Below the pieces are notes generated by a model. The model ran no database searches and was not told the DNA's origin. It was given only the letters and a program-made list of their open reading frames with translations. 64,000 nt of DNA from Tetramitus jugosus (Eukaryota; Protista; Heterolobosea), in NCBI GenBank assembly GCA_937625935.1, contig OW569354.1:434001-498000 (forward strand), in the 5' to 3' direction. Numbering within the stretch: the first letter of the stretch is position 1; every line of letters starts with the position of its first letter. Made by a program: the position numbers and the translations under genes. Of this stretch, positions 1 through 64,000 are shown in pieces.

Positions 1-5
1 TGCTC

Positions 6-2672
6 ATGTCTACTTTTACAACTGCGGAGTTATTCAGGAAACAGAATGAGCGGGAAAATCGGATGGCGGCAACGACGACAACGACGGGTGAGAATGAGCA
101 GACGATTGTTTTGGAGTCTGATATTGACAGTGAGGATTTCTTCTCACCAAAAAAGGGAAATGTGGTGTTTACGAGTGCGGGAGATGGATGGGGATTTAGA
201 ATCAATGATTTTGCACAGATTTTCCATAAAAAGTTGGGAATGAAGCAGGAGGTGCTGCAGCAGACACTGTGGGGCGAATATTATTTGGATAAGAAGACGA
301 AGAAGATTAAGACGAAGCCAAAGAATTATGATGAAGATGTGCCCATGTTTGTCCAATTTATTTTGACCAATATTTTCAATGTGTATGACGCGATTGTCAT
401 GAATCGAGACTCAGAGAGAATTACAAAGATTATTTTGGGTTTGGGACTGCAGGTACCAGTCAATCTGTTTAAGAAGCAGGACAAGAGAGCTCATGTCAGA
501 GGAGTGCTCGGTCGATGGCTTCCATTGGCTGACTCTGTGTTGCAAATGGTTTGCGAGTGTCTTCCTAGCCCACAAACCGCTCAGAGAGAGCGTATTTTGA
601 CTCTGGTGCCCGAATTGGAGGACATCAAGACAGATATCAAGAACAAGAGCAAGGATCAACAAGTTGTTGACTCGGATGTTCGTACAGAGATGCGTAATTT
701 GCGAAGAAAACTGAAGAAGAATTTGCTTCGATGTGATCCTAGTGACAAGGCAGAAGTGATGGTGTTTGTGTCGAAAATGTTGGAGGTTGATACTCTTCCG
801 AGTGCAACAATCAGTTCTTCGAGACAGGTGGACAAGATTCGAGTTTCCTCGCCGTTGACTCCAATCGATAGACAGGCGTTCGAAGAGGAGGAGGCGCGAC
901 ATGATGGTGTCGATGAAACAGCAGAGGAAGAGACCGAAGCTGATGCAAGACAACATTTTGTTGGTTTCTGTCGTATCTTTAGTGGAACCATTCGATTAGG
1001 GCAAAAACTACATATTCTTGGTCCACAATACAATGCAACAAAGCCAGACAAGGATAGACACGAAATTGTGGTTGAGAGTTTGTTCTTAATTATGGGTCGT
1101 GGTCTAGAGCCTGTTTCTGAAGTGCCAGCAGGTAACATTTTTGGCATTGGAGGTGTGAGCAAGTATATTCTGAAGAGTGCAACGATTGCCAGCTCCCCAT
1201 ATGCACCTATTTTCAGTGCAATGTATTTCCAAGCTGCACCTATTATGAGATTTTCACTCGAACCACAAAATATGGCAGACATGAAGAAATTGGTCAAGGG
1301 ACTGAAGTTGTTGAATCAATCTGATCCTTCAGTTGAGGTGTATGTTCAAGAAACGGGCGAGCATGTGATTGTTACAGCAGGAGAGGTTCACGCAGAGCGA
1401 TGTCTGAGAGATTTGAATGATAAATTTGCCAAAATACCTATTCACGTGTCTCCACCATTAGTCAACTTCAAGGAGACTATCATTACGGAGACTGGCCAGA
1501 AAACCAAGATCATCACAGCTCAGACTGCGAATAGACAGTTAGCAATTAAGATCAAGGTTAGACCACTTCCAGAGAATATTTCTCGGTTCCTAGATGAGAA
1601 CAGAGAGCGTATCAAACGTTTCTTCAACACTGAGAACGATGAACTGGAAAACATTCTCTCCAGTTCCTCAAACACAGTGTTTGATGATCTCAAGATTGAG
1701 TTTGAAAAAGCAGGAAGCAAGTGGGCCAAGGAATTCCAGCATCTGTGGACACTTGGACCTAAGAGAGTTGGTCCTAACATTCTACTGAATCACATCAAGG
1801 GCTATTGTGACAGTGTGCACTTCAAGTCCTTGGTTAGTCGTATTGCTAGTCGAACAACGAGCTTGGAGGTGGAAGAATCATCCCAACCAATCGATGGCAA
1901 CAACTCTTCTGTGAAATCACCTTCTGATATCGAAAGTGCCGTGGTCGACGCGGAGATTCGCTCTCTACTAGATAAGTATGATTCCAACTTTATTGCTGGA
2001 TTCCAGTTGGCCACTAGCGCTGGACCGTTGAGTGATGAGCCCATGTATGGTGTGTGCTATAGCATCGAGGATGTTATTATCAGTTCAAAGAATAGTTCTT
2101 CTTCTCCATCACCTGATGTGGCTGATTCGGACAGAAGCAACACATTTGAGTATGATTCCGATGTTTATGGACCTTTTGGAGGCCAGATCATGAGTGCTGT
2201 AAAGGAGGGATGCCGTAAGGCTTTCGACAGCAATCCGCGTCGATTGGTTGAGGCAATGTACAAGTGTGATATTCAGGCAACAAACGAAACGGTGGGTAAC
2301 GTCTATGCAGTTCTGAGAAAGAGACGTGCAAAGGTTGTAGCTGATGATGTTGAAGAAGGAACAGGCCTCTTTATCATTAGTGCATATCTTCCTGTTGCAG
2401 AAAGTTTTGGATTGATTGATGAGCTCAGAGATAAGACGAGTGGAGCTGCTAGTCCTCAACTTGTGTTCTCTCATTGGCAAACATTGGAAGTTGATCCGTT
2501 CTATGTGCCCAAGACGGAGGAAGAGTTGGAAGAATTTGGTGAGATGGGTAATGCTGCACCCAACATTGCAAAGGAATACATTGACATGGTCAGAAAGAGA
2601 AAGGGTTTGATGCTTGATAAGAAGATTGTTGACTTTGCGGAAAAGCAAAGAAATATGTCAAGGAACAAGTAA
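6..2672 (+). CDS. EFL1: Elongation factor-like GTPase 1 (Ria1/EFL1), 5'-partial
   Basis: EF-2-like domains II-V: FSPKKGNVVFTSAGDGWGF, LKLLNQSDPSV, GEHVIVTAGEVHAERCLRDL, TSGAASPQLVFSHW. The G1-G4 motifs are absent, so the gene starts before the window. Confidence 0.92.
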   Translation: MSTFTTAELFRKQNERENRMAATTTTTGENEQTIVLESDIDSEDFFSPKKGNVVFTSAGDGWGFRINDFAQIFHKKLGMKQEVLQQTLWGEYYLDKKTKKIKTKPKNYDEDVPMFVQFILTNIFNVYDAIVMNRDSERITKIILGLGLQVPVNLFKKQDKRAHVRGVLGRWLPLADSVLQMVCECLPSPQTAQRERILTLVPELEDIKTDIKNKSKDQQVVDSDVRTEMRNLRRKLKKNLLRCDPSDKAEVMVFVSKMLEVDTLPSATISSSRQVDKIRVSSPLTPIDRQAFEEEEARHDGVDETAEEETEADARQHFVGFCRIFSGTIRLGQKLHILGPQYNATKPDKDRHEIVVESLFLIMGRGLEPVSEVPAGNIFGIGGVSKYILKSATIASSPYAPIFSAMYFQAAPIMRFSLEPQNMADMKKLVKGLKLLNQSDPSVEVYVQETGEHVIVTAGEVHAERCLRDLNDKFAKIPIHVSPPLVNFKETIITETGQKTKIITAQTANRQLAIKIKVRPLPENISRFLDENRERIKRFFNTENDELENILSSSSNTVFDDLKIEFEKAGSKWAKEFQHLWTLGPKRVGPNILLNHIKGYCDSVHFKSLVSRIASRTTSLEVEESSQPIDGNNSSVKSPSDIESAVVDAEIRSLLDKYDSNFIAGFQLATSAGPLSDEPMYGVCYSIEDVIISSKNSSSSPSPDVADSDRSNTFEYDSDVYGPFGGQIMSAVKEGCRKAFDSNPRRLVEAMYKCDIQATNETVGNVYAVLRKRRAKVVADDVEEGTGLFIISAYLPVAESFGLIDELRDKTSGAASPQLVFSHWQTLEVDPFYVPKTEEELEEFGEMGNAAPNIAKEYIDMVRKRKGLMLDKKIVDFAEKQRNMSRNK

Positions 2673-2728
2673 AAATGTGTGAAGAATTTACCTTATCCCA
2701 TTCATTCTTTGTTTTATTAATCTAATAT

Positions 2729-3676
2729 TTAGAGTTGAGCTTCAGCAGTGTACATGTAGTTCTCAAGCTGGCACTCATTGGAGCCTCTCTTGATCCAGAA
2801 GAAACCATTCATTCCCCAATCTGCTCCCCATGAGTTGGCAACGATCCAGTATGGCAACTTTGATTGAGAATCAATTCCCCAACCAACAATCTTGATGGCA
2901 TGACCACCCAACAAGCTTCCACTGACGTGATGGTAGACACCAGATGAATATTGCATAAAGTCTTGATAGACCATGAATCCAGACATGATAGGACCATTGG
3001 TCAAAATGTCTTGTTGAACCGATTGGATATCGTTGGAGCGGAAGTTCTTGATAGATCTTGGATTTGCCTTGTAGAACTTCATTGCATCACCATTGGCACA
3101 TGTGTTGCTGCAGCTTGGAACGTGTCCCTTACCAGAGACATATGGCAAGCAATCGTCTTCAACAGTTCCAGTGGTGGAAAGGAACTTCCACAAAGTGTCC
3201 ATGTTTCCACCATGGCATCCCATGTCATACTTGTCACAGCTGACCATGAATTGAGGTGAAAGAACAGTGTTGATTGCACCCTTTGATGCAATACAGAATC
3301 GATCGCTCAACATCTCGGAGGAGGAGAATGCCCAGCAGCTACCACATTGTTGTTGGTTTCTGATTGGGTGGATACACTTTGGCCATTGGTCACGTGCATC
3401 AAAGTTGCTTGGGATACTCTTCAAAGAACTCTTGTCTGTTGGTTGACTAACAGCGTACATGGATGGTCTGATGGAATTGGTCAAGTAGGCACCGAACATG
3501 TGACCAACATCACTAATGGTCTTGTTTTGGAATCTTTCATAGGATGTGGCCTTCCATGCGGCAGTTGGATGAGAGTTAATCGTACGAATCAACTCGGGGT
3601 CATTCAATGACAGTGCAGAGAAGGCAACCCCGAGCAGGCAGAACAAGGCAATCAAGAGAGCAGATAATTTCAACAT
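2729..3676 (-). CDS. Cathepsin B-like papain-family cysteine protease
   Basis: Signal peptide and propeptide; QQQCGSCWAF (catalytic Cys), GGHAIKIVGWG (His), YWIVANSWG (Asn). Confidence 0.95.
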   Translation of the reverse strand: MLKLSALLIALFCLLGVAFSALSLNDPELIRTINSHPTAAWKATSYERFQNKTISDVGHMFGAYLTNSIRPSMYAVSQPTDKSSLKSIPSNFDARDQWPKCIHPIRNQQQCGSCWAFSSSEMLSDRFCIASKGAINTVLSPQFMVSCDKYDMGCHGGNMDTLWKFLSTTGTVEDDCLPYVSGKGHVPSCSNTCANGDAMKFYKANPRSIKNFRSNDIQSVQQDILTNGPIMSGFMVYQDFMQYSSGVYHHVSGSLLGGHAIKIVGWGIDSQSKLPYWIVANSWGADWGMNGFFWIKRGSNECQLENYMYTAEAQL

Positions 3677-3968
3677 GGCGAATGAATATTGGTTAATATT
3701 ATAGTTTAGTTTTTGTTTTGGTGTGTATTATGAGAGAAAGATGTTGCAGCCTTGATCCTTTAAAATGAAAAAGTTCAACGGAGCTGGAGTTGAGAAACTC
3801 CAGACTCCGCGATTTGGTCAACCTTCTAACTGAGTACCATAAAAAAACGATCTTCCTCAGTGGCTTGTGCTTACTTCACTAATGTTGGAAGAGGTACAAA
3901 TCCATTGAGGTGAAAACTACGAGGGATAAATGCCGTCACTGCATTATTTCTAGTCCTGGGTATAAATT

Positions 3969-4863
3969 TCAACATCGGTGAGTTGTTGTTTGACACACTA
4001 GGTCCAACAAGACAATCAAATGAATATCAATGAGTGGAATGCCGAGTGAAGAATAGGAAACATGTGTCATCGTTAAGAAGTCATGATGGAAAGCGAGTGC
4101 GTCGCCATGAATACACACTTCAACTTCTTCTGTGAGAACCACCAAAGTTCTACCAGCACAAGCCAATCATATCTACCGAGCTGACTTTACTCACCAGAAT
4201 GGTAAACGTTCGACCACATCCAATGGCACGAACACCTTGGCTCAACCAAAGATGATTCAACGCATCCAACTCTGTAAACGTGGTCAATTTTTTCACAGCT
4301 TCTGGATGCATAAACAATTGACCATAACTGTTCTTTCTTCAAAGTAGCCACCAGCAGCCCCCAAGTTTACTTCTCGATTCACATGATGGTACTGTACCGA
4401 ATGTACACCTCGAAGACTTGACTGAACAAACTCGTCGCACCGAAATGGTTGTATTAAAAAAACACCGACGAATGGGCTAAATGTTATTGTGAAGAATTCC
4501 CAATTAAAGACGCTTGCAGAGCGGTGGCTCTTCATCTGTTCACTAAAAAAAAAGCGAAACAACAGCAATGACGCTCGCAGAGCGTTAATGGGAATTAAAG
4601 AGGTGACCAACAGATTAAGGAGGGTCGCACCTCCGTTTCTCACTGTTCACATACGGTCTTGCTTTCTTTTCTGCCACTGCAGATTTGAGTCCATTCACAA
4701 CCAGGCCATTGGTGATATCTTGAATACCCATGAGGAATTCCCTACTCGTCCACCTCAGTCGCTTTTCAGTCTTACCTCCCATGAGCCTCACATTGTCGAA
4801 CCAAATATCGATCCAGCTACCATAGCTATTAACCCCTTGCTGACTGTCAATGCCATACACCAT
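3969..4863 (-). pseudogene. Degraded RCC1/BLIP-II-like repeat pseudogene
   Basis: Broken frames with RCC1-like pieces: VYGIDSQQGVNSYG, VRAIGCGRTFTILVS, ACAGRTLVVLTEEVEVCIHGD. Multiple stops and frameshifts. Confidence 0.4.
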
Positions 4864-4908
4864 CTGGCATAAACAGCCCGGGAATCAGTGCTGCTACAGG
4901 CCTATTCG

Positions 4909-4923
4909 TCGGACTATTATTGA
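4909..4923. repeat. Target-site duplication copy 1 (TCGGACTATTATTGA)
   Basis: Identical to 5807-5821; abuts the poly(A) tail. Confidence 0.9.
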
Positions 4924-5806
4924 TTTTTTTTTTTTTTCCATACAACATTTGTTGCCACTTTATTCTATACACCACAGTGAGACATGATTCCGCTCAGCAC
5001 CGTTAGGTGATGAGCAGTGTTTCATCTCTCTTCACAACAGAATTGATATACACCTTGTATAGTGCCTTGATGCAGGCACGTTTGGTTGAGTCGACGACTC
5101 CCTTAATCCTTTTCTCTGCCTCCCTCTTCTTGCATCCTTTAAGCTTCAGTTCCTCCAGAAGTTCCCCCCTAAAGTCTTCCTCTTTACCCATCAGACCTTC
5201 CAGAAGTCCCTCGGCAGATCTTTTGACGTTTCGTGGTTGGATCTCCCCTCCCACAAACAGTGTATCGTCGAACCATAGAACCAACTTGGCAGTGTCTGGT
5301 GGGTTCATCCTTTTCAACTTGTCTTTTAGTTCCTCTGCCACTTTACTTCTTGCTGCTTTGGCATAATCACACTCAACCAGCAGATGAATGATGGTCTCGG
5401 GGCTTTTGCCACAAAGAGAGCATGTAACATCACCTATGGCATTGTACAACTTCTGCATGACCACTTTCGTATGCAAGGTACCACTCCTGACCTGGTGGTA
5501 GAACCACAGCTCCTTCCTGTCCAGTCCAAAAGGACATTTCAAGAAATAGTTCCACTCCACTGACTTCTGCAACTCCGAATCAAGCCACCATCCTCCATTC
5601 AATCCAATAAATTCTGTCCTCTGTTTTACAAATGATTCCACTACTCCTTCTCGAATGTTGGGATCTCGTTGACCACACCATTAGCTAGCACCTTAATTTC
5701 CGTCTTACTAGTTCTTCTAGCAAGCAGCGACTCATTGCACGGCTTACCAAGCAGTTCCAGGTAGGCTTGCACTATTCTGTACTTTGCCGGACCAATCCCT
5801 TTCATA
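4924..5806 (-). mobile_element. 5'-truncated non-LTR (L1/Tx1/TRE-like) retrotransposon copy inserted upstream of tRNA-Val
   Basis: 14-nt poly(A) tail (T run 4924-4937), AATAAA at 4959-4964 on the minus strand, perfect 15-bp TSD TCGGACTATTATTGA (4909-4923 and 5807-5821), zf-RVT-like coding remnant. Confidence 0.9.
5003..5641 (-). pseudogene. C-terminal remnant of retrotransposon ORF2 (zf-RVT CCHC finger)
   Basis: CSLCGKSPETIIHLLVEC is the C-x2-C...E-T-x2-H-x4-C motif of L1-clade ORF2 C-termini. A frameshifted upstream piece (MKGIGPAKYRIV...) spans 5805-5641. Confidence 0.8.
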
Positions 5807-5821
5807 TCGGACTATTATTGA
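5807..5821. repeat. Target-site duplication copy 2 (TCGGACTATTATTGA)
   Basis: Identical to 4909-4923. Confidence 0.9.
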
Positions 5822-5850
5822 GTTATCTATTTTTGTCTCTATAAATATAA

Positions 5851-5923
5851 GCAGGCGTAGATCAGTGGTTAGATCGTGGCCTTCACACGGCCGAGGTCGT
5901 GGGTTCGATCCCCATCGTCTGTA
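5851..5923 (+). tRNA. tRNA-Val(CAC)
   Basis: Cloverleaf with GCAGGCG/CGTCTGT acceptor stem, anticodon loop TTCACAC, GGTTCGATCCC T-arm, and T-runs downstream. Confidence 0.95.
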
Positions 5924-5949
5924 CTTTTGCATTTTTCAATTCTAAATTG

Positions 5950-7950
5950 ATGGGTGATGTGACAGAAGATCGAACAGAAACTATCCAGATAACAACTCGC
6001 TCAATAGCAATGACGACATATGTTGCTGATCAACGAGGCACCACCAGCTATGTCAGGCCAGTTCCCAACAGACAAGGATCCATTGTTGCTCACATTGTCC
6101 ATACTCTGACTTCACTGTTCCAAGCCAAGTTTTCTCACGTGTTGTCACAATGTTCCCACAACACGAAATTGACATCTGAAATGATTGTCGTACTGACATG
6201 TATCACCAGTTCAGAACAATCTGTGATGAGCCCATACTCTAGAGAATTGTGTGACAGGTTGCAAGTATGGGACGGAGTTTTGCTCTTTCGAAGGATTTGT
6301 CATCAGTTGAACGTAGGGAAACAAGAACAACAAGAGAGTATACCAGAGCTGGATCTGGTGTATGAATGGAAGATACCACTGTTTGTCATTAGTGGAACAG
6401 CGTTTGATTTGATACAGAAGCAAATGTTTGTGTTGCAGAGCAATTTCATGAACACACCGAGACTGAAGACTCTGGGACCGACAGAGTTGTCGAAATTGGG
6501 CAATCAGTTCTGGAGTTTGATGATGGATTGTCAGTCGAGTCGAACCGTGCGATTGCCCTTTGAAGAAATGGATTTGTTTGTGGAGACTACAGAAGGCAGC
6601 GAATTGGAGCAAATTAAGCAACGTTTGATGTACTATTTGACAAGCGACGAAACAGCCGAATACGTTCAATTACGTACCACGATTTACATTGGCATCGTAC
6701 TTCTGAGTTCTGAAGAACAACTTGCTAGGGACAAAGCAAATGATTTTGTACAACAGTTGAAGGGCAAGGAGTCGCCCGATATTTGTGACCGCAATTTACT
6801 GACGATACTGTATCACCTACAAGGAAGATTGGAATGGAATAGTGGAAATTATGAGGAAGCCACAAAGTTCTTTCAAAGTGCACTTTCAATTGATATCAAG
6901 TTTGTCCCTTCGTGGAAATACATTGGTAAGTGCTATATTGAATTGAACAAGGCAGACATGGCAATTGATTGTTTGACAGAAGCAATTGAGATCAAACCTG
7001 ATATGTCATCGCTTTATTTCTACAGGGGCACTGCTTCATACACGGTTGAAAGGTATAGTGATGCATTGGATAACTTTGAAAAGGATATTGCTTTGAATCC
7101 TGATCAAGCGAGATCTTATGCCACCAGAGGTAAATTACATTTGAGAAACAGCAAATGGACCGATGCTCTGAAAGATTTATCAAAAGCCATGGAGGTAAAT
7201 CCGAACGATGCTTCAGTAATTGCAGATCGAGCTGAGACATTCTTCTTGCTAGAAAGATACGAAGATGCTGTAGCCGATTTCAATGTAGCCTTAAAGTCTA
7301 TACGGAGTCCATTACTCTTTAAACAAAGAGCCATTTGCTTCTCATTACTAGAAAAGCATCAAGAGGCCCTGGATGATTTTGCTGTTGCTGATGAGCAACA
7401 ACAGGATAAAACTCGGAAGTGCTCCGTAATGGATCATTACATGTTCAAGTATCAGAAGGCACTCTCAATGATTGCTCTGCACATGTATTCTGAAGCCTTA
7501 GAGGAATTGAATGAGATTTTAGTCAAGAGAGAAGAAGAAGCCGAAACAATTGATGCTCAATCTGTTGTCCAGGTACACATCTCGTTGGCTGAATGTTACT
7601 CTGGACTGGAAGAAGTCGAAAAGGCAGAATCATCGTACCAGACTGCTCTTCAACTGGATACTCAAAATTCCAGGATATATTTTAGTAGAGGAAAGCACTA
7701 TGCCAAGCTAAAAGAATGGGAAAAGGCTCTCACAGATTTCTCATGTGTGCTTGAAAAGGAAAACTCGGTGAAGAAATCACCAATCGCTGCTCGTGCTCAT
7801 CACTACCGCTCTGAAGTGTTCGAAGCTGGAAAAATGTACAATTATGCACTCATTGATGCAGAATATGCTTACAAGCTGGATCCTGATAATAAGAAACTTT
7901 GGGCAAGGTACATGCGGCTCAAGGAGTTGAACGATTTTCGCAAGAAATGA
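5950..7950 (+). CDS. TPR-repeat protein
   Basis: Many tandem TPR motifs (e.g. YFYRGTASYTVERYSDALDNFEKDIALNP). First ATG is at 5950; the ORF-track start overlaps the tRNA. Confidence 0.85.
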   Translation: MGDVTEDRTETIQITTRSIAMTTYVADQRGTTSYVRPVPNRQGSIVAHIVHTLTSLFQAKFSHVLSQCSHNTKLTSEMIVVLTCITSSEQSVMSPYSRELCDRLQVWDGVLLFRRICHQLNVGKQEQQESIPELDLVYEWKIPLFVISGTAFDLIQKQMFVLQSNFMNTPRLKTLGPTELSKLGNQFWSLMMDCQSSRTVRLPFEEMDLFVETTEGSELEQIKQRLMYYLTSDETAEYVQLRTTIYIGIVLLSSEEQLARDKANDFVQQLKGKESPDICDRNLLTILYHLQGRLEWNSGNYEEATKFFQSALSIDIKFVPSWKYIGKCYIELNKADMAIDCLTEAIEIKPDMSSLYFYRGTASYTVERYSDALDNFEKDIALNPDQARSYATRGKLHLRNSKWTDALKDLSKAMEVNPNDASVIADRAETFFLLERYEDAVADFNVALKSIRSPLLFKQRAICFSLLEKHQEALDDFAVADEQQQDKTRKCSVMDHYMFKYQKALSMIALHMYSEALEELNEILVKREEEAETIDAQSVVQVHISLAECYSGLEEVEKAESSYQTALQLDTQNSRIYFSRGKHYAKLKEWEKALTDFSCVLEKENSVKKSPIAARAHHYRSEVFEAGKMYNYALIDAEYAYKLDPDNKKLWARYMRLKELNDFRKK

Positions 7951-8014
7951 ATACAATCTTACTTTGCTTTTACACGAACACTTAACGGTTCATATTTTGT
8001 ACCTAACTATTTAT

Positions 8015-9118
8015 TTATATGGCCACTTTACGCTTCTTGCAGCCAGCCAGTTGTGCTGAGAAATTTGGATAATCAGTAATGATTCCATCCACTCCCATGC
8101 TTAACAAGTGATTAATCTCTTCTACTGTGTTTGGTGTCCATGGAACAACCTTCACCTTGTTTAGCTTCATATACTCTGCAATCTCAGTAGTCATTAGACT
8201 ATAGTGAGGCGAGTAGTACTCTGGCAAGAATCCCAATTCGTCCAACTTGTCCTGAAAATGGAAATTCTTTGATTTGTCAACCAACAGAGACAACGGAATA
8301 CTGGGGTCCTTTTCTCTCATGAGCTTCAACGTTCTCACATCAAATGACTCAATAATCACACGTTTTTGCATTTTGTGTTGCTCAATGACACCATGTAGCA
8401 AATTGACAAACACGTCTGGAGGAGGAGTAAAGACATTGTCTCTGTCTGGCCTTGTTTTCGTCTCAATATTGTACATGACTCTCTTGAGCTTGTTCTGTTT
8501 AATGTAAGCTTCAATCTCTGTAAACACTTGAGAGAGAGTAGGCTTGAAAGCACTCATCTTTTTTTGTTCAGGAAAGTGAGGATTACCTCGAATGCCACAA
8601 TCACACTTTGCAATCGTATCGTAATCCATGTCAACCAGTCTGTATTGACTCATGGCAATCGATTCATTCGCAATGAGCTCACCACTGGGATTCAAACAGA
8701 AATCAGGATTCAAAAAAGGATCGTGAGACATGATGACTTGCATGTCCTTGGAGATGCAAGTGTCCATTTCGATCGTAGTCACTCCATTGTCAATGCCTGA
8801 CTTGTAAGCTACAATCGTGTTCTCAGGATAGAGACCTCTGGCGCCACGATGACCCTCCAAGTCAAAATCACAGTCCATCAGTAGAGCTGTATTTTGGCGC
8901 CTTTTGTAAGCAGTGGCGCCAATAATGGCGATTAATAAGAGACCGACTCCGACAGTCAGTAAAATGGCGCCCAAACCAACCAGCAAAATTAATTTTTGCT
9001 TGTTGAGCCGTTCTTCTGATGTTTTGGAGGGCGGAAAAGGATGCAATAAATGGTTTTCTTCAGTACCCTCTCGCAAGTCATCGTCGGGCACAAGATGTAA
9101 GCTGTCGTTCTTCAACAT
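8015..9118 (-). CDS. Membrane-anchored glycerophosphodiester phosphodiesterase (GDPD/GlpQ family)
   Basis: EGHRGARGLYPENT, IEMD, SHD, NIETK, VDGIITDYP motifs; N-terminal TM helix. Start uncertain (first ATG 9118). Confidence 0.92.
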   Translation of the reverse strand: MLKNDSLHLVPDDDLREGTEENHLLHPFPPSKTSEERLNKQKLILLVGLGAILLTVGVGLLLIAIIGATAYKRRQNTALLMDCDFDLEGHRGARGLYPENTIVAYKSGIDNGVTTIEMDTCISKDMQVIMSHDPFLNPDFCLNPSGELIANESIAMSQYRLVDMDYDTIAKCDCGIRGNPHFPEQKKMSAFKPTLSQVFTEIEAYIKQNKLKRVMYNIETKTRPDRDNVFTPPPDVFVNLLHGVIEQHKMQKRVIIESFDVRTLKLMREKDPSIPLSLLVDKSKNFHFQDKLDELGFLPEYYSPHYSLMTTEIAEYMKLNKVKVVPWTPNTVEEINHLLSMGVDGIITDYPNFSAQLAGCKKRKVAI

Positions 9119-9650
9119 TATCGTTTTTTTTGTTGTAGCTTTCTCTTGTTTGTTTTGCTGTTTGGGTGTTGACAATGTCTGTCATCCTTGTTTGGTGTGT
9201 GAAGCGACTCTTGTCGGAGATATTAACAACAGTGCCCACAAACCCAAAAGATCCAGTAGTGAATGAATGAAGCTTCTGTTGAATTGGATTGATGTGGCGG
9301 ATGTCAGGCGTTTGACTCCAAAACCACACACTTGTTTTGAACAAGTTGAACTGCGAATACTGCGGAAGCTCATCATCAGGTGACTCATTCCGTTGAGAAG
9401 AGTCACCCAACGATAAAATGAAGTTGATCTGTTTCGTCTCCCTTCGTCCCACTTTTTCATCTGCACTTAAGGGTTGGAGTCACCTCAAAATTGCAGTGTA
9501 GTGGTGTGGTTCTTTGCATCTATCCACAAGTTTTGTGAAGCTTCACTTTATTCAGATTGTCATGTTCGTTTGAAGGAAGTTTCAATCAAGCCATAATATT
9601 TCGGGCCCAATGCACCAAGAGGGTGTTTTTTACAATATCCTGTCATGAGA

Positions 9651-10145
9651 TGTTCAGAGCAACGTTGAGAGGACATCCAGCAATTAAGATGATTCAATGA
9701 ATTTTCACCTATCAACCAAAGACAAAAGCCCTCTGTCGTTACTCTGGTCCGGTTGAGTAGGTGAAAGTTTTTGTTGGACGAAACAGACCAATTTGCTTTT
9801 GCACCCAAAGAATAAAGAACTGTTTCTGATTCACGAACTAATGGCCTGGAATGAATCTAGGAGTTAAATGATCACATTAAGTCACTGCAACAGTTTAAGT
9901 TGAGGAGCTTCAGAAGTTCGTTGTAGCAAGTTCGTATGGTCATTGTTTGGAAGTTTCAAGAGAACCATAACAGTTCGAATCAGAACATTGTTACCAAGTC
10001 AAATACTGATTGTCCTTCTTATTTGTTCAGAGCAACATTGAGAGAACATCCAGCCACTTTAATCACTGAGTTCGACTTACATCTCCCAACACAGGCAAAG
10101 TCCTCTGTCGTTGCTCTGGTCTGGTTGACGGGGTGTGAGTTTTTG
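9651..10145. repeat. Diverged direct repeat (about 125-nt units, 373-nt spacing), probably a decayed repeat-protein pseudogene on the minus strand
   Basis: TGTTCAGAGCAACGTTGAGAGGACATCCAGC...CCTCTGTCGTTACTCTGGTCCGGTTGA (from 9651) versus TGTTCAGAGCAACATTGAGAGAACATCCAGC...CCTCTGTCGTTGCTCTGGTCTGGTTGA (from 10024). Confidence 0.65.
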
Positions 10146-10260
10146 CTCTTATCCCATGATTGTTACAGGGAGACTATGAGAGCGTTGAGTTGTCCCTGGT
10201 TGGTTCTTTTTATTTCCGAGAATATTGTTTCCATTTATTTTAACTACACTTGTTATGTTA

Positions 10261-10390
10261 CAGACAAAAGTGTTCAAGGCTTAAGGATGTAGTTCGGTGA
10301 AATAAAACCCATAATAAAAAAATTATGATTTCCCGAGAAGACACATAGCAGCTTGATGGAGTGAGCCTTGGAGGTGTTCCACCATTTTGA
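10261..10390 (-). ncRNA. Putative Fanzor omegaRNA (scaffold overlapping the ORF 3' end and TIR; guide from the flank at 10280-10261)
   Basis: Nested hairpin TCGGGAAAT-CATAAT-T6-ATTATG...ATTTCACCGA ending in the transposon end. Position matches TnpB/Fanzor omegaRNAs. The 5' boundary is a guess. Confidence 0.6.
10281..10301. repeat. TTAA plus terminal inverted repeat (Fanzor-downstream end)
   Basis: ttaaggatgtagttcggtgaa; reverse complement of 13934-13954 with 2 mismatches. Confidence 0.88.
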
Positions 10391-12254
10391 TTAATTCTTT
10401 TGCGACCTTTTTCTTCCTCTTGAAGGCATCGGGACGTGACTGTCCATCCATTTCTGTTCTCAGTAGATGGAGCATGTTCTTGGCCGCATTGATGTCTCTG
10501 TTGTGAGTCACTAAACATTTAGTGGTTGCACACTGTTTAACTCCTCGGACGACAGAGACATTCAACGTTCCATTCTTGTCTATTCTCTTATGCTTGACTG
10601 GCTTCATGTGAGAATGGCAATGATGACATTTCTGACTTGTCATGAACTCGTCGATCATTTTCACTTTGAAGTGCTCATTCAACTTTTTCAATAGCTTTCC
10701 TTTTGGTGTTGGAGCATGTCCTTTGTAACAATGACCAAAACCAGCATTGCCCATCCCAATTAACATGCTTCTTCCATTTGCTCTCTTTCGAAAGTCATTC
10801 ATAACATTGGCAATCGTCTTATCTCTCATTATATAGCTATCCCAATTCAGTCTCTTCACCTTTGGGGTGCAATAAAAATTCAACAAATCATCCTCGACTT
10901 TCAATACAGAATTGATGTGTTCAAGGAACAGACCACTTGTTGGTACACCGGCCTGTTTGATTGAGTTTTGGAGTTCATCCAAGTTCTTCTCATTCATTTC
11001 GTTCCATTCTGCTTTGTATTTCAACAATCGCTTGGAGTTTTTTGAATGGTGGGACAGATGTCTATATGTTTTGTTAGACAACTCCCACTTCTTGCCATCT
11101 GAATCAACACAACTCACCAACGTAACAATACCCGGGTCAATCCCAACCAAATATTCAGCACCTTCGTTCATACTTGTTTCCTTCTTTCTCTTCTTTGCTT
11201 CTTTCTGGTCCTTGGATTCCTTTGCCTTATTGTTCTTGTGATTGCCAACGAGTTGATGTCTGAGAACAACAGAGGCCTGAATACCGTCAGTTCTGATTGA
11301 GTCGATTTGAATCTTCTTTGTTCCAACATTCAAACACTTGAGATTACACTTCAATTCAGTTGACTCCTCGCCCTTCTTTTGTCTTCCTTGTTTCTTCTGT
11401 TTAAGCATATCAACTAATTCCTTTGTGCCAATCTCCATACACCTGCACTTGAAATGAGACAAAGGAAGTAGTGCAAACGATTTCATATCATTGTTGATCA
11501 GAAATTGTTGAGCATGCCAGTAAAACTTCAGCATGTTATTGGTGTTGTTCTTCACAAATGATTCATCAATTACTTCATCAGTTTTAGCATCAACAAGTGT
11601 TCGAACCTCTCGGATCAACACAGGAATCGTCTCTATCAACTCTTTTGGAGGCAATTTGATAAAATCGTGGACAGGAGTGCTAAATGTCAACCTTCTGATA
11701 ATGTATTCAACAACCCTTCTTTGTTCTGACTTTGGAATAGATGAGTCACTGTGTAGTTGATTCATTCTGACCCTCAGATACTTCCTCAGTCTTGGTTCCA
11801 ATGTGAACTTGAGCATGTTGGAGATGTTGACATTGAGAGACCTGGCAACATAATTGATGGACGTGGCAAAACTCTGATAAATCTTTCTGAGTTTGACTAC
11901 TACATCGTCCATGTTGACAGACTCGTTGATGAGACTTAAGTTATTGTCTCTTGGTTTTGAATTGCGTCCAAACAACACAGAACCTAATCTTTGAAGAAAC
12001 ACTTGATCTAATAAAGGGATTTGATAGTCAGACTCCAAGTGCCTCAAAACGAATATGTTTATAAATCTTGTGAGTCGAAGAGCAATCCTTGTAATCTCCA
12101 GAGCTTGAGTCTGTATGATTGGTAACAGAGTTGGATGATGCAACAACAGAGACTTCAGACCGACCTTGACCACGTAATGTGATGAGTATTCATTCTTTTT
12201 GACAGTCTCTCTCTTTCTCTTTCTCTTGCCGTCCTTAGGCACGCCTCGTGGCAT
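10323..12254 (-). CDS. Fanzor1 (eukaryotic TnpB-family RNA-guided DNA endonuclease), 643 aa
   Basis: RuvC-I VGIDPG; rearranged RuvC-II IDEFMTSQKC with GN at the canonical site; Zn finger CHHC...CATTKC; RuvC-III NRDINAAKN; FALLPL, IRTDG and RPDAFKR motifs; N-terminal basic NLS KRKRKR. ATG at 12254 follows a CAA-rich leader. Confidence 0.93.
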   Translation of the reverse strand: MPRGVPKDGKRKRKRETVKKNEYSSHYVVKVGLKSLLLHHPTLLPIIQTQALEITRIALRLTRFINIFVLRHLESDYQIPLLDQVFLQRLGSVLFGRNSKPRDNNLSLINESVNMDDVVVKLRKIYQSFATSINYVARSLNVNISNMLKFTLEPRLRKYLRVRMNQLHSDSSIPKSEQRRVVEYIIRRLTFSTPVHDFIKLPPKELIETIPVLIREVRTLVDAKTDEVIDESFVKNNTNNMLKFYWHAQQFLINNDMKSFALLPLSHFKCRCMEIGTKELVDMLKQKKQGRQKKGEESTELKCNLKCLNVGTKKIQIDSIRTDGIQASVVLRHQLVGNHKNNKAKESKDQKEAKKRKKETSMNEGAEYLVGIDPGIVTLVSCVDSDGKKWELSNKTYRHLSHHSKNSKRLLKYKAEWNEMNEKNLDELQNSIKQAGVPTSGLFLEHINSVLKVEDDLLNFYCTPKVKRLNWDSYIMRDKTIANVMNDFRKRANGRSMLIGMGNAGFGHCYKGHAPTPKGKLLKKLNEHFKVKMIDEFMTSQKCHHCHSHMKPVKHKRIDKNGTLNVSVVRGVKQCATTKCLVTHNRDINAAKNMLHLLRTEMDGQSRPDAFKRKKKVAKELIKMVEHLQGSLHQAAMCLLGKS

Positions 12255-12588
12255 AATGTTTTTGTATTTGTTGTGTGGCGTATTTGTTGTGTGAGTTGAA
12301 TCAAACAGCGAAAAAGACAACGCTTTTTAAACCGAGGTAGATGGCCGTTGTCGTTGTAAAGACAGTCTCAACGGAAATTTTTACAACTGCACCAATTCCG
12401 CAGCTTAGAGGAAACTGATACAACATTTATTGTATTTTTTTATAATATATCCACCTATCTATCCAATCTTGAACCAAACGAAAGACAACGAAAAACTTTC
12501 TCTCTGACACGACAACAACAACAACGAAAAACACAAGTCGCACAACGAACATCAACAACAACAACAACAACCAAATCAATCAAAAAAG
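12255..12588. promoter_or_regulatory. Putative bidirectional promoter inside the transposon
   Basis: AT-rich core (12425-12450) with CAA-rich leaders pointing outward on both strands, to ATGs at 12254 (-) and 12589 (+). Confidence 0.35.
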
Positions 12589-12610
12589 ATGGAGAGTCGA
12601 CAAGAGGTGT

Positions 12611-13258
12611 CTATTTGCAGTGTGCATTGTAGATTCTCTGAGCAAGTTTCAAGTAGGAGAATACAAGCGGTACCAATGTGTATTGAATTCTCTTGACACC
12701 ACCCTGACCAAAGTGCTTTCTGGCTGCGGCCAAAACTTTAAACAATTGATCAGTATCGCTATTATCAAACAAATGAACCAATCTGGCAATCAAGTTCTGT
12801 TCTTCTTCGAAATCTTCGAGCAATGTTGCAGCTATTGGTGAGTCGTCAGAAGGTGAGAATGTTGTTTGGTCTTCCTCATCCTTCAACAGTGGACGAATCA
12901 AATCAAACAGTTTGTTCACTTGTTCAAATGTTGAAATCTTGTGTCCATTGTCAAGTGCGCATCTCACAATGCTCAGTGCAATAAACTTTCTCTGTTCATA
13001 TCCAAGAGAATGAATAATATCACCATACTTCTCCAACTTCAAAACTGTTAGCACATTGTTGTATGACTCGAGTGGCACCAACAACAATCGCTTCAACATC
13101 TCTACAATTTCATCTGAAGCAAGTGCAGTGCTATTCAATTGACTAGCAATGTTATTAATAATCTTGTTGACATAGTCAGTGTTATCAGGATATGTTTGAA
13201 GAGCAAGTGTCATCAATGAGATCTGAATACTCAAGTTATCGGACAATTCAACACCTCT
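12611..13258 (-). pseudogene. VPS35: Captured internal fragment of retromer subunit VPS35
   Basis: ALQTYPDNTDYVNKI, EDFEEEQNLIARLVHLF and ARKHFGQGGVKRIQYTLVPLVF match central VPS35. N- and C-terminal parts are absent; an intron-like remnant precedes it (13307-13259). Confidence 0.85.
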
Positions 13259-13379
13259 CTAATGGTATCAATAGGACAGAATTTGACAAACGTCAGAAAA
13301 CTCATACTCATCATCAGGTCACTCGCATTCACGATGTCCTTCAGAGTGTTTGTTTTCTGTTTTTTGCAAGTTTTTTTTG

Positions 13380-13721
13380 ATGAAAAAAATCAATGAACAA
13401 ATGGGAAAACAAGGAAAAGGCGCCAAAAGAAGACATAACCAACACCAACAATTGGTAAAGTTTGGAGTCAAAAGAAAAGTAAGAATAACCGATATACATA
13501 TTGATTTATTTGTGTATCTAGTTGGTTCGTTCCTTGGTGTAGAAGATGTGTTGAATTTGGTATTGACGTGTCGGGATTTTCGATCTTCGATGGTCAATAA
13601 TCTATCAACAATAAGGTCTTATATGGACAATTTGTACTCACACTGTTTGGCCGTTTGCAAGTCAGGCTTACCGTGCAAATTGCAAAGGAAATTTTTTGTG
13701 CCTGTTTTGATTGCTTGTTGA
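13380..13721 (+). pseudogene. F-box-like ORF with Cys-rich motif, decayed downstream
   Basis: ITDIHIDLFVYLVGSFLGVEDVLNLVLTCRDFR fits the F-box pattern; CLAVCKSGLPC follows; frameshift-like continuation after a T-run. Confidence 0.5.
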
Positions 13722-13933
13722 ATCAACCAGTACTTGACCGCATCCTGGGCAGAACCATGAGGCAGTATTCATTATAATACTCTTGGCTGAGACGGAACCA
13801 CAGCCGGAACAGAACCATTGATGAGATGTGGCAACCATGATCGTAAGCTTGTGTTTGTGATTGGGTGTCGTGCACCTGTTTTTTTGGGCAGTCTGGAAAT
13901 TTATAGGTAGAGTTCTGAATTTATACGTTGAGG

Positions 13934-13954
13934 TCCAACGAACTACATCCTTAA
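13934..13954. repeat. Terminal inverted repeat plus TTAA (Fanzor-upstream end)
   Basis: tccaacgaactacatccttaa. Confidence 0.88.
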
Positions 13955-14081
13955 AAAAATGGGGGCTGCTAAATCTGCAGCGAGGTAATTGTTGTTGGCA
14001 TTCGATTCAACAACAGCAGGGGCTTTGGGAGAGAGAGACACTCGATAGGGAAGCTTAACATCATTGCACCATGTTGCGGTG

Positions 14082-14777
14082 TTATGTTGGAATGACCATT
14101 TGATGTCTTTTGGCATACATGATCTTGACATATCTGTAAATGGCAAACACTGCATAGGTAACAAACATGATTCCCAAGAAGACACCAGAAATAACATTGG
14201 CAGCAATCAATCCAGGCAACACAATACTTGCACCAGCCAAATAGGAAGTAAAAATGATCTCCACAATCACGAGTGGCACATAACACACTGCAATAATCAG
14301 TGAGAGCAATGCCTGGAAGAAGCCATACACTTGAGCCTTTGCCAACTCGGTCTGATCATCTGCCTTGGCCAACTTGTAACTCTTTTTGGCGAGAAGAGCA
14401 GTAGCGAGACCGAGTGAGCACAACACTACGATATAGAATGCGTAGATGCACATGAGAACGGCTTGGAATGCGACATAAATCTTTCCCCAGTTGACTCTAG
14501 GTGGCTTTGTCTGCTTTTGATCATAGTCACGTGCCCAACGAACCGTACTGTTCATTCCAATGCAACTAAAGATGAATAGAACGATAGAGTAGAGCAACAG
14601 GACGACAACTGCAACGATCAGAGCAATTGTGAGAATCTTGGTACCAATGTTGAGCACTGCAACGGCTCTCGAGTTGGTATGAGCAATGTTTCGATCGAAA
14701 CTGACAGTGTCTCCAGCTTTGACATAATCCTTTTTGCCTCCCTTCTTTCCTACTTTGGGTAACTTGAATTTGACCAT
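14082..14777 (-). CDS. Four-TM membrane protein of unknown function
   Basis: 231-aa ORF with 4 hydrophobic segments and a CAA-rich leader; 3' end uncertain. Confidence 0.75.
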   Translation of the reverse strand: MVKFKLPKVGKKGGKKDYVKAGDTVSFDRNIAHTNSRAVAVLNIGTKILTIALIVAVVVLLLYSIVLFIFSCIGMNSTVRWARDYDQKQTKPPRVNWGKIYVAFQAVLMCIYAFYIVVLCSLGLATALLAKKSYKLAKADDQTELAKAQVYGFFQALLSLIIAVCYVPLVIVEIIFTSYLAGASIVLPGLIAANVISGVFLGIMFVTYAVFAIYRYVKIMYAKRHQMVIPT

Positions 14778-15325
14778 GGTTGTCTATGTAGTTGTATGTG
14801 ATCTTGTTTTTGTTGTTGTTGTTGGTGTTTGTTAGTTGTTAACTTTCTCTGAGAAGCTTTGGCTCACAAAATAGAATGAGTGGTGGTCACAGAGAGATGA
14901 GCGAGGGGTGTTATAAGGAATGTGGATTGCTTTTTATAAGGTCTTTGGCAGCGAATTTTAAAGCTGAAACGCCTCTATTATAAGGGAACCAGAAAATCAG
15001 GATTCGCCTGTGAGGTGTTTATTTGCGAATGGCATTTTGGTATCCTCAGGATTCGAAAAAAGATATCAAATGTCAGATTGGTAAATCCTCGGATGGGTCA
15101 TTTTATTCCCTCAAAACTCCGTTCGCGGTTACAGTAAACCAGTCGGAATTGTAGCTCGGAGAAAAGGTTGTGAACTTTTAGTTCTTCACTTCTTGTGGAG
15201 AATTTGTTTTATCTGATAGAGTTTTTGTTCTTGAGGAATGAACCTTTCACGTGACAACGAACTGGATAATAAGATAATATTATTTTTAGAGAAGACCAGA
15301 AATCGACCAAAAAGAAAACCAACAC

Positions 15326-16723
15326 ATGACAAACAAGCGTCAGCACAACGAGGAACACAACTTTCTGAGTCGTTTCTTCCAATGGTTCATTACATTTTGC
15401 ATCCACATCTTTTACAGACACATTAGTGTCAGAGGATCGGACAATGTACCCCTGGATATGCCTGTTGTCTTTGCTGGGAATCATGCCAATGGTCTCATTG
15501 ACCCTCTGATTGTCTATGTGACCAACAAGAAACGATTAATTCGTCCTGTAGCTGCTGCCTACCTCTTCCAATTGCCTGTTGTTGGATATGTGATGCGACA
15601 TGCACTTCATGCCATTCCTGTTGTCCGTCGAAATGACACTGTCGATCACCCAGAGTCAATTGGCGACGCGGCAAAGGAGTTGAGCAGCACCAGTGACAAC
15701 AAGAATGAAAATGTGCGACAGCAAAAAAATCAAGGATCACTCGATGCGATGGCTCACGTGTTGACTCAGGGCGATTGTTTCTGCATTTTCCCTGAGGGAA
15801 CATCTCACAATTCAACAGAGCTTTTGGAGTTGAAAACAGGGTTTGCTAGAGCTTGTCAAATTGCCTTGAAGGAGAGACCATCGATGCAGGTGGCTATTGT
15901 GCCAGTTGGATTGAACTATGAGGCAAAAAATCGTTTCAGGAGCGATATTTTTGTTGAATTTGGTCAACCGATTATCCTATCCAAGGAGTATATCGATAGT
16001 TTTTCATCGAGTGAAGCCATGATTCATCAATTGACTCGCGAACTAAAAACAAGACTAGAGAATGTGATTATTCATGCACCAAACAAGGAAGTGCTCAATG
16101 GAGCTCATCTAGCTCGAATGATGCTGTACAAGAAGGAGGATTTGGATCAGATGACACAAGAGGAATACATTGACAAAACAAAGGAGATTATCAACGTACT
16201 GAAAAAGGATGATCCAAGTAGTCGAGAACTTTGCAAGAATCTATCAACGTTTCAAACACACTTAGACATTCTGGGATTGACGTACAAGGAGATGAGACAG
16301 GGAACGACATCATTGATTTTATCGCTCATTGTCAGTATTCTTTCGATGCCATTGTCGTTGCCTGGTGCCTTATATCATGCCCCAATCGGTCTAATTGCGA
16401 GTTACTTGGGACAAAAGGTAGCAAAAGGTTATGAAGATCAGCAAGCTCACTACAAGGTGATGATTACACTACTGCTACTACCTATTGTTTATATACTGAC
16501 ACTTGGATTACTATGGATGAAGTATGGACTCGGGACGTCGTTACTTACAATGGTTCTGCTTGTCGCGTCTGTTTATTTGGCAATTATTGTGCGGCCGTTG
16601 GGCTACTCAATTCAATTCTTGAGAACATTCCCACGATTGATTACATACAACAAGGATGCACTGCAGCGCGAACATAACCAACTTCGTGAGAAGTTAGTGT
16701 CATTGCTCGCGTCTAATCAATAA
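15326..16723 (+). CDS. Glycerol-3-phosphate/lysophospholipid acyltransferase (PlsC superfamily)
   Basis: NHANGLID (HX4D), FPEGTSH, IVPVGLNY; C-terminal TM helices. Confidence 0.9.
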   Translation: MTNKRQHNEEHNFLSRFFQWFITFCIHIFYRHISVRGSDNVPLDMPVVFAGNHANGLIDPLIVYVTNKKRLIRPVAAAYLFQLPVVGYVMRHALHAIPVVRRNDTVDHPESIGDAAKELSSTSDNKNENVRQQKNQGSLDAMAHVLTQGDCFCIFPEGTSHNSTELLELKTGFARACQIALKERPSMQVAIVPVGLNYEAKNRFRSDIFVEFGQPIILSKEYIDSFSSSEAMIHQLTRELKTRLENVIIHAPNKEVLNGAHLARMMLYKKEDLDQMTQEEYIDKTKEIINVLKKDDPSSRELCKNLSTFQTHLDILGLTYKEMRQGTTSLILSLIVSILSMPLSLPGALYHAPIGLIASYLGQKVAKGYEDQQAHYKVMITLLLLPIVYILTLGLLWMKYGLGTSLLTMVLLVASVYLAIIVRPLGYSIQFLRTFPRLITYNKDALQREHNQLREKLVSLLASNQ

Positions 16724-16859
16724 TTTGTAAATGATTCACAATTTATTTATTGTACATTCAGTCTTCAAAATGACACGAATTTGCTTCGATTCACTTTTCT
16801 CGATCTGAATCTCTTATGATTTGAGAAAGATAGGCCTATCCTTTGGTTCATTTAGGATC

Positions 16860-18638
16860 CTACCATTTGTCCCTATTGTTAAATTGCTGGATACCTGTAC
16901 CATCGTACGAAGTCTGCATCACCTTAACTGCTGCATTAAACACCTTGAGAAATTCTGGAACATCAATTTTGGTAAACAAATTGGCCGAATTATGATTCTC
17001 TTGATGAACATTCATAAAAGGTAAATAGGTCTTCTTCGTTAAGCGGGCCAAGTGTCGGAAGAGGGTAGGATAGTGCTCCTTTGCGAACACTTCCAACACT
17101 ACGCTCTCTTCGGGCAACCATAACAAATGAGTCAAGCCTGCACCGTGCATACCAATCAATATATCCGTATTGGCAATCAAGTCCATTTGTTCCTTGAATG
17201 ACATGTTGGAAAAATCGACGTGAACAACATTGATTGGCACTGGAGTCTTTGTTCCATCATTACTACTTCCTTCGATCGCAAACGTTGATTGATTAATTGC
17301 GTTCACAATTTCATCTTCATTCGTTATCACTCGAACCTTGCCTCTTCTCGATGACAGTGTCACATTAATCTTATCGCGCCTGCTTCTCTTTCTCTGATAT
17401 TTGACCTTCATGTGATCCATAATGAACTTGGCGAACGAACGGAGCAAGAGACTGTCTGTGCAAGCGTTTGGATGCCATCCGTCTTTCCATATGAAATTTG
17501 AGCCACCAGGTATTCCAAACAACACATTTTCAAAACATGTAACTGCGCCTCCTGCTGCCCCACCACCACTACCATTCTTTTCATCACTCTGAGCAGCAGA
17601 AACAGGCGTATACTTCTTCTTAAACTCGCTCAATCTCATGACTGTTCCAAACGCACTCCAAACATCATAGTATGGCCCTTCAGGATCATCGTCAAACAAC
17701 ACAATGACATTGTCTCTCATTTCCTCATGCGTAATATCTTTCTTGTACAACAACAACGATTGAAACACATTGACAATATCAGAAAACGAATGAAACATGT
17801 TGGCCCAACCATCTCTCTTCATGAAAATGAAACGTTTGTTTCGTTCATAACGTTGACAAACAACCTTATTGTCACCACTCTCTTCGGCATTCATGTTCTT
17901 CATTGACATTCTGCGCATAAATTGCTCCAGATACAGTGGAAAAACATTACGACTGCTCATTCGTTGCTTGTGAGCTTCACAGTTGGCCATGAGAGCTCCC
18001 GTGGGCACTTCTGGACGAATCTGATCACCAAACATATCCATTCTCACATAGATATTCTTGGCATGACAAAAATTGTCTGGTCCGGCGTGCCTTGCCTGCG
18101 TAAACGGATGACAGGTTACCGTAGACACGGGCGTTGGCGCGTTTTCATAATTCTCCGATTTTTCCGAATTTGAATTGGCGGGAGAACAAAACACTTGGGC
18201 TGCTTTTCTCCAAGAGTCAATCAACTGGAAACCATATTCTCCATCGCATTGTTTTTGTTGATCACTACGAGAGAATTGTTCCCAGTATAGTCGTTCTTTG
18301 GCAGTCACTGAAACATTGTCTTCTCCATCTTCTTGTTTTTGTGTTTGAACACTACTCGTTGTCCTTGTGAGAGAGCTTGATTTTTGTTGTTGATTTTCAC
18401 ATTGTGTCATTTGTTGTTTGAGTTGTTGAATCAAAAGATCATCTTGTTGTTGTTGGTTGCTATTGATGATGGAGATATTGTCATTGTTGCTGTCATCTGA
18501 TGATGGCTGCCGATGGTCCCTTGTACTGCCATTGCTGCTGTTGTTGTTCTTATGGAGGAAAAACGTCATGTTCACAATGAGAACAATGACACAAAAGATG
18601 ATGATGAATCGAGTTCTGTTTAAGCTCATGGACATCAT
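16860..18638 (-). CDS. GT61 glycosyltransferase (EOGT/xylosyltransferase-like)
   Basis: Type II TM anchor; NMFHSFSD and DILIGMHGAGLTHLLWLP motifs. Confidence 0.88.
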   Translation of the reverse strand: MMSMSLNRTRFIIIFCVIVLIVNMTFFLHKNNNSSNGSTRDHRQPSSDDSNNDNISIINSNQQQQDDLLIQQLKQQMTQCENQQQKSSSLTRTTSSVQTQKQEDGEDNVSVTAKERLYWEQFSRSDQQKQCDGEYGFQLIDSWRKAAQVFCSPANSNSEKSENYENAPTPVSTVTCHPFTQARHAGPDNFCHAKNIYVRMDMFGDQIRPEVPTGALMANCEAHKQRMSSRNVFPLYLEQFMRRMSMKNMNAEESGDNKVVCQRYERNKRFIFMKRDGWANMFHSFSDIVNVFQSLLLYKKDITHEEMRDNVIVLFDDDPEGPYYDVWSAFGTVMRLSEFKKKYTPVSAAQSDEKNGSGGGAAGGAVTCFENVLFGIPGGSNFIWKDGWHPNACTDSLLLRSFAKFIMDHMKVKYQRKRSRRDKINVTLSSRRGKVRVITNEDEIVNAINQSTFAIEGSSNDGTKTPVPINVVHVDFSNMSFKEQMDLIANTDILIGMHGAGLTHLLWLPEESVVLEVFAKEHYPTLFRHLARLTKKTYLPFMNVHQENHNSANLFTKIDVPEFLKVFNAAVKVMQTSYDGTGIQQFNNRDKW

Positions 18639-18884
18639 TTTCTCTCACTTTCTCTCTCTTGTTTTCCGTTTGAGAATATCAATTTTGTTAAGTTTGTTAG
18701 CTGTTGTTTGGGTGTGGTGGAGAAAAGAGAGACCCTGTTGAAAGGTTCGTTCGCGGGATTTCTTTTGCTGCGGGGTGAATTCACGGAACGGTGAAATAAT
18801 ACTCCTTTTGGATCATACCATTTGGTGTCCATTCGAAAGAGAAAGAGTGGAGTGTTCATGCTGTGCAAAAGGGAAGTAACTCTT

Positions 18885-21800
18885 TTATTCTGAAGGCTTA
18901 TTGACCTTTGTTACGTTTTGTTGCTTCTTTTTCTCGCGACGAGTTGGTGCTTTTTCCTTCTTTGGCTGCTTTGGTTGCTTTGGTTGCTGTGGTTGCTGGG
19001 ACTGCTGCGGCTGGGGCTGCTGTGGTTGTTGCTCTTGTTGTTTCTTTTGTTTCTTGGGTGGTCTGGGTTGTCTGTTGTTTGTCCTTGGTTCTTTTTGAAC
19101 TTGTGATGGGACAAACACGGTGTTAGGAGGCTGTCTGAAGTGTTGCTTTCTTTTGGCGACCTCATCCTTCTTCACTCGTATCACCTGTTCAGTCAAGATT
19201 GATCGTGAGAGTCGTGTGAAAGTCGTGGACAGTCGGACAATGGTTGTTACAAATTGATCTCTCGTATTTCCGCTGCTGAGTAGCTCCAATGACACCATTA
19301 TCTTTCTTAAATCAGCATCGAACTGTCTCAAATTCTGTTCCAACTCGACAGCATCCATCATTGATTTGTCCATCAAGTCATTCAGAGTTGTCACATCCTG
19401 ATTAAACATGAGCAAATACGCATAGGCATTCAATTTGTCCTTGTTGAATGCAAACGGTATTATTCCAGAGTCAATGTGAATATCTTGACGCAGAGAAGCT
19501 TCCATGGAAGTCATTGCCTCGGGTGAAATGTGAGTGCAATCGCGAGATAGGGTAGTGAACACAGAGCAAGGAGATGGCGAAGCCACCCCAGATAGATTCA
19601 ACCGGATCGACTCCTCAGAACTCATCTTTCTATTCGCAAACGAAATCTTTGAAATTGGCAAAGTGTTGTCGAGACACTTTGCTTCTTCATCCATGTGATG
19701 CTGAGCATAGATATTGATGTATGTTGAGAATGTTCTCGAAAGGGTATTATTGAACTCAATTCTACCTAATTCGAAGCGGAGAGGAAGTGAAGGAAGGATC
19801 TGAACTCCCTTGCCCTTGGCCATAATGCTACAATGCTTAATAATATGACAGATGACAAGGAATATGATTCTCTCTGCTTCTTCTTGCTTGTGTTCAGCTA
19901 GAACTTCATGGAACAATCCCTTACGGAGGAAGTACATGAACAAAAAGTTGAGAGGTTCAATGTAGAATAGGTGAGTGGTGAGGCCAGTGAATTGCAATAG
20001 TCTTCCCTCATTGTCAATATAGTCTTGACGACGAAGAAATTCAACCGAGAATCTGAATTGATGCCTGACGAGCTGTTTGGTTAGAGGTAAAGATTTACCA
20101 TGAGCGAATAGTGGTTGATTCAGGAGTCGCATTAAATTGTCTACTGCACTACTCACGAGTGCCTGTCGTTGATTTGGTGGTAATTGCTTGTGCTCACAAT
20201 ATTGAATCGTGTCTCTGTACAGCACCAACATTCTTAAGATGAAACTTGTAGATATGCTCATGTCTCCCAGAATGTCTGGTGCCTTGGTACAGAGTAATCG
20301 CTGTACTCTGGCTTCTGGCAAACCAAAGAGAATAATCTTTCCTCTCGCATCAAAGCCTCTTCTACCAGAACGACCCGAGCACTGATGGAAGATCAGACTG
20401 TTCAAATAAATGGAATCACCAGCCATTACAACTGATCTAGCTGGCATGTGAATACCTGTAGCAAGGGTACCAGTCGCAAAACAAACTTTAAGACAACCCT
20501 TTCTAAACAATCTTTCAATTTCCTTCAAGTAATTGGCAGACAATCCTCCGTGATGCGTAGCAATACCAAACTTTAGACCATTCAACACCTCGGGTGGAAC
20601 CTTACATCTCGATGCGATTAACTGGTCATAAGTCTTATTCAATTCCTCTTCCTGTTGAGCTGTTAATTTCCAGAATGGCTTCTTCCTTGCTGCTCCAAGT
20701 GCCACAGAGGCATAGGTATTGCACACACGTCTGCTAAAAACAAACATGATTGTTGGTAAAAGGTTCTCCTCTTCCATCTTGAAAATTAAACTTATGAGGT
20801 TATCTCTCACGAATATGGGTGTGCCAAAGTCGCGATTGGTTTTGCTCCACAATCTTTGGTAGGCATCATTGACATTCTTTCCAATGTCAGATATCAAGGA
20901 AATAACTCCAGATCGCACTTCGTCATTATTTTCAGAATATACACGCCAAATAGTATCAGTAATCATTTTCTGATAGGATCGTACTTCTTCTCTTGTGATC
21001 AATCGAGCCTCAGTGAATACTCTTGCAGGCACTATTTCAGCAAACGCTTCTTGGAGCTTTGTGCATGTGCTTTGTAAAGCACGAGCTACAAGTAACAAGC
21101 ACTGCTGACTTGTCATTGCTGGTATTCTTTCAAGATTAATCTTGGTTAATGGAAGAAGCACTGAAGAAAGCGGATGCACCTCATGCAGAGCTGAACCACG
21201 ATTCGGCTCGTATAACATGTAGAGCAAGTCTCTAGGTCTTGTTTTGTGCAATACTAGATTGACCTTTGGTGTATCAGGCTTCTCCAATACGGTCAACCAT
21301 TCATGGAACTCAGATGGATTTCCAATAGTGGCAGACAGAGCCAAAAATGGGCACTTGATCAATAACAGTAAATGTTCCCAGACTCCTCCCGTTCCCCTTT
21401 CGTTGATGCAGTGAACTTCATCAAAAATGACATACTTAAGTTTCTTTGACCATTCGTGTGCCTGAGCAGACAACAGCATAATTTCCAAGCATGAGGGAAC
21501 TGTGACTAACACTTGACACTTGGTGGGATGGATTTGATCGTCAGCTGTGAACATACCAACCATGTTCATGGTGGATGGCAATGATTTAGTAAATCGACTG
21601 CAAACTTCAGCATATGTTTGATTAACCAAGGCTTTGGAAGGACAAACAAATACAACAACGCCATCGTTAGATTCTCTTAGCACTCGTTCAATACAGTAGA
21701 AAGCAATGAATGTCTTTCCTGAACTTGTCGGAGCACTGACAAGAACAGACTCGTTTCTGTTTACCATGTCAATCAAGTCCCACTGCCAAGGATCAGGCTT

Positions 21801-24275
21801 GAAGCCCAGATCTTGACTCAATGGACGAGTCGAACTTCTGTTAATAGCGCTTATGTCCAGAATAGTATTATCATCATCATCAAACATGCTGTGTGTCAGC
21901 TGGAATCTAGCCACATCTGTGATTTGTGCCACTGATTCGCTAGTCACACAATGATACTTGTGTTCTTTTGATTGACCAGCCAATCTCGTCGCATATTCGG
22001 TAAAACCTATTTCGCAGAGTAGGAAGAACAAGTATTGTTTTCTTGGTATCACAAACTGCATGTCCAATCCATCAATAAATTGAATCATCTGATTCAAAAA
22101 GGTGAGAGTAACATTACACGAATGAAACAATCTCCAGGTACGATCTTTGTCTACGCTAGTTTCTCTGATAAGTTTTGTTTTCTGGATCAGCAGTCTTGCA
22201 ATTAGCTTTTCGCAAGGAACACTCTCAAGTAATCTTGATAATATTGTAATCGTGTTGTCAATATCTGTCAGTGAAAATTCATTTTCGCCTCCGCCTGATA
22301 AAAATTGCTCTACCTTTAAAACAGTATGTACGGCTCGCTTGTAAAAAGCTTGATGATATTTCTTGCCATAAACTTCTTTCTCAACCACAATTGTTTTTCT
22401 TACACTGACCGACCTCAATGATTGAGCGTACTGGTTTAGTTGTCTCTCAGCAATTTCAGCATCTCTCTTTTGCTTTTCAGACATTGGAAGAAAATCAGAC
22501 TCTAGCAACCTTGTACTATGCCAGTGGTACTTTTCATAAAATATCTCTTTCTCAAACTTTGTTTTGTTTTCGTCCTCCAATACCTGGGAAATGTCTTCCG
22601 CACTGTACTCATACTTACGAAAAGTGTCAACTAATTCCTTGCCCAGAACACTGTCTACAAATGAGTCTCGAATTGGATAAAGATGATCAATAATCTGCTT
22701 GTCGATCACAGCTGGAAGAGACATTTTACGGTAACTCATCCACATATTATGTTCGCTCAACGCACTCAATTCATTTACATCATCAGACAACAAAGATGTC
22801 ATCAATGAATACACTTCTCTTAATTCAGATAACATAAACGGTTGTCGATCAGTGTTGTCATCAGTAATATTTCGCACGTACATATCAGTGAGATAGTACA
22901 ACAAATTTTCATCAATCAAATCCATTAATGAAGGCGCATGTTGAATCACGAGGCTTGATCCATCATTTGTAAATATGACACTATCTATCACTCGGTACAG
23001 TTTCATCACATAATTGGTTACATTTGAATAGATATCAACTTGTTTGCGACATATTTCGGTTCTCTGATCGAGTGATAACTTTGACTGGACGAGAAGTGTG
23101 GCGATAATAAGTTTTTGAATTCGATTGATGATGGATGGCGAATCACCAATATCAGGTTCGACCAAATGGTTCATGCAGTGCAATACGAGAGATATCTTGT
23201 ATAAATCGTCTTGAAGAATATCGCCCATGCTCTGCAAGCTCCCTGGAATAAATTTCTCATACGGAGTGTACGATATACTTGATTTTGGATACAGAATATC
23301 CTCCGCAGCTATCAGAGCCTTCTTTAAAAGTTTTCCATCTCTCTGCAAGTCTCTCCATTTGCGTCGTCCTCCCTTATTGTCCCCATTTTCTTCCACTTTG
23401 ACATTCCAACCATAGGCAAACAACGTGTTCACAGTAAAGCGAATACCTTCTAGCGACACATACTGACAATCAATCTTCAAATTCATAATTCTTCTCAGTG
23501 AATGCATCATAAACGCATCCATCAACAGTGAATGCTCCCCTGGTGCACAAGCTAGCAAACAACTCGGCGCATCTTCCTTGAAAAAATCCACAAACGGTGA
23601 TGCCCACCAATTATCAAACAACGTTACTTTCAATTTCATCTTCAAAAAATGTTGAATCGTTAGCTTTCGCACCAAACCAATACCCTGATGCCTCACAATC
23701 GGACTCGACCAAACTTTTTGACTCATTGGATCGACATTTGAAAAACTTTGATCGTACCACGCGGATCGCATGCACTCAAACGCCACAAGACTCAAATTGA
23801 CACCTCGATCCACCAATTTCCCCACAAATCTCTCCAATAAAAACGTATATTGTAACCAATCGAATCCAACGTATCGATCATCTTCATTTTCCTTATCATT
23901 CTTATTTACACCACTCTTGCTATTGTTTTCCTTCTTAGAAGATGAATCATTGTAATTCATTTCAACCATTTGTCTCAACAAGTAAAACATGAGAGAATCA
24001 CATTCAATAATAGCAGAGTCCTGTGCAAGTGCATCTTGCAAAACATCCATGGTTCTGCATCTGGACGTGGAAGACAACAATTCTGTCCATTGTCCAATCG
24101 TTTGACAGAATAGAGCATTCAATGAAGGCTTTAACTGTACTTGAATGCTCTTTTTTTTCATGAGATGATATTGGTGGTGATATGAATTCGATGGTGCTTT
24201 TGCACTCAGAGTCAAATCGTTGAAGATGACTCGGATCATTGGTTGTTGATCTTGTAGTTGTTGTTGACTTGTCAT
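18885..24275 (-). CDS. DDX60-like Ski2-family DExH RNA helicase
   Basis: PDPWQ, APTSSGKTFI, DEVH, FLALSATIGNP, HHGGL, ATGTLATGIHMPARSV, GRSGRRGFD; long N-terminal region with YHWHS as in DDX60. Confidence 0.88.
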   Translation of the reverse strand: MTSQQQLQDQQPMIRVIFNDLTLSAKAPSNSYHHQYHLMKKKSIQVQLKPSLNALFCQTIGQWTELLSSTSRCRTMDVLQDALAQDSAIIECDSLMFYLLRQMVEMNYNDSSSKKENNSKSGVNKNDKENEDDRYVGFDWLQYTFLLERFVGKLVDRGVNLSLVAFECMRSAWYDQSFSNVDPMSQKVWSSPIVRHQGIGLVRKLTIQHFLKMKLKVTLFDNWWASPFVDFFKEDAPSCLLACAPGEHSLLMDAFMMHSLRRIMNLKIDCQYVSLEGIRFTVNTLFAYGWNVKVEENGDNKGGRRKWRDLQRDGKLLKKALIAAEDILYPKSSISYTPYEKFIPGSLQSMGDILQDDLYKISLVLHCMNHLVEPDIGDSPSIINRIQKLIIATLLVQSKLSLDQRTEICRKQVDIYSNVTNYVMKLYRVIDSVIFTNDGSSLVIQHAPSLMDLIDENLLYYLTDMYVRNITDDNTDRQPFMLSELREVYSLMTSLLSDDVNELSALSEHNMWMSYRKMSLPAVIDKQIIDHLYPIRDSFVDSVLGKELVDTFRKYEYSAEDISQVLEDENKTKFEKEIFYEKYHWHSTRLLESDFLPMSEKQKRDAEIAERQLNQYAQSLRSVSVRKTIVVEKEVYGKKYHQAFYKRAVHTVLKVEQFLSGGGENEFSLTDIDNTITILSRLLESVPCEKLIARLLIQKTKLIRETSVDKDRTWRLFHSCNVTLTFLNQMIQFIDGLDMQFVIPRKQYLFFLLCEIGFTEYATRLAGQSKEHKYHCVTSESVAQITDVARFQLTHSMFDDDDNTILDISAINRSSTRPLSQDLGFKPDPWQWDLIDMVNRNESVLVSAPTSSGKTFIAFYCIERVLRESNDGVVVFVCPSKALVNQTYAEVCSRFTKSLPSTMNMVGMFTADDQIHPTKCQVLVTVPSCLEIMLLSAQAHEWSKKLKYVIFDEVHCINERGTGGVWEHLLLLIKCPFLALSATIGNPSEFHEWLTVLEKPDTPKVNLVLHKTRPRDLLYMLYEPNRGSALHEVHPLSSVLLPLTKINLERIPAMTSQQCLLLVARALQSTCTKLQEAFAEIVPARVFTEARLITREEVRSYQKMITDTIWRVYSENNDEVRSGVISLISDIGKNVNDAYQRLWSKTNRDFGTPIFVRDNLISLIFKMEEENLLPTIMFVFSRRVCNTYASVALGAARKKPFWKLTAQQEEELNKTYDQLIASRCKVPPEVLNGLKFGIATHHGGLSANYLKEIERLFRKGCLKVCFATGTLATGIHMPARSVVMAGDSIYLNSLIFHQCSGRSGRRGFDARGKIILFGLPEARVQRLLCTKAPDILGDMSISTSFILRMLVLYRDTIQYCEHKQLPPNQRQALVSSAVDNLMRLLNQPLFAHGKSLPLTKQLVRHQFRFSVEFLRRQDYIDNEGRLLQFTGLTTHLFYIEPLNFLFMYFLRKGLFHEVLAEHKQEEAERIIFLVICHIIKHCSIMAKGKGVQILPSLPLRFELGRIEFNNTLSRTFSTYINIYAQHHMDEEAKCLDNTLPISKISFANRKMSSEESIRLNLSGVASPSPCSVFTTLSRDCTHISPEAMTSMEASLRQDIHIDSGIIPFAFNKDKLNAYAYLLMFNQDVTTLNDLMDKSMMDAVELEQNLRQFDADLRKIMVSLELLSSGNTRDQFVTTIVRLSTTFTRLSRSILTEQVIRVKKDEVAKRKQHFRQPPNTVFVPSQVQKEPRTNNRQPRPPKKQKKQQEQQPQQPQPQQSQQPQQPKQPKQPKKEKAPTRREKKKQQNVTKVNKPSE

Positions 24276-24616
24276 TTTAATTAATAGACGGAATAAATAG
24301 TATGTTTGGTTTTTTTGTTGTTTGGAGAGCACTTCTTCCTTGTGATGGCCGAAGTGAAGAGAAAAGTTCGAAGGGGTGTGGAGAAATTAATTGTTTTTGA
24401 AGGAAGGTTGCATGCCGAGATTGATTCGTGTGAAGAAACCAAATCTCGTCCAGAAATAGACAAAGTCCGCTGTCCTTGAAGGATTTTGTCAGAGTTCAAA
24501 AATGTATGGTAAAAGCTTCTCGATCTCCCCAGAACCAGGTCAGATTTAGTCAGGAAACATTTTCAGATTGGTAGAGAGTCCAAATCAAACAGAGAGAAAC
24601 AAAAGAAGTAAGATCG

Positions 24617-25315
24617 ATGATCGAACGAGCAACCCAAGATCCTTGCGTTGAACAGGAGCTGGATACTGATACACCGACTGGGAAATTGTCAGAACACATG
24701 ACCGTCAGGCGATTCGAGGAGAGGCAGCGAAATGAACTTGTTCATGCACCGAAACGACACTCTACTCTGCCACCTGTCCATGTATCATTCTCAAGGAATA
24801 TGAAGCAGCACAGTCCCGCTCGCTTTTCGTATCCTCAAACCATTACAACAGGTCAAACATTCCGACCATGTTACTATTGTAGCAGCACGGGCAGCAGTCA
24901 AACGAATACATACGAGAGTGAAGATGATGAGGAATTGGAAGATGACGAGTCTGATGATGATTTTTCGTATTTGGAGAGAAGACAAAGTGTCTCAGCTCTA
25001 TCGGAACATGTTCGAGAATTAAATGATACAACAGACATGAATTTCGCGTCAAACAATGAAAACCTAACACATCCCGACAATAATGATACATCTGGAACAA
25101 CAGAGATAATTCCTGCTCCAGGTGAAGTTCCTGATCTCTCAGATGATGACCATCATCCCAGTAGATCGAAAAAGAAGAAGAGATATCGCAAGGTTCAACA
25201 ATTAATCTCCTACCAACGTATCAAAGCAAGCACCTTGTCCTTTTCAGAAAAATTGAAATCGATACCCAAGCATACGAAATCGACTAAACAACACAACGTT
25301 AATAATAAACTATAA
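24617..25315 (+). CDS. Hypothetical low-complexity protein
   Basis: 232-aa ORF with acidic and basic tracts; no recognisable domain. Confidence 0.5.
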   Translation: MIERATQDPCVEQELDTDTPTGKLSEHMTVRRFEERQRNELVHAPKRHSTLPPVHVSFSRNMKQHSPARFSYPQTITTGQTFRPCYYCSSTGSSQTNTYESEDDEELEDDESDDDFSYLERRQSVSALSEHVRELNDTTDMNFASNNENLTHPDNNDTSGTTEIIPAPGEVPDLSDDDHHPSRSKKKKRYRKVQQLISYQRIKASTLSFSEKLKSIPKHTKSTKQHNVNNKL

Positions 25316-25418
25316 ATATTTGTATTTCACATTGTGACAAATGCATGATTGCGTATGACCATTGTTCATAGGCCTATCAAAACAATAGGTGTGTTGCAAC
25401 TCCTACTTTCCTTCTCGT

Positions 25419-26621
25419 TTACACGTACTTTGTGAAAAAGTCAACCATGCGCTTCTTGTAATCCTCTGTTTCTGTCAGCATCACAGTTGCATGATTCCTA
25501 CATTTCTTCAGGCGACTATTGCTCGTAAAGTGATATTCTACAATCGTTTGATTACTCTCATTTGCATTTGGATCGAATGGAATACCGTTGGCTTCCTGTG
25601 CACCCAGCAAGCAATCCCTCGAATTAGAAATAGGAACAACAGAGTCATGTACATTGTGCTCAAAAAACACTGGTCGTCCAACGAGTTTCTTCGCACTCTT
25701 GAGTGGATCATTGTGGAATGGAGCGCAACCCTTGGCGTTACCATGTTGTATACAACCACCCTTTGACATGCTGCGTGCCAATGGACCGAGAGACGCCTTC
25801 AATCCATGAACAATCGTATCAAATGTGTTACAGATTGGACTGTCGACATAAAGAGCTTTGAACAGTGGCTCACGCTCATAAGCAATGAGAGCTGCAGAAG
25901 CACCCATGCCAACACCAAACAGAACCAATCGCTTCTCAACCGACTCATTACCACCATACACATCGTTCAAATAGTCAACAGCACCCAAAATATCCCTAAA
26001 CTCATCGTCACCAAACCTGACATACGGATTCGATGACTCAAAGTACGACTCACCATGATTTCTCAAATCCAACAACATGACATTGAAACCACTGTGGAAG
26101 AGCATCGAAGCAGGTAAAAGAGCTTGATGCTGTCTCTTACAACCACGCATATCATGCACCACAATAGCCGTTGGTAAACTTGTAAAGTTATCCCGACTGA
26201 GTAACCAGGCGTCCAATACACCGCCCTTTGAATTTCGCGCCAAAAAGTTGATCGACCAGACCTGAGATTCAAACGTTTCATTCAAGTGATACTGAGACAC
26301 ATTAAATGTATTGACTCCGTTGGAGGAGAAGACAGAAGAGCACTCACGATCCTCAATCGCATGATTCTGACGGTTCATCTCATAAAACGCAACACTAAAA
26401 TTGAAGGGTGTCTGATATTGATTGACATTGTCTGACGAGTAACAAAGATTGTCTGTTGCATGTGTCTCATAGATTCGATTATAAATGATGGGTGTAATGC
26501 CGTTCCAGAGTCCAATGGGCAAACCGACAGAAACAATGGAAACGACAGTCATGATGACAGCCACGATACCGATCACTACAAACTCGTGGGGATGAACACT
26601 GCTGAACCATGCAAAAACCAT
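25419..26621 (-). CDS. Alpha/beta-hydrolase-fold protein, probably catalytically inactive
   Basis: GFNVMLLDLRNHGES, DILGAVDYL; nucleophile elbow reads GVGMG; DSVVP and C-terminal His present; N-terminal TM. Confidence 0.85.
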   Translation of the reverse strand: MVFAWFSSVHPHEFVVIGIVAVIMTVVSIVSVGLPIGLWNGITPIIYNRIYETHATDNLCYSSDNVNQYQTPFNFSVAFYEMNRQNHAIEDRECSSVFSSNGVNTFNVSQYHLNETFESQVWSINFLARNSKGGVLDAWLLSRDNFTSLPTAIVVHDMRGCKRQHQALLPASMLFHSGFNVMLLDLRNHGESYFESSNPYVRFGDDEFRDILGAVDYLNDVYGGNESVEKRLVLFGVGMGASAALIAYEREPLFKALYVDSPICNTFDTIVHGLKASLGPLARSMSKGGCIQHGNAKGCAPFHNDPLKSAKKLVGRPVFFEHNVHDSVVPISNSRDCLLGAQEANGIPFDPNANESNQTIVEYHFTSNSRLKKCRNHATVMLTETEDYKKRMVDFFTKYV

Positions 26622-26801
26622 TTTCGATTGATAATATCACAATGATGAAAGTTCGGGAGACTGGTGATGCTGAATTTTTTGTTTGTGACGGGTGGTTCTG
26701 TTGTTTTCTGAATCGAAATGAAGAAGAAATGCAGAACAAACACAAGAGTTCTGTCCGTGTTCTGTGATGTCATAATTTCGACCTGCAAAACAAGAAAATG
26801 T

Positions 26802-26873
26802 AGGCTCAACCGAGAATCGAACTCGGGACCCCCAGTTTACAAGACTGGTGCACTACCGCTGTGCTATTGAGCC
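26802..26873 (-). tRNA. tRNA-Thr(TGT)
   Basis: GGCTCAA/TTGAGCC acceptor stem, CCAGT-CTTGTAA-ACTGG anticodon arm, GTTCGATTC T-loop. Confidence 0.95.
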
Positions 26874-27244
26874 CTTGTTTTGTTCCTAAATTACAACATT
26901 CTTGAGCGATATATTTCCGATAATTTTTGACGTTTGATGTGAACTGTCAGGGGATCGTAGAACGCTTATTTTAGCCATAGGATACCGCGGCAAATGTGCA
27001 TCCCACACGTCAATTAACAGGCACCAAACAAGCGTAAACCAACATCCTTTGGTTGTCACAAAAAACCCCTTGCACGAACCAAATCACCAAAAAATAACGT
27101 CACCCAACGCCGTACCAACATCAACAACTACATCCATCTACTCCAACAAAACGACCACCTACTGACCTCCACACAACAAAAAAACAGATATCTTGACCTC
27201 TCTTCACACAAACAAAACACACAGGGTTAGACAAATCACCAAAC

Positions 27245-30200
27245 ATGAACAATAACAACAACAATAACAAGGAACAAAAATCGTTTCATCATTCCATACA
27301 GGAGATTGGACGGTTGTACGCTGCAAAACGAGAACTTCTTGAAACAACATTTCCAGAGCTCTTCTCCAGTGAGCACACATGGAAACAACACACGGAACAA
27401 TGGTCGAAACTGTATGAGGAAATTTTTGCGGGGGTAACAGAAACTGCGGGAGAAGATGGGAGCGGAGTAACAGCTCCGTCACAATCAACCAACAACAAGG
27501 GCGGCGCCAACGGACAAAATTTACAGAGTCATTGGCGCCATAATTTTACAAATAAGCCAGAGACCGTGTTGGTTCAATGGGAGAGGCACGTGGCGCTCCT
27601 GTGTGAAAAATTGGAATATTTTATAGCTGAGAAAAAGGAAGTCAGTGTTTTGAACTCGACAAAGTATATCAATGATGTATATTCTGTATATTACTCTATT
27701 CAATCGTATGTATATATTCATTCACATGCACACATAGATCTGTCAGTTGTTTGTGGTTGTTGTCTTGAACGTTTGTCTGACTCAACAAATTTTTTTTCTC
27801 ATAAAACGTCATACGAACGAATAGCTTATTGTCGCCCAATGAAACAAAACAGTGGTTATTAGATCAGTTGAAACCTGAAGCGAAGCAATTGTGGAACATT
27901 GTAACATTACAGCAAAAAGAGAGAAGAGACAAACAAGCAGAGCACCAACAAGAAATCCTAAAGGACTATCGGGACACTGATTTGCCTATTGTGAACGAGA
28001 TGACGTCAGGTGAAGGTAGCTACGATCCAGATATGACATGTGATTGGTATCACTTTTCAGTCACACTGGAGAACACTCTATTGGAGTGCAAGACTCAAAT
28101 GAACATGCACATGAATCCATATATCCATGTAGAACAAGTTCAATTCAAGTACGATTCGAAATACATGTTGCTTGCACGGTATTTTTTGATGAGTCATAGC
28201 ATGGAACTGTTTCAGAGCCAAAAAATGCCTGTAACGGTCGATAATATTGCATCCATGAGATACACGAGGTTCAATTTGTTTGATTGTCAGTATGAAGTGA
28301 TTCATTTGAGAGATTTGATTGCATTTACGAGAAGAAATGATTTGCTCATGAGTTTTGCAGACATGTTACTCACAGAGGCAAAAGGTATTTATACTTATCC
28401 TTGTTTTCAGATCGTGTTTCTCTCTCATGGTATTGTCATTTACTAACCAAGATGTTGTGTACGTGTCATTTTGAACAGAAATTCAATCCAAAAACGAAAA
28501 AACAAAGCAGTTTTACGTTCATTTGAACAAGGCTTCATTGGAGTTGTGCTATGCACAAAAGAGCTTATTTTGGACCGAGTTTCGGAGGTTGTTCTTCTTT
28601 GTCAACAAGGAAATCACTTCCATACCTGATGATTCGACTCAGAGGAACATTATCCGAACAAATGCACTGAGAAAGGCAGCTAAGAAATATCACTTTGATA
28701 TCATGTGGACATCGGATCCAGAGCGATATCAGTATGAGAAGAGACTTCAGGCCATCTTGACAGAAAACAAAGTTCTCGTCAAAAACTTTTCATTCGATGC
28801 CAAGGTTGTGAAGGAGTTGGTAGGAACAGACAAGTTGGAAGAGTTTCCTGCAATGCTCTTAACAAACAACCATCAATCGTTTGAGCCAGGTGTTTTGGTG
28901 TTTGCTGATATGAATATTCATTTTGTGTCCTTTATGCACAACAAGGAAGCAAGAACCAACATCAGTGTGTCATACTCGCAGATTTTGAACGTGGACTTTT
29001 TCAACGCATCGAGTTACTCGCCTTCGAATGTCGTTGTGTTGAAAAAGGATGGAGAACAACTTCATTTCTTTAGTGTGATGAACATTCCAATATGCTCCAC
29101 AATTGTGCTACGGAAAGCAAAGGAAGCGGAATATATGATCAAAAAGACTGGTGAGACTGGAGTGATCAAGGATGGAATGATGACAAAGCAGGGTAATTCT
29201 GTGAAGACATGGAAGGAGCGATTTTTCGTACTGTATCCAGATCGGTTGATATACAAGAAGGATCAAGCGTCCACCAAGGAGATGGGCCAAATCCCACTCA
29301 AGAATGTTTTGGGCATCGAGAAGGATGTCTTCAACAAGGACACATTTGCATTTAATGTATTGACCGTGAACCGACGATATATATTGCACTGTCAGAGTTC
29401 GAGAGAACAGAGTCAATGGGTCGCAGCGCTACAAACAACATTGAAGCGACAAAATCTTCTGTATCCATTCGTCCATGTGACAGTGGGTAAGAGGAACTTT
29501 AGAGGCAAGTTCCAGAAGAGAGTACTGCAGTTTGATTTTCTGAACAAGAGAATCAATAATTTGAAGGCAGATGCAGTGAAAAAGATGCATCCATTTGCCA
29601 ACGTTGTCTCTAGTACTTTAGACAAGAAGGACAAGTGTCATATTATGATTAATTTCCAGAATCAACCAAAAACAGAGTACGATATCTTTACGCTACTCCC
29701 AGAGCACGCAAACCTGATCGAGAGTCTTTGCTCTCTGGTCAGCAAGAATCCATCCATATCTGTGAAGGAAGTATATGCCCACACGAGCGGTTTATTGGAA
29801 AAATCTGGCTTTGCATATGAGAAATCGAAAAAGAAGCGACCAGTTTTTGCTCTTGCTTCAGCTGTCTCATTAGATACTGCTGTGAAGCGTTGGCTAATTC
29901 TTCAAGCAGGTCAAATTGTTGTATATAATGGCTCATGTGATGGATATCCACTATATTGTCTATCTCTTCATGATTGCACAGTCTCTGGTGGTCAAAGCAA
30001 CAAGGAGGAGATGATTATTTCGCTGAAGGACGGATCACTGAAGAAATTCGAGTTTAGTTCTGTACAGGAGTGCGAAGAGTGGGTAAAATTGTGTCGTAGA
30101 TACTCAATGGAGAGAACCAACGATGAATTCTTTGCTGAGCGAGAAACTATCGTTCTAAAGAGAGATTCTGTGGCTAGTCCTGTAACAGAAGAGGAAGAGT

Positions 30201-31042
30201 TCCCAACAGAGAGCTCCTCTCCTTCATCATCGAGTCTTGTTCTTCACAAGGCATCAACTGATAGAAGAAGAACGATATCTTCTCATGTTGCTTTGCCGAA
30301 GACGATTGGAAGCCGTCTATCCTTGATCCACTCTGGTTCATCTGGCGACATTTCATCCCTGACAGCAAGGCCCAACCTAGTACTAGAAAAAGTGAACATC
30401 ACCAAGGAGAATCCAGTCACTAAACTTGTCCCAGTTGACCAACAAGAGGAATATGATGACGAAGATAGTGATTCTGAATCTGAATCCTCAGAAGAGGAAG
30501 AGGAAGAAGATGAAGACGAAGAGGAGGATGAACCAATCATGGCCTCATTTGACATTCAACCTGCAGCAGAGGAAACTGTCAATGGTGATGATGGTGCCGA
30601 TGAAGAAGAGGAAGAGGATGAAGATTTTGGCGAAATTGTCATGGAAATTACGAATTTTACATCATCAGAACAATTAGGAGGAGAGTTACTTGCTGAAACA
30701 ACGAAACAGTTTGAAGCTCTGCAAGGTTTGCACAACATGCATAGAATCCTGCCAAAGGGCGAAATGCAAGAAAGAGAAATGAGACTAACGTTAGATCTGA
30801 CTGCTCTCGAATGGCGATTACACAAAGCAGCCACATTCAATCGAATTCTACTGGTGGATATTATAGATGTATATGCAGGAATTCCTCAACGTGTCGACGA
30901 AAACGTTGATGAACCAATCACTCCTAACCTCGACCGTACATTTACGATCGCCACCCACAACAACTTTGAAATTCTCTGCTGTGAAAAAGCAGAAGTGAGA
31001 GACTTGTTCGTTCTGGTGCTCAAGCGACTCGCTTTGTATTAA
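27245..31042 (+). CDS. Multi-PH-domain protein (exons 27245-27705, 27825-28384, 28479-31042)
   Basis: PH motif KDGMMTKQGNSVKTWKERFFVL...WVAAL plus further PH/GRAM-like units. GT-AG introns join three ORFs in frame; TACTAAC branch point at 28441. Confidence 0.85.
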
Positions 31043-31173
31043 AACAACCATTTATTCTTGCAAGTGTCACAACTTGACATGTGTGATCCCAGTTCCTGTA
31101 ATATATTTCACCGACTCTTCTTGTTGGAGCACAATCAGAGCGGCAAAACAAACAAAGTCAAATCGAAGAAACA

Positions 31174-33406
31174 ATGTTAAAGTTTGCACAGTGTCAGAGG
31201 CGTTTATTGCGTCCTTCCACCCTGTCCACAACGATACATCGTGGCAGTAGTACCACACGTGTTGGCATACGTTCAATCCACACTCCGATCACTTCCCGCC
31301 AAAAACTTTTGGCGCCAACTTGGTCCACTACAGCTTCACATGCTTGTATTGTTTGCAGCAGTGGTCAAGCAAGGTGTTATCACCACTATGGCGGAGCTAA
31401 GCTTTCACAAATGTCATCGCAGGCATCCAACAATGATACTGTCCAACAAACAAAACAACAAGAACTACAAGAACAACAAGAACAGTTAAAACAAGCAGAG
31501 AAAGAACAGCCTTTGAAGGAAAACTCCACGAAAAGCAACAAGAAATCCCTCTCTTCCCAATGGCAAATCACGAAACGTATCATGGAGTTTGGTAAGCCAG
31601 AATCAAAGCTACTGGGGATTGCTATCGTTGGTCTCGCAGTCTCCACATCTGTCTCTCTTGCTTTTCCCTATGGACTGGGCATGTTGGTCGATGCGATCAA
31701 CATTCCTGACAAGGCAGAAGCGATTCAAACGTTAAAGACGATTGGATTGGGATTGACTGGTCTGTTTGCAGTGTCAGGATTGGCGACTGTCGCTCGTGTC
31801 TCTGCGATTCAAATCGCTGGTCAGCGCGTCGCAAAAGCAATGAGACAAAAATTGTTTGATCATTACATGAGACAAGATGTAGCATTTTTTGATAAGAGCA
31901 AGACTGGTGAGCTAGTGAATCGTTTGAGCACGGATGTGACGGTGGTGAGTGATACGTTGACATCGACCATTGTTTCTGGTTTTAGATCATTGGCTGAAGC
32001 GATTGGAGGTATTACTTTGCTCCTGTTTTTGTCCACAAAGCTTACGATGGCTGCTGTTGCCGTGTTTCCTGCGATCGGTATCGGTGCTGTCACCTATGGT
32101 CGCTACGTGAAGAAAATGAACAAGGATTACATGGATGCTCTCGCGGCATCCACGAGCACCGCACAAGAGAAAATCAGTAGCATTCGTACAGTGCGTCAGT
32201 TTGCTGCCGAGTCAATAGAACAACAACGCTATGCCGCTGTCATCCAATCAATTTACGAACTAGGAAAGAAGCTCGGTATTGCACGTGGTGTCTTCTATGG
32301 TGGTATTCTGACTGCTACCAATTTGGCTACGCTGGGCGTGTTGGCATTCGGTGGTCTCGGTGTCATTAATGGAACACTGACTGTTGGTCAATTGACTTCC
32401 TTCTTAATTTATAGTGTGTATGTCGGCGTATCGTTCAACAATCTTTCTAGTGTGTACAGTGATGTGATGAGAGCCATTGGTTCCAGTGAACGCATGTTTG
32501 AGATTCTGGATCAAGTTCCTAGCATGCCACTCGAAGGTGGATTGAAACTGAATGACATTAGAGGTGACATATCCTTCCACAATGTTTGTTTCTCCTATCC
32601 AGCCAGAAACGACGTTTCGATTCTCAATGATTTCAATGTGGAGATCTCAGCAGGTGACAGCATTGCAATCGTCGGTCATTCGGGATCAGGTAAGTTTAAA
32701 TCTTTTATTAATCAATTGAATTTTTACAAAATATTCTTCTTGTTACTGACGCTCTTCAACTCAAGGTAAGAGCACAATTGCCGGATTGTTGAGTCGATTG
32801 TACGATGTCGACCAAGGATCCATCATGATTGATGGTCATGATATTCGTACGTTGGATCCCACATGGCTCAGAGATCATATTGGTGTTGTGAGTCAAGAAC
32901 CAGTGATATTTGATATGAGTATTCGGGAGAATATCGCATATGGATGCAACAGAAGCGACTTGACTGATGAGGAGGTGATTGCTGCAGCAAAGATGGCACA
33001 TGCCGATGATTTCATATCGGAAATGCCAGATGGCTATGATACCATGGTTGGTGAACGTGGCGTGACACTGAGTGGAGGTCAAAAACAAAGAATAGCAATT
33101 GCTCGTGTGCTTCTCAAGAATCCAAAGATTTTGATCTTGGATGAATCGACATCTTCACTCGATGCAAAGAGTGAGCAATTGATTCAAGACACGTTGAAGC
33201 ATGTCATGGTGGGCCGAACAACAATTGTTATCGCTCATCGATTATCCACTATCCAATCAGCGAAAAAGATTGTTGTGTTGGATGGTGGTAGAGTGGCTGA
33301 GATTGGTTCTCACTCAGATTTGATGAAAATCAATGGCAAGTATCGTGATCTTGTGTCAAGACAGATGAATGCCTGGCAACACACTTCTGAAACCTCTTCC
33401 GAATAA
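31174..33406 (+). CDS. Mitochondrial ABCB10/Mdl1-like half transporter (intron 32690-32765)
   Basis: Mitochondrial presequence, ABC TM domain, spliced Walker A GHSGSGKST, LSGGQ, ILILDE. Confidence 0.92.
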
Positions 33407-33508
33407 ACTGAATGACGGAACGGAATAATATTGTAAATATTTTGTAAACCTCACGTTTTTATTGTGCGATTCCGATTGTTTTTTGGTTTGTTCAACAGCC
33501 GCTTTCCT

Positions 33509-33751
33509 TTACTTGTGTTTGTGAGGAACGAATGGCAAGTTCTCAGCATCCTTCTCTTCCTTCTCCGGCAAACCATGGTGATGTGGCTTCACATTTGGAT
33601 AGTGCAGGGTCTGACCAGTGTTCTTGTCCTCCACCTGGATAGTTCTGTTGTGGAAGACGTTCTCTCTGTCATCAATGATGTGAACATTCTCGTCAGCCAA
33701 CTTGTCCTTGAGTGGCGTAAACTTTTTATCTCCTTTCTTTTCTTCAACCAT
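33509..33751 (-). CDS. Small hypothetical protein (80 aa)
   Basis: ATG ORF with CAA-rich leader and AATAAA downstream; hydrophilic, no recognised domain. Confidence 0.55.
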   Translation of the reverse strand: MVEEKKGDKKFTPLKDKLADENVHIIDDRENVFHNRTIQVEDKNTGQTLHYPNVKPHHHGLPEKEEKDAENLPFVPHKHK

Positions 33752-33957
33752 TTTCTCTTTTTACTGTCTTACTGTTGTATGTGATTGTTGTTGTGGATTG
33801 TATTTTGTCAACGAACAAATCGGATGTCCGGTTGTTCTTTTAAAACGAGTTGGTAGATCTATGCAAGAGATTCTTGATCTCAGATAAACACTTGTTTCTG
33901 GCGATCTGAATGAGTTCTATTTCTTGAATATTTACAATTTACTGTTGTGAAAAATGA

Positions 33958-34774
33958 TCAATGTCCATGTTCCAACAAGTATCCCACAACTTCTGTTCTT
34001 TCATTGTAAAAATTCTGAAATTGTTGGGCAATGTATTGAAATGGCTCTTCGACCATGTTGGAGTCAGCCATGGCAGACATCTTGTAAAAGCTCAGGTTAT
34101 GACTCTTAGCAAATCCTTCACCCTGTATTGGTGACACCTTCTGGAATGCGGTTTGATCGGACTTGTTCCCGATCAGCACACCAATTAATGTTGGAGAATG
34201 TTTCTTCTTGTCTGTTGAAGAAGGCCTTGACTTGGCACACTTCTCATACCATTTCTGAGCATTCAAGAAACTGGATTCCTTTGTAACATCATATACAATG
34301 ACAAAAGCATTGCAATCCTCCAACTACGAATGAAATCATGTGTGAACAAACTACATGGAGTTAATCATTGGAAGATGTACATACCAAACCATCCACCGTG
34401 TCCTCATACAGTTTCGAGCCACCAATATCAAACAAGTACAACTCTATCTCGTCCATTGGCATTTGGTGGTGCCTGTGACCAGATTCAACAGGCATCTCCA
34501 CATGACCAAGCATTTGCTGTTGCAACGTGCTCAGTTCATCTTGATGATACTCGTCATCAGGGATCACCTCTCTCGGAATGACGGGAGTATCGGATGGAGG
34601 AGCAGTGAAGGAGCTGTTGGTACTAGGCAAGAGAATCTCCTTTCGAAAGACCTGAGGATAACTGGTTATGATGTACTGGTTGGGAAAGTTCCTCTCAACC
34701 AGCATCTTAATTATGGATGTCTTACCGGTTGTCGCATCTCCACAGAGGACAACTTTACATCTGAGCTTGACCAT
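33958..34774 (-). CDS. IFT27: IFT27/RabL4 small GTPase (intron 34384-34324)
   Basis: MVKLRCKVVLCGDATTGKT, IELYLFDIGG, VYDVT, GVLIGNKSD; no C-terminal prenylation motif. Confidence 0.82.
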
Positions 34775-34954
34775 ATCTGAAGCCGTGGTGTGCAGAGGAC
34801 AAAGAATGCGTGAACACAAGAACTGTAAGAGCTGGTTTTTAGCGCGAAAAATCAGCTCGTGGTTGGTTGATTGGAATGTCTTATTTATTTGAGTTTCATA
34901 CAATTGTGTGTCGTTTTGTTCAACACCATTTCTTTAGTGATGAGGGTTCATTGT

Positions 34955-36985
34955 TTATCTTGTGTCAACAATGTCATCAATCTTCAAGATCAGTCTGACA
35001 GTTTCGGTAGCAAGAGTCAAGGCACTCAATGTGGTCAACAATGGTTGCACAACATTCTCCTCAACCATGTCGGAGATGATACCCTTACGAACGTTGATAC
35101 CAGCATTCTTCTCGCCTTGAACGTGTCTGTTTCTCAATTCGGTCGTTATAGCAATAGGATGCAAGCCAGCATTCTCAGCCAAAGTTGTTGGAATAATTTC
35201 CAAAGCTTCAGCATATGCACGGACGCAGAAGCTCTCAGCACCAGTCAGCTCCTTTGCGTATCTGCTCAATTGAACAGAGAGTTCAACTTCTGGAGCAGAA
35301 CCACCAGCAATGATAAACTTTTTCTTGACCAAACTTCTAACAACACAGAGAGCATCGTGCAAAGATCTATCAGTCTCATCCAAAAGCATCTTGTTTGATC
35401 CTCTGACAAGAGCAGTAATTGTCTTTCCCTTGGTTGGGATGTCAGTAACCTTTACAATCTTTCCGTCATTGGTGCTAATCTCTTCAACCAAACCAGCTTT
35501 GCCCAACTTTTCTGGCTTCATAGAGTCCAGTGAAGCAATAGGCTTGCAGTTCAATGTCTTAGCAATGAAATTAATGTCCTTTCTTTCAATATCTTGGATA
35601 ACCATGATACCCATCTTTGCCAAAAAGTGCAGAGACATGTCGCTGGTGGCATCTCTCAAGATTGACTTTTGAATCAATAGTACATTACATCCACTCTTCT
35701 TAATTTGTTTACACATGTTGAGCAAATAGGTTCTTTCTTCCTTCAACAATCTATCGATTTGAGTGTAATCGTTGACAACGATGCTGTTCTCAACATCAGT
35801 CTTTGGAGGAGAAACACAGAATTGAATGAGAGCAATCTTTGCGTCCTTGATTCTAGTCGGACCACCAGCAGTCTTGGATGCATGTTGAGTGAACACCAAA
35901 CCATCAATCAACTCAGTGTCTTCCAAAGTACCACCTAGCTTCTTCACAACTCTAATATCGTTCAAATCGACGTTGGTGGCATCGTTGGACTCAACAACAC
36001 GCAAAACAGCATCAACAGCCAATGGAGCCAAAATGTCAGAGTGTTGAGAGACAACCTTGGATGCGAGAGAAGTCTTTGCTGATTTGATCATGGATTCTCT
36101 GTCAGTCAAATCGACACTTGTGCTCATTCCTTCCAAAATCTCTCTTGATTTATCAATAGCCAATTTGAATGAGTCAGAGATGATTGTTGGATGAATACCC
36201 TTGGTCATCAACTTTTGGCAGCAGTCCAAAAGAGCACCAGCCATCACAACAACGGATGTAGTACCGTCACCAGCCTCAATATCCTGTGCTTTTGCGAGCT
36301 CTACCAACTAAAAAGTTCATTTTTTTTGGTCAACAAGAGCAACAATGATAATGTACAAACAGTAGAGTGTGAGTAATGATGAACACACTTGTCAACTAAA
36401 AACAATTTGTTTGAATCAACATACCATCTTGGCAGCTGGATGAGAGACATCAAGCTTTTGCAAAATGGTGGCACCATCATTGGTAATGACGACTTCGTCT
36501 CCATTGACAATCATCTTGTCCATACCTCTTGGACCCAAACTGGTTCTAACAGCATCAGCAACACCTATGTGAGAAAAAAAAATGGTGGTGAGATCAGAGT
36601 CACTTCATGAGGATAGAATGAGTTGGACATGCACAAGTGATCACGATTTGCTTTTTGAACATCACCAAACATCACTCAATCAACAAGCTTTTTTTCTCCA
36701 AGTTGTTGTTGGCATGCGTGATACATAATGGTGATTCGTACACATTCACTACAACATAAAGTGCATTTTTTGTAGTTGTGAAAGCTTCACGACATGAGAA
36801 GCTACGTGAACGTGATCACTTGTGAAATTGAAATCTGTTATATGATTATTGTTGGTCATCATACCTTTTGCTGCGACAATGTTAGATGTTCTAACGTCCT
36901 TTCCTCTTTCGTTACCACCAGAGGATGTGCTACGATCTTCACCTCTTCTAAGGGTGTTTTGTACAGATTTTGAAGCTTGAGACAT
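34955..36985 (-). CDS. CCT4: T-complex protein 1 subunit delta (introns 36864-36565, 36424-36308)
   Basis: [62 protein letters not shown]. Confidence 0.95.
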
Positions 36986-37734
36986 GATTTGCGCCTATTG
37001 TTTTGTTGATGTTGTATTGGGAGTTGGGAAAGAGAAAATTTTTGTTTTTGGTGTGCTATTTCACAACTTGTTTTGATGGATGGATGATGGTCAAGCAGAG
37101 TGAATGTTTGCGAGGGAAACTAGTCGCGGTTTTAGGAGGGCGGAAGTTTCTCGAGAATCATATTGTAAAAGATCAAAATTCCTCCTCTCAGACAAAAAAA
37201 TACAAGACCTTTCCCTTTGCTGTGATGCAGTTGCCTGTATGAAACACCAAAGGATTGTTTTCCAATACGTTTTTTTGGAGAACTAGCTTAGTCAACCAAC
37301 AAGGAACCCTGCAGGAAAAAGAAAAGGAGTTTAGGACTAATACAAGATTAATCCAGACTGTATTAATCTTAAATGCTTATCCTTTCAGGTTCCCATCGCC
37401 GAACTCACCCAGTGATGGAGAAAAACGCTGCTTCTTGCAAGATTCTGGTATTTAATGCGCAATATCGGATGTGAATACTTCCGTAGAAGTCCGAAAATAA
37501 GTGGTGAAGGAAACAGATTTAGAGTGTATCACATGGCCCGACGGCTAACCAAGATCACAGCCCGGACCAGAAAATATACTGTGCGGAGCAAGTGCGCCTC
37601 AATTATCACCCTTAGGACTTGTAAATAAATTGGAATTCCCGGGATTGCTTCATCCTTTAACCTTTGAATACAAAACAACCAATCAACAACACTACCCTCA
37701 TACAAAGGATATTATATCATTCATCATCAACAAC

Positions 37735-38301
37735 ATGTTTGGAGGACTACTCGGATACAGCAGTGGAAACACAAGTACAAGCACAGTTCAACCACAAGTG
37801 ATCAACTATGGTCAACCGATCGACGAGAAACAAAAGAACTCGTCGATCCACGATATTATCGTCATAGAAAACTGCTCTGTTCAAGACTGTTTCAATGTTA
37901 TTGCACAAATTGAGAGATACCCAGAGTTCATTGGCGTCTACTCCAAAGTTGAGATTCTGTCCAGAAGCAGCGGCGACCCCAACAATCAAACCATGATTGC
38001 AAAGTACTATGTCCACACAACTTTCAAGAACATTACCTATACTCTGAGGTTACAACAAATCTGCCATGGCTCACAAGCACAGGTACGATATAACTTGGTC
38101 GAAGGACCCTTCTCTCACCATTCTGGCGGTTGGGATCTTATACAGAGAGGCAACCATGTGGAAGCACATTATCACATTGACCTTCAATTCAGTTTTGGTG
38201 TTCCTAAAATGGTCAGGAATTGGGTGATGAACAGTGTTCTGCAATCCTCCATGAGCTCAATCAAACAACGAGTTCAGGAGGTTTCAGTAGGAGCCAACTA
38301 G
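37735..38301 (+). CDS. START/SRPBCC (Coq10/RatA/polyketide cyclase-like) protein
   Basis: CFNVIAQIERYPEFI and LVEGPFSHHSGGW motifs. Confidence 0.8.
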   Translation: MFGGLLGYSSGNTSTSTVQPQVINYGQPIDEKQKNSSIHDIIVIENCSVQDCFNVIAQIERYPEFIGVYSKVEILSRSSGDPNNQTMIAKYYVHTTFKNITYTLRLQQICHGSQAQVRYNLVEGPFSHHSGGWDLIQRGNHVEAHYHIDLQFSFGVPKMVRNWVMNSVLQSSMSSIKQRVQEVSVGAN

Positions 38302-38570
38302 CCCACATTCATGAACACACAACTTTGGAACAGAGGGAAAGAGCTTCTCTGTTCAGTGTTTCAACTCGGACTGTGCAATTTACCCAAACCATTAACCACA
38401 CATATACTATAACCTTACTTACACCCAATGAAATCAAAGCAACTGCAAGTTTGTTGCCTCCAAAAACTGCAGGGATCCGCGGCACCTTGCTTGATATCAG
38501 TCGATAATTTATCCGTACATTATTAAATACAACCATTTTGAACCATTGACAGCGTAAAAGCTTTTCCAAT

Positions 38571-39545
38571 TTATTTCATGTTGATTACACCTCCCATGGA
38601 GTGAGTGTGACGCATGCCTGTGAGTATGGTGCCCTTCAGTTTTACACCCGTGATCCTTGCACCTGCAAGATTCGAATTAATCAACATTGTGTGCATCATG
38701 TCTGCGTTTGTCAAGTTGGAGTCTCTGAAATCACAATGACTAAAATCACAGTTGACCATTTTGCCATTGACGAGCTCACAGCCTTTGAACACTGCTTTCT
38801 GTGCTCGACATCTTGAAAGATTGCATCGGGACATCTTACTATGCGAGAACACTGCTCCAGACAAATCTGCATCACTCAAATCTGCTTCTTCCAAATTTGT
38901 ATTCATCAGTTTTGCGTTGCTTAAATTACAATGTTGAAGATTAGCTCCGCTGAGATCCAATCCACTCAAATCGAGTCCCATTAGTTTCAATCCACGAAAT
39001 CTGAGACAAGAGGACGTAGGCGATTGAATCAGAGCTCGAACAATATCTGCTCTCGTCAATTCTGGCTCCAATTCAGGATCACTGTCCGTCAGTGGTACCC
39101 CGTGCTTGATTTCCCACTTTTGAACATAGAACTCCAATTTTTGAACCAGTGTTTGTAAGTTAAAGTATTGTGCCTCGAGCAGAACACCTCTCGGATTGAT
39201 ATCATTATCAATCACAAGTTGGTCTCCACCTGTTCTCAAATAGTTCAATATGGGCTCAAAGTACTTTGGATTTCTGTCCAACAAGTATGGATTCATTGGA
39301 TGCGAAAGATCTCGAGCCAATAGGAACGGAGAGTCTTTTTGAAACATGAGACACAAGGCACTTTCCCGATCAGATTCGATGATGGCTCTCGTCGTTGTAA
39401 ACAGCCTTCCATCCATGAATATCGATATCCATTCTTCTTCTACTTCTTCTGTGAGTTGTTGTTCTTTTTTGACTGGTTGGTTCGATGTCTGTGCATCAGA
39501 GTCCATGACACTAGACTCTGTCACATTTTCTTCTTCTTGGGACAT
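38571..39545 (-). CDS. KCTD9-like BTB/POZ plus pentapeptide-repeat protein
   Basis: GRLFTTTR and LLDRNPKYFEPILNYLR (T1-BTB), followed by A(D/N)LXX repeats. Confidence 0.9.
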   Translation of the reverse strand: MSQEEENVTESSVMDSDAQTSNQPVKKEQQLTEEVEEEWISIFMDGRLFTTTRAIIESDRESALCLMFQKDSPFLLARDLSHPMNPYLLDRNPKYFEPILNYLRTGGDQLVIDNDINPRGVLLEAQYFNLQTLVQKLEFYVQKWEIKHGVPLTDSDPELEPELTRADIVRALIQSPTSSCLRFRGLKLMGLDLSGLDLSGANLQHCNLSNAKLMNTNLEEADLSDADLSGAVFSHSKMSRCNLSRCRAQKAVFKGCELVNGKMVNCDFSHCDFRDSNLTNADMMHTMLINSNLAGARITGVKLKGTILTGMRHTHSMGGVINMK

Positions 39546-39854
39546 TGTCAGGTGCAGTTGTATTTTTTGTCAGGTGGAAGTTCTATTCTGATTTTTCTAG
39601 AATGAAGAAACAAGCCGAACGACTGATTGCTCAAACCATCAATGATATCTTGAGACAAGTGTTCTGGTGGTCTTATCGAACCTGGACGCAACGTATGGAA
39701 CATGGTCGTCATTCTGTTGGCGTTACGTGGCAGTTTTGTTCCAACCAAAAATAACACATTCTGCCGACAATGCTTACAAAAAACTGGTTCTCTCTGCGTA
39801 TCGATCCAAGTGAAGAATAGTTCCACGATAACACTGAAATTGCAATTGGCAGAT

Positions 39855-41588
39855 TTACTTTGATGATATTGTAGCTTGTTGATCAATCTCTTGCATCTTG
39901 TCGGCAACAGCTTGTCTCAAATTTTGCTTCTCTTTCATGGCTTCTTCTTGCTCTTCCATCTTGCGTTTTGTTTCTGCGTCCATCCTCTCCAATGTTCTAT
40001 CGATTACACTCAACAAGTCACCATTCTTCTCAACGTCCTTCATTTCGATCAATCGATGCTTGAGACCCAACTCACCAGCACCCTTGACACATGCCATTCT
40101 TGCCATTGGTTCAGTGCTCATGTAGTACTTGTTAAATATTTCAGTTTCCCACTCTGGGTACTTGAGAATGGCCAATTGAGCCAAGATTTGAATTGGAATG
40201 TAAGTCGGTGTGTTCTTCTGCAAATATTCATATTCCTTGAGCAAATAGTTGTAGTCCTTCATGGAATTACCAAAGAAGGCAGCAATAACATCCACTGGCA
40301 TGTCCTCTGGATAGCAAGTGTTGTACAATCGATTCATACGGTCTGGTCCTGGTTTGCTCATTCTCTTGTTGGATGGGTATTGAATACGAACAAAGACTGG
40401 TAGAACAGCATCACTGGCTCCTTGACCACCATCTCCCAACTCCATATACAAATCACATCGAACCTCTACAGTGATAACAGATCGAGAGAACACTGTTCTG
40501 AACATGGATCTCACAACAGGGTTGTTGGCCACAAAACGATTGGATGATCCTAGGAGGATTGGAGTGTTGAACACAAAAGGATTGTTCATCAACGTCGTTT
40601 CAATATCTTTTGGATCTGTAACGTTACCCACGAACAAACAAGCCTCATTCTCGTACTCATTGTGATGGAGTTCCTTGAATCGTCTCGACAATGGATCCAC
40701 ATTGTTCTTCAAATGCTCCAACAACTTGTCACGCACCTTATCATATGTCAATTCTCCACTGGCAAGCTTTGCAGAGTCGAAACCAATCTGACTCAATGAG
40801 TCTTCAAAATCAGGCAAATGTCTCGATGCAGAAACAGACTCCACATTCATAAACTCTTCAAACAGTCTCTCTAGTGCCTCAACAGTTGGCTTAATAGGAA
40901 TCCAGAGAACAGGCGGAGTCGCCACACTCAACTGTATCATAATCTTTGGCTGTGCAGAATTGAGATCCAACCACAGATAGGATCGATGAGTCGGAGAGAA
41001 ATTCACAGGGAAGTCTCTAAAATCGGGGAAATAGAATGATTCTCCTACGAGGCAATACTCCTTGTTTCGTCCACCACTGGCCTTGACAAAATCAGAATCA
41101 GACAACAAGTGATTCAAGTGCCACATGATACCTTCCTCTTGAAAATTGACTTGATTATCCTTGATTGTACTGCTCGATACCTTATTGTTTGGAAAAGTAA
41201 TGACTTTGCACTGTTCTTTCGGATAGAACTGAATGTCATATTCATCCTTGAGTGATTTGAGTGCAGAGACATTGTTTGACTTCAAATCTTCGAACCACTG
41301 TGGTAACTCAAGTGGTGGTCTACCTCTGTAGTACTCGTGTTGAGTGAAAGCTTCAGGTCGAGCCTTGTTTTTCTGCATAGTTTCCATCATTTCTTCAATG
41401 GAAGGTGTTGGAAGATTTCCACCTGTGGCTGGCATGGATGGTGGAGCAACCATTGACTTTTTCGTGGCATAGCTTCTGTTGAAGAGAGGAGTTGTGGATA
41501 AGAGTGTCTGTTGATGATGACGGCCGTGATGGCGACAAAGGACCTGAGCTCTCTGCACGGCAGACAAACAAAATCTTCTCATTTGCAT
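39855..41588 (-). CDS. Uncharacterised mitochondrial protein
   Basis: Long ORF with an Arg-rich presequence ending ...FNRSYA; HEAT-like and coiled-coil C-terminus. Confidence 0.7.
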   Translation of the reverse strand: MQMRRFCLSAVQRAQVLCRHHGRHHQQTLLSTTPLFNRSYATKKSMVAPPSMPATGGNLPTPSIEEMMETMQKNKARPEAFTQHEYYRGRPPLELPQWFEDLKSNNVSALKSLKDEYDIQFYPKEQCKVITFPNNKVSSSTIKDNQVNFQEEGIMWHLNHLLSDSDFVKASGGRNKEYCLVGESFYFPDFRDFPVNFSPTHRSYLWLDLNSAQPKIMIQLSVATPPVLWIPIKPTVEALERLFEEFMNVESVSASRHLPDFEDSLSQIGFDSAKLASGELTYDKVRDKLLEHLKNNVDPLSRRFKELHHNEYENEACLFVGNVTDPKDIETTLMNNPFVFNTPILLGSSNRFVANNPVVRSMFRTVFSRSVITVEVRCDLYMELGDGGQGASDAVLPVFVRIQYPSNKRMSKPGPDRMNRLYNTCYPEDMPVDVIAAFFGNSMKDYNYLLKEYEYLQKNTPTYIPIQILAQLAILKYPEWETEIFNKYYMSTEPMARMACVKGAGELGLKHRLIEMKDVEKNGDLLSVIDRTLERMDAETKRKMEEQEEAMKEKQNLRQAVADKMQEIDQQATISSK

Positions 41589-41867
41589 TTTTTTTCGTTG
41601 TTTTGTGTTTGATTCCGGTTTTCCCGCCGTTTCACATTTATCGTTCAATGAACTCTCATGGACTTCTGTGCGAAGCAGAACTACGCACTTTGTTTCAACT
41701 TCAGGTTGCTCGCTTTTTTCTCCACTCTAAATATTGCTTCGATTGCCACCACCAACGAAAAAAAGCTCAACACTACCCCCAACGAACAACAACCAACCAT
41801 TTCGCTCTCAGAGTGCAACAACAACAACAACCTTATCCTACATCGTACATACTCTACAAAAAAAAAT

Positions 41868-43049
41868 ATGGATCAATCACTCAGTCAATATGGCATGACT
41901 CACATGCGCGTCGGTTTCACCAGTGGAGACGACGATGACTCTTATTTCAGCAACAATGAAGCGAACAATGCCAACAATAACACTGCAAGTGATTTTGACA
42001 GTGGTGTAGAGAAAGCTGAACGTGGTGAACAGTTGCATCGCATGGACACGAAAACCAAGCGAAAAAAGAAGAAGAAGATTTCGTCGGAGTATATTTCTCC
42101 GAATCTCCGATCATCCACCTCTGCGGTTCCGAGCTTGTATGAGATTGCTCAGAGACACAAGCAAATGGATCGTGGTGGTGACGATGAAGAGTACGATTCT
42201 GATGAAAATCAATCTTATGATTATCAGAGCGGAAAAATAGATGAGGCGGAGTATCGTGAGCTATTTAAAATTCCGTACGAGAGTGCGTTTACAAAGATTG
42301 TGACCAATCAAGTGGATCGATCGATTATTGAGCCCTTCTTGAACATGCACACGGATGCGCAACAAAAATCATTGGATAAGCTAATGAATGAGGAGGTCAT
42401 CAAGAGACAACAAGGCAAATTCAATGCACAGAGACGCGAGAGAGATATTGGTGCACCTGCAGCTCGATTTGCTCGGATAGAAGAGCAATTGAGAATGGGT
42501 CTTCGGAGAGAAGCTTCCTCGTGCTCTGATCTCCTGTTTCTCGTTCAGTTGGAGCAAGAGTTGACAACCTATGTCAATGAACAACAAGCATTGTTGTTGC
42601 AACAACTGGAAGAAGCAACATTTTCAGTGTTGCCACTCGTGCTCTCCTTTTCAGAGAGTTTCTATCGGTTCTTGTGCCACGGTGTCTGTCAATACTATGG
42701 TCTGCAATCCGTCAGTGTGGATCACACGGGCGGAAAGCGTGTGACCATGATTACGATGCCAAAGAACTATAATAGCTCATTGAACGAGTTTGTTCTTCCA
42801 TCGGTCTCACTGTATCAATACCTGGGTGAACTATCAGGCAAGGGCAATGTCATGTCATCACCAAGTGTCGATCCACAAGTCCTGTCCGAAACAAAGAAGC
42901 ATCAACGACTGGATTCTCAACAGTTCTTGAGTGCCAGAGGACGCGAGGTTGTTGATGAACATGCCAATAACGCGAATAACAAGCAACAACAGCAACAAAG
43001 AAAGAAGAAAAAGTACAGAAGAAATGCATTTGGAATTAAACAATGGTAA
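41868..43049 (+). CDS. R3H-domain protein (R3HDM4-like)
   Basis: SFYRFLCHGVCQYYGLQSVS has the R-x3-H motif. Start uncertain. Confidence 0.8.
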   Translation: MDQSLSQYGMTHMRVGFTSGDDDDSYFSNNEANNANNNTASDFDSGVEKAERGEQLHRMDTKTKRKKKKKISSEYISPNLRSSTSAVPSLYEIAQRHKQMDRGGDDEEYDSDENQSYDYQSGKIDEAEYRELFKIPYESAFTKIVTNQVDRSIIEPFLNMHTDAQQKSLDKLMNEEVIKRQQGKFNAQRRERDIGAPAARFARIEEQLRMGLRREASSCSDLLFLVQLEQELTTYVNEQQALLLQQLEEATFSVLPLVLSFSESFYRFLCHGVCQYYGLQSVSVDHTGGKRVTMITMPKNYNSSLNEFVLPSVSLYQYLGELSGKGNVMSSPSVDPQVLSETKKHQRLDSQQFLSARGREVVDEHANNANNKQQQQQRKKKKYRRNAFGIKQW

Positions 43050-43202
43050 CAACCGTTCAAATGTAAATGTATCTATTACTGATTGAAAAATCAATTACAC
43101 TTGTTCTCGTTGTTGGCCAAGGAGAAGCTTAGGGTATCTTCTACTCCAAGAAATAATCGTACAGGTGGCAATGAGAGCTCTCTCGTTTCAACAATGAATT
43201 GT

Positions 43203-44117
43203 TCATCTCTTTTTCAACACGCTCCTAAAGTCAAATTGTCGCACTCCAGATTCATCCACATGCTCCTCCGCCTGCTTTGTGGGAGTTTTCTTCAGTGTGA
43301 CACCACTGAATGGAGAGCTACTTCTACTAGTATCTGTTTTGTGTCTCAAAACAGCTTGCTGCACGACACTTGCCATTCCACCACTTGGGGAATGTTGATC
43401 TGCTTGAGGTGATGACCGAGGAACAGGAGATAGATTTCCCTTCTCTGCTATCCATGAGGGAACTTTAGTTGGTGTGCTTGGTTGAGTGGAAGTGATGGGA
43501 GAGGTTTGAGGACTCTTTGCTAGTGGACTGTCAACTATCTGCTCTCGCTTCTTGAGCACCAGGTTCTGCATTTCTCTTGCAGCGGATATGACGTTCACTG
43601 CGGCTACTATAGAATTCTTCTCTACTCCTACTGGTCGCAATCTCACAGCACTCAAATCTCCCGTCGGCATCTGGAATGAAGAGGATTTAGTATGTTGTTG
43701 AGTCCTCTTCTCATCTTCATCTGTTAGTTGTTCGACAACCCCCAGTACTTTCATTTGCTCTCTGGTCGCTTCTACTCTCTTCTCAATCTTCTCATGTGTA
43801 ACATCGGATAATGACAACTCACCACTGAAATTGAGTTCATTGTCGTCCAATGACTTCAACAAAGAACTTCTCCTTGACAAGTGTCCCAAGCTAGTGCTGA
43901 GCTTTCTCCTGTTAGTGATTATCAATGACTTTCTCTTCATCGAACGGTCGACCAACATGCGGTTTCTAGAAGTAGAACTTTGAGATGTTTCTGTATCCTC
44001 CACTTTGTCCATTACACTTATTGCATCAATAGTTTCCTCTTTCCCCACCATCGATTCTGGGACGTTCACTTCTTCCTCACTCTCTCCTCGCTCTAGGTCT
44101 GAGATTGAAGAGGGCAT
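43203..44117 (-). CDS. Disordered protein with repeated actin-binding-like motifs
   Basis: LSAVRLRPV, VTLKKT and C-terminal FDFRSVLKKR. Confidence 0.6.
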   Translation of the reverse strand: MPSSISDLERGESEEEVNVPESMVGKEETIDAISVMDKVEDTETSQSSTSRNRMLVDRSMKRKSLIITNRRKLSTSLGHLSRRSSLLKSLDDNELNFSGELSLSDVTHEKIEKRVEATREQMKVLGVVEQLTDEDEKRTQQHTKSSSFQMPTGDLSAVRLRPVGVEKNSIVAAVNVISAAREMQNLVLKKREQIVDSPLAKSPQTSPITSTQPSTPTKVPSWIAEKGNLSPVPRSSPQADQHSPSGGMASVVQQAVLRHKTDTSRSSSPFSGVTLKKTPTKQAEEHVDESGVRQFDFRSVLKKR

Positions 44118-44371
44118 TTGTCAGAATGATTGATCTTCAGAAGATTCTCTCTTTGTCCACAATAACTCTGATGAGAGAGACTGAAAAAGATTCGGTATCC
44201 CAACTGTAAATTGACGGTAACTGTCGGGATTATAGTCCATATGTCGCACAACAAGATCTTGCCTCTGAAGGCAACACCCTCGAAAGGAACAACAGTTAAG
44301 TGCATATTGATCTAGATTTGAATTGAATTATTGTTTTTTACTTTTTTACAGATTTGTATGTACACTTTGAC

Positions 44372-46453
44372 TTAGTGTTCCGATTCACTATCCGAACTCG
44401 ATGTGGCTGATGCTTCTTGATCTACTTTTTGAGCAACTTCCGGTCCATTTGACTTCTTTCCAAAGTTCATTTGCTTGGAAGCCAACTTGTAATAGTATCC
44501 ATCTGGAATTTGCAACAGTTCCTGATGAGTTCCCTTCTCCTTCATTTCTCCCTTGTGCATCACGACAATGACATCCGAGTCAACAATTGTCGACAATCTG
44601 TGAGCAATCACAATCGTTGTTCTTCCCTTCATCAATCGATTCAATGCTTCTTGCACAGTGGCTTCAGACGTCGTGTCCAAAGCAGATGTGGCTTCATCAA
44701 GAAGCAACAGAGATGGATTTTGGATCATTGCTCTGGCAATAGCAATACGCTGCTTTTGACCACCAGACAATGAAACACCTCTCTCACCCAACTGTGTATC
44801 ATATCCATCAGGTAAGCTACTGATGAAATCGTGACAGTTGGCAGCCGTTGATGCGTTAATAACTTCTTCTTCGGAAACTTCTCGTCCTCCATGTTCATCC
44901 ACAATGGCATACTTGATGTTGTCTCTGATGGAACATGCGAACAGAGTTGGCTCCTGTGTCACAATACCAATGTTTCTGTGAATCCATCTAGGATCAATCT
45001 CTTCCAGATTGACTCCATCGAGGAACACTTCACCAGAATCTGGAGCATAGAATCTCTCCAACAATCCCACAATGGTCGACTTTAGGAAGAAAATGCATAA
45101 TTAATAAATGTTTAAATTCAACAATAAACAATAGCAAACAACAAAATATGAGCATACCTTTCCTGAGCCCGAAGCACCTACCAGGGCAACAGTCTGACCT
45201 GGGTTGATCAGCAATGAGAAATTCTTGAGTACTTGAACGTTCTTTCTTGCAGGGTAGGAAAAGTTGATGTTTCTAAAGTCCAAGGTACCAGTAATCTGAT
45301 TTGGAGTCACTCCTCCACTTGGTCTCAATGCTGGTTTTCTCTGAATGACCTTGAGCAAGGCGTTAACGTGGGAAGACGCACGACCAAAGTCTGGTAGAAT
45401 TTGCAGTGCCATCGACATACCCATGACACTCATGAGCACAAAACCAAACACCTTGAACAATTCACCCGTTGTCATCTCACCCTCTCTCGTCAATCTACCA
45501 CCATACCAGAATGCAAGTGATATCACAGCCCAGATACAAAATGTGGAGAAACCAATGTTCACTCCAAGAGTTGCACTCTTCATCAAGTACAATGGATGAG
45601 CCTCAGTGAGCTTATTGTGGAATCGAAGCTTTTCCTTCTCTTCACCGTCCATGGATCGCACAGTTCTCAGTGATGAAATCACTTCATTGGCCACAGAGTT
45701 GGCAGCATTGGTCTTGTTGGACACGAGTCGCGCAAACACCTTTACCAGAATACCTGCACTACCGAGTGCACCAGCCAACAATGGAGACACAGAGAACATG
45801 ACAAGTGCCATCTTCCATCCCGATGCCAGTGCAAGTGCCATTCCCAGAATGACTTGAATCATGTGCTTGCAAAATTCGCCAAACTTGAGTGTCATGGCAT
45901 CCGTAATCACCTCCATATCTGCAATCTCAGATATCAGTTGACCCGTCTTCTTAATATCAAAGTATCCAATCTCTTGATTCATTAATGAATCAAAATAGGC
46001 CTTTCTCAATCGATTTCCAATACGATCATGAGCAAAATTCATAAAATAGTGCAACAACAATGCACCTGCCCATGAACAAGCAGCAACAATAGACATCCAA
46101 ATGGCAGCCTGTATCACACTTGACTTGAACATGGCAACTTGTCTCAGTGAAGCCACACTGTTGACCAATCGAGACTTGCTGGGCATGATGACCGTCTTTG
46201 GCGACAAGTCATCAATCAGACCACCGAGAACTTGATAGAGAATGATGGGCATTGTACCAGAGATGCCAGCACCCAACATTCCCAAGAATATCCAAATGAC
46301 TTCCCAGTTGATCACCCACCAAACATAGAGATTACTTCTGAGATGTGGTTCGTGCTCATCCTTGACCTCTGCTGCCTTCTCCATCATTCTCTTCTCTTTT
46401 CTCTCCTTTCTCTTCTCCTTCCTCTCTCTTCTCTTTTCTGTCATAACACCCAT
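44372..46453 (-). CDS. ABCB-family half transporter (intron 45157-45080)
   Basis: TM domain, spliced Walker [35 protein letters not shown]. Confidence 0.92.
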
Positions 46454-46935
46454 GGTTTATTAATGTTATTGTATATATATATATGTGAGTTAGCTATATG
46501 AGCTATTAGGTGTAGCTTATGTTGTTGTTGTTGTTTGTTGTTTGGTTAACCCCTTAAACTGTTGGTTATCTTGTTTTGTGTTTTGTCAGAGATTCAGAGG
46601 AGAGATTAGAGCTCTTAAATATTCTCTGCAACGAGGTAGAGTGGAGCAGCAACAGCATCAGTGCAAAATGTCCCTAGAAAGCCTAAATGAAAGAAAAAAG
46701 CCGAAATGCAACAGGTGTCCCTTGAAGAAACTCACTGCAACTTTATGTTCGATGACACATGGAAAATTATCAAGCATTCCTCAAAAGGAACGGATGATTG
46801 TTTCATACCGGGAATATATGTTTCGAACCGTTTTTTCTCCCCTTCTTTTTCTCCTGTAGCGCGCTTCCGTTGGGATTCATTGCACCTTCTTCGTGCTCGT
46901 TGAACAAAAAGCCACGTCGTCGCTGAGGGGACTTT

Positions 46936-47217
46936 TTATTGCTTGGGTGATTGGTTGGTATTGGAATACTTTTGTGTAATGAGTTCTTCCATGAGTGGCT
47001 TCTGCTTCTCTTCAAAGTAGACTGTATTTTTTTGCTTCAAATCAAATTTTCTCTTTTCGATGAACCTCTTGGTCCACGAAGGAGGACAAGTATCTGCCAG
47101 TTTTGTGTACTGCGATTGACAAGATGACAAATCTTCATTGTTCATCTCCAAACAATAATAGAGTTGATCTCTCAAAAACCAACACATTTCCCTCTGTGCA
47201 TGATTGCTGTCCGACAT
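46936..47217 (-). CDS. COA6: COA6/COX6B-like twin-Cys mitochondrial protein
   Basis: REMCWFLRDQLYYCL...C...CPPSW pattern (CX9C-CX10C). Confidence 0.75.
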   Translation of the reverse strand: MSDSNHAQREMCWFLRDQLYYCLEMNNEDLSSCQSQYTKLADTCPPSWTKRFIEKRKFDLKQKNTVYFEEKQKPLMEELITQKYSNTNQSPKQ

Positions 47218-47981
47218 TTTGCGTTTTTTGCTGGCGGGAATTTTTTACAACACAGAAAGATGACTGCTTCTTCACATCGGCAGTGATACAATTGGTTTCC
47301 AAAATGATGCTGGATCTTGAGTGTGTCACTCATGTGAAATGAAGTGAGTGTGTGATCTCTTGATAGGATATCGGGTGGAACTTTTTTTCTTGAAAGCGAC
47401 AACGAATCCATTGATCATCTGAGATCTCAAGCAAGAGGGGCATGCAAGCACCACGGAACAAGGGTTAAATAATTGAATAATTTTTTACAGCAAAATATAA
47501 ATCGTTGTCATTGTTGTTATCATTGTTGTTGCCATGTCGTCCTTTGTGTGAAGCAAGTGAGGAAGTCGAAAAAATCCAATGAACCAGGACAGATGGAGAC
47601 CAGTTAAAACGACACCATTTTCGCACCACTCTCGTCGTTGCTCAATCCATTACATTCTCATCTGTCCATGTCCACCATTGGTGGTTCTGTTGTTGTCCAT
47701 TTCAACTGCTCGACCTTTCATTGAATTTCAAATGTACAATATATTCTTCTTCAATTGGTTGTTCGTCAACAGTTGAATTTTTCTTCACAGCTTCTCCCTT
47801 CTTCCATCAAAACTCCTCACTCAATTGACCATTTGGAATCTCAGAAACAGCAACCACAACAATCATATCTCCACACAGGGGGGAACCAAGCAATGACACA
47901 CAAAATATATATATAGAGAGAGAGATATGTGATGATGATACTTGTTATATTGTTGTGATGATTTTGGTCTCACACAATAAT

Positions 47982-48884
<903 letters not shown>

Positions 48885-48985
48885 TCAAATTACAAAATGG
48901 ATCGGAATATCTACAACTGGAAGGACGTCCAACATCGCACAATACCGCGAAAGGGAAATGAAATATACAACGAGAGTTCATCTTT

Positions 48986-50770
48986 TTATTCAGCGCCGGT
49001 AATGAGACGATAAAGATTGAATGGTGTGCTGGTGAGGAAGCAGAATATACCTACAATGCACAAGAGTAGAGCTGGTAGTTTCTGTCTAGAGTACCAACGT
49101 TCAGGTGCCAACTTCAAGTAGCACAGCGAAGGTAAAACATAGGCCAGAGAAACTGCAGCGAAACCACCGGCCAACTCGAGGACGCTACCCAAGTCCTTCA
49201 CGAGGATAGCAATGCCAGTAATGAGGGCAAGCATGAACACTGTGAGGAGACGCACCAAATGAACCTCCTTGATGAATGATCGTTCTGGGAGAGATGCCTT
49301 CCTCAGGATGGTTGTCTTGAGCAAGTCAGAGGCCGCAGTTTTACAGACAAACATTTCCAGAGGCATGGTGAAAAACATGGTCAACGTAATGGCAAATCTG
49401 GCAATATTACCTTGAATGCTCGAGCCTGGCAGATTGGTCAAAATGTTTCCTCTTGTGTTGTTTTGGAATGACAGGAATCCCATCACAGCCAAGATGAGCA
49501 GCACAAATGCAGAGGCAAACATGGACATGTGAGTCGAATAACGGAATCTCTGTGGACTGGCATTCTTCATGGCACCGTACAGCAAATGACTGTTGTGATG
49601 CGCAGAGAAGGCCATACTGAACACTCCAATCGCTCCAAACACATTCTTGCTCAGAAACAGAGAACTGAAACTGGAGGGCAATGATGTAATGTCCTCTGGT
49701 TCAGGATTACCACTCTTGACACGAACAAAGATAATGATTGCCTCTGCAATCACCACTCCTAGTAAAGTGATTTCAGAGACAATGGACAAGAAGGAAAACT
49801 TTTCCAATTTGCTAATATTGTCCAGCATGGACAGTGGTCCAATGACGAACACAACTGCCATAATAATCCAAAACGTTCTGTTAATCAACAATTGATACCA
49901 CCAGGTACCAGTGTTGTGAGTCAAGTGAGACATGAAGAATTCCATGACTGCAGGCAACGAATCACCTACAATAATCGTATAACCGACTGAGCCGACAAAT
50001 GTGAGGAACCACATGAAGAATGCAGTGGCAATTCTACCAACAACACCAAACGCCTTTTGGCACAGTGCAGGATAGGTTCTCGCAGAGCACATGTGAGATG
50101 TCCGTATCAACAGACCAATGCTCCAATCAGTGACACAGGCCATGACCACCAATAGAATCACACCAGAGATGAGACCTGATTCCTTGAGAGCATACGGCAT
50201 TCCAACAATGCCCACACCTAGAATACTGTTTGTAAAGTTGGCGCTCGTTCCAAAAATACCACTTTTTTTACCGTGTCCTGCATCTGACGCAGTTTGACCC
50301 GCTTCCAACGCCAATTCATATTCTTCTCTTGATCCGCGATCCAACAATTCAATGGATGGTCTCCACATGGACGTGTCTGATTGAAGATCGAGAGACATGG
50401 AACGTCGTTCACCACCATCATCAGACATGAGATCCAACGATGGTCTTCCACCGTCAGTGCTAATGCTATTGTGAGAAATGGAGTGTGGCATCTCAAGGGA
50501 TTTATCGCCAGGTGAAACGACAGATGTCGGAGTATTCGTCGAATGACTGCTACTTCCGACACTACTGTTGTGATGGTTGTTCATTGTGACGACATAGTCG
50601 AAAGGTGATGGAGTATCAGAGGGAGAGTTCATGAGTGGATGAACAGAGACAGAAGGTGATGATGATAGGGATGATGAATCTGGCATACCAGACAAGATTT
50701 CACTGGGAGTGTTGACAACTTGAGGAGCTGGGCCAGTATCGTATTGGTCGTGAGAGTGTGTGGATGACAT
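48986..50770 (-). CDS. SLC38/AAAP amino-acid transporter (SLC38A11/AVT-like)
   Basis: NFTNSILGVGIVGMPYA; about 11 TM helices; Ser-rich N-terminus. Confidence 0.9.
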   Translation of the reverse strand: MSSTHSHDQYDTGPAPQVVNTPSEILSGMPDSSSLSSSPSVSVHPLMNSPSDTPSPFDYVVTMNNHHNSSVGSSSHSTNTPTSVVSPGDKSLEMPHSISHNSISTDGGRPSLDLMSDDGGERRSMSLDLQSDTSMWRPSIELLDRGSREEYELALEAGQTASDAGHGKKSGIFGTSANFTNSILGVGIVGMPYALKESGLISGVILLVVMACVTDWSIGLLIRTSHMCSARTYPALCQKAFGVVGRIATAFFMWFLTFVGSVGYTIIVGDSLPAVMEFFMSHLTHNTGTWWYQLLINRTFWIIMAVVFVIGPLSMLDNISKLEKFSFLSIVSEITLLGVVIAEAIIIFVRVKSGNPEPEDITSLPSSFSSLFLSKNVFGAIGVFSMAFSAHHNSHLLYGAMKNASPQRFRYSTHMSMFASAFVLLILAVMGFLSFQNNTRGNILTNLPGSSIQGNIARFAITLTMFFTMPLEMFVCKTAASDLLKTTILRKASLPERSFIKEVHLVRLLTVFMLALITGIAILVKDLGSVLELAGGFAAVSLAYVLPSLCYLKLAPERWYSRQKLPALLLCIVGIFCFLTSTPFNLYRLITGAE

Positions 50771-51278
50771 GTTAAATTTCCTGAAAAGAGATAAAAGAGA
50801 TAATTTACATGAAACAATGTTCTTGTGTTTGTTGTTGTTGTTGTTGTTGTGTTTGTTTTCTTGTTTTATATTCAATGGTCTTTTGGGTGGTTTTTCGGTA
50901 AATGGGCTTTTTGTTGTCCTTTCGACACCCAACAATCCCGAAAACCCCATGCGGGATATGTCTTGGATCGGTCAACGGAATCATTCCAAGGTATTTTGGT
51001 CACAGGATCGCACGAAAATCGGACGGAGAAGTCCTCCATGGTTCAATCAAATCTATCTCGCAAATAGATACTGTCAGTTTACAATGTTACAACAAGGTGT
51101 CAAAAAAACTTCGCGACTAAACCTTTTATTTTTGCTGACCGAATATTGGCCAGATTAGGATCCAGGCCAAGAAAGATCTGGAAGCTTTAAAACGCCAGGT
51201 TGTTCTCCAATCTACCTCCAAAGATCAGAAACAAGCAAAAACACAATAGTCAAGCTACACAATCACTGAAGAACAACC

Positions 51279-51422
51279 ATGGTCGATACTAAGAATATGA
51301 AATGCCAAGACAAGAATCTCTTGCAAGAAGTGAAGAAGGGAGCAAAACTCAAGCACGTGGCGCCAAAGGACATCAAGACGCCAAAGGTCGAAGGTCTTGG
51401 AAAGGTCAAGGACAGAAAGTAA
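51279..51422 (+). CDS. Actobindin/beta-thymosin/WH2-like microprotein (47 aa)
   Basis: MVDTKNMKCQDKNLLQEVKKGAKLKHVAPKDIKTPKVEGLGKVKDRK*; amphipathic helix followed by LKHV; CAA-rich leader; below the ORF-track size cutoff. Confidence 0.75.
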   Translation: MVDTKNMKCQDKNLLQEVKKGAKLKHVAPKDIKTPKVEGLGKVKDRK

Positions 51423-51784
51423 ATTGGTGGTGATAGTACGGCGTCGCAAGAGCACCCTCAAGAGAAATGGCAAATCCACATAGAAGAGATTAACTGTAAA
51501 TAAACAAGAACACAATTTGCCTTGAAATTGATTTCCACCGACTTACAAACTTATCTTCTCATCCGGAATGTTTTTCTTTTCATTCTTCTGTTGTGCATCA
51601 GGACATATTGCTAAGAAATGCCCAACCTTTGTCACAGGACTCTCAGGCAACGACAGTGAATTACTCTTTTTTTCTTCATCGGGCACTGAGTGCTCGGCAG
51701 GCGAAATGTCTCACATGAGCACGAATAAATACAGATAGTGTTGATGAGAATCTTTATGGGTCGATATCATTTGATTGTATTCAG

Positions 51785-54700
51785 TTAGTTGGTAGCAAAT
51801 GCCTCAAGTAGCAAGAAGTACGATTCGATGTTTTTGAAGTGGTTGAGTTTCTTCTCCAATTCTTTGTTGAGTACTGTCCTCCTTTGTCTCATGTGTGTGA
51901 TGATAGAGTCAAACAAGTAGGGTTTTGCATGTTCTTGAGACAAGTGATCGACCAACACTGATACATCGCATATCCGACCCATGATCTTGCAGATACATCG
52001 AACGAGTTTTGGATCTAACGCTGTCGCATTGAGAGTATTCAACACTATATGTTCCAAATGATTTTGGCCATATCTCATTTTTAAAGTGGCACATACTTCA
52101 GCACATTGAATACGAACATTAACATCGGAAGAGTTGAGCAGAAGAGTCTCTGCTTGAAAGGCAATGTTGACTACAACACTTGCCACATTAGTTTTAGTCA
52201 TTAATTGGGACTCACTTAGATTTGTGTCCAATATGTTTCTCATCGACTCTAGGGCTTGAGCACATAGTTTCGAACATCTCATAAACGAACCAGTGACGAT
52301 GGATGATAAGTTCTCCAATGTTTTGATGATGAATTGTTTCAATTCGTGCGTGTCATCATAGACATATCTCTGTGATGTTGATTCGGAGCGTTGGATCGCT
52401 CTCGCGAGCATATTTTCTATCATCCTTATAGCGGTACGCTTCATTGATACGCTTTCATCTCCATCAGTGATAGGAGATTGAATGCTTGCTAGATCCGTCA
52501 GTAAGGCAAAGAAGTTCATATCCAAAGCTTCTGGGAAATTATCATTTTGCTGATCTAAGCACAATAGACCACTTAGAGCAGCCTCCTTTGAGGACAATGC
52601 CGCTTTTCTCGTGAGTATCTCCATAAAATAAGCTCTCATGTTATTGACGCGTCCGAAGGATTGCGCATCTAAAGCCATAATACGGGCAATCTTACGCTTG
52701 AAATTAGAAACATCAAACAGCTGCTTCATGGTGCTTTCAATGCTTGATGGTAGCTGATCAATCAGCGAACAGAGTGTGTTGTATGCTTCATGTCTAACTC
52801 TCTTCACAGGATCAAGCAATAGTTGAATCAACAAATCAAAAACTATCGACTCCGACTCAAGAGGTATGGGTATGTCTCTGAGAGCAATACAAGCAGCCTC
52901 ACGAACATAAGATGACTTATGAACAAGGTTCACAGTGATCGAACGATAATACTCTCCTGATGACAGAGTGCTGCGCTTCATCATTTGACCAAGAGTCAAA
53001 ATAGCTTGTGCTCTCACGCTAGTTACTGTATGTTCATTTGATACCATCTCCATAACAACGCCAGACAGTTTAGAGTCCAAGGATGGACCAATCTTACCAA
53101 GTAATGACAATGACCGAACACGCTCAGCGATATTTTTGCTTGACACCATCTCAAATAATGTTTGTTTCGTAGAGTTCACAATGGAGTCAAGACTATCCAA
53201 GGGGGTCGAGTTCGTAGGGCATGTTGAATCAAATAAGTTCCGTGAGAGTTCTTCAGAATTTGCAAGCATCGCTTTCAAGTCTTTCAGAACCACACCTGAG
53301 CCGCTGTATCTCCTTGTATTCTTGTACTGATGTGATGCTCTGATCAATACAATAACCAATGCTCGTTCATAAATAGCAGCAAAGAAACCATTGGACGCAC
53401 GTTCCAACATATGATTCAATAACTTTTGAATGAGTTTGTGATATGCGGTCAAATTACCCAATATCAAAAATTCGGTGCTAATCATGTTCAATGAATTCAG
53501 AGCAGATTCACATGTCATCTCATTCTGTAAGCCTTGTATTATAGTGTCACTAATCATTGTCTCATAATTGGTCAATACAAATGGATCTCTCAATTTCTTA
53601 AATGATGATTCCTGCATGATGGATGATGGATGCACAAGACCTTGCATTAACTTACTCAATACTTTTGTTGAGGCCAAACTTGAAATGAGCTGATGAACTT
53701 GCTTTGAATTTTGCTCTTCGAGTGATCGTCGACGTACCATCTGCAGTAGAACACTATGCACAACCACAAGTTCACTTTGATTGATGGTTAATTTAGAGTG
53801 ACTCTTTTCTATCATCTGTTTTATACATCGAACAAAATCATCAATTGTCATGTTCCGGGCAGTCATAAAGATTGTTTCTCTATAATATGGCTCAAGTAGT
53901 ACCGCAGCAAGTGATCTCGATGATAATCGAATCTTTTTCTTCTTAAATACAACTCGAGCCTTTCGGATAAGAGATGGTAGGTTAGGGTTCGCCCAAACCA
54001 AGGACGCTAAATGTTCCTGAAAGCAAATGTGTCCAAATGAATATCTATCCTTTGTTCGCTTAATTAATCCGAAGGATTCATTGTCGACTTCAGCTTTTAT
54101 CCTTCTCCAAACGGCAAGTATTTGGATCGGTATCATGTCGATCCATTCATAACTCTTTATCCAGTTACATATTGAATCGTCATCCATGTACCGTTTCTTC
54201 GTTGCGTGCATATGTTCAGCAAATAGTGACAAAAAGTTAATGCATAAATCCCGAGTCAGCTCGATATCATTGATCTGGGATGAATCAGAACTAGAGAAAA
54301 TATTCCAACTTCTTCGAGATCGATTGGATTCATTTTTCAGCTTCTTTGTCACTGTTATTGTCTCAACAAACATTTTGATTGCAAAATCAAACACTTGAGA
54401 AGAATTGGTTGGTAGCATCCTCGTATGCCTATGTTCATGTTAGTAAAGTCAAGTGAAACAACTCACACCACAATAAAGTTCTACATACTGGAATGAGTGT
54501 ATCAGTATTGTCAAGAAGAGAGGGATAGCACAAATATCTGACAATGGTTGACTCTCATTAAGCTTGCTCATGAATTGTTCTGCTTCTGTTGGACCGAGTT
54601 GATTATAGACAATTGATTGCTTCAATTTTTGAGATAGAGGCATCAGTTTGTATACATCAAACGAGGTACAAATATCTGAGGTGGAGAATGTTGACGTCAA

Positions 54701-57320
54701 CACGCGCGAGCTAATTATTATACCACCTTCTGCCAACAGGTCCAAAGTTTCAATCATCTTCATTATCTCAAATTGAGTATTCAGTTCAGCTCTGGAGCTT
54801 GCAGCATCCAAACCATCAAACAACAATATCACTTGCCCACGATCGATCGCAGTCATTAACATAACTTCAATCTCCTTCGAGTAGTCCACATTTTTATGCA
54901 ACAATTTATCGGCACTCGCTTGGATTATTTTCTTTTTGAACGATATGCTGCATGTGATTTCTCGAAGATTGATAATTGGGACAAATATAGGTATGTAAGT
55001 ATTGTCATCGTCTAGAGCCTTCTGAGCATATTCTTTCAGAAGAGTATGCAACAGAACAGTTTTACCACTAGAGGACCCGCCTAGAACCAGAGTTCTCTGG
55101 GTTGGACTGTCTCCGAGTAACTCCAGAGCATTGTCTCCATCGTTTGAGTTCTTGAATTGGCTGAATGAATAACTATTCAAATCCTCCGAGGTAGTCCAGC
55201 TGGATTCTGTTTCATTCACCGGAGACACTCTGGGTGATATCAGTCTTGGCGACTTTGATTCATGTTGGACTTGTAGTGTTTGTTCTACAATTGAATACTT
55301 TCGACTGGTCAATGAACATTTTTGATCAAGTCTCCATGACCCTAACACTTTCTCATCATGATCTTCCATGTCAAACTCAGCACGTTGGTCAACTGACATA
55401 GACGTACAGAATTCATCTAAATGCTTCACAAGGAAAGAATCCATTTGAATGTTGACTTCCTTGTTGAAAAGAGGTGCTATTAACTTATTTCGAAGTATAA
55501 GATTTAAATACTTGTTACGTGCCTTGTTTCTCTGTGCTTCCGGAACAGGACTATCTAAGGGAGACAAAAAGTCACTTCCACCACCATATTGTCCCACATT
55601 CATCATATGTGAAGGGTTGAATGGGAACTCTCCTGATATCTTTGTCGCATAGAGCAATGATTCCTTAGTTACTCTATTTGGTGATTGTGTACAAAGTTCA
55701 TTCATTAGTCCTCTTTGCGCAAATAGATTGAACATTTGCTTGTCATATGTCCTAAAATATGCCCGCTTAAATGTTATCCACTCTACACCATTCGGAAGCT
55801 CCTGTGCGCCAAAGTTATCATTCCAAAACATTGAAGCATCTTGTAGAGTGGGTATCTTTTTGACATCCCTGTCCCAAACCACTTGATCGCCTTTTAGCAT
55901 CATGTTCATATAGCTCGTTATCTCTTGCATGAACGATGTCCGAGTGTCGTCATTTAAAAACTCGATGACCTCTTCCGCCGTTGGTCGAAGCGCATCATCT
56001 CTGTTACAACATTGAAGCACTACTGCAACTAGTTTTTGATCGACACTAGGGTTTTCGTTTAACAAATTAAACAGAAAATTAGTTTCATCTAATATGCGTT
56101 CATGTAGGTTATTCGTGTCCATCAGTTGTTTCCATCTGTTCCATCCAATCAACATTTGCAGCAGAAGAATACCCGTGGACCACATATCAACAGATTCATT
56201 ATAAGGTAAACTCTCAAATATCTCTGGAGCCATATACAATCTAGTACCTCGCACTGATTTCATGGCAGAATAATTATGTATAACATCTCTCATAAATCCA
56301 AAATCTGTCAAATGAAGAGATAGCATATGAACTGGAATACCTTGAATACTTAAACTATCATCACTATCATTTGCAATCACTACATCTTCATCAACTTGTT
56401 TGTGTGACCGCTGTTGTTCTTGTTCATTTACATTTACATCAAATATACTTGATGTCTCAGACTCTAACTCACTCAGCAGTGGTGTACTTTCTCCTGAGTT
56501 TCTCTCTAATTCATTCAACTTTTTTTTCATCATGTGCAGAATCGACCGGTGATACATTGTATCTTCACTCTCACTCGTAGCCACACCATTCACAGTCAAT
56601 GAGGATGCTTGACTGTTTTTCCTCTTTCGAATTTTGAACAAACAATTGTCAGGTTTCACATCCCGATGTACCAGTCCATGAGAGTGCAAGAACTGTAGTG
56701 CATCACACAACTGCAACAGCCATGTCTTGATCAAGAAAGTGGGAACCTCGCCTCTTCGTATCACATCCTCCAAGCTACCACATTCACACTCATCCATCAA
56801 CACATAATGTTCATACTCTGTCTCACCAGCAAAATTCGTAAAATTAGTATAGAATTGCTCATGGTGCGTACAAATGTTCGAATGCTGTTGCGAATACAGT
56901 ATCACTTGACTCAATTGCTTTTGTTGTTCCTCTAATTCCTCACTATCGGAACAAAGTGTTCTCTTTAGGGCATATACTTGATTGGTTCCTCGTTCAATGG
57001 CACGATAGACCTGACCTTCAACTCCACCACCTACTCTTTCATAACAACATGTACGCACACGGTATCAGTGGCCAGAACACTCAAATACAAACAAACAAAT
57101 AAACAAATAAACTGCACAACATACCAATGATACTCAACAACTCAAAATCATTAAGCCTAGTTTTCTGTTTTTGTTGTTGTGGTTTTGTTGAAGAAGAAGA
57201 AGATAATAGATTTAGTGTGGGAATTGATGGAGGATGATTCGAATCATTCGAGTTATTGTTCTTGTAGTTGTTGTCGTGTTCAGCAGGACTTGCTACACTA
57301 AAGGCATTCTTTCTAGTCAT
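51785..57320 (-). CDS. Protein kinase - NACHT NTPase - HEAT-repeat protein (introns 57124-57031, 54488-54429)
   Basis: Kinase: IGGGVEGQVY, ALKR, HRDVKPDN, DFG, YMAPE. NACHT: GGSSSGKT, LLFDGLD, IISSR, IPLFL, FGHICFQEHLAS. HEAT repeats: VRAQAILTLG, VREAACIAL, VRHEAYNTL. The start may lie further upstream (57500). Confidence 0.85.
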
Positions 57321-57859
57321 TCTATGAGTATGATGATGATGAAGTGAATGGTGGTCTACCTCGTCGTCAATCAGAATAGCAATGGGAGAGTAGTTGGTAC
57401 ACGTGTTCTCGTTTCTGTTGTTGGTGGTGTTCTTGGGATTGTTGTTCCTGATATTTTCAGTTAAGAGCAAGTGGTTGGTTGATGATTGACATGGTCTCAT
57501 AGTGTTTGGAGAGCTCTCAGGGGGCAAAATTGGTTGTGGTGGGTTTGGTCTCGTGTTTTTTTTCCCTGACACCTGCTTTCCAGATATGTGTTTGAGCTTT
57601 TGCGCGCTTGGGCGCTTTTTTGCTTGAACTATTAAGACAATGTGAACCTGATGTTTCGCAGCTGAGAGTCACATCTCACCACCTGAAGGATAAGGATCAG
57701 GGACATTAGAAGATGGATATTAGTGCCAGATGATATTATCCAGTTCTCAACCGATAGTTTTGTAGCTGTCCAACGTCCAAACCTTTGGTTTCTTCCAAAT
57801 TGCCATCTTCTAAAACACTGAAATTTGACCGACTTCCCAAATTGTAAAAAACATCAAAA

Positions 57860-59791
57860 ATGGCGCACTTTCCACAAGAAAGCAAAAGCTCAACTACAGT
57901 TCCTCCAAAATCAACACAACAAACTTCTTCTTCTTTGTTTGTGAATGCTGATTCTCTGTCCCAAAGACGAACAGTCACTCTCCAGAATGCCTCCACCATC
58001 TCTCATCTCTCACAACTCTTGTCCAGTTGTTTTGGTCCCCATGCCATGAGTAAGCTCATGATTGACACCAAAAAATCAGGAATCATTGTGACGAATGATG
58101 GATGGCGTGTCATGCAACTCTCTCAATTGACTCATCCTGCCACTCAACTCATTGTCAACGCAATGAACCATTTACATCATTCATTTGGTGATGGATCAAC
58201 GTTTGCCTTGTTGTTGTGTAGTTCGTTGATGAGTGAGTGCGTGTATTGGTTGTATGGAACAAGTGTCGAAGAGATGTCTACAAGTGGTAGTACGAGTAGT
58301 ATGATTACTCATACGAGTCGTCATGAGTCAGTGCTGTGTCATGATTTGTATCATGTTTCTCATGTGATTGTTCATGAAATGTTGCCTCGTTTGGTCATTG
58401 TTGATGATTATCATGATTGTGATGATAAAAACAATCAAATGTCGTTGTTGAACAGTGGAGATGAAGTAAATGACAAAAAGTCATTCACTGGCAAGTATGA
58501 AACAGTCGGTGAGATGATGGAATTGATGATTCGACAAATATTGGGTACAAAGCATGCTACTGCCAAGTTCCAAGCAGAAATTGGTCCATTATTGGTGCGT
58601 GTGTTGCGCTGTGAAGGATATGATTCATTGTTGGACATGAAATTGTCTTGTGACAACGAAAAGAAGAAGAATGAAGATGAAAAGGATGTAATCGAGAGCG
58701 ACTTTACTTGCGGCGTTCAACAACCTTTGTCAACAACCATTGTCAAAATGGCCAATAGTGATTTGACAAAATCGAGCGTAATGCCACAAACGACCATTGT
58801 TATCGGTCAATATTTGAGCTCGATGGATCATGTCACGACTCGCACAAAAGTCAACAAGATGAAAAAGGTCAATATCTGCATCTGCACGTTTGATTTTCAA
58901 TTGCCACGTACTGTTTCTGGAATGAAACAGAACATTACCTCAGCTGATGCATTTCGAACCATGGATCAGATTCACGAAGAGTATTATCAGGCACTTGTCG
59001 ATCGATTTGTGAAACACAAGGTTCAAGTGTGCTTTACGACTGATTCCCGTACGCCTCTGCGATTGGCACAGTTGATGAGTGAAGCTTCAATTCACTTGGT
59101 GTTGTTGCCTGATGTGATGACAGACAAGGAACTGTTGTCTCTAGTCCGAGGATGTCAGGTACCGCGTATCATTACCCACAACTCAATACTGAATCGAAGT
59201 CCCGAAACAATATCACTGTGTGGTCAAGTGGATGAATTTAAAATGGTAACCATACGCCAGTCATTGTGTCGCTTTTATATCAAGTGTAACCAGTCAAACA
59301 ATATGTCAATTGTACTCAAGGGTCCAACCATGGAGTTCTTGAATGAGATTGAGATTGCAGTCGTCGATACGCTCAAGGTGTGCAGAACTATTTTATCTGG
59401 TCGCCTACCCGCTGCTTTTGTTCGTGGAGGTGGCTGTGTCGAGTCGCAACTGATGTCAATGATTGATTCTTATGTCAAGGAACATCTATTAGAGAATACG
59501 ACACTGGGACAAGTGTTTGGCTTGTTTACCAGGAGTTTAAACGTCATTCCTAAGACCTTGATTGCTAATTCATTACCATTATACAATGGAATAGTGCTGC
59601 AAAATGAACTCAATGAGTTGCACAACAGGAGCAGCAAGTTGCGAGAGGTAAATCCTTGTTGTAAGAGTGATAATGATGTGATTGAATCACTACTATTGAA
59701 ACAAAATATCATTCAGGCGAGTGTAGATCTTGTGTGTGCCCTACTAAAGGTCGATGCCCTGATCGTGCAAAGATCAGTCTTTGAACAATAA
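57860..59791 (+). CDS. Divergent group II chaperonin-like protein (BBS6/MKKS- or BBS10-like)
   Basis: SSCFGPHAMSK, VTNDG, degenerate GDGST, GGGCVE, IPKTL; much more diverged than true CCT subunits. Confidence 0.75.
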   Translation: MAHFPQESKSSTTVPPKSTQQTSSSLFVNADSLSQRRTVTLQNASTISHLSQLLSSCFGPHAMSKLMIDTKKSGIIVTNDGWRVMQLSQLTHPATQLIVNAMNHLHHSFGDGSTFALLLCSSLMSECVYWLYGTSVEEMSTSGSTSSMITHTSRHESVLCHDLYHVSHVIVHEMLPRLVIVDDYHDCDDKNNQMSLLNSGDEVNDKKSFTGKYETVGEMMELMIRQILGTKHATAKFQAEIGPLLVRVLRCEGYDSLLDMKLSCDNEKKKNEDEKDVIESDFTCGVQQPLSTTIVKMANSDLTKSSVMPQTTIVIGQYLSSMDHVTTRTKVNKMKKVNICICTFDFQLPRTVSGMKQNITSADAFRTMDQIHEEYYQALVDRFVKHKVQVCFTTDSRTPLRLAQLMSEASIHLVLLPDVMTDKELLSLVRGCQVPRIITHNSILNRSPETISLCGQVDEFKMVTIRQSLCRFYIKCNQSNNMSIVLKGPTMEFLNEIEIAVVDTLKVCRTILSGRLPAAFVRGGGCVESQLMSMIDSYVKEHLLENTTLGQVFGLFTRSLNVIPKTLIANSLPLYNGIVLQNELNELHNRSSKLREVNPCCKSDNDVIESLLLKQNIIQASVDLVCALLKVDALIVQRSVFEQ

Positions 59792-59875
59792 ACAAATGAT
59801 AAGCACTGTACACGTTTTCTATTTATTCATTCTATTGGATTCAATCCAGCAGACGTAGCACTAATCTAAATTGTA

Positions 59876-61408
59876 TTAGTCGCTCTTGACAAGAAAGCTT
59901 GTCTTTCCTTTCTTTTGCCATTGAATACCAGCCTTCGACAAAATACCCACCAACAAACTCATACGAGCTTGTCTTTCAGTCTCGGATCTGTTCACATTTG
60001 TAATGAATCTCTTTCCAAACTCCTTGTATGAAATGGACTTTGTGTTGACAAAAAGGGCACGTACAGCTCTTTCAAGCTCATCTGGATCAGTAATGTCCTC
60101 TACTTCTAACTTTACCTTCTTGCTGCCTCCAGGAGACTCCTCTTCTTCTCTCTTTCTCTTGCCTGCTGATGATGCACTGGCAGATGAAGGCGATGCAGTG
60201 CTGCTCGATGCTGGAGAAGCAATTTTCTTTGGTTCCTTGTCCGTCTTCTTTGGTCTACCACGACCTCTCTTTTTTGGCTCAGCATTTGCACCACCATCAC
60301 TACCCTCCTCGCCACCAGACTTTGACTCCTCATCCTCTGAATTGGCCTCTGATTTCACAGCAGCAGCAGCAGCCGACTCGCTTGCACCAGATGCATCTGC
60401 AGTAGCAGCATCCGGCCTCATCAATGGACCACCGTCCAACACACGCTTCAACTCCTTACCAAACTCATTCAGTCCCTCCTCATCTGAATCTTCCAACTCT
60501 GCTGGTGGCTTATAGTAGACTTGAGGATTCTCCAACTCTGCGTCCACAAACTCCTCATCGTCATCCACTCCTCCATCGTAATCGAAACCTCCTTCTTCTT
60601 CATCGCGACCACCACTCATCATTTCATCATCATCTTCAAAATCATTCTTGGATGATCTCGAAGAAGAAGAAGAAGATGACAAAGATGAAGATGGACGACC
60701 TCTTCGACCACCTCCACTTCCAGCTCCTCCACCACCACCACGACCACCAGCACCAACACCTCCAAAAGCACCTACTCTTCCCTCAAAATTCTTTCTAAAT
60801 ATGGAAGTTTCACTCGTCGTGGATTTCATTTTCTCCGCAATTCTCCGAGTGCTCTTATCCATGGCTGCTTCTGCCATTTCACTCGTGTTGGCAGCTCTCT
60901 GATTCATAACTCTCGTCTCAAAATGAACCCATTCATTATTCACCGGTATGCACATGAACTCATTATTCTCCGTCATGACTAAAATACAGTAGTGACTTGC
61001 TTCGGGCAATTGTGATTTTCCTTCATAACAATTCCGATGCGGAGTCGGAGTATTATCCTCAATAATGTACTCTCGTTTTCGTTCACGTGCATTTCGTTGA
61101 CTGGTTTCTCTCTTTTGTTCCATGAGCAACTGTTTTTCAGACTTGTAACGCTGTTGTTGTGCACTTGCAATGGCATTGGCAGTGTTCATGGGATCGAGAC
61201 CTACTTCGGCCAAATCGGATCGATCATCTTCGACTCGTTTTTTTCGTAGGAGTGTCGGAGATTTCCATTTGGAGAAATCAATGGGTTTGGGGAAACGAGT
61301 CACAGTGTAACCAATGTCTTCGACTGTGCCGAGACGAAGTGTGAATTCTTGAGTGTTGTTGGGATTAGGTTGTTGTTGTTGTTGTTGTTGTCTGTGTGAG
61401 GCGCTCAT
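59876..61408 (-). CDS. Transcription initiation factor IIF large subunit (RAP74/Tfg1)-like
   Basis: YEGK...YCILV...FMCIPVNNEWVHF dimerisation-region pattern, charged linker, C-terminal winged-helix-like region. Confidence 0.7.
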   Translation of the reverse strand: MSASHRQQQQQQQPNPNNTQEFTLRLGTVEDIGYTVTRFPKPIDFSKWKSPTLLRKKRVEDDRSDLAEVGLDPMNTANAIASAQQQRYKSEKQLLMEQKRETSQRNARERKREYIIEDNTPTPHRNCYEGKSQLPEASHYCILVMTENNEFMCIPVNNEWVHFETRVMNQRAANTSEMAEAAMDKSTRRIAEKMKSTTSETSIFRKNFEGRVGAFGGVGAGGRGGGGGAGSGGGRRGRPSSSLSSSSSSSRSSKNDFEDDDEMMSGGRDEEEGGFDYDGGVDDDEEFVDAELENPQVYYKPPAELEDSDEEGLNEFGKELKRVLDGGPLMRPDAATADASGASESAAAAAVKSEANSEDEESKSGGEEGSDGGANAEPKKRGRGRPKKTDKEPKKIASPASSSTASPSSASASSAGKRKREEEESPGGSKKVKLEVEDITDPDELERAVRALFVNTKSISYKEFGKRFITNVNRSETERQARMSLLVGILSKAGIQWQKKGKTSFLVKSD

Positions 61409-61579
61409 TGTTGTGATTGATCAATTGTTTTTGATGATGGGACTTGTGAGCTTTTTTCTCGTTTGCTTTTTTTTATAGGTTGTTTTTTCGATTCATGCTT
61501 GGAAGAAAAAACGCGTGAAGCTTTTATGTCAGACAAAGTGTTGCTTCTTGTGAAAGTGATACTAAAGGATATATTATGC

Positions 61580-62863
61580 TTATTGCTTGATAACAATGGA
61601 TTCTCTCTCTGGGCCAACACCGATCCATCGGATTGGAATCTCAAAGATTTGTTCGAGAGCCAAGACGTACTCTTGAGCTTCCTTTGGCAACTCTTCAAAG
61701 GTTCTGCACTTTGAAATGTCTTGCTTCCATCCCTTGAATGTCTGATAGGTGACTTCAACCTTGGAGAATACTTCGAGATTGGCTGGAACAGAGTGCAACT
61801 CCTCTCCATTGTACTCGTACTTTACACCGACCTTGATCTCATCAAAAGAGTCCAAGACGTCCAGTTTTGTCAAGCAAATGCCAGTGAAACCGTTCATCAT
61901 GTGACCGTACTTGACAGCAACAGCGTCCAACCAACCACATCTTCTTGGTCTTCCGGTGGTGGTTCCGTACTCGTGACCAATGTCTCTCAACTTTTGACCA
62001 ATTTCATCTTCCAACTCTGTTGGGAATGGACCACCACCGACACGTGTAGTGTAAGCCTTTACGACACCATACACATCCTTGATACTCGTTGGTGGCACTC
62101 CGAGACCAGTGCAAGCACCACCGACACATGGTGAACTGCTAGTGACATATGGATAGGTACCAAAGTCAAGATCAAGCATCACAGCATTGGCTCCTTCAAC
62201 CAAAATGGCACAGTTGGCATCTTCCTTCATCTTGCGATTCAAGTAGGACACAGTGTCCAAAATCATTGGCAACACAGCTGGAGCATACGTGTCCTTGAAC
62301 AACTTTAGTTCAGCTTCCAAATCATGCACAGACGACAGAGTAGGATACTGCTGACACAGAGAGTGGAACAACGTACGAGTTCTCTTCTCAAACACATCCC
62401 AAAAGAGCAAATCTCCGACTCTGACACCGTTTCTTGTGGCTTTGCTGCTATAAGTTGGACCAATGCCCTTCTTTGTAGTACCAATCTTGTCATTTCCAGT
62501 GAGAGCAGCCTCTTGAATGCCATCAACTTCCTTGTGGAAACCAAACACAATGTGTGCACGATCAGACACAAAGATGCGACCATTGGTATCGATTCCACCT
62601 TCCTTCAACACTCTTAGTTCCTCCAAGAGCTTTGGAATCTCAACAACAACACCGTTACCAATCAAATTGGTGCACGTTGGAGTCAGGATACCACTGGGCA
62701 ACAAATTGGTGGCAAATTTCTTCTTTCCCAACACAATAGTATGGCCAGCATTGGCACCACCATTGTATCTTGCAATAATCTTTTGATCTTGAGCAATTAG
62801 ATCGACTAATTTACCCTTTCCTTCATCTCCCCATTGACCTCCGACGACGACTGTGACTGGCAT
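61580..62863 (-). CDS. ADSS: Adenylosuccinate synthetase
   Basis: GGQWGDEGKGK, GGANAGHT, IGTTKKGIGP, EYGTTTGRPRRCGW, TKLDVL. Confidence 0.98.
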   Translation of the reverse strand: MPVTVVVGGQWGDEGKGKLVDLIAQDQKIIARYNGGANAGHTIVLGKKKFATNLLPSGILTPTCTNLIGNGVVVEIPKLLEELRVLKEGGIDTNGRIFVSDRAHIVFGFHKEVDGIQEAALTGNDKIGTTKKGIGPTYSSKATRNGVRVGDLLFWDVFEKRTRTLFHSLCQQYPTLSSVHDLEAELKLFKDTYAPAVLPMILDTVSYLNRKMKEDANCAILVEGANAVMLDLDFGTYPYVTSSSPCVGGACTGLGVPPTSIKDVYGVVKAYTTRVGGGPFPTELEDEIGQKLRDIGHEYGTTTGRPRRCGWLDAVAVKYGHMMNGFTGICLTKLDVLDSFDEIKVGVKYEYNGEELHSVPANLEVFSKVEVTYQTFKGWKQDISKCRTFEELPKEAQEYVLALEQIFEIPIRWIGVGPERESIVIKQ

Positions 62864-63671
62864 AGTGTGTGATATGAAAACTAAGAAGTAGTTGTAGTTT
62901 TAGTAGTAATAGTTTTAGCTATTATGGTGTTTGTTGTTGAGCTCTAGGAGTTTGCCGAAGCACACAAAAAACAATAAACAGAGAGTTTGGTTGTTTTAAG
63001 CTTAAGGAATCATATGCAAAGTGTGTTGATTCGATTTTTTGTTTGTGGAGGCTGCCTGCGACGTGTGTGGGAGATCGATCGTGATCGTTGGTGCTGAATT
63101 GATTCCGTATCCAAAATATTTGACTGGGCTTCTTATTCCCGACGGCATCAGAACTTCCAAGTTGTTCCTGTCGTAAAACAGTTTTCGCTCGCTGAACCCT
63201 ACTTATTCTTTGAATAGCAGGTTGTGACTTGGTTGAAATGGACAGAGAAGGTGCACTGGGTACATTTCCTTAGGTTCTGCAGGTGGAAACGTCTCCACTT
63301 TGGTGAAATACAATGATTGCGAGAGGAGAAACGAGAGTGCTTCAAACTTCAGTCATTCTTCAGCTAATAAAGGTATAGATGTTCAGTCATACTTTACAAC
63401 GAAACGTCTTGACCAAAAAACGAACTGACGTTGCCGACGGAGAATACCAACGAAAACCGCGAAAGATTTGACCTGAAAACATCAAGTGTTGTTCAGCTAA
63501 AGTCCCGTTCTTGGTGGCCAAAAAAATCTCCTCCAAGTCGCTCCTCACAAAAAACGTTCATCATCGCCGCAAGCAACAACAAAAAAAACATTTTTTTTTC
63601 ATCTTCTTCTTTGAACGAACCAATCACCAATCAACTCTTTATATAAAAACAACACCAACGACAACACAAAA

Positions 63672-64000
63672 ATGGCTCAATCCAAAAACTCACAATACGA
63701 CTATTTAATCAAGCTCTTGCTCATTGGTGATTCAGGTGTAGGAAAATCTTGCTTGCTATTGCGTTTTTCTGATGACACATTTACCACTAATTTCATAACA
63801 ACTATTGGGTATGTTGAGAGCTTTTTTTCTCTCTCTGTGTGTCAATGATGAGAGAGCGCGTACTTGTTGTTCCTCAAAAAAGCTTTTTTCATTGACAAGA
63901 AATCAAACAGCAAACTAACAAACATTTCATGTCACTTATACAGTATTGATTTCAAGATTCGTACCATTGAATTAGACGGCAAGCGCATTAAGCTTCAAAT
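63672..64000 (+). CDS. RAB8: Rab8/Sec4-family GTPase, 3'-partial (intron 63809-63943)
   Basis: [38 protein letters not shown]|[18 protein letters not shown]. Confidence 0.92.

Follow-up and report, generated by a model that had tools for sequence, protein, structure and literature searches.

A predicted Fanzor1 nuclease in a non-autonomous TTAA transposon family of Tetramitus jugosus, with one copy that appears chimeric

Fanzor1 proteins are recognised by a DPG motif, a glutamate six residues ahead of the zinc finger and a TDG motif in WED (PMC10711439), and the motif D-x(125,275)-TS-xx-C4 finger-x(5,50)-RD is that of Fanzor and TnpB proteins (PMC3627910). In Fanzor1 guide RNAs, the TIR and the target-site duplication (TSD) make the terminal stem (PMC10711439), while part of the TAM is supplied by the 5' TSD (PMC13565253); the TAM of GtFz1 is TTAA (PMC10432273). 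A review of 2026 gives Mariner, Sola2, MuDR, Harbinger, Helitron, Crypton, hAT, EnSpm and piggyBac as Fanzor hosts, and argues for restorative homing mainly from bacterial systems (PMC13565253). Kolobok, which occurs in Naegleria, is absent from that list; its signature is a TTAA TSD with RR..YY termini, a form of terminus that piggyBac does not have (PMC9587614). The insect-virus Fanzor1 elements HAmv-1 and SFav-1 have TTAA or TTAN TSDs and 13-bp TIRs, and no superfamily is given for them (PMC3627910, PMC10711439). That Fanzor1 rides many superfamilies, and that insect viruses carry TTAA Fanzor1 elements, is therefore already known, and the architecture described below has precedent in the latter.

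A preliminary description of a 64-kb stretch of Tetramitus jugosus DNA (the window, by which we mean the whole stretch analysed) had proposed a pairing of Kolobok with Fanzor that was not among the commonly described hosts, and the host list of the review bears this out. Our literature search found no paper naming Kolobok as a Fanzor host, the review being the one paper in which both words occurred, and none joining Fanzor with Tetramitus or Heterolobosea; Naegleria Fanzor2 is known, however.

The encoded protein

An uninterrupted ORF of 643 aa runs from 12254 to 10323 on the minus strand. The three acidic RuvC residues of the protein are D373 (in GIDPG), E536 and D587 (in NRD), the zinc-finger cysteines are C543/546/575/580, and basic tracts that are putative NLSs lie at both termini, all as first described; Pfam places a TNB domain in the protein. 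The Fanzor/TnpB motif is present as D373, T539-S540, C543/546/575/580 and R586-D587. The hallmarks of Fanzor1 are also found, namely D373-P-G, E536 placed six residues ahead of the zinc finger (C543) and T322-D-G (residues 322-324), each at least 90% conserved among 123 homologues.

SpuFz1 was the only solved relative found by sequence. An AlphaFold model (alignment of 123 sequences, pLDDT 91) gave TM scores of 0.60-0.69 against the Fanzor1 proteins SpuFz1, PpFz1 and GtFz1 (PDB 8gkh, 9cf1 and 9cer), compared to 0.23 against Fanzor2 (9b0l) and TnpB (8h1j), and showed the enlarged REC/WED fold that is distinct from Fanzor2 and TnpB. Motifs and modelled fold agree, indicating that the protein is a Fanzor1, as had been proposed. 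The final residues of the ORF are read-through, because a 29-nt deletion, described below, removed the stop codon; a sister protein (P0155) ends at residue 637. The protein of the window copy is probably still made and active.

Boundaries, mobility and cargo of the element

The ORF lies in a unit of 3,666 bp between TTAA sequences at 10281-10284 and 13951-13954, confirming the TTAA-bounded unit with TIRs that had been reported. The TIRs are perfect over 12 bp (16 bp counting TTAA) and begin GG; the right one occupies 10285..10296 on the minus strand (GGATGTAG...). The TTAA at 10281..10284 marks the element 3' end and would supply the last bases of the predicted omegaRNA scaffold, and that at 13951..13954 marks the 5' end and is the predicted TAM. 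Perfect inverted repeats of at least 16 bp with arms less than 10 kb apart number three in the window, this element included; the other two are a CAA microsatellite and one 17-mer without a visible TSD. The window is gene-dense, with a GC content of ~41%.

Read data were available as assembled contigs of sequencing runs, X1 being the organism's own DNA run. Single X1 contigs inside the element were ~500-950 deep compared to ~52 for flank contigs, that is, roughly 10-16 times deeper, which is a rough sign of many copies. An X1 contig with a depth of 32, about half that of the flanks, joins 10283 to 13953 and represents the empty site with a single TTAA. Occupied and empty alleles were thus both seen in the same strain, and the insertion is probably on one haplotype only, depth being a rough guide. 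The A-run in the empty-site contig is one base longer. Joints from 10315 to 13919 and from 10315 to 13779 represent short derivatives with the same ends.

Related Fanzor loci of other samples have right ends in which CC directly abuts TTAA (L001, L004, L005, L016 and L021). Identity to the window Fanzor is 75% for L001, 59% for L004, 96% for L005 and 40% for L021, and since relatives across this range share the CC-TTAA end, it is a feature of the clade. The expectation that copies are flanked by TTAA thus held for five other right ends, but L001, a complete 2.2-kb Fanzor-only element, has TCAA instead of TTAA as its left flank. A single metagenome scan for the TIRs of the family returned one truncated copy. 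Empty site, multi-copy depth and independent insertions agree with the non-autonomous TTAA TIR element of the preliminary description. This element belongs to a cut-and-paste transposon family with many copies. At the empty site of a groundwater strain, 14 nt adjoining TTAA on the guide side are missing (one contig, depth 7.5); this gap could be a cleavage scar, an excision scar or a plain indel.

Two further Fanzors, L002 and L003, are 61% identical to that of the window and have no TIRs, and the sequence they share extends from TC to CTAT, ends that read as Helitron-like. In a quick tree, both fall within the TTAA-TIR clade (support 92; no bootstrap), suggesting that this branch changed its vehicle recently.

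Transposase-less TIR elements with captured host gene fragments are familiar as Pack-MULE and Pack-CACTA. Upstream of the Fanzor ORF and separated from it only by a non-coding spacer with a CAA-rich tract, probably a promoter region (12255..12610), the element carries a captured VPS35 fragment (12611..13246, minus strand; 211 codons, Pfam model positions 330-526 of 726, E=1.4e-44). Other samples yielded a cluster of 10 near-identical versions of this fragment, two of which are shown to be linked to Fanzor. Run X4 has short contigs and no depth in intergenic bins, and is probably RNA-seq-like. Its summed depth was 58,000-70,000 over the VPS35 cargo, 17-45 over most of the Fanzor ORF and 170-300 over the next host gene; contig depth gives neither strand nor level, and the very high value for the cargo is a lead only. 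A 123-aa ORF on the plus strand (13350..13721), with a weak F-box-like match (E=0.1 only), is a probable second piece of cargo. A Cys/His-rich open stretch (13671..13916, minus strand) resembles a C1-domain remnant through weak zinc-finger matches only (C1_2, E=0.012); considered as a transposase, it gave no convincing transposase match.

Apparently chimeric ends and the predicted guide RNA

Two TIR families were distinguished, A (GGTGGCGG) and B (GGATGTAG). Family A is found on L001, L004 and L005, and in runs X1 and X5 also on further copies that depart from the window sequence at 10309; the distant Fanzor found at L017 and L021-L025 has family B. The interior of the window copy belongs to family A, L020 being 99.8% identical over 3,349 bp (window 13691-10343), cargo included. 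Its ends belong to family B: the right end together with the 3' strand of the scaffold hairpin (10285..10315, minus strand) matches the end of L021 at 31/35 positions, even though the L021 protein is distant. The junction to family A falls at ~10309-10315, where other copies part from the window sequence (10309) and from where short derivatives continue into the left end (10315). On the other side, sister copies diverge at 13691 or 13779, and the family-B left end common to the short derivatives spans 13779..13950 on the minus strand (TIR 13939-13950). Judged from its sequence, the window copy looks chimeric, with nuclease and VPS35 cargo of family A enclosed by ends of family B, and this is what is new here. 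In addition, 29 nt present in L005 and L020 are missing at ~10344, and loose contig ends lie at 10343 in runs X1 and X5. The deletion took away the stop codon and an internal TTAAGG, and halved a hairpin lying upstream. The RNA-guided nuclease had been called intact, which stands for its ORF but not for the omegaRNA region, a deleted hybrid.

The omegaRNA scaffold is predicted over the ORF end (10281..10400, minus strand), with putative boundaries. By analogy with Fanzor1 architecture, the guide would be the host flank past the 3' TTAA (10261..10280, minus strand), and would target the empty allele (PMC10711439, PMC10432273); within the window, its first 12 nt are unique. In 4/4 intact relatives, TTAAGG is found 69-82 nt ahead of the 3' end, and when the core was folded alone, a stem between it and the terminal CCUUAA was predicted in all four, with a probability of 0.74-1.0 for 5/6 pairs; L005 folds differently with 120 nt included. 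Just upstream of TTAAGG, each of the four has a hairpin, the sequences of which differ. The predicted stem agrees with the TIR and TSD terminal stem of Fanzor1 guide RNAs. TTAAGG is absent from the window copy, for which no omegaRNA ending in such a stem was predicted. A search of Rfam gave no match.

Since the 29-nt loss includes the TTAAGG that would close the stem, the guide of the window copy may be dead. Its scaffold has a fold z of -1.2, compared to -2.3 to -6.9 for the relatives. Alternatively, the hybrid omegaRNA could be functional, re-paired via the new TIR, such that swapping of ends yields working new systems. The family-A 5' strand and the family-B 3' strand are indeed still predicted to form a weak hairpin (-11.6 kcal/mol), and the TIRs and ORF of this copy are pristine. 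However, 24/200 shuffles folded as well as the hybrid, which has neither the terminal stem nor the upstream hairpin that the four relatives conserve, and the empty allele persists, so that we consider a working hybrid unlikely. With a damaged guide as the preferred reading, the window copy is probably not the working representative of its family.

Candidate transposases, proposed mechanism and known systems

No transposase was found inside the 3,666-bp element among its ORFs and Pfam or profile matches. Scans for the TIR pattern gave no match in genome contigs and, in viral contigs, chance matches only, to phage-like sequence with no second end. A TIR-sharing transposase was found in none of the viral, genome and metagenome collections scanned, which did not include the T. 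jugosus genome, and because of this, we infer the superfamily from the ends. TTAA is found at both ends, at five other right ends and as a single copy at the empty site, with TCAA as the one exception, and both TIR families have GG..CC termini and short TIRs. The ends thus fit the published signature of a superfamily known from Naegleria, as the preliminary description held, though a partner DDE transposase with the C/DxxH motif, which would secure the Kolobok assignment, was not found in these collections. We regard Kolobok as the best label, with slightly better than even confidence.

Another or an unclassified superfamily may instead move the element, by blunt insertion at TT^AA (with AAGG..CCTT ends), through an IS5/Harbinger-like enzyme, or as a member of the TTAN Fanzor1 family of insect viruses. 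The empty site fits a 4-bp TSD and blunt insertion at TT^AA equally well, L001 fits blunt insertion at TC^AA with no need for a mutation, and HAmv-1 and SFav-1, with their TTAA/TTAN TSDs and 13-bp TIRs, are of no stated superfamily. However, no IS5/Harbinger-like or other such transposase is tied to the element ends, and the Kolobok signature fits without extra assumptions, making this an improbable but sizeable alternative. An atypical piggyBac transposase accepting GG..CC ends would leave the element and its homing role unchanged, and seems less likely still. The piggyBac target is TTAA, and off-target piggyBac insertion can look like the TCAA/TTAA asymmetry of L001. Cases of piggyBac with Fanzor are also present in Repbase (PMC13565253), but piggyBac termini are YY..RR and not RR..YY (PMC9587614), whereas both TIR families start GG and the element ends GG..CC, and one-sided TTAA variants occur in Xenopus Kolobok too (PMC6004289). 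A Sola2-Fanzor is at odds with the TSD, which is TTAA instead of AWWT, and with the element, which has no Sola2 transposase remnant. The alternative first suggested, a TA-duplicating Tc1/mariner-type element with AGG..CCT ends, is very improbable: the empty site fits a TA duplication equally well and Mariner is a common Fanzor1 host, but the base outside TA is A at 7/7 ends counted as independent (p ~4e-5) instead of being variable as in Tc1/mariner, and presumably neither the 12-bp TIR nor its first bases resemble Mariner.

Returning to Kolobok as the most likely mover, we propose that a TTAA-specific DDE transposase moves the non-autonomous element in trans, and that Fanzor1 serves as the homing nuclease of the family. 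RNA from the element 3' end would fold into a scaffold closed by the UUAAGG/CCUUAA stem of TIR and TSD, and would run on into the flank as the guide. Fanzor would then cut the empty allele beside the TTAA TAM, and the element would be restored with the filled allele as repair template, as reasoned from characterised Fanzor1 and TnpB. The window copy would be a recombinant in which a family-A interior meets family-B ends within the scaffold hairpin common to both, and which has lost 29 nt. It can probably still be moved, but has probably lost guided cutting at its own empty site. That an empty allele survives fits such a loss at this locus, but a young insertion or silencing could also account for it. 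We favour this explanation as a whole, if by a modest degree. A bolder reading would make this the first Kolobok-borne Fanzor1 lineage, one that changes vehicles easily (two TIR families, active end-swapped hybrids and a nested TIR-less Helitron-like branch), with transcription of the VPS35 fragment well exceeding that of host genes and yielding a functional RNA or peptide that affects host retromer or control of the element; we consider this combination quite unlikely.

If the explanation holds, Fanzor1 would gain both a host superfamily and a protist lineage. The family would be a young, multi-copy and insertion-polymorphic one in a cultured organism with a chromosome-level genome, and eukaryotic 'restorative homing' would become directly testable in it: copies with intact scaffolds should be without surviving empty alleles, and scaffold-damaged copies, such as that of the window, should keep theirs. 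The clade would also illustrate how an omegaRNA is adjusted when transposon ends change, and its nuclease is compact, with TTAA as the predicted TAM.

Like Pack-type elements, the window element has host gene fragments between TIRs and no transposase, but it also encodes a predicted RNA-guided nuclease and targets TTAA. It shares with Kolobok, a superfamily known from Naegleria, the TTAA TSD, RR..YY termini and short TIRs, and Kolobok lineages often carry accessory nucleases (KolobokP, D and E); it differs in having no DDE transposase inside or linked, and Fanzor is not among the described Kolobok accessory genes (PMC9587614, PMC6004289). HAmv-1, SFav-1 and HVav-1 are similarly non-autonomous and assigned to no superfamily, with TIRs of ~13 bp and a 4-bp TTAA/TTAN TSD (a likeness by description, not terminal sequence), and their TIR and TSD are part of the guide scaffold (PMC3627910, PMC10711439), but they have viral hosts, are ~1.95 kb long and carry Fanzor only. 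Compared to SpuFz1, PpFz1 and GtFz1, the window Fanzor1 is just 14-19% identical in structural alignment and falls in a separate, apparently heterolobosean clade, and its element has a predicted scaffold overlapping the ORF end and carries host cargo. All share the fold, the triad of DPG, shifted Glu and RD, the TDG motif and the C4 finger. Spu-1 likewise comprises transposase-less, IR-bounded loci with short 'ghost' derivatives, and GtFz1 uses the same TTAA TAM that is predicted for the window Fanzor1.

Cargo region and empty alleles of the element

Read contigs had loose ends and a doubled DNA depth at about window 13260-13388 in some copies of the element, and these copies seem to contain a tandem duplication of about this stretch. 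Contig depth over window 12600-13390, which holds the captured VPS35 fragment, was very high in X4, a run that is probably RNA.

In the empty allele of one groundwater strain (run X5, window 10259-10280), the 14 nt adjoining the TTAA on the guide side, that is, in the host flank beyond the 3' TTAA of the element, were missing. Read joints linking window 10132-10223 to window 14399-14468, about 4,250 bp long and with unknown letters between, possibly represent a divergent empty haplotype.

Repeats and an ORF elsewhere in the window

To the left of the element, window 9560-10145 contains a degenerate direct repeat of about 373 bp with two copies, 74% alike over 128 bp; its read depth was that of a multi-copy sequence, and no long ORF was found in it. 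A perfect 17-bp inverted repeat (window 27404-27420 and 34401-34417), with arms 7 kb apart and at least one arm within an ORF, showed no TSD and probably arose by chance. The ORF at window 5003-5641 on the minus strand had no NCBIfam match; judged by eye, it looks like a non-LTR retrotransposon's C-terminal zinc-binding region.

Fanzor relatives at other loci

P0010, a 971-aa Fanzor, is sister to the clade of the window's Fanzor1, and its N-terminus gave a weak HMG-box match (E=6e-5), under the curated cut-off. The family-B Fanzor (L021, 47-2034) was split into two ORFs by a mid-gene frameshift in every contig seen, and a Fanzor copy with an internal deletion (L016, 600-645) has its right end shortened to CAGTACC followed by TTAA. 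Two TIR-less Fanzor1 relatives, both with the ends TC...CTAT (L002, 2375-4556; L003, 1725-3897), were placed inside the TTAA-TIR clade, and a change to a Helitron-like vehicle is possible on their branch.
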